DNA of 64,000 nucleotides from Auanema rhodensis (lineage: Eukaryota > Animalia > Nematoda), in NCBI GenBank assembly GCA_964057225.1, contig OZ059898.1, positions 8,432,001-8,496,000 of the forward strand, in the 5' to 3' direction. The position numbers were made by a program, and so were the translations under genes. Numbering within the stretch: position 1 is the first letter of the stretch; each line of letters opens with the position of its first letter. The notes under the pieces are model-generated. The model had not been told where the DNA came from and did no database searches. It was given only the letters and a program-made list of their open reading frames with translations. This document shows, piece by piece, positions 1 to 64,000 of the stretch.

Positions 1-407
1 AATATCACCTTTTTAATATTTATTTTATAAATAAACTATTAAAAAAGAGAAATGAAAATATTATATATTGTACTATTTATAATTTTTTAATATAAAAGCA
101 TACTTCAGTATTATTTCGCTATATACTTCCATTTTCCAGTATATTTGATCTCTTCGATCTTCCTTGTAATAATTCCTAGACCTTTTCTATTGAAACGGGT
201 TAAATAAAGCTTTTGTATTGTATAAACCGTTTAATCATATTTTCAAAAAAAAAAATTTTTTTTTCAATTTTCAAAGCAATTCGAGAGAAAACGCACTAAT
301 ATCGGTTATAATCCAGCAATAGGGAATATTTTTATTTGTTTTAAAAACATTTGTTAAAGAGATCAGAAAGTTTACGAGAAAGAAAAGAAAATCTAGAAAA
401 TCCTTTA

Positions 408-682
408 ATAGTTCACGTGAAGCCGGTTGAAATGTACAACTTGAACTGAGCTTCTTAAAACACATGAGAAGTTCATGCAAGCTCTATGATATTCACATAA
501 AGCTATAAGACAGTTCACGCAAAATTCCTAGAAAGTTCACGTAAATCTTTCAAAAAGTTCACGTAAAGGTTTTGGACAAGTTCACGCGACAAAAATAAAA
601 AAGATCATGCACACTGCATGGAAAGCTCGTGTAAAAGCCTTTATTCGAAGATTCCCATACAGTAGAATGTTCACGTGTTGGG
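408..682. repeat. Degenerate minisatellite-like array, core AAGTTCACG(T/C), period about 21-23 bp
   Basis: About 9-10 imperfect copies seen, e.g. agttcacgtga, gaagttcatgc, cagttcacgc, aaagttcacgtaaa, aaaagttcacgtaaagg, aagttcacgcgac, gttcacgtgttgg. Confidence 0.6.
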
Positions 683-1927
683 CATAGGAAGTTTCCGTTC
701 AACATCTTATGAAACTCAATACTATTTTCAAATTATTGTTCAATTGAAAAAAGAAAAAAACTGTAATTGTTAAAAACATATAATAAAAATAATTTTTACT
801 TTCTGAAGTTTTTGTTATAACATCATCGAAACAAAAATCGTTTTTTCTCTTATTACATATTATCTAGTTTATGGAATAAAACTAGTAAGTATTAACTTTT
901 TGTCTTTCCTATAATCATTGAGGGAGTAATTCACTAAGCGGATGATGCCAGTTATACAACAAGATGTAACGGTTATCATCCTCCCTCACTTCCATACACC
1001 CCCAATTTTGAATTTCATTGTGAAAATTATTAATATTGAGCAAAATATAAAAAATATTGATTTATTCATTAATTTTTTTGGTATTTTTAAATTTTTACAA
1101 TACAAAAATTTAATAATGCATAAAAAAACTTTATTCAGAAGCCTTGCAACAAAAATTAAGAATTCAATCATTATGGTCATAAAACATTTTTTAAAAACTT
1201 TATTCATTTTAAAATATTTTAAATTTATTGTTTCCACCTCAACAGTCAACAGAAAGTAATTCAAAATCAGTTTTTTAAAATGTATTTTCTGTTCTATTTA
1301 TAAACATATAATACAATATAATATAATAAAAAATTATAAAACATTTTTTTTATATTTTAAATGTTAGATATAGATTTGTTGCATATTCTAATCATTAGTA
1401 AGTAATGTCCTAATCTACTTAAAATTGTTAAAAAATATGATAAGAACGTATAGAACAATGAGACTAAGAAAATATTTTTCTTAAATATGAGGTATTACAA
1501 TGGAAACATTTCATTTTCTTTTGAATTTAATAGAATAAACAGATTTACAGATTTATATTTATTACAACCGTTATACTATATAATCCAAATACAGATGAAT
1601 AAACGAAATGATGAAAATTTGAATTAAAATATTTTATTTATTTCATATACTAATTAGAAGTGTAAAATAATTTATTTTGAAAGAAAACTTTCTCGTCTAA
1701 AACCCGTACAAGCTGACAAAGATGAAAAGGCTGTACATTGATATAGAAAAGTAATACATAAGAAGTGAACAACATCTTTAAAATACAGAGAAGTGAGAAT
1801 ATAATGATTTAGAAAAAGAGAAAAATAACAAATTAGAAACATATGTATAACTATAACTACCTATACAATCTATCCATATAATTTATAATTACAATCTAAC
1901 TTAAAATGCTAAACTAGATTTAATGTT

Positions 1928-4900
1928 TCAATTCCATACAACAACATTTGATGCATCCAATGCTACCATAATTATGAAACAAACATAAATTGCTATCAAA
2001 ATAATTGCAAATGGCCTCCGAACATAGAACTTTTGAACGAAAATACCTAAACAATCCAATTTTATAATTTTCTTTTTTGTGCTATTTTTATACTAACCAA
2101 CTAATAACGTTATTAATGCAATTCCAAGGAACAAGATTAAAAGATGGAAAGTTGGCCCAAATATTATCTGAAAACATGAAAATGTGTCTATGATATAATC
2201 AACTATGCTTACATTTATAGGTTTTGTTGCTGGATTAGCTAAGGCAATTGTGAAGGGTAGCCCGAAACCAATAAGCAAATCTAAGAGATTAGTATATTTT
2301 TAAAAGTATGTCATTATAGTTAAGAAAACAATTAAAGATTCAGTTCTTTTCACCATATATTGTTTCTTTTAATTTTGGAAAAAGCTTACTGAAGAGTGGA
2401 CCTCCAATGGCTGCAGCCATGGCCATACGAGGATATCCTTGTTTGACGACGGACACATCAGCAATTAAATCACCGATTGAGTTACTCCATGCTAAGATAG
2501 TTAATCCGAGAATCTAAAAAAGAAAATAGAAGTCAGTTACAATGTTGAAAAATGTTGAGTTTTGATGGAAATAACAAATGAATTAATCTCATTTCCTTTG
2601 AAATACTCTTTTTCTATTTCTGATAGTTTTTTTTATTTAATTTTATAATTAGCGGTAATGAGTCTTTTATTATTATGTGTACTTAAGATTGATGTGATAA
2701 TCTGATTGTTATCAATACGTTTCTCGTATTACGTAAATGAATAGAAGTTATTTGGAGATTAAGTTCTCATGTCACATATGCACATTCATGAGATAGTTTG
2801 ACGCAGGTCATAAAATGATATTTTCTATTTTAAGTGCTAAGGAAATTTCCTTGTTTCCTTTATAAATAGAAATATTCACCTCGTGAGAAATTCCTGAAAT
2901 AATTCCAATCATAGAAACTACATTAACAACTTCTGCAGCAATCATGTAAATCCATGCTACAGCCATTAAAAAACCCAGATACGAGTAAGTTTCCTGTAAT
3001 CAAGCGAAAATTGAATATATTAAAAGATAATCTAATTTTAATATTTATAAAACAAAACAATATAATACCTTGTAATATTTAGGTTGCTCCGTATATTTAG
3101 TGAATACTAAAATTAAAATTACAAAAACTGCAGAAAGTACCAAGCCATATAGCCAAAGACCTGGTCCGCCATAGCCAGGTACAGTAAGAAACACTGAAGT
3201 TATAGTATATACTTAAAACTATATTATATATCTTTGTTACTTTTGATACAAAATAAAAAACAACAGGGATCTAATACTGCGTGAATTAAAGCTCCAGCTT
3301 TTGACCAACTGTTTTCACTTAAAGGAATAGTTGCTTTGAATATAAACATTGGAATAATCTAAAAGTAAATTAATTAATTTTTAAATTTGTTCTTTATTAT
3401 ATTTTTCAAATAATAACTTACTTTGATGATTGAAAGCACTTTTTCGAACATATTCATTTCATCCCATTCTTCTTTTTTTGGGAAACACCGAAGATGATCA
3501 AGTAAATCTTGAATAATTACTGACCATGCATCATTCTGTATAGGTGGTGGAGCTGAAAAAGCATTGTGAGTTTTTGATAAAACTTGAAGAAGTTACGATC
3601 ATTGTGGAGAACTAACCTGTACTCGCTGCACGACTTCTAGCTGCATCTCCTCTGTAAACATGACCATGTATAACAAGAACTTCGTCTTCTTCTTCTTCAC
3701 CTATAATAAAAAAAATTATTTTTGAATAGTTTAATAATTCAAAAACCATGTCCAAACATAGATGGAAGTTCCATAGGTGGGAAGATGCTAGCAGTTTGGA
3801 TTCTATCATGAGTTGATACATTTCCGTTAGACTCGTTTTTTGCCGTTTGTTGAATTTTGTCCAGAGCATCCGAAACAACGGTTGCTATATTAATTTCTGG
3901 CACAATGGTATCTGTAATTATTAATTTATTATAAATATATTTGATATAATATATGTAAAGAATGAATATAAATAGAATATAATGAATATTAACTTACGAC
4001 ATCTAGATACAGTTCGTGTTCTTACAATACTATGATCCCTATCTTTCTAAAATATAAACGAATCATAATTATTATCACATTTTATAAATTGAAGTTCTTT
4101 ATAATTAGGTTGTAATTCATTTAATCGCTAACCTTTTTTGTTTTGAAGAATTTTTCAATTACAATAACAGTAATAACGTAAAGCACGTATAGTCCAAGGA
4201 ACACTAAACAAATCAAATAAGTGATATCCTATAGTTTTCAGTTTCAAATTAAATTATACCAGCAGGTTCCCAAACAGATAAAACTTGAGAATATAAAAAA
4301 TAGAACAGAAGTAATCCTACAGCAATTAGAAAAAATATCAAATCTCTGGTTGTTGAAATTGCATCAACCTCAAAAGGGCTGGTTAGAATAATAGTAGCAG
4401 TAACCATAAGCGGTACAAATACATTACCACCTGAAACAATTTAATTGAATGTTTGATAAACTTGGATATGTGTATAAGAATTTATGAATTGTTCATTTAT
4501 TGAATTATGAGTAATTGAACAAATAATTTTCAAATTTTGGGAAGCAAAATGTACATGTTTATGACGTGAGCATTGGTGCCTACATGAAATTTTAGCTTAC
4601 GTCAAAGTAGAATGTATGTGTTACACACGTGTTAATTCTTATCATTTAACAGAGTTTAAAAAGTTGTGAATGGTTGCTCTAATCAAAGAACATAAATTAA
4701 TAACTTTCCTTCTATTTTATGTTTTGTGTATCATAAATTACAGAAAAAACATTCAGAGATCTTATCAATTTTGAACTAAAAAATTGCGTACCCAGCAATT
4801 CTCCTAGAGCTAAATTAGCCTTAGGATCAGGAGTACTTAATACTGAAGCAATAGAACTGAATATATCAGGAGCTCCATTACCAAATGCCAAAAACGTAAC

Positions 4901-5468
4901 ACCCTGAAACAACGTATCTATACTATTCTTATACAATTGTATGAAAAACATATACAACTAGAAAATCAATAAACTTACAGCTACACTCTCACTAATCTTC
5001 AAATGGTTAACTATAGCAGCTACATTAGGAGAAAAAAAATCATCTCCAGCACTTGATAGAACAATAAACAAAAATAACATAAACACAGTACCAATAATAA
5101 TAATAAAAATCTGAATAAGTTCAATAATAAAAGAATAATTAGAATTTCCAAATCTACTTACACGTCCAACAGAAGAATCTGTGCATTCTACATACTTTGC
5201 CCATAGAAGATAGCCACCACCTTCACAAGAATCAGAGTTAATTTTAACGAATGTGCATGTTTCTGAAATTTATTCATAGATTGAAAGCAATTAAATAAAA
5301 ATTAAATTAAACGATGTCAAATTAATATCTTTATTCATATTTACCTTCATATGTCCAATTTTTGTATGGATCACACTCAGATACCTCTTGACTCCACGGT
5401 GATTGTTGGGCTGTTACGGAGTTAATCATAAAGATAGCTACAGCTATGCTCACCCAAGCCCAGCCCAT
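1928..5468 (-). CDS. Cation/Ca2+ exchanger, CCX/NCLX (SLC8B1) clade, C. elegans ncx-6 to ncx-10-like; multi-exon
   Basis: ATG at 5468 begins a signal-like N-terminus MGWAWVSIAVAIFMINSVTA. Alpha-1 repeat GVTFLAFGNGAPDIFSSIAS; alpha-2 repeat ILGLTILAWSNSIGDLIADVSVVKQGYPRMAMAAAIGGPLF. Ends VALDASNVVVWN* (TGA 1930-1928). Exact paralog not assignable. Confidence 0.93.
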
Positions 5469-6436
5469 AACTATTCTGAATTGAGGTAGTTTGAATAAAA
5501 TATTGTTAGAAATGTAATAAGAATGGAGAAAATGGTAAAATAACTGGAAAAACAAGATTATGTATTCATGTACGCGGTCGAATTGAAACAGCAACAGAAT
5601 TTTTTAAAACGATGTTAAAAGTTCAAAACAGATACACAAATTTATTCAGAAAATATGAAAACTCTGACTCATACTGCAACTAAAATGTTAATACTTCATT
5701 GTGATACATAGTATTATTAAAATTGAATTTGACTTTCGAAAATTATCTTAAAATATATGAAGGAATGAATGATTAATCTTGTATTTTGCATTACTTCAAT
5801 AGAGAAATACGAATCTCTTCCAAGTTGTCACCTTTTTTCTTTTCGTTATTAAGAAATGATGGACGCAAAAAAAACGTAATTGTCTACGAACATACATATG
5901 TATGCATATGTATAGATCGAAAAATTATAAAAAAAGAACTCAAAAACAAAATTTTCACCAGAAAGAAATTATTTTCAGATTGGGAATAATGAAGTTTATT
6001 TATTTCCCGGTAGAAGAAAAGGAAAGACCTAGGTAACAAATCAAATATTACTTTCACATAATTACTCAAGTTTTGTTTTTTATATGTATGACGTTGCAAA
6101 AGAATAATTGAAAATGATTAGGGCAATCAAAAGAATGAAATATGAGTTGAATTAATATAGAAACAAGACATCATAGAATTGCATGATGCTATTAAAATAA
6201 TAAGAATTGTCAATCTGATTATAACTGATAAGAGGATGATATACAAAATTATTATTTGGGGGTAGTCATAGTTTAATTTTTTTCAAGTTTTGAAAAAGAA
6301 TTGATTAATTTGCAAATGTATTCGAATTAAAGCTGCTTCAGGCAGCTTGTCTGCTCAAGAACGATTGGTGGAGCTTGATTTTTAATATTCACAAGTGAGA
6401 ATTGAATCAAAAATTCCAATTTAAAAAATCTTCAGC

Positions 6437-6621
6437 ATGGTTACACCCACTAGTGCTATACCAAGGTGTATCACATATGAAGCTGCCATTATTGCTATTT
6501 TGGTTTTGGTCATGATATTCACCAAATTTTTGAATAGAAAGTTTGAGACATATGTCAACATTAGAACTTCTGACGATTAAACTGAAGGATTAAGACTTTA
6601 ATAGGAAATATACAGAGAGAG
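6437..6621 (+). CDS. Candidate single-pass membrane microprotein (3' end uncertain)
   Basis: Putative exons 6342-6394, 6436-6540 and 6588-6621, joined by 41- and 47-nt GT-AG introns, keep one open frame: MVTPTSAIPRCITYEAAIIAILVLVMIFTKFLNRK|IKTLIGNIQRE. No recognisable homology. Confidence 0.3.
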
Positions 6622-8026
6622 GTAAGAATGTTTTTTTGAAAATTGTGTTAGTAGATTCTAAATAACACCTGTGCTGCCTTAAAACTGTCATCTTGTCCCA
6701 CCTAGGAATTTTAATCCTCGGTTGGAACATGTTTTACTATTTTCTCCCATTTTTGAACAGCCCTCTATTCAGGATATATTGTTATCGTCTTAAAAGATAA
6801 TAAAATGAAAAAAATTATATTACGAGAGCTAAGTTGCAGTTGATAGCCTATTGATGTGTCTGAAACTCCTTATTTAGCTATTTATTGAAAAAATGATGTA
6901 AACCGATATAAATTGCACTTTGTTCTCAAAGAATAGCTGGCGAAATGATAATATCCGAGCTAATAGAAACTTTCTAGAAGTGTCAATAAAATTTTTGTCA
7001 TGTTTCTATGAAGCACAAAAATAATTCCAATAAAATTTGACAATAATATTCAATTTTGTTTCACTAAACAAACAAGAAAAATTCAATAAATACAATATAT
7101 ATTTATAGTCAAAAAGCTTATTCTCCAAAAAATCCTCCTGAAAGGCTAGTCGACTGGCAATTTATTGCATGCCAACAGATACACAAATTTTTATATGGGA
7201 ATTACCTTCATAATTTTAAACAAAGGAAATAAAATTAAAAAAGAAACTGACGATAAGATTATTGTGCACCAGATGTGCTTAATCACTCAGGCACGCGACT
7301 GATAATCAGGATTGGCTTATCATCAAATCTCAGGCCAATATGTCAAAGAATGTTCGGGGATCAACAAGCATAGCATTCCTCTACTTTGTGTTTTGTTAAA
7401 TGTTTTTGAAATTAACATTAGACACTACAGAGCAAAGCATGGCAGCAGTTCTGCCTTATCGTTAATTAGCAAATGAAAAATGGAAATCATCTTGTTAGAG
7501 CGTAGAATACAACAACTACTGGTGTTATCTTGGTAATATTGCTAGATCGTACGGTATAAGTACCTACGTAAATTGATGACGAAAGGAAGAAAATCCGAAG
7601 GAAGATAAGACGTTAATTGAAATTGAATTTTGTACTTTTAAGGATATTAATCTGAAAAATACAATTGTAATCCTGTGTGAGATTTCTTGAATATCTAGCT
7701 AGCATGTTACTTTAAGCTTGGTAATTCATCATAAATCAGTATATTATAGTCATTACATATAACCAAATGTTTTATAATAGATAAAATTTAGACAACATAT
7801 TTACATGCACCTTTTCAAGTCTAGATAAACATTAGATTCTCATTGAATTATTATAATACCTTGTAAACTTAAAATATTCATTATTAGAATACTCAGAAAA
7901 ATGATGCACGTTGTAATTTAGACATAAGTACATCTATAAATTATATTGTACTGTCATCTTTTTTGAAAGAATCAAGAAACTGCAATAATAGATAATCGCC
8001 CCGCTGCTACATTATATAGCAGAACT

Positions 8027-8081
8027 CGCGCTCCTTTGCTAAAGCAACCGGCGCGAATTATAAATTTGATTTCGGTTTGAA
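8027..8081 (+). promoter_or_regulatory. air-1 promoter with E2F/CDE-like and CHR-like (DREAM-type) sites plus a CGCGCTCC motif
   Basis: CGCGCTCCTTTGC 8027-8039, GGCGCGAA 8050-8057 and TTTGAA 8076-8081 in a CpG-rich patch 135-190 bp upstream of a mitotic kinase ATG. Confidence 0.55.
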
Positions 8082-8216
8082 TTTTCATTCCGTCCAACCC
8101 AGAAATTTATGCTTCAGGTCATTTTTGGTTAATGTAAATAATTTGTTAGTGATATTGTTTACATGAGGCTCTGTTATACTGTTGATTAGCCATTAATTTC
8201 AGCTTTACTTTAAGTT

Positions 8217-9686
8217 ATGAGTGCCACAGAAGAATGCAAAGAAAATATAAATAATGAAAATGTTTTGGTTTGTTTTATCTTAAAATTTTTCTTACCAGTT
8301 ATTTAAGGAAACCAAAACTATTCCTGAATCCCAAAATCAGGCAGATGGAATAACATCCCAAGTTACTACTACTACTACCACCACTACTACTATTAGCCAT
8401 CCTGTAAACCCATCTTCTGAAAATAAAAAGTTAGGTACCAGATTGCTGGCTTGTTTGAATTTTTATATTTAGAGCCTCTTGGGTTTTAAATGATTTTGAT
8501 GTTGGGCGTCCCCTTGGTAAAGGAAAGTTCGGCTCTGTGTTTATTGCAAGAGAAAAAAGAACAAAATTTGTTTGTGCTTTAAAGGTTGGTATTTAGTTTT
8601 AACCCTGTAATTATTTATACTTCTTAGGTTTTATTCAAAAAACAGCTGAAAAAGTTTGGAGTTGAACATCAAGTTAAGCGTGAAATTGAGATTCAATATC
8701 ATTTAAGGTATTTCACTACTATATATCTAATCTGATTCTTGTTTAGACATCCAAACATTCTTGCACTTCATGGCTATTTTCACGATTATGAACGTGTATA
8801 CATTATTTTGCAATATGCTGAGAAAGGTGAACTTTATGGTTATATGAAGAAACAAAAAATGTTTTCTGCAATGGAGGCTGCTCAGTAAGTCCCAATCATG
8901 CATTCTTATTTCATTCCGGTTTTCTCGCAGTTTCATTGCTCAATTGGTGCACGCGTTAGCATACTGTCATTCTAAAACAGTTATTCACAGAGATATTAAA
9001 CCAGAGAATCTTCTTATTGATGATCATCACAATTTGTTGGCAAGTTTTATTTTTTTTTCTTCAGAACATAATAGTGTTGCTTTAGCTTTCTGATTTCGGT
9101 TGGGCCGTTATCTCTAACAACTCTAAAAGAGAAACTCTATGTGGTACATTAGATTATTTAGCCCCAGAAATGACTAGTGGTCAGCCTCATGATCATAATG
9201 TGAATTTATGCTCCCCGTTTTGGAAATTCATGATTTATTTTATAGGTAGATATTTGGGCTGTTGGTGTTTTACTATATGAGATGCTCTGCAGCCGTACAC
9301 CATTCGAGCGTACCAAGCAGGATGAAACTTTGGAAAACATTAGAAAGTGTAGATTTTTAGTGCGTTCTGATAAGAAGTACGCTCTTTAATTATCGCAATT
9401 CAGGTACCTACTGAGGTTTCTGCCGATGCTTCAGATTTGATTCGCAAGATTCTAGTTCTTGAACCTTCCAGACGGTTTGAATTTATTTTTATACTATAGT
9501 TAATGTCTTCTTCAGATTACCTCTGAAAGAAATTTGTTCTCATCCATTCATCGTGGAAGAAACTGGTTTCACTGACATGAGTAATTTACGCGCTAAACTT
9601 CCTCCCTCAAAGGTAATTTCAAACGGTCTTATGCGCATTATAAAATTATAATATTTCAGTATATTCTTAGTATGAAGTCAAAGTAA
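8217..9686 (+). CDS. air-1: Aurora kinase A; multi-exon
   Basis: Spliced translation [17 protein letters not shown]...[21 protein letters not shown]...VLFKKQL...[13 protein letters not shown]...[12 protein letters not shown]...[46 protein letters not shown]...YILSMKSK*. Activation segment and QPHDxNVD resemble AIR-1 more than AIR-2. Confidence 0.92.
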
Positions 9687-10139
9687 AGACTGTTTGATTT
9701 GCACAAACCAATATCTGTTGGATATACTAGTTTTTGGTGTTTTATGATATGATTTGATGAAGAATTAGTGATTTTATGTTCATAACAAATATTTCATTTT
9801 TATTGATGAAAGATATACCTGTATTTATGAAACCTTTTTGATGATTCTTAGTGTTTTTCATGCAATTAAAAAGCTGAATGATATAACAAATGTCAATGAC
9901 AGTTATCTAGCTTTTGCACATTCATTTCCTTGTAGCGATGAAAAAAAACAAACTTTATTCTTTCGTAAGGTCATATGATGGCAAGGACAATGTGCTTCTC
10001 GAATTTCCAATGACAACTGTCCAAGTTTTTAGAGCAAACGAGTTGCATATGTACAAATGTTAATATATAATATATATATGATTATCTCCCGTAATATTCT
10101 AATTGATTACTATCTGATTCTGATGCTATAGTTAGGTTT

Positions 10140-11177
10140 TTAAAGTGAGTATAAATAATATGCTATAACAGTGGCAAGTACAGCAATAAGTTGCAAAGAA
10201 CTCCAGGATATGGTTATTGTGTCTTTTGAGCTTTTTTGCATGTCCATGTTCTCCGATTTCAATTGGGAATTCCGCCTAAGTTCTTCTTGCAGCTGTTTTT
10301 GTACCTGGAAGTAAATGAACATAAGGTTTTAAAATAATCTTAAAATATTACCTTTGTCACATATTCTAAAGCATCTTCCCATTGTTTTAGTAGTTGTTCA
10401 TTTTGTAATTCCAATCGCTCTCTATCAACCAAAGCCTTAAAAAAAGAGAAAAATGTAAATAAGATATTAAAGTTCTTAAGATCTTATATGATTGATGATG
10501 TGCATAGTTAGGGAATCAAAGATATCTCTTTTCTAGTTTAAAGCAATCTATCACAGTGCATTTGAACCTAACTTTTCGAAGTATTTCAATCAAATACTTG
10601 TCTCAGGTTATGTCCGTTAATGGGAATCGTGTTTTTCAAGCTGTTTCTTAAAAAAAAAGAAACATGGTATAGGAGGATCGTTTACAAATGAGATAATGGA
10701 TAATCTGATGAAACGGTAACAAACCTGTTCTAATCTGTCCCTGTATCCATAATCATCATTTGAAGGTGACAATCGGCATTTTGAAGTCGTGGGCGAGACA
10801 CGGACATTTTCAATTATGGTTATTTCATTATCGCTGCTCATTGATTCCTTAAATGGTTATCTTTTAACTGGTTCATCGTATCACTTTGTTACCGCATCAA
10901 ATTTAGTTTCCGAATGTTCATTCTCCAGAATTGAAATAAGGTGGCTTTGCTCGAAGATTAACCTTTCTTTCGCCTTGATTTCTTCTTCGAGCTGTTCAAT
11001 TACGTTTTCTCTCATTTTAACCTGTAGGAAACTAGTCTTTAATATATTGTTTTCTAATATGGTTTTTTAACGTTAATTCCTCAATTATGAACTATAGCTC
11101 TGACTCACCTTGTCACTTGTATGAGCAAGTTGAGTCTCCAGATTAGCAATTTGTATCAAAATATCAGAAGTTGTCAT
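10140..11177 (-). CDS. Uncharacterised 189-aa coiled-coil protein with C-terminal transmembrane anchor
   Basis: Five phase-0 exons (11177-11109, 11021-10893, 10847-10725, 10435-10352, 10304-10140): MTTSDILIQIANLETQLAHTSDK|VKMRENVIEQLEEEIKAKERL...|ALVDRERLELQNEQLLKQWEDALEYVTK|VQKQLQEELRRN...LQLIAVLATVIAYYLYSL*. ATG lies 2 nt after a TTTCCAG acceptor, so an N-terminal extension is possible. Confidence 0.8.
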
Positions 11178-14100
11178 AACTGGAAACATATTTTTACTTA
11201 CTAAGAAACAATAGTATTAAATAATTAATCAAGATCTTCAAATTTGAAAGAACTGGTCTTTAGATGAGCTGCTTAGGCATTTGGGACTGAGTTCTATTTG
11301 AAGAGTGGCACATTTGAGTTGGGGGGTGATGTGGGCTGGTAAATAGCGACAAGAATGAAAACAAAATAGTGCTTGTTAATTTTTCCAAAATACAAAATTA
11401 TTCTTTTTTTTTTCATATTTATTCGTATTATAAAATAAAATAAAAATCAGATTCATATTAACCACGAGGAGGTGGTGGAGTGTAAAGGAAAACAGATAAT
11501 TTCGATTGATTGTAAGTTAAACATAGCATTATCATATGTTCGCAGCGGTTATATGAAGAACCTGACGTAAATCAACATAAATACAAAAATTTGTTCATTT
11601 ATGACTTTTTGTGGGTTGCCTACAAGGTAGATAACAATGTTGATTAGATTATTAACCATGTAAACTGCTGCTTCAAGCTGGTTGTTGGCAAAGCATGTAA
11701 TTATTGAACTTAAGCTGTCCGCGATAACGCAGCTGCAGCTTTGTGGTCTTTCGAAAGGAAGCGAACACGAGACTAAGCTCAACCAGTGGAAATAAATGGC
11801 AGGAAACCAGCTTAGGTTGTTCTTTAGCCAGAAATAGGACAAAATTTATAAATGACAACGAAGTTATGCTGTGTTTCCAAATATATAAGGAAGACACTCT
11901 AGATAGTTATATGAATCGCATATGCTGCAGCTGTCAATACACGTACATATAGCTATATGAAACAGCAGGAGCATCAACAAGAGAGAAGAATAAATAGCAA
12001 CAGCTGAAAGCTGGAAAGGACACTAACTGGAAGCCTTAAATGGACTTATCCCAGCAGGGATTTCACTCCCGCCCCGAGTCATTAGATGCTGAATAGCCGT
12101 CCAAATGTTGTAAATAGGAAAGACAAAAATCGAAGGTGTAAACAAATCGTACAGGTATTGTTACTTTGACTCCATAGTGAAGAACTGTATGGTTTTGTGT
12201 TATTGGTTTAGAAATTGAATGTAAACGCTAATATGTTAGGATAAAACACACAGAGATATGCGAATGTGATGGTCACGACATCTTTCACTACAACATACCG
12301 ATAAATAGCTTATCAGCTATTGACAAAAACTATAGATGATAGAAAAAGAAGGTATACTGAGCAATTTGCCGTTTTATCTAGTGTCATCATTCATCATTCA
12401 TTGTGAGTTCATTCATAGAGGAACAGCATGAGAACAAATATAATAATATTCTATTTTTTTACTATTGTGTAGAAGTGAGTATAATTTTACAAGAAAAAAA
12501 GATAAATGAAAGACGTGATTGAAATCAAATGTGTAAGGAAGCAGCTGGAAGACCATCTGGTCAATTTACTAAATTCCATCTTCTTGTTCCGTTGAGAATT
12601 CAGATTTTTTAGATTCATGATAACATAAAAAAAACTTTATTGAAATTTTTTTTGTGATATTTGAGATAAAGCTAGTAATATTAACAGTTTAAAATATGAT
12701 ACATTAACGTGCGAAAACTGAAAAGAAAGAAAGACGAGAAGATGGTACGTAAAGCGCAACAGCTTAAATCAGCAGAAATGAATCATCGCGAAATGCGGTT
12801 TGTGCAAAGGCTGCCATGAAAAGAACCCTATATGACGAGAGGTGCTATGCGTCTTTCCAAATAGACACAAATCAACGAAACAAAAAAAAACCACGTGGAA
12901 AAATCAAGCAAAAAGATCACAGCTTTTTCTTAGAGTTAATCTTTGGTGAAGAGTTGATTGCAAGATATGCTATGATGATACAAGTGATGGTGGCGGAGGG
13001 TCGATCGGCATCTGAGATGTTTGGACGGTGTGGGAAAATTCTGTCATCTGAATGGAGCGAGAGTCTCAGATCTACATGTTGACTTTGCCGACAACAGAAG
13101 ATAAAAAAGATGAAGAAGAAATAAAAAGAAAAAAGGAAGGAAAATCGACCATCAGTACTCAAGCATTAGTTGCTAGAAGACATTTCGACGTCTTTTTGGC
13201 TGGTAGGAGTGAGAAACGTTTGCTGCAGTCGGTCTGAGACTGTATAGGATGAACAAGGCAGTCTATTGGAGACATAGAACGAAAAAACGAGAACTGTCAA
13301 TAGCAAGAGGTTGCCATTCAAAAAAAGGTGCGTAGAAGGACATTGTCACCAATACCGGGAGGATGTTGAATGCTATTCATCCATACTGCATAAACATCAA
13401 ATAGGATATAGGGAAGCAATGAGACACAAGACAGAGAGGGTCTATATAGCTAGGCAACCTTTCTCACTGAGCCAGCTAATTGTAAAACCTCTCCTTCTCT
13501 TGCTTCTGCTTACCTTCAAGCTTGCTGTAGCTGCTGGGCGTGAAATAGCAAAACTGACCGAAATGTGACACCGTTGACATAAGCATTATACAAACATGGG
13601 CGCAGCATTTTACGAATAAGGAATAGCAGTGACTTGAGTGATTGGTTCAGATGACTACATTTAATAAAATCAATTTTTAATGTTATTCGGTATTGTATAA
13701 ACATCTAAGAATTTAGGGCGTGATAAAACAACGAATAACAGAAGCAGGAACAAAATGAAAAGAGCAGATGAGGCAAAAAAGAGAAGGGAGAGGCCCGCCC
13801 TTTATCCATCAAACAATCTCTCAGCGCTGCACATAATAATAAAATGATTTCTTTGTCAGCAAACAATTGAATATGCTTGAAAATTTATAATAAGCATGAC
13901 TTACCCCAGAAGGTTAGCAACTTTTTTAGTGGTCGGGGAAACAATTTGACGTAGCTATTTAGACGACATGTCCAGTCTTTCGTGAAACAGCTATACGTTC
14001 AACTTGCGGCAAATCGTTCAGGTTAGCTAGCAGTTGCAGACCACGTTGACGAGACAACTGTTAGATTAGGCAAAGATCCAAGAAGCTTTAGGCCATTCAT

Positions 14101-15061
14101 TACTCTTCAACACCATTGCTCTGTTGTATTAGGTCACCATTGGCACAAGATAGTAATTAGTATAAAAGTGCAGCATAAGCATAAGAAACGCTGATGTCAA
14201 CATGAACTATAACAATATGTTTTTTATTGAGTATATTCTCAAATGCTTGATCATTTATATTCGGCCGTTATAGCAGACACTAGTGTTAGAAACAAAAAAA
14301 TTCATAAAGAATGATGATTTTTCTATTACATAGTTCTTTGATCCTTGAGTTTGAAAAAAAATATTTCCATTCATGCAAAAATATCCCGTAAGCACTTGTT
14401 TTAGAATGTGCTGTGATCTATTACCACGAAATAAATCAGCAAGAAATTAATGAATAGCCTTGGTTAAACCTTTATGTTTAGTGCTTTAATTTATATATTT
14501 CCCTGTTAATTCCAGTCTTATTCATCATATAGGTCTATACAAATTATAAATTGCTAAATAAACATATATAATAATTTGAATATAGTTGACACTACGCTTA
14601 GTGATTCGCATTGCGCGCTCTGTTGCGATTTATATGTTACACCAGGTGTGGTGTTTCACAGTTTTATTCTCGTAATGAGGTCCAAGTACAAGCTGATTAA
14701 CAACAAATACATGAAAAGGGTAAATTTCCATAAGTATTTTTTGTAACACAAATTTTTTAATTTGTAAGCTTAAGTAGCTCCATATTGCGTACGGAACTAA
14801 ATTTTTTTCAAGAAAAATTGGCATTGGAGATTCACTCTAGCTTTGGCAAGAAATTTTTCATTTCAATCAATTGTTTTCTCATTTAAATAATGATATTCAA
14901 ATTCAACGTGTATACGTTATAAATATGAATTACTTTTCGTAAAATGGACCATAAAATTAGTATAATACTCAAACTAATGTGTGCCATCTGGATGCCCAGA
15001 ATAGCATGTTTATCTTTAATGCTTAGTCCTTGTTAAGTCATCATTGAATCTTCTTCTTACC

Positions 15062-15075
15062 ATTACCATGGCAAC
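15062..15075. promoter_or_regulatory. X-box (RFX/DAF-19 site) upstream of daf-25/ANKMY2
   Basis: ATTACC-AT-GGCAAC (reverse complement GTTGCC-AT-GGTAAT), one mismatch to the 14-bp consensus, 159 bp upstream of the ATG of a ciliary gene. Confidence 0.7.
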
Positions 15076-15233
15076 TAAAATGCTCTCTGATATTGTATGT
15101 ATTAATAATCCACAGCTTTGCGTGTTACATCCGTTGTGTTGCTATCATTGGTTTCAGTTCCAATCAAATATTTGATATAATTCCCAAGAATAACTAGCTT
15201 TTTAAATTTATTTTATATATTTTTCTTTTCAGA

Positions 15234-16873
15234 ATGGCAGATAAAATTTCTAGTAACAATGATATTTTTACCGCCATTGAACAAGGTTTTTTTTTGTTTA
15301 TGTGTTTTTACTTTTATATTGTACAGGTAAAACTGATGAAGCACTTCGTTTGATACATGAATGTAAAGATTTGAAGTACTGTGATAACTCCGGAATGTCT
15401 TTGCTTTCCCAAGCTGCTTTCAAGTATTATTTTGATTTTTAATTCATAATGAATATTAAATTTAGGGGTAATACAGATGTTGTTAAAGCTCTTATTAAAC
15501 GAGGATGTGATGTAAATGATAAAAATCATGATCAAGGGTACACAGCTCTGATGTTCGCTGCACTATCAGGTTGGTATAATATTTATTGGATATTTTAATA
15601 TATTATTTGTCTGTTCATACACTCCTTACAAATACAGTTATGTTTTTTTTCTATATAGGACATGTTGAGTTATGTAAGCTTTTGATGGATAGTGGAGCAA
15701 AATCCTATGCCACTAATAAGATAGGGAAAACCGCTTCGGAACTAGCTGCTTTTGTTGGTACGTTTTTCTTTGATTATGTTCTAATCGTAGGATAAATTAC
15801 TCTAGGGCAACATGAATGTGTTTCTATTATAAACAATCATATCAGCATAGATGAAGTGGAAAAATTCTTACATCCTGATGGTGAAAATAGCGAGGAACGT
15901 TTTCCATGCGAACTTAGTGATTTCATTCATGAAATTTGTAAGTCTCATAGGGTAAGTACTCTAGTTCACTTAAGTTGTTGTATATTTATAAGCTAGGTAC
16001 ATCCGATTGCTATCATATTCCGATTGGGAGAGTACAAAGATGCCATGAAGTATAAAAAAAAGGTTAACCCCTTTAGACAAAATATTATATTCATATCTTA
16101 TTGCAGATTTTGTATGTTGTGGATAGAGTTTTCGAACGACAATTGAGATGCAAACAGAGCAATGAGGTAGGCACAGTGGGAGATTAATCATCTTATTGAA
16201 TTCTATATAGGTTATGTCTTTGAAATTGTGGATCATTCTATTCGTTTTGCGGGAGGTGATCAAGTTTATCGAAGAAAAAGCAGACAATGAACCATCTGAT
16301 TCTGCTTTATTATATGGCAAATGGTTGTTGTATATAGAGCCAGAACAACAAGTCAGGTATCTTCAAGTGAAGTACTATTGATAATTAAGTTTTCTAATAA
16401 TTGTAGACCTAACTTGGAAACTTTATTACGAAATGCGGTGCGATCCTTCCCTTACCATCAATCCCTTTTATTTGAAACCCTAGTTAAAGTGAGTAAATAT
16501 GATATTTTCTGTAATGATTTTTTTTTGAGGCTATGGCAAAAGTCAAATATATGGAAAGACCATCAGCTTATGAATTCATTGTCCAAGGACTCTTCGGTCA
16601 ACGAATTCTAGCGTGTAGTAAGTTTTGTGCTACATGCGGAACACCAAACGCTGGAAAACGTTGTCCGAAGTGCAAGGTGAGTTTGTCTATCTAAACGCCT
16701 TTCTTTCATACTCATTTCAGTTCCCTTATTGCTCTCAAAATTGCCAAAAGTTTGATTGGCCAATACATAAGAAATGCTGTGAATCTATAAAGAATTGGAA
16801 TATTGTTGAAGATGAAGCCCCCAATATGTCAATGGAAGAGTTACAAAACCAAATCCAACAGATCGACGCTTAA
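15234..16873 (+). CDS. daf-25: Ankyrin repeat and MYND domain protein 2 (ANKMY2); ciliary trafficking factor
   Basis: TTTTCAG-A-ATG start. Ankyrin repeats (GMSLLSQAAFKGNTDVVKALIKRGCDVN, GYTALMFAALSGHVELCKLLMDSGA, GKTASELAAFVGQHECV) and a C-terminal MYND finger CATCGTPNAGKRCPKCK|FPYCSQNCQKFDWPIHKKCC. Confidence 0.95.
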
Positions 16874-16999
16874 AAATACTTGCCTGCCAATTATCACTCA
16901 TTCCTTGTGATCTTAATGAATTCTATGTCAGTTTTTGTAATATTAAAATATTTTTAATAGTCCCTTTTTCTATATATTATCTAGTTTTTCTTCCAATAA

Positions 17000-19760
<2,761 letters not shown>

Positions 19761-19928
19761 TTTTTATACCACTTCTTGTTATTTGTTATCTGTTGTTATT
19801 ATTTTTGTTTTGATGAATTATTAAAATTTTCTCTGTTTATATTTTACTATGTCTTGCTTAATCGTTTGATCAACGATTTCATACTTCAAACGAATATTTG
19901 TTTTCATTGCTTAAGCGAATTCTTTCAG

Positions 19929-20923
19929 ATGTCAACGCCGATTAATAAACTTCAAGCAAAGAGAGGTGGACAAAAGGTAACTTTTCGCCCTTAATTTCTT
20001 TCTATCATTCGATCCAGACTGAATTCCCCGATGATATAGCTGATTGGGAGAATCATATTGTGCTCAGAGTTCCTGAAGAAGTTGCTGGAAAAGTATGTAT
20101 CTTACTGCAATTATTCTTATTTATTCTCATGCATAATATACAGATCAATCATATGATAGACGAACCTTCAAGTGCAAGCAAGGATGATTTGGCTGTTCAA
20201 TTTACTTCCAATGATATGAGACATGCAACTGTTAGAGTTGGACAACATCTTCTCAGCGGAAAACTTTTTGATTTGCCTTGTATTAATGAGGTTTTAGTTT
20301 TAAAAAGGCCATATTAAACATAACATTCAGGTTATGAAAACGATTGATCGTAGAAATTTTTATAAAGTGACGGATTTATCACAGGTCATGGTTTGTAGTC
20401 GTGAACTAAGTAACCCCGAAAGTAGTGCAGCCGATAATCCCGAAACTTCAGCACATACAAAAAAGGTTGTTTTTACGAACCCATTAAACATAAAAACGAC
20501 AACTAGTGATTTATAGGAAGTCAAACAATGGCAACATCCCCATGGATTGACCCCACCAATGAAGAGCGTACGACGCCGACGCTTCAGAAAAACGAAAAAG
20601 AAAAAATATATGGATGCCCCTGAAGTCTTCGAATCCAATCCATAGTAATCGTAAACCTTTTTCTTCCAGGTTGAAAAAGAGTTAAAACGACTGCTTCGTG
20701 CAGATTTAGATGCTGAAGATGTTTGGTGGGAAATTGTTCCAACAGAAGATAAAAAGAAAGAAAAAGTATTATATTTGTGAATAAAAAGCGAAACTTTTAT
20801 TTCTAGCAATCCTCTATTGATGGCACTGCTGCTGTTGATGACCAAGCGTTGTTTGGAGATAAGGTGACTAGTAGTGAAGATGAGGATGGGGAACAGGAAC
20901 AGTTAGATGAAAAAGATATTTGA
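19929..20923 (+). CDS. taf-7: TFIID subunit TAF7 (TAFII55)
   Basis: TTTCAG|ATG start; [25 protein letters not shown]|[59 protein letters not shown], acidic tail. Paralog number (7.1 vs 7.2) not assigned. Confidence 0.93.
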
Positions 20924-21686
20924 TAAAACTCTTTTCTTTTTATGCGGGTTCATTATATTAGTTTTCTTACTCGTGATCTTTTCTATATATATCAAAGTTG
21001 TATTTATGAAATGTATAAAATTAGCCATGTAAAAACGTTGTCATGCTTTCAGTCTTGATATTAGCATGATTATCTAAATTTATTATATGCTTACGTCTCG
21101 TTGAATCGAGTTGTGATACCTTTTTTCTATTTTTCAGTTCTCCGTATATCTTTTTTTCGACGTTTTATATCTTCAATATTCGATGACCATCACTTTCCTT
21201 GATTGTTCGCATATATCTCACCGCCTCTTTTCTTCATATCTAGCACTTAGTCTGGTCTTGTTCTCTTCTTTTTATTCTTATACGTCATGTCTTCATATCC
21301 TGCATGCTTTGTTTCATATCGGGTTTTATTGTTCTAATCGATCTTTCCACTTTCAAAAAAGGATTCGCATTCCAAGTTTTCTTGGCTCTGAGATGAAAAT
21401 CAAACTAGCTAATTCTTCATGCTATTCCATTTAGTCTTCATTTGTTCTAAAATATTCTCAGCGGTTATTCGGTAGTTATCGTGTCCTATGATATCTCTAA
21501 ACCTGCTCTTTCCCTAGATATGCTAATGTTGTTTAAGTGTTATTTTCACGTATGCAAATGATTCATGCATATAAATTGCAAATGTGCAGCTGCTATATTC
21601 TGTTGGTTCGAGAAATGGATGTTAATCTATTTTATATTATTATTTCAAATGATTTTGGCACTTTTAATCGACGTTATTCTACGCTG

Positions 21687-21718
<32 letters not shown>

Positions 21719-23929
21719 TTATTTATTTATTTCGATATCGATATTTAAATTTCTACTTATGCATATCCATATATAGAATATCCATATATCATGACATGTT
21801 GACCATCGCGTATTAAATTTTATTGATACATAATTTCCTCCTTTTTACTCCCTTCTTTTTTTTGCTACCATAGCTTTAGCTTTATCATACGAAAACTAAA
21901 TTTAATTTTTTTTCTTCCAACATTTTTTGAGAAAAATATTTAATTTCCTTCAAATTTATTGTAGTGTTCTCTTCTTATTTAAAAAAGAACAGTTTTTTGG
22001 TTTTCAATTCTGAAGGCCTTTCTCATGAAGTTAATATATGCGACACAGGAAGGCCGAGGATATTGAAATAATTAGTTCGATAGTCCTCCTTTATGCTACA
22101 TTTCAGCCTGCGACGTTACCTCCACTTAGCTATTGAGATGTCCTTGTACATCAAGAAATCTTGGTGGACAGTTATTGATCTCAATTGCATATGTTTACTT
22201 TTGTAACTGTGAACGTGAGGGCTACCTTTTTTGAGCTATAACTCTAGTTATTGTTATATTATCGTGTTAACAATTTATTATATCATAATACTTCATATCA
22301 TTTACTTATTAGCTTACTGCTTTTTAGCAGTCCATATACTCTTACATTTGTATCTGTCATTCTTTTTTTTTATTTTTTTGATCAAAGTTATCTCTAACGT
22401 ATTGAATATGCTGGTGTTTGATCGCTTGTTTCATCCTTAAGTCATGAAATGATCAGAAATACAGCTCCGACTTTTTTTTCTATTCTCTTATCGTCTGGGA
22501 TGACTAGTGCACCTCAGAATTTGACTCTGGCACACATTCACTTGTTCTTTTCAAAATTGTTTTCATGAATTTTGATATGATTACTGGTCGTTCATTCGAG
22601 AACCGTAAGTAGATATAAATGTATGCTTGTCAAGATAACCTATCAGATCTCTCGCTCGATTGTTATTGTCTCATTAACTATGAAGTAATAGTTATTTTCT
22701 TCAGAGAACACGTCGGTCCAGTGTTCGCTCCAATTTTCTTACTTAATCTATCAAGTCAAATCGTCCTCAACTCACATTTGTAGATATGTTGTTCTGAAGC
22801 CTGTTTGGAATAGAATGGGGCTTCAGATTCACACTAATTGGCGGATTCCGAGGGCAGATTTTGTTTCGTTGAAATTAGATGGGGCAGCAGCCTCTTTTAT
22901 TATTTTATTCCGCTTCTATTTCTTAATTTTAGTAATAAACTTCATTTTGTATGTTGACGTTAGGGATATTTACTCGGGCATCACATATCAGTTTAAAATA
23001 TTACCGAATCAAATATTTTGATTAGGTTATTTATGATAGGAGTGGTTTTCTGTGATGCAATCTGTTGTCTGATTTTTTCATTGTGTTACTCCATTTGTTT
23101 TATACTCACTACTGTTTTTGTTATCAGGTTATTGATGCTACATAGCATAATGCTATTTTATTTTTGTTCCTTGAGGTTATCATTTGAAAACGTATATAAC
23201 GTCGTTTTGTATTGTTTTCTTGCTTCAGATGCTCAATCAGCACTCATTTAGGACCGCAATTCTCACGGCCTCCGAACGTTTCTCATGATGTTTGCTTATA
23301 GAAGAGGGGAGATTCTTCTTTATTTTGGGCAGATGCATCAAATTCAGATTGCTTCAATCTTATTCTCTCAGTAAGCCGCGTCTTTGGTCTCATCTAGGCA
23401 TAATACTCCAGTACACATTCTTAGTATATGAACAACTTATCGACTTCTTAGCTAATTGATATGCTAAATGTGCTTTCAGTGTAGTCACAAAGGGTATTTA
23501 CAGCCTGTTCAATTTATTTTAGTTTTACTTGAAGCTTTCACTCTCTTTTCACTCATGTTTTAAGTGTGCATTGCAACTAGATCAACAATTTCAAAAGAAA
23601 AAGAAAAAATTTTCTACATTCTTTGTAGTTTTAACCTTTTCTTTTTTTTAAAGCTGGATTTATCATAGTCATATCTCTAATCCTTTCTTTATTGTTGCTA
23701 TATAGCGCTCAGCTGGGCGAGAATGGATTTTTATGAGATTTTTGTTGTCTATACCCATTACTCATGATTCTCTGATGCTAACGCTAATTTCATCCTCTTT
23801 TCTTCTCGTCGTTTTTCTGTTTCCGCTTAAGCACTGTTTTTCTTTAGTAGTATTAACAGAAGACTTCTTGTAGTATGTGGTTGTAACGAAATTTGACAAT
23901 TAGCTGAATATTTTGGAAAATATTGAAAA

Positions 23930-25464
23930 ATGCGTAAAATAAAGCCGTATATCGTGTTCGCCATATTTGGCCTAGTATTATTGGTTTATTTATGGTCATC
24001 GAGGTTTGATAATTTCTTGTTTTTCAATATTTAAATATACTTTTCAGTGGGGAAGAAGTCTATCCAATGCCTCAACGGGCCAATAGACACGAACGAAAAT
24101 TGGTGACATCCAACGATAAAAATTATACTTACGATAGAGAATCTCCTTTTATATTTATTGGTAGGCTTAAGAAGCTTCACTTACAAATTTGCATATGTTT
24201 CAAGGCGGTGTCCCACGTTCCGGAACAACGTTAATGAGAGCTATGCTGGATGCACATCCTGATGTAAGATGTGGTGAGGAAACGCGAGTAATTCCTCGTA
24301 TTCTCGGTTTGCGAGCACAATGGAAGAAAAGCGAAAAGGTTAGGACAACACATTTATTTTCATTACCAAATTGTTTAAGGAGTGGAATCGCCTTAATCTA
24401 GCAGGTGTCACAAACGAAGTTCTTTCAAATGCAATTAGTTCTTTTATTATTGACGTATGTTAGATATTACTATCTCGATAATCGAATTTGGTTGTAGATT
24501 ATGGCTGGACATGGAACACCAGCACCTAGGTTGTGTAACAAAGATCCTTTCACAATGAAAAGTGCTACATATCTATCGGAAATCTTTCCGAATGCCAAAT
24601 TCATACTTATGATTCGTGATGGCCGTGCTACAGTACATAGTATCATATCTCGCAAGGTTTAGTTTTGTTTATATATTATAGTAACTTGTGATTGATTAGA
24701 AATACAGCTATCAAAGCTAAAACCATAGGAGATTTTTTAGGTCACAATTACTGGCTTTGATCTCTCAGATTATGGGCAGTGTATGAGGAAGTGGAACGAT
24801 GCTATATCTATGATGTATGATCAATGTAATCAAATTGCTGATAGGTGTTTTAAGGTATTAAGAAAACTTTGTTACGTATTGCTTAGAGTTCAGAGTTTGT
24901 TCAGATGTATTATGAACAGTTAGTACTTCATCCCGAACAGGAACTCAGAAAACTACTCGAGTTTTTGGGTATTCCGTGGAATGATACTGTACTGCATCAT
25001 GAAGAACTTATCGGAAAAGATATTTCTCTCTCCAAAGTTGAAAGAAGTTCCGATCAGGTTTGAAATCTCTTTTCAATTTCTTCATCTTGAATTATATACA
25101 TTAGGTTGTTAAACCAGTCAATATGGATGCACTTAGTAAATGGGTGGGGCATTTACCGAGTGATGTTGTGAGTGCTATGGATACGGTGAGTGATTTACTG
25201 ATTTCATTTCAAATTTCAAAAAAAAAATGATTATAGGTTGCTCCAATGCTCCGTAGGCTAGGCTATGATCCTTATGCAAATCCACCCAATTATGGTTGGC
25301 TTCTATGATAAATTATGATACTATTTATCTATTTGTTTTCAGGAAAGCCCGATGAAATTGTGGCACAAAAAACCGACGATGTTCACAAAAATGGTCAAAT
25401 GTGGTATCAGCGGGGTGTCGAAGTTGTGAATGATCCAGCTCGAGTGGATAAACCATTTTTATAA
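23930..25464 (+). CDS. tpst-1: Tyrosylprotein sulfotransferase
   Basis: Type II anchor [22 protein letters not shown]; PAPS-binding motif [38 protein letters not shown]; LCNKDPFT; [16 protein letters not shown]; [10 protein letters not shown]; [16 protein letters not shown]; [15 protein letters not shown]. Confidence 0.96.
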
Positions 25465-25819
25465 AGTTGGATGTTCTGATATGACGGATCAGAATGTTTG
25501 AAAATAGCTGTTGTTGCCATTATCTGACTTTAATTAATTCTTGTCGACGTTTATTAATCCCCCTTTAAGCTCCAAGATGGGTGAAACTTTTTGAAACGAA
25601 TCAATCTTAAAAATTAAAGCTGCATAAAGCGAGATATTTGCGGGTGTACAAATTTTTATGTAAAGATACTATCGCCACCTTGTTTTCTGACCTAGTTGGC
25701 TGGGTTTTCTGCATCATATCACATATTGATGCTCTAGCATAATGCCCAGTTTTGGTTTTATTTTGGTGATTCTTCTGTGATGCTATTATTGAATTAATAA
25801 ATGTATATTTATATATTTC

Positions 25820-27381
25820 TTAATTGAGTCTTTTAATTGAATTCTCGTCTGCAACCGATTTAAAGAAGTTAATGCAGTTATCCAAGCTATAGTTGTTTCG
25901 AAGCATCTCATGTAGAGGTCCAATATGATTTTTAACATTTCGTCCATTTAATCGAGCTCGGTCAAGAAGTAAATTCTCATATATCGAAAATACATTGCTT
26001 GTCTGAAAGATTACAAGATAAATGATAGATAATCCAGCTATATCTAACCTCAATCGGATTTTTGTCAGCTTCTGCATAGATGGCATCATGATTTTTAAGA
26101 ATTGCTTTGTTTTCATCATTCAGAAAAGATATATCGGAACAATTAACTTCTAACTCCTAGAATATAATTAACATAATCAAAGATATGAATAACTAAGAAA
26201 AGCAAGTTTGAATTTAAAATTGAAAAAAAGGATATGTTAGAGATGATGCACAAGCACCAATGAAATAGACAAGATTGAACAAAAAGCAGCAAGAATATGT
26301 AATTGGAAACTTTCATTCTGAGATGAGCTAAAAACAAATTTAGAAACATTAGCTAGTATGCCACGTCAAAGGCAGCAAATACAGATTACTTTCAGCAAGT
26401 TAAATAGAGATCTTTTTAAAGAAACATTGACGTCATGCAGACGAAAAGAAATGCTGACTTTTGTACGGAAATGTGGTCAATCTCATTAAATCTAATGTAT
26501 TATACATTGTAAAAAATTTATCATAGAAAGTTTAGTTTGCAACCATAAAGTTAGAAAGTTTGTTGTTAGAATATAAATTATGCAAATTCCGTAAATATTA
26601 AAATAATATAAATCCAGAAAATACAACTTACTCGTAATGCTGTAGTAAGCATTTTACTTCTTTCAGTTTCCAATAATTTTGTTACTTGAGGATGAAGTAA
26701 ACGCAAACAATGGCTGATTGATTCTTCATTCAAATCTGCAAAAAAATTATAGTTAAATAGTATTTTTGTATTAGTATCAATGAAAAAAATAATAATTACG
26801 TAGATTATTCAATCAATAATTATATCATATAATTTTGAAAAAAACTAACCACATTGAATTTGAACACGTATCTGACTTTTCGTTGTTTCTGCACTGATTC
26901 GATCACGTATAATGGCAATCGTAGACATACTGTCTGAATGGAATACAACAGAGCCTCGTCTGAAAACATTCAACATAAATTTGTTGTGATTGCTGGATAA
27001 ATATATTGATACATACGAATATACTGCTTGTAATTGAGTACCACCATTAATACAGTTTTGCAGATTCAAGGTTACACTGTCAGTTGGTGGAGCTTTCAAT
27101 GGTATCTCGGGTATAAGCATAACTAGCCAAGCATGTGCTTCTGCCATTGTAAAGTTACCTGAAAGCTGATATTGCAACTTCTAAAAATTGTTTCCTTAAA
27201 AAACAAAAATTTATATTTATCTGCAGAAAATCTCTTTGTTGTTGAAAGTACATTTTACGTGAAAATCTGTATTACACGTGTTGTTAAATGCTACGTCTTT
27301 TCTCATCATTTTTCAAATCATATGAAGCTTAAAACGGTTGTAATAGTATTATTTCATTTTATATATAGTATATAGTATATA

Positions 27382-27448
<67 letters not shown>

Positions 27449-30400
27449 CCCTGCATATATGATTTTCCGGATATAAAAATACAATTTACATACTACTGTG
27501 CCTAATAAGCAGATGATCAACTAATGTTTACACAAATAATTTTTTTTAAAGTTAACATACCTGAAATCGAAAGAATATTCATCGGACGACTATTTTCAAT
27601 TTGGTGTACTCGAATATGAGCAGATAGCGGCTTAACTTCAAAAATACGAACCTGTAAACGAATCATTTAGTTTTTTAATCTCTTTTCCTATTTGATTTGT
27701 GTTTATATTTTATACTTTGTTTACAATATTTTTAAAAAATTTAATTGATTTTTACTTAATTTAATATTTTGATTAGTCAGAGGTGATCAGTGTTTAATCT
27801 TAAGAATTTGTTGACGTCACGAAAACTGACGTCAAAAAGATGCTGACACAGAAGTTGACAAAGTTGATTTTCAGGAAAAAGGTCAGATGGCTCGCTATAT
27901 CCGTTCGTCATGTTGAAGCAACTTCCGATAGTAGACTACACATCTGAATCATGGACTATTCGCATCAAATTTCGGTTGTATCTTCAGATCGCAAGACAAC
28001 ACCAGAATCTATAAAGATTAACGACATCTTTAACTTCTTTAAAATGTGGATGTAGTGACGTTGAAACAGAAGCTGAAAGTTTTGTTGTAGGCTAGCAGGA
28101 AGTATGAGCCTTTGTTGCTTAACATCATGGCGTCTCACGTAACGTGTGAGAGTCAGATACGAATACCAGAGAAAAATTCTGGAAGCACTTCGTTGACGAC
28201 AGAAACGAGAACCACGAATTCTGCCACAAAGGGAGGCTGGTCCTAAGCCCTGCCCCCTTTTGGCAAGCTCAAACCATTTCTATACAGCTTTTGACAGCCA
28301 GTCAGGTGGTTGAATCAAAGCTACAGCAGCTGCAATATCTATCAGCAACTTTTGTAAAGTTTGATTCTATTCGAGGCTCTTGTATCACCAGAGTCATCAT
28401 CATCAAGTATATTACGTCGATTTACTGTATTCTAGCTTCAAGATGCCTGCCGTCAAGCGATTGTTCAGCCTTATACTCGTTATCATTTTCATTATCTCAG
28501 TAACAGCATCGCCATTCTATGTATCGAGAACCTTCTATCCCACTCAGGTATACACTTATTTTTCCTCAAAAATAGAATTGGTTAAAAGAATATCCATAAC
28601 TGAACTAATGTTCTAAGTGTTTTTTAAATAAATTCTAATTTTTTCGATTTCTTTAATTTAGTTTTTTATATTATTTAACGAATAACAATTTTTTAAATTG
28701 CATTTTGAAACAGAGAAAATGAAGAGAGAGATAGTAGACGTGAAGAAACAAAAAAGGAAGAGAGAGGAACAGAGATTGAGGCAAAGAGAGATTGAGAGAT
28801 GGGAACTGAAAATAATTTAAATCCAAAGGTATACAAAGAAAGAAAAGTTCATTAAGCGTTCACATTTTTAGTCAAAGAAGAGTATTATAGGAAAGCCAAT
28901 TAGAGATGAATTATATAAATTAACTTGAGATTATTTTGTACTTAATTTGCACGTTTTTCATCTAATTTTCAAAATATATATAGTAAATGAACAATAGCAG
29001 AAGATATACAATTAAAGCTTTATTATTAACTATATAACTATTTATAAATATATATAAATAATATTATATATCTTATATAGTAGGTAGAAATAAGTATGAT
29101 AACTCCTTAATAATACTTAAATTTGTATTATAAAGTTATTACATTATTTTATTAAATATTTGACACTCCATGGCTATTGATATAATTAATTTTTATTTTA
29201 CTTTATTCATATTTTAATTTTTTTTTATAAACTGTAGAGTTATTGTGCGAGAAATTCTTAAATTCAATGAAAATTTAAAACATTTTCCTTATAAACCATT
29301 ACGAATAATCTTTTTCTTTAGTGGCATGGAGACAGTTTGTCTAAGAGAGCCTTAGATAAATGCGGATGCAACCTGGGATGCTTCTTCTCGTCAGCTCGTG
29401 AATGCATGAGTTGCTGTGCTTTGGCTCTACGTTGATGAATCAACTGTTCTCGTTTAATCGTCGTTTCGAATACCACAAACTAACTAAGTTACTTCTTTTT
29501 CTTTTTATATGTATACAACTGATAGATAGAAAAAGAATAAGAGAGAGAGAGTAAAAGAAAAAAGAAGAGAGAGAGAGAGAAAAAGAGAATCATTAGTCAA
29601 ATTAGATCTGGACTATATTACCTTCATGTGTTTTTAAAATATGTTTATTTACTTGATTGTATTTTATAATAATGTAAAAATATTATATTTTATAGTTAAA
29701 TATTCGTTCTGAATATCTAACTATAGAGCTTGAAAAAGGGGGGAAGATAAGAAGAGAGGAAGTGAATTGAAGGGTTATGATGAGAGCACCTATATGAGCA
29801 AATTATTTGTATAACATCTGTATGATATATGGTATGTTCGATGATGATATTAATGTTATTATATGATTAAGTAAATGAATATATCTATATCATATTGCTT
29901 TATTTTGTTGTTTATTTATTTATTTTTTGAATGTATAACTGTTTTTATCTTCTTAAATTTTGAAATAAAGAATATGAAACATACTTGGGCTGCCTTCGGA
30001 TGGATATTTGGACAGACGTAGACAACAATCTTGCCGAACATACCCTCTTCTACCTTCACTCGTAACTCTATTCGTGATGTCTTTGCCTGACATCTATAGG
30101 ATGCGAGCAATGGCCATGGATTCTGAATAATGCTTCAGGTACTATTATCAAGCTTGGATACGTGCTTACATGTTCTGATTGTGGCAGCTTACACACTACG
30201 GATGCGTTCTTTTCGACTTCAATCAGTTTTACTTTCAATGAACTCTGTAAATAATATTTTCGAATTATGTATAACCAAGCTTCTATTAAAGTTTGTATGA
30301 AATTTCAACTGACTTGTACGACTATGTAATCAATAGGCAAAACAAGTTCAATAGTCAAGGAATACGCTCCATATACTGCATTGAACTCAAACGAGTCATG

Positions 30401-32596
30401 AATCTAAATAATATTTCATTAGTAACCTTAATCATATATCGCAAAACTTGAAATGCAGGAAAGTAAGCACTTGCACCATCTTTCTGTGTTATTTCCGAGT
30501 ATTTTGCTCGTTCTTCCATAACCTTTATCTCCAAATCCTGTACTTCCGATCTGCAATATGCAACTATTCAATTTTTGTATTTTAATTATTAATGCTGTTG
30601 TATATTCATCATTGAAAAAAAGCGAAGAACAACAAAAAAGTCAACAAACCGTAGTTGATCCACCTTCACTTTCACATTAATAGCTGTTGGCATTGTAATT
30701 TTATCATTTGTTATACGTGTAGTGCTCAAAGAGAATAGCCAACCTATTATATAATAAAGTTTAATTTTAACTATATATATATATATATATTTCTTTATTT
30801 TGCAATATTATATATATGTATATATATACATATATTTAGACATACGCTTATCACTGTTGTCATATTGTTCTACAGATTTATACATCAGCAAAACAAAATC
30901 ATTTTTTCTTTACGAAATACTTGCTTGAACACGAATTTCGTGCGATTTTAGGAATCTGTCAGATATTTTTCTTCAATTATATTTTTGCCGATTTCGTTCT
31001 GTTTACTTTGTAGGCAACAAAAAAAATTCTGTTGGAGTTGAGATTTGAGATTGACTTCCTCAAATATTTTTTTGATATTAGCATGGCAATCAAAGGATAA
31101 ACGAAAAAAAATTATTTTGATTGTTATGAAAATGATATAAGAAAATGGAGAATGTGATTGTATAATACCTGTGTAAGTACAGACAATGATTTCATCACGA
31201 GTTTCATCACTCACACGTCCACACATTAGAGAAGTTATTGTTTCTTCTGAATTCTATAAATATAATTATTTATATATATAAATAAATAAATATTGATTTT
31301 TACATAGACACTACATAGAGTTACAGAATCTTCTTCATCAATCTTATATACTTCAACAACACCATCTTCTTTACCAATAATCAAATCACGCCGTTCTGGT
31401 GATAAAAATGGATAAAATGATGCTGCTGTTAAACCTTAAAATATTAAAAATTTCATTAAAAATAAAGATTAAGTTGTTATAATACATGATGATGTAGTTG
31501 TAGCTATTTGCCAAACAATTGTTCCATTTTCTGATGGCAGATCAACTAATCCAATATTTCCACCACGAGTTCCATACAAGACGCGTTGATTAGAGAAACC
31601 TGTAAATCAGATGATCCATATAAAATATACAATGATCAGCAGATAAAACCTCCATCTTCCATGAAAAGATGTAAAATCATGGGAATATCTGTTAATTGAA
31701 CTTCATAAGCTAACGTAGAACCTTCCAAAACCTGAATATAAATTTGAGATATACTTAATTATTATTATTTAAATAATACTTTTAAAGTAGAATCTCGACA
31801 AGCTAACACGGATGTAAATGAACGATCAGCCCATGCACCACCTGATTTATCAATTAAGCATACAACATCATTAATTTCTTCAGATGATAGGTAATACTAA
31901 AAATAAATAAAAAAGATTATTTATTATAATTATTTGTATATTTATATTTATGTATATAATATAAATTAAAATAAATATTTTTACTCACATTTGTATCTGC
32001 ACAATCATGGTAATGATTGAAGCTTTTAACTCCTGTTAATACAAGATCAACACCATAAATAAACCTTAATATAAATAATAATTAAATATGTATTAATTAA
32101 AAGAAAACTAACATGCTTTTAATGGTTTCTGCCATGTTTGTTTCAAAATTGAAAAACTGCTTCCCTTTCTTGCCCAATCCTCTAACGCTATTATCGGATG
32201 CAACAAATACCTTACAAGTTATATAATATTAATTAATAAAATAATAATTAAAAATAAAATTACATACCTTATTAGCTAATGTTCCAATTGATCCACCTAA
32301 ACATATACTGGTAATAGGTGGGCCAGGATTTGTTTTATAAACTATATGAGTATCATTTTGTTTTCGAATAACAGATATTACGCAACCATTTTGACCTCCA
32401 ACAACAACCTTTAAATTAAGAATATATATATATATATATATATGAAATATAATAAAATAATATAAAAACAAAATACCCGATCCGTTGATTTACCACGTTG
32501 ATTGATTGGAGCAGATGGTACAACACACATACATGATCTATTGGTTGTGCCTATTTGAGCAAAATCTGTTCGAAATAATTCCACCAAATTTGGCAT
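25820..32596 (-). CDS. osm-12: Bardet-Biedl syndrome 7 protein (BBS7), BBSome subunit; multi-exon
   Basis: MPNLVELFRTDFAQIGTTNRSCM...VVVGGQNG...DEIIVCTYTGWLF...LASYRCQAKTSRIELRVKVEEG...VRIFEVKPLSAHIRVH...GNFTMAEAHAWL...FHSDSMSTIAIIRD...LLLDRARLNGRN...NYSLDNCINFFK; upstream X-box. Confidence 0.93.
27383..27443. repeat. (TA)n microsatellite in a BBS7 intron
   Basis: About 30 perfect TA units, preceded by TATATAG units. Confidence 0.95.
27812..27834. promoter_or_regulatory. Tandem full CRE palindromes (TGACGTCA x2)
   Basis: TGACGTCA at 27812-27819 and 27827-27834, about 610-630 bp upstream of the nested peptide gene ATG. Confidence 0.55.
28443..29435 (+). CDS. Nested 72-aa secreted prepropeptide releasing a 6-Cys peptide (neuropeptide- or defence-peptide-like)
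   Basis: Exon 1 28443-28547 (MPAVKRLFSLILVIIFIISVTASPFYVSRTFYPTQ, donor CAG|GTATAC) and exon 2 29322-29435 (acceptor TTTTTCTTTAG; WHGDSLSKRALDKCGCNLGCFFSSARECMSCCALALR*), phase 0. Both exons are GC-richer islands within AT-rich intron DNA. Confidence 0.85.
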
Positions 32597-32753
32597 TCTT
32601 TACTGAAAATTAAAATTAAAAACTTAATAATATCATTTTTTGATAATATTTACAAGTAATTAAATATTTCCTTTTGTTAAACACAAATATTTGAATACAG
32701 AAAAGCAGTATTTGGGTTATAAGTTGAATGCACAAGAAATGCTATTTAGCGTT

Positions 32754-32767
32754 GTAGCCATGACAAC
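32754..32767. promoter_or_regulatory. X-box (RFX/DAF-19 site) upstream of BBS7
   Basis: GTAGCC-AT-GACAAC matches the GTHNYY-AT-RRNAAC consensus, 158 bp upstream of the BBS7 ATG. bbs genes are established DAF-19 targets. Confidence 0.85.
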
Positions 32768-33538
32768 CGGAGGTTACTATAGTGTATAAACCAATGTGTA
32801 GTTATGTCGTAGCTGTCATTTCAAACATACTTCTTCCATAAAAGTCATTTCAAAAAAGTTTCATTTGTTCTGATTGGCATGAGTATTTAGTATATCAATA
32901 CTTCATCTTTATGTCATATTTTGCATATCATATGAAATAACAAAATCAGACAGATTTGTAAAAAAAATTGAGGTGAACTACCAAATAAAACTATTTTTAC
33001 TCCGCCTCTTCAATAGACAACTTCTTCTTTGTCTTTTTTTAAGTTAAAAAATGAACATTTTTCCTGTTTTTTTTTTAGAAAAAGTTCTTTTGAACTGAGC
33101 AATTCGATTTTCTCTAAATGTTGGTCCTTGCCCATCCTCTTTACTTGAACTTCTCTCCCACCCTTCTTTTACCTCTCCTTAAACTTAGTCTCCTTCTTCC
33201 TTTTTCTTTTTCTCTTCTTAACTTCCCTCATTTCACAAGCCTACCCTCTTATCCTATTTCCATTTCAGTTTTTTTTATTGAAGTAAAAATGAAAACAGCT
33301 TATAGACTGAAAGTAAAGAAAGTAATAGCTAGCTATTAAAGCCTAAGACAAATGATTTATGTTTCCATTCCATGAGATGAAACGAGTCTTCACAGAAGTC
33401 AAGACGGCGAGATGCTGCGGTCGTTGTCCACTCAACATTCATATATAATATTTTTGCTTCACCTTTATCATCAGAATCAAGTAATAACACATATGTATAT
33501 AGTTAAACAACATATGTCTTTTGATTTGAATAGTGTTC

Positions 33539-33543
<5 letters not shown>

Positions 33544-33585
<42 letters not shown>
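33544..33585. repeat. (CT)n microsatellite
   Basis: About 20 CT units seen directly. Confidence 0.9.
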
Positions 33586-33588
<3 letters not shown>

Positions 33589-36305
33589 TTCTTTCTTCTA
33601 AAAATTCTATAAAGTCATTTATCATGCTGTAATTCATTAAAAAAACTTTTCCTTTGCATTTCGTCTTTTTTTGGAACTAAAAGAAGAAAAATGAGCAGCT
33701 GACGAAAAGATATCCATTTTGCATAATTTCAAGTTGAAATTAAGAAAAACGTTTTTTTTAGTATTTGCAAGTCAACCAACACGTAACTAACATGTAGGAA
33801 ACTATCATTTTACTTTCAAACACTTCATTTCAATTTAATCTTTTCTTTTCTAAGTTACATGTATTCTTTTAACCTTTTTAACTTCAATTCCCTTGTTTCT
33901 TTCTTTCATTCTTTCTTCATTCTCCCATTAGATTTCATTTATTCTTTCAAATAGCATTCTGCAGCAGATCTCCCATGCATGCTTCCTTACTTTATTCTTC
34001 CTCTTATCCACCCTCTAGTTTAGATCTCTTCCCATATTTCTCTTCCTTACTCCTGAATATTTCAAATCATATTTCCTTTTACCTTTTTTTAGATAATACT
34101 CAGAATGATAGTCGATATACGTGTATATTTATAAGAATTATAATATAAAATAATAATTTACAATTAAAAAAATTATTATTTTTCATTTATACAAACATAA
34201 TACAATAGAATTTTATATTTTATTTATATAATAATAGATAATAAAAAATATAAAAAGAAATGATTATTTTTAAAAAAAAGTCTTCGACAATAGAAGTTTT
34301 AAGATGAAAAAACTCAGAAATTTGAAAAATAACAGAAAGGCAAGTAATACAGAAAGATTAAGATGAACATTGAAAAAACTAAATGTATGAAATAGTTTGG
34401 AAATTGAGAAGATATAAGATATATAAAGAATGAAAAAAGAAAAGAAAGAAAGAACGAACGAACGAACGAACGAACGAAAAAGGAAAAGAGATCGAATAAA
34501 GTAAGCTTTTTGCCTTTCAATAGAACAGCATTTTTTTTTCTTGTTGAACCCATCATGTTAGTTCTACATATACATATAAGTATATAATAGATTTCTTGAC
34601 TATGTATATTCATATATACACATAGTATATATACATATAGATATACATATATAGATAGTATATTTATTTTTTTTTAAATATATTCATATACTATATATTG
34701 ATTAATATTATATAATTAATATAATTAATGAATCATTTTATATAATAACTATATGTATTATACTATTTAACTTAAGTTAATTCTTATTAATAAACAAATA
34801 TTCTTCTTATTTATCAATATGCTTCTTAGATGGATACAACACCAGTCTCAGCATATTATATACATACATATATCATATATAGATGTTACGTTCTCAATAT
34901 GTAAGTACGAAATTTGAATGAAATTCCATTACAATCCGTCGGATGAACGAAGCTTCAAAGCAACTACGTCATTCAGCCCATGTTACTTGGCTGCTGCTTT
35001 TGCTACTTCAAGGAAAAGCATCACGATCTGCAGTACGACACAAACTTATTAGATGATTGTGGATTAAGATCTATTATAACGTCGAAGAGCAAAAAAAAAT
35101 TTTTTTTTCTCCTTCTTCCATGCTTCATCTTCATCAAAATCCACAATCCATTGTATTCCTTCACTTCGTTTATCTCATTGTCATCACCTCTTTTCCAGAC
35201 TGGCTACTTCATTCTTTTCTTCTACTTCTTCAGCTACTCCTTTTTCTTCTCATCATACTGCACCACCTCCTCAGTTTCCTAATCATTCTTGCTTAATTTC
35301 AATTTCACTTGCAGTTTCTGTTTCAGCTTCGATTTCTCTGAAACGAATATAAAGAGATGAAGTAGGCCTTCTTTCCTATTATTATTTAAATATATATAAA
35401 TGGTATAACATCTGTTTATTATATATAATATAAACAACAAAATAAATCTAAAAAAAGGTAATTCATATGTACATATGTATGTATATCTACGTATGTATCT
35501 ACGTATGTATGTATGTTACTCACATTTTTTTGTTAAAAACACATACAAACATACTAAGTGTGATTTAAATATTTCACTTGCATTTCTGTTTATTTTAATT
35601 TTAAGAATTATTGACAGCTTTACTGGTTGCATTTCATAAATTTTGTGTTCCTTAGTTTCGGTTGAAGACCAACTTTTTCTAAATCAGCATTTTTTGTTAG
35701 CTTTTTAAACAAATTTTCAGCATTTTTCATTAATTCTTAAAAGAAATATTCAATATTTCATATTAAATCTGAATGATATATTATTATTATTAATTGAAAA
35801 TTACTTTAAAGAATTATAAACGATTCACTATACAGTTATATTATTATTATTATTATTGTATTTTAATATAAATTATATACTATATTTGAATATATTTTAA
35901 AATATTTATTATTTAAAGCTTTTGTGTATATGTGTGTGCCTTTTCACTATCTTTAACTATATTTTAACGTGACAAGGATGTATTTCTAAACAACCTCATG
36001 AAGACCTTAATGAGGTAAATGAGCATATTCGGCTCTTTAATTGACGTCCATGCCATGGTCCTGTTGAGCTCTGCGGCTCTCTATAGCTGCACACAGAAAT
36101 CGAGCATACAGCTTTTTCAAAAGTGAACTTGAGCGTTTTCCGGTCTTTTTTTGTGCCCATTGAATTATCATGATTTTTTCCCTTTCCTTAGTATTGCAAA
36201 AAGGTAAAGCTGATTTCTAAAAGTTCTCAATGCAAAAGAAATTCTGACGTCGATGTAGAGAAATGTTGATATCCGGTATAACCTCTTCTAGAACTTTCTA
36301 AGTCG

Positions 36306-36308
<3 letters not shown>

Positions 36309-36353
<45 letters not shown>

Positions 36354-36607
36354 CTCTCTCTTCAATCTTTCACATATATTCTCTCATTAGTACACTTATA
36401 TCCATATTTCACTTGATAATGGATGTTAAAGGTGTCCTTCATCTCATCCAATACTAAATATTTCCGATGGTTAACATCTCATTCACATCAAATTTTTATA
36501 AAATATCTTCAAAAGATTTTTTTTATTATATTTCTAAAAACATTGTCATTTTGTGTCCCAGGAGAAATCTTTCTTCTGTACTTATTGATATCGAAAATGA
36601 GACTTTG

Positions 36608-36671
<64 letters not shown>
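36309..36671. repeat. (CT)n at 36309-36346 and (GA)n at 36621-36671 microsatellites
   Basis: Seen directly; complementary tracts about 275 bp apart. Confidence 0.9.
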
Positions 36672-36676
<5 letters not shown>

Positions 36677-37328
36677 AAAAAAAAGCGAAAGAGAAAAGAA
36701 GAAAATTTTCGGGTAAAATTTTAGTTAAAAAGTACTAGAGACGAACATGTGATATTGACTTGTTTTGTCTGTTTTTTAAAAGCTTAAAGCATAATGTTTT
36801 TCTATTTTAGCTTAGAAAACTGCCAGTTAAAACTCACAGTCAACTTGTCCATCTATATTATTTTAGATTTTAGTTCATGTGAGCTTTATTTTACTATAAT
36901 ACTGATGAAGAAAATCATGGTTTCTAATATTAAATATTTGAAATAAAAAGATTTTTTTCTCTGAAAAACAAGTATAATACTATTACTTCAATGTAAAATT
37001 TATCATAATTATGTCTTCTTTACTATTGATTAGTTCACACATAGATTAGATGAATGTATGCATTTCTAACTGCCACAATCTGATTTCATATTCTTTTCAT
37101 TCATAAATCTCATAAGTTTTCAAGTTGAAATAGAGAAAAAAAGAATTTAAAACTAGAAAGGAACCTTTTTTTTGTAAAAAAACTTTTTTCTCTATATATC
37201 TTTGGATTTATTGATGTTATACTCACACTTGTAGCATACTTCTTCACTTAAGTGCTCACAATCATTTAACGATAGAAAGATGAATGAAACAAAAATAAAA
37301 GAAGAGTTAGAGAGAGACAGATCTTTAC

Positions 37329-37332
<4 letters not shown>

Positions 37333-37410
<78 letters not shown>
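37333..37410. repeat. Two (GA)n tracts, each preceded by AGATCTTTACA (local duplication)
   Basis: agatctttacaaaa(ga)n followed by agatctttaca(ga)n. Confidence 0.85.
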
Positions 37411-37412
<2 letters not shown>

Positions 37413-38625
37413 TTAACCATAAACTATTCGTTTGATTTAAAGTAAAAACTATTTTTTGTGTTTTTTCTTTATCCATTTGTAACTGATCTAATTACAGAAA
37501 CAAGTATGAAAGAGATATACATAGATGTTTTCAATCATCACCTCATGTTTGAAGAAAATGGAGACGAAGAAAGAGACATCTATCCTCCTTTCATCATTCA
37601 AATATTTTTTTTCCTTATTTTTCAATTTACTATACAAGAGGATATATATACATATAATAGAAAGAAGACATATATTTTAAATATTCTGTCATTCAAAAGG
37701 TTTTAAAAAACTTATTTCTGGCGTCCATCATAGTATTTCTCTCTTTTCCAACATTGTCTTTTTCTTTTTCTTTCTTTTTTCATTGATACCTTAAAATGAC
37801 TTGATCTCTTCACACAGAACAGCCATTTGACTTTTAAATAATTTTTCTTCAGATTTTACTTCCAAAGTTTTAAGTTTTCATGTCTTAGTACGCCTAAGGC
37901 ATTTTTCTCTTTTTCTCCTTCTTAACTATACTTTTCTACTTTTTCACCTCTCTATCTACCTCTTCAACTTATATACTCTTTTCAAATTTTCTTTATATAT
38001 GTGTTCATTCTCACTCTCCTATCCTATCTTTCATGGCTTTTACTGGTATTGCTCACGCTTGAATTAACTCTATTCTTTTGTGGTCAAACATCTCAAGGGT
38101 TACGTCAAGAAAAGTTAGTTTATTTTCTTATGATTTATTCCATTTATATAGTAAATTCTACTATATACTACTCATAAATATAATTTTACTTAATGTTTAT
38201 TATATAATAATTTCTTCTTCTTTTTCTTCTACTTCTTCTTCTTCTTTCTATACACTGTGTTCTTCAAAAATAACAATTTTCATTATGTCTTTTTCTCTCA
38301 TTTTCACTTTCTCTTCAGCTGCTTCTTGAATAAACATATACAAGCTTTTTACTACCTTCTGTCCATAATTTCACAGCTGAAGTTTTATGAAACATATGTT
38401 TTTTTATTTTTTCGTTTTTTTAACTTTTTAAGTCTGAACTTTGTTTCTGCTTATTTGAAAAAAAACAAAATATAAGAATATTCGTATATTTTATATTATA
38501 ATACAATCAAATTTTTTTTATAAAATTTCTTTTTTTTCTATTATTATCTCTATTTTTTTTAATTTATATAATTTTATTTGAAGTTATTCTTTTATTATTT
38601 AGAAACATTTTGAAGTATGTGACCG

Positions 38626-57553
<18,928 letters not shown>

Positions 57554-57937
57554 TATATATCTACATTTACATTCAACAATAACAACAACAACAACAACAA
57601 AAATATTTAATCTATGGGTATTGAAAATGATTTTGATTATTTCAAATTCATTTTTCATTTTCAAAAAAAATAATCATTTTTACTTTCTGTCATACGTGTA
57701 TAGAATTCTAATATTCTTAATAAAACATTTTTTTCTAAACGTTTATTTAAGAAAGCGAATGAGATATATCTTCAAATACTTGATCGACCATCATTTCGAT
57801 AAAAACTCTTAAAGAATATAGTATTCTTTGCTGTTGGTTGTTGAATTGCAATGACTGTGAGAACTGGGAGAAGTAGCATAGTAACCAATTTCCAATAATT
57901 TTTGTTTCAAAAAGAATATTTAATTGCTCTTTCTCTC

Positions 57938-57942
<5 letters not shown>

Positions 57943-57979
<37 letters not shown>
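57943..57979. repeat. (CT)n microsatellite
   Basis: Seen directly. Confidence 0.9.
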
Positions 57980-57982
<3 letters not shown>

Positions 57983-60900
57983 AATTTGAACAAAGTTACA
58001 TGGATAGAGGAATATTGAAATGAATGTAACTGTGCGTGCTACGACGTGGATATTTGTATTTGTGTACATCCTCAAATACAAATCTCACGCCGATAAACAG
58101 AAGTGATCTTCATTTGATCTTGAATTGTCTGGAGCTTCATCCCTCCTACCTGCATTTAGCTGCTTGTTTGACCTTGCTTGTAACGAGAGAATTCTCTACT
58201 GCATCATCTTTCCAAACACTTCACATAGTGTGCCATCTGAATCATCAGTGGCTGACACTAACGGAGTTACTGTGAATAACTGAATGCGATTCATCTCAGA
58301 GATCATGCTATCACAGAGAGAAAATATTTGAGAATATGACGAGTAAAATCGGAGATAAGAGGAGCATAAAGATTGCAACTAATTCAACTTTTTTTCTTCA
58401 TTAAAGTTTTTTCTGTTTAATTATTAGATAGAACAAAGATTTATTAACAAATGTACAAACATATAGATGTATGTAGACTTATATATTTAAATCTATTTTA
58501 TATAATTAACTAAGAAATTAATTATATTACATAAAGATTGAAGTATATGTGCATACATATCGTCAAAATACAAAAAAAAATACATCATCTTTCAATAGTT
58601 AGTTGATGACCTGCACTTGTGTTATTGGTATTCTGGAGAGATTAGAGAAATAGATGATCGAGCTTAGAAGTTATCGATGGCGTCATCCTTCGCTGTAATC
58701 CCCGTAACGCTCCCCTCGTCATTTTTTCCCACTTGTCCGTATCAAGGAAGTGTTCCGATGCTGCTCTTTAACCTATGAAAATGAGAAAATTCTCCAAATT
58801 CTCGGACAAAAGTCATGTGGTTGTTAAAGAATTTGCACATTTTCAACATTCAACAAACATTAACAAAAGAATATTTTTAAAGTAAATTTCATTGTACTTT
58901 ATATTTTAATTTATAATAATATATTTATATAACTATATACATATATAGTATACATAACTATATTTTAATATTTTTTCATATAAAGTTGTTCATTTTCACT
59001 CTAAAGTTCAAATTTTTTTAAAAGAAGTTAGAAGATAACACATGTCATCAAACTATTCTATATATATATTTGCATTCCGACTTTAGATTCAGAAGTAGAA
59101 ATGTCAACGAAAAGTTCTGTCTATACACTACTTCTTCAAATTATCTATTGACATGCCAATGTATGTTTCATTTTAAGTTGACAAAATCAATTTTCAATAT
59201 CACCTCAGGGGTAAATAGAAATGAAAGTGCTTTTCTTTGTATTCTGAAAGCATTTTTTTCAACAAAAAAAAATATTATTTATCATCTATCTCTCTCATAT
59301 TCTCACACATTTTTGAAACATCGTTATTACTTCTCTCATCATTTTTCTCTCTCATCTCTATTCCTCACTTCTCTCTCTCTCTTTCATTCTTGATCTATCT
59401 AACCGTTTCTGTTAACCTCATATGTTTTCAAGGAATTCCTCACTCTCTTATTGAAGAAACTTGAGGTTGAAATAGAACACACATGCTTGTTGGCAATCAA
59501 AGAACTATTACGTTCGGCAACGATATGCCTGATGATCTTCAGATAAATGCCAAGTTATATCTCTTGAAATTGATGATAAAGATGACAAAAAAAGTTCAAA
59601 ATAAATATTCATAGAGTAGAATTATTTAAAAAAACTAAATTCAAATTGATTATAAAACACAAAAAGTTAAAAAAGAATGAAAAACATTTTTTTTCTTTGT
59701 GAAAAGTATTTAACAAATAATTGTTTTTGTTTTCATTTGTTGATAAATAATGATGATGTACAAATCTTTTTGGATAACTTAAGCACATATTGAAATGTTT
59801 AAAAAAATAAAAGCAAAATCATTTATTGTCTTCACTTCATATTGTTTTTTTTTATTTTAAAAATATTCTTAAAAATTCTTGCTGTTGTCAGTGAAACTGT
59901 TCTTCAATCAGAAACGTTTATTGACAATACACAGTCCTTTTTTGCTTCAAATTTATAACAAAATTGCAAAAGAGAGACGAAAAGTAGTGTGATGATGAAA
60001 TATGAAAAAATGAGGAAAAGAAAGCAATGAAATAGAGTTGAAATGAAGAGAAACGAAGAGAAAATCCAATATGGTGTTGTTGGCTAGTATCGTCACCCGG
60101 TTATACATTTCATTGACTAACGACAATATGTTTCATTCAAGAACATTTTTCCGAAAAAAAAAAGAAAAAAACGTTCCGGCTCGCCACGTTCTTGACCATA
60201 ACGAACAACGTGTTCTTCCAATGCTCAAACGACGTTGTCGTAGTCATCATCAGGCTTTTCACTCAATCCTTTGCCATAACCGGAGTTTCTGAATGATTTG
60301 CTAACAAAGATTTGATCGATGATTCAGATTGTTCAGCTCCTCAATTCATAGAATCAGATGAATCAAAACTGCAATGGAAAAATGGTCGACTTGGCACCTA
60401 CATGCTCGGATAGCTATTTCCCTTAGTATCTTCTCTCTCCTACAATCTTTTCCTTTTTCATTTTTACCCTATTTCCATGAATGCGGTATCCGGAAATTAA
60501 TTTTTATATTCAGCAGGATAGCCTACTGTCTGAAAATAATCTTTTTTCATATTTCTACAGCAATATTTAGATAAAGGAAAAGCCTTGTAATCACATTCAT
60601 AGCTAATATAGCCTCACCCCCACTTTTTTCCGGAATATAATAATCATTATCATTTTGATTTATGAGTAATATCATTATGGGCTGAGAATTGCACAGAAAA
60701 TCTGCAAAAAAAAACTTTGAAATGGAATGCTTTTGGCATTTTTTGCTTCCACGCATCAAAGGAGCACAAAGCACAAACATACAAACATACAAACAGCACG
60801 TGAATCTGACTAACTCACTGATCGAACTTTACTAAGTTCAGCAAATAAGAAAGCAACTACTTTTCGAGTTAACCAGCTTGTTTACTCGCGAATTACCTGT

Positions 60901-61651
60901 CTTCTATTCTATTCAAAAATGGAAAAAAATTATGAGAACAATACGAAGAAATTGACAAACGGCAGGTCAACTATATGCTTTCTTTGAAAACTAATTGAAA
61001 TGGATTACAAAAGGCATTTTTAAGCTTAAACAAAAGAACTAGTTTGATCATGTTGAAAGCATTAGAATCATGAAAATACTTGAAATGTTGAGTTAACTAA
61101 TCGAAATCCTGATAGTAAATTATAAAATATAATTTTTTATTTTAAATTATATATATATATAATTATAATTTTGAAAATAAATAATATACTTTAATACTTT
61201 CGATCTAATAAATTTTGTATTATTGGGAAAGTTTTATATTTTTTCTAAATTAGGAAGCATGATTTTGGTTCATAACCTATTATGCTAATTATTAGAACTA
61301 TAGAGACCTTAATTATTAAATTTAAATATAAAACCTTTAATCTTATTGTTGTAACTTGAAATCACAATTTGTTCAAATTATCATCAATTTTACCTTTATT
61401 TACTTTAATCTTTCAACTTTGACTATCTGTTAATCTCTAATTTCTTCTCGATGCTCTCCATTCGGGCTGAATTATCGCTTGGATTCTGCTCTCGATGTCT
61501 GGCATCACCTCATGATCTCTTGCTCAATTGCATTCTGTCTCGTTCTCGGGGCGTGCTACCTTCGCGCCTCATCCAACCATTTCCTTTGGAATCTGGGCGT
61601 GGTCCTGAAGAGGTTGGCTTGGCAGATTGAAGTTACCACCCACAAATTCCA

Positions 61652-61659
61652 TATAAATA
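61652..61659 (+). promoter_or_regulatory. TATA box of the secreted precursor gene
   Basis: TATAAATA in a GC-richer context with a GC-box-like GGGCGTGG upstream, about 110 bp before ATG 61768. Confidence 0.65.
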
Positions 61660-61767
61660 GAAGCTCAGAAGCACAACAACTCAACTCAGACTCGACAGTC
61701 AGAAGTTCTTCCGACTACATCAATTAGATCGTCGTCTACATTTTTTCTGATACATTTCGAATTCAGT

Positions 61768-63935
61768 ATGATATCTACGTGAGTTGTAATATATATTCTT
61801 TTATTTTTATTATTTATCTACTTAACTATAATTATATAATTTATTATACTAAAATTAAGAAAAATAAGAAAGTTTGTGAAAAAAAATATTTATCTATAGA
61901 AATATTTTAATTTTTAAAATTTTTATTATGAAATAAAGTAAATTTATATATTTTGATTACTGTACATTAAATTAAATTCTTATTTTATCCTCATTCCGTT
62001 TATAAACCGTAAAAGCTTTAAACTGGAAAAAACTGTGATTTTGTTTTGTTCTTCTAAGAAATTTTTGAAAAGAAAAAAATACATAAAGGTGTTCCCTTTT
62101 AGTCGCCTGAAGGTTAGTCGGAGTTGCTTTTAGTATCAAGATTACAAAGATGGTATTGGATGTCCTCCAGATTTTTACATCCTTCCTTCTCTTTTTTAGA
62201 ATGTTCATTTGCGCCGACTGCGATTATAAGTAAACAATGCTATGAGCAACTCATATAAAACAAGAAAAAACGAAAGAAAAATATAATACATAGATTGAGA
62301 GAATATAAGAAAAGAAAAAAGAAAGAAAGAGAGAGAAAGAGCTCCATTTCACACTAGCTGAAGCTCTTCGTTATTCATTAGTTTAGCTGATTCCATTAGC
62401 CACCCACACCTCCCCCCCCCGGTTTGCTATCCACTGGCCACTCGCAGACAATATCAACCATGCAAATCCAGTTTGGGTTTTCACAAATTTTTAGTTCGTT
62501 TAGTAGAAATATTGTCTCAATTTCCGCAAAACACACTTTCTCACGTTACAATAAATAAATTGAAAAACTTTATTTGAACCCATCTGAAAGAAATAGCCAA
62601 CATCTTAGTAAATAAAGGAACAACTGAATAAGTTGAGCAATAATTTGGTTTTAATACAAAGTAGATTTTTTAATTTTTTATAACAAAGTTTCAAAAAAAA
62701 GTTTAATTTCAATGATTTCAGTTACGTCTGGTTTCTTGCTTTACCCGCAGTGGTCTTATCTCAATGTACAAACTGTAACTATGGTGAGTTAAACAAATAT
62801 TCTTAAAATCTTCAAATATAAAAAAGAAAATTTTAAGTTAAAACTTGAGTTAAACCTCCTATACTAGTATTTAGTTTGATATACATATAAGCACATAGTA
62901 AATACGTAATTATATATTTCTTTTATTTTTATACAAAAAAATAATATTATAATATTAATAATAAAATAAAGAAATATAAATATTACGTATTAATAAAAAT
63001 AAAATAAATATATGTATATATCGATATATGTATGTTTATACATGTACACAGTATTATGCACAATAATCTGAATAGATTCACGTTATTCCTTCATATTTAA
63101 GTTTCGTTTTCATCGAAATCTTTTAATTTTTCATTCAAATTCATATCTTATACTTGAATATTCACTAACTCACTTACCTTTTCTGTTATTTCACTTAGTC
63201 ATTTCCTATGTCTTGTTAACATACTAATCAAACCAATACCCAGATTCATTGCCCAGTTATCGACGACGATTGGTACGGCGACAAGCATCAGACTATTCAC
63301 CAAATGAATTTGTATCTGCAAATCTTAATGAAGATGATGATACCAGTGAATTGGAGCCACCTATTTTGCCCAGCTATCAAGAAGGAATTCCTGGCTATCT
63401 TCCAGATTATGAAGGAGATCGCTATACTAACCCGAAACGTGTTGAACAAACAAAATCGTTGAATCGTCTATTCTTTGAAGCTTTACGTGCACTAGAATCT
63501 CGTAATCTCTTGCCATTGTCATCTCTCTTGCCCCTATCTTCGAGTTTTGATGATCCATCATCTCTTTCGGTATCACCGAGCGATGAACTTACCAACTCAC
63601 TACCATCGCCAGAAAAAAAGCAAACTCTGATGGATCGCGAAACACGTCGAGCAGATGGTGAATCAACAGCCGATGACATAAGAACTCTTCTGTCATCTGA
63701 CGACCAGTCGATCGTGATTTCACGAGATGAAGCTGGAGCCAATCCGGAAGATGTCATTGAGCTGAACAACAATTCAAATTTGATTACAGTTGAATTTGCA
63801 CCAAATGCTGACGGAGAATTAGATGAAGAATATATAAATAAAGCAAGTAGAGCAATTTATAATGTTTTGAAAACCAATCCCCTGTTTGATGATAAGAATG
63901 TTGAAATTACATTTGAAAAGGCTGATGATGAATAA
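61768..63935 (+). CDS. 254-aa secreted acidic protein with multiple basic cleavage sites (granin- or prohormone-like, family unassigned)
   Basis: Exons 61768-61778 (donor GTGAGT), 62722-62783 (TTTCAG...GTGAGT) and 63244-63935 join in phase (765 nt): MISTYVWFLALPAVVLS-QCTNCNYDSLPSYRRRLVRRQASDYSPNEF...PKRVEQTKSLNRLFFEALRALESR...FEKADDE*. AATAAA overlaps the stop codon. Confidence 0.85.
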
Positions 63936-64000
63936 AGTTTGTCATCATTATCATCAACTTCAGTCATATAAATTATTTTTTCTTTTATCATTTTTCTTAA

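Follow-up and report, generated by a model that had tools for sequence, protein, structure and literature searches.

A six-cysteine peptide precursor gene antisense in a BBS7 intron and its relatives across nematodes

A signal peptide, a dibasic site and a C-terminal peptide together form a precursor layout that is cut by convertases and trimmed by carboxypeptidase E, a route documented in C. elegans for EGL-3/KPC-1 and EGL-21. For that species, the lists of neuropeptides (flp, nlp, ins and others) are regarded as near complete. Insulin-like peptides consist of B and A chains, with CC-x3-C-x8-C in the A chain; hepcidins, which are hormones as well as antimicrobials and which, to our knowledge, are known from vertebrates only, have eight Cys in a pattern other than the one reported here and a beta-hairpin fold; conotoxins of the O1 superfamily have the framework C-C-CC-C-C; and the cystine-stabilised helix motif combines C-x-C with a helical C-x3-C. 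Antimicrobial peptides typically show fast turnover and copy-number change. Trissin is about 27-29 aa long, carries six Cys with three predicted disulfides, is non-amidated and ends in CC plus four residues, and its spacing in decapods is C-x2-C-x3-C-x3-C-x7-CC (PMC8449533, PMC7212414).

Here we describe a gene in the window, the whole 64-kb stretch of nematode DNA that was analysed, for whose product trissin is the nearest known peptide in kind, yet with a different Cys spacing. Judged from its sequence, 28443-29435 is a protein-coding gene that is absent from the annotation and orthologous to C. elegans Y75B8A.44. We think it likely that it encodes a convertase-processed, secreted signalling peptide with three predicted disulfides from an undescribed family. 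The family is new among the well-known genes for prohormone-type precursors, and one member already exists as a bare gene model in C. elegans.

Gene model and family members

The gene has two exons on the strand opposite to its host, the cilia gene BBS7, with the following features.

28443-28547, + strand: exon 1, with the start codon, the signal peptide and the first 13 pro-region residues (SPFYV...PTQ); donor CAG/gtatac
28548-29321, + strand: peptide-gene intron, 774 nt, AT-rich, phase 0
29322-29435, + strand: exon 2, acceptor ttctttag/TGG, with the pro-region end WHGDSLS, KR, the mature peptide and the stop
29343-29348, + strand: dibasic site K43-R44, from the translation of exon 2
29349-29432, + strand: mature-peptide coding sequence, ALDKCGCNLGCFFSSARECMSCCALAL plus a terminal R
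29433-29435, + strand: stop codon TGA at the end of exon 2

The 35 codons of exon 1, counted from the ATG at 28443, and the 37 codons of exon 2 join in phase 0 into a 72-aa precursor with a basic and hydrophobic N-terminus (MPAVKR followed by LFSLILVIIFIISVTA). Its signal peptide, judged by eye, spans M1-A22, with a basic n-region (K5, R6), a hydrophobic core and V and A at -3 and -1 of the predicted cleavage site VTA/SP. Residues 23-42 form a 20-aa spacer that leads to K43-R44, and residues 45-72 form a 28-aa C-terminal peptide, ALDKCGCNLGCFFSSARECMSCCALALR, in which six Cys are spaced C-x-C-x3-C-x7-C-x2-CC and the first Cys lies four residues after KR. Across all six reading frames of the window this Cys pattern appears a single time, and 200 block shuffles never produced it; a chance ORF is ruled out by the E-values of the homologs. 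The original prediction, that two phase-0 antisense exons form a real gene for a 72-aa product, is thus upheld by sequence, translation and homology, and the layout that it described (signal peptide, KR and a C-terminal Cys-rich part) recurs as a conserved feature throughout the family alignment.

Searches with the 72-aa product matched five Caenorhabditis proteins with E-values of 6e-15 to 2.4e-13 (from C. nigoni, C. tropicalis, C. remanei, C. elegans, where the match is Y75B8A.44, and C. sp. 36). These are nearly identical to the window peptide from SKR to the C-terminus and share with the window product the motif [HS]PF[FY]V after the signal peptide. When 1.84 billion representatives were searched exhaustively with a profile at E up to 0.001, 25 matches came back, with E from 5e-30 to 7e-4, and 21 of them are true members; P0007, P0008, P0012 and P0015 were rejected as repeat proteins that match the profile by composition. 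The true members are precursors of 67-240 aa with the same Cys-rich motif, which is C-terminal in all of them except P0023. Further members came from a second profile search, and the profile searches together added about 20 to the first Caenorhabditis set. Members with species names come from nematodes of clades III, IV and V and from Plectus, about 20 nematode species, including the following.

Caenorhabditis japonica, Bursaphelenchus xylophilus, B. okinawaensis, Aphelenchoides bicaudatus, Steinernema carpocapsae, S. glaseri
Globodera pallida, G. rostochiensis, Panagrolaimus, Rhabditophanes, Gnathostoma spinigerum
Toxocara canis, Ascaris lumbricoides, Plectus sambesii

Every member that carries a species name belongs to Nematoda, several others come from run or metagenome assemblies, and our searches gave one member per named species. 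In databases the members are called 'uncharacterized protein', 'Secreted protein' or, automatically, 'Conotoxin', in line with the earlier expectation that homologs might already exist as hypothetical proteins of an uncharacterised family, for which we found no record in Pfam, the PDB or the literature. Literature searches by the gene name Y75B8A.44 and by core motifs found no paper, though the supplements of the two main neuropeptide resources may list the gene. Likewise, the literature searched gave no peptidomic, expression or genetic data on any family member. Exact-product look-ups of the 72-aa product, of a 93-aa upstream-start variant and of the 69-aa C. elegans short form gave no record. 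The gene can therefore be called hidden, as first proposed, with regard to the present genome, for which no annotated member turned up, but not with regard to nematodes, given the C. elegans model.

The family core reads K[RK]-x(1-6)-CGCxxGC-x7-CxxCC-x4 and forms the precursor C-terminus in most members. CGC, the G and C of xxGC, the following C and the final CC are invariant in the 25-member alignment, the Phe after the third Cys is nearly so, and the K and the R that stand 1-6 residues ahead of the first Cys each occur in >90% of the 25 members. The window peptide carries every invariant column. A single basic residue after the last hydrophobic residue is found in some species (window, Globodera, Plectus) and is absent from others; its presence may vary because carboxypeptidase trimming would make it irrelevant.

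Three precursors from run or metagenome contigs (P0032, P0034 and P0035; L006) hold two copies of the motif. The first copy, C-x-C-x3-C-x7/9-C-x2-CC, directly follows the signal peptide and ends in KR, and the second lies further along and is followed by an acidic tail. These sequences may come from early-branching nematodes or from another phylum, and they are relevant to the origin of the family.

Genomic setting and selection

The gene had been predicted to lie antisense in a 2333-nt intron of BBS7, and both the intron ends and the matches to bbs-7 exons confirm this. A translated comparison of 25270-32572 (- strand) with C. elegans gave about twenty collinear BBS7 exon matches.

27652-29984, - strand: host intron of the BBS7 (bbs-7/osm-12) ortholog, 2333 nt, with gtatgt and tttacag ends
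27553-27663, - strand: flanking BBS7 exon, matching C. elegans bbs-7 at L001 8915-9025
29982-30122, - strand: flanking BBS7 exon, matching C. elegans bbs-7 at L001 13234-13374

Y75B8A.44 (L001 10001-12425) lies inside and opposite a C. elegans gene whose product has four BBS7 Pfam domains, and it is bracketed by the two matching bbs-7 exons. Since the exons that flank the window intron match those around Y75B8A.44, both peptide genes reside in the same bbs-7 intron, and their likeness thus covers precursor layout, Cys core, intron position and antisense nesting. Synteny inside bbs-7 introns had been put forward as a check, and nesting was found in distant nematode groups.

B. xylophilus: peptide gene antisense, within the BBS7 model
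S. carpocapsae and C. remanei: peptide gene antisense, with one half of a split BBS7 model on either side
T. canis: peptide gene antisense, between BBS7 exons at L004 202-450 and an N-terminal model from 13454
GC-rich organism, contig L002: intronless peptide ORF, next to BBS7 exons on the other strand

It should be noted that a nested gene can hardly leave its host gene without damaging it, and the arrangement may therefore be conserved without need of a functional link to BBS7. Contig L002 (1-1139, 60% GC) holds a very compact nested pair, with the peptide gene about 100 nt from the opposite-strand BBS7 exons; its reading as a spliced transcript (P0009) was rejected, as these exons point to genomic-like sequence and an intronless gene. 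A weak BBS7-like match in L007 failed on re-examination. The public BBS7 models of T. canis (L004), S. carpocapsae (L005) and C. remanei (L008) are split or truncated exactly at the long intron that bears the peptide gene.

Upstream of the gene, one short element is shared with Caenorhabditis.

28241-28262, + strand: GC-box-like element TCCTAAGCCCTGCCCCCTTTTG, 202 nt before the ATG, 20 of 22 bases identical to C. elegans

The element is unique both in the window locus and in the C. elegans locus (L001 10014-10035), and its core AAGCCCCGCCCCC also precedes the C. remanei ATG, by 89 nt. In the window, C. elegans and C. remanei (L008 5912-5933) this 22-nt element has the core AAGCCC[CT]GCCCC followed by a T run, 80-200 nt upstream of the ATG, and it is likely a promoter or 5'UTR element. 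In C. elegans the conserved element (AAGCCCCGCCCC) falls within a 31-aa N-terminal extension of the annotated 100-aa Y75B8A.44 model. Because this extension overlaps a conserved non-coding element and is missing from the other Caenorhabditis models, we doubt the annotated start; the extension probably does not contain the real one, and the model looks over-extended.

Base composition also changes before the ATG, with 40-48% GC over the 600 nt of 27850-28440 against 17-25% in the remaining host intron, which fits a promoter/5'UTR block better than plain intron. About 620 nt upstream of the ATG, the perfect CRE-type palindrome TGACGTCA occurs twice, at 27812-27819 and 27827-27834, at a distance of 15 nt. 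By a rough count, the AT-rich 64-kb window has three such palindromes where about 0.5 would be expected. None was found upstream of the peptide gene in the C. elegans, Steinernema and Toxocara loci, and B. xylophilus has a single one about 2.3 kb upstream. An Rfam search of the intron on either side of 29031-29073 returned no RNA family. Long GA/AG-rich simple repeats (agagag/aaaga) occur at 29520-29590, 33530-33640, 36280-36680 and 37330-37460, and such repeats give many spurious translated matches to a repeat in the Y75B8A.44 intron (L001 about 11650-12090).

Within the 23-residue Cys core, the window protein and Y75B8A.44 differ at two positions; outside it, the window protein has an extra C-terminal Arg, and signal peptide and spacer are divergent. 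The homolog search suggested at the outset thus found what it had looked for, conserved Cys and KR beside a divergent spacer. Nei-Gojobori counts over the 23 codons of the core gave the following proportions.

Window versus C. elegans: pS 0.53, pN 0.06
Remaining pairs among the window, C. elegans, B. xylophilus, T. canis, S. carpocapsae and L002: pS 0.53-1.14, pN 0.12-0.28

The Cys core is under purifying selection: its synonymous sites are saturated, and free divergence of the DNA has brought little change to the peptide. The intron of the peptide gene, in phase 0 and seven codons before KR, is placed identically in the window and in the two-exon Y75B8A.44 of C. elegans; S. carpocapsae has it at the window's position, and in B. 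xylophilus and T. canis the pro-region is interrupted close to this point.

These data bear on whether the gene still works in the window species. It could be a silent relic, conserved by descent and no longer expressed, or its splice model could be wrong, and a called gene with this product is indeed missing from the record. Such a reading is very improbable, as the frame, start, KR, six Cys and stop are all intact and canonical splice sites sit at the ancestral intron position. A relic would also be at odds with the low pN against C. elegans (0.06 at a pS of 0.53), with the conserved upstream element and with the read data: four small runs, all from a single study, with 16-18 million letters and RNA as their guessed type, each contain 0.38 of the words of 28300-29600, a share close to the ~0.37 expected of exons plus UTRs without the 774-nt intron, which matches mRNA as a hint and not as proof.

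Comparison with known peptide families

No known family accommodates the peptide. Pfam and NCBIfam gave no match for the members searched, a sequence search of the PDB and a Foldseek search of the model against the PDB returned nothing, and a VIA structure search of 48,161 chains gave a best Z of 2.3 and no structural neighbour. Three members bear the automatic UniRef label of the Conotoxin O1 superfamily; as Pfam and NCBIfam are without a match (none at E up to 10 for the labelled members searched), the name is unsupported, and the framework here is C-C-C-C-CC. Insulin-like peptides were rejected because Pfam gave no match and the mature part here is a single 27-aa peptide. The initial statement that neither insulin-like peptides nor ABF/defensins match the locus agrees with the lack of a Pfam match to either.

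Endothelin/sarafotoxin and apamin resemble the window peptide in having a C-x-C element together with a C-x3-C on a helix, but they have four Cys against six here and are unrelated in sequence and taxa. By analogy with the cystine-stabilised helix, the partners here would be C49-x-C51 and, on the predicted C-terminal helix, C64-x3-C68.

The hepcidins lead to a different view of function, in which the product is a defence peptide, hepcidin-like or defensin-like in use, that damages microbes and does not signal. It is small, Cys-rich and presumably secreted, and would be freed from a pro-form by a dibasic cut, as in hepcidins, with which it shares a signal peptide, a pro-region, a basic convertase site and a short C-terminal Cys-rich peptide. 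Hepcidin-like clusters were nearest in an ESM feature search (0.87), a lead only, in which the likeness lies in the precursor layout, and predicted helminth sets of AMP-like sequences consist mostly of Cys-rich peptides (PMC10414684). Hepcidin membership itself was rejected, with six Cys here and no match to Pfam PF06446; nor did Pfam match the defensin and ABF families, and the motif is missing from the supplementary lists of the helminth AMP screen (PMC10414684). Moreover, the mature family peptides, as counted from the alignments, have a net charge of 0 to -2 and are not cationic, one member was found per named species, and the core hardly varies among clades III-V and Plectus (pN 0.06-0.28 at saturated pS). 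We therefore consider a role in defence unlikely; given charge, single copy and near-invariant sequence, a receptor ligand is the better fit.

In a narrower version of the signalling reading, nematodes would have the equivalent of trissin that they have long seemed to lack: this peptide, acting as the ligand of the orphan receptors NPR-20/NPR-21. The trissin-like receptors of C. elegans are orphans and a nematode ortholog of trissin has not been found (PMC7615250, PMC11538413), and NPR-20/21 belong to an old nematode lineage (PMC11315170). Trissin and the window peptide share a length of about 27 aa, six Cys, the lack of amidation and an end of CC-x4 with a hydrophobic tail, and the two-copy precursors described above place their first copy where trissin has its own. 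Against this stand the spacing, C-x2-C-x3-C-x3-C-x7-CC versus C-x-C-x3-C-x7-C-x2-CC, and the precursor layout, in which trissin directly follows the signal peptide of a 100-200 aa precursor whereas the window peptide is C-terminal after KR. An hhalign comparison of the family profile with crab trissin gave a probability of 1.6%, and the exhaustive profile search had no arthropod trissin among its matches. On these grounds membership in the trissin family was rejected, in agreement with the first reading of the locus, whose statement that the spacing does not match trissin holds against decapod sequences; we also consider a nematode equivalent of trissin, or a link to NPR-20/NPR-21, unlikely.

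Proposed processing and biological meaning

Based on our findings, we favour a secreted signalling peptide, for which we propose the following course. The signal peptide would route the 72-aa precursor into the secretory pathway and be removed after A22, and three disulfides would form in the peptide. A proprotein convertase of the C. elegans EGL-3/KPC-1 type would cut after K43-R44 and a carboxypeptidase E-type enzyme (EGL-21 type) would take off the terminal Arg. No amidation is expected, since no Gly precedes the basic residue, and the product would be an uncharged, non-amidated peptide of 27 aa ending in -CCALAL. This peptide may then bind a specific, conserved receptor.

With 25 sequences, AlphaFold (AF2) reached a pLDDT of 72-80 over the mature part, a middling confidence (57 with 6 sequences), and placed a helix at A25-L36 of the exon-2 peptide, carrying the C-x2-CC segment. 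The combination of an N-terminal C-x-C with a C-x3-C on the predicted helix suggests a cystine-stabilised C-terminal helix and, by analogy, the disulfide pairs C1-C4, C2-C6 and C3-C5.

The near-invariance of the peptide across Chromadorea points to binding of a conserved receptor, and therefore to a hormone-like or neuropeptide-like signal over an antimicrobial one. We speculate, as a long shot, that nematodes share an unrecognised hormone system, in which a 27-aa ligand with three disulfides has been kept near-unchanged inside bbs-7 since before clades III, IV and V and Plectida split.

Gene prediction misses genes of this type, as the window genome illustrates with no annotated member, and retention in one BBS7 intron offers a simple positional rule for locating the gene in any nematode genome. 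Reviews point out that conserved peptide receptors are still without ligands (PMC7615250, PMC11538413). The family spans free-living, plant-parasitic and animal-parasitic nematodes with an almost fixed mature sequence and is without a name; a nematode peptide of this kind is therefore a synthesisable candidate for receptor deorphanisation, for which Y75B8A.44 provides a ready genetic handle in C. elegans.
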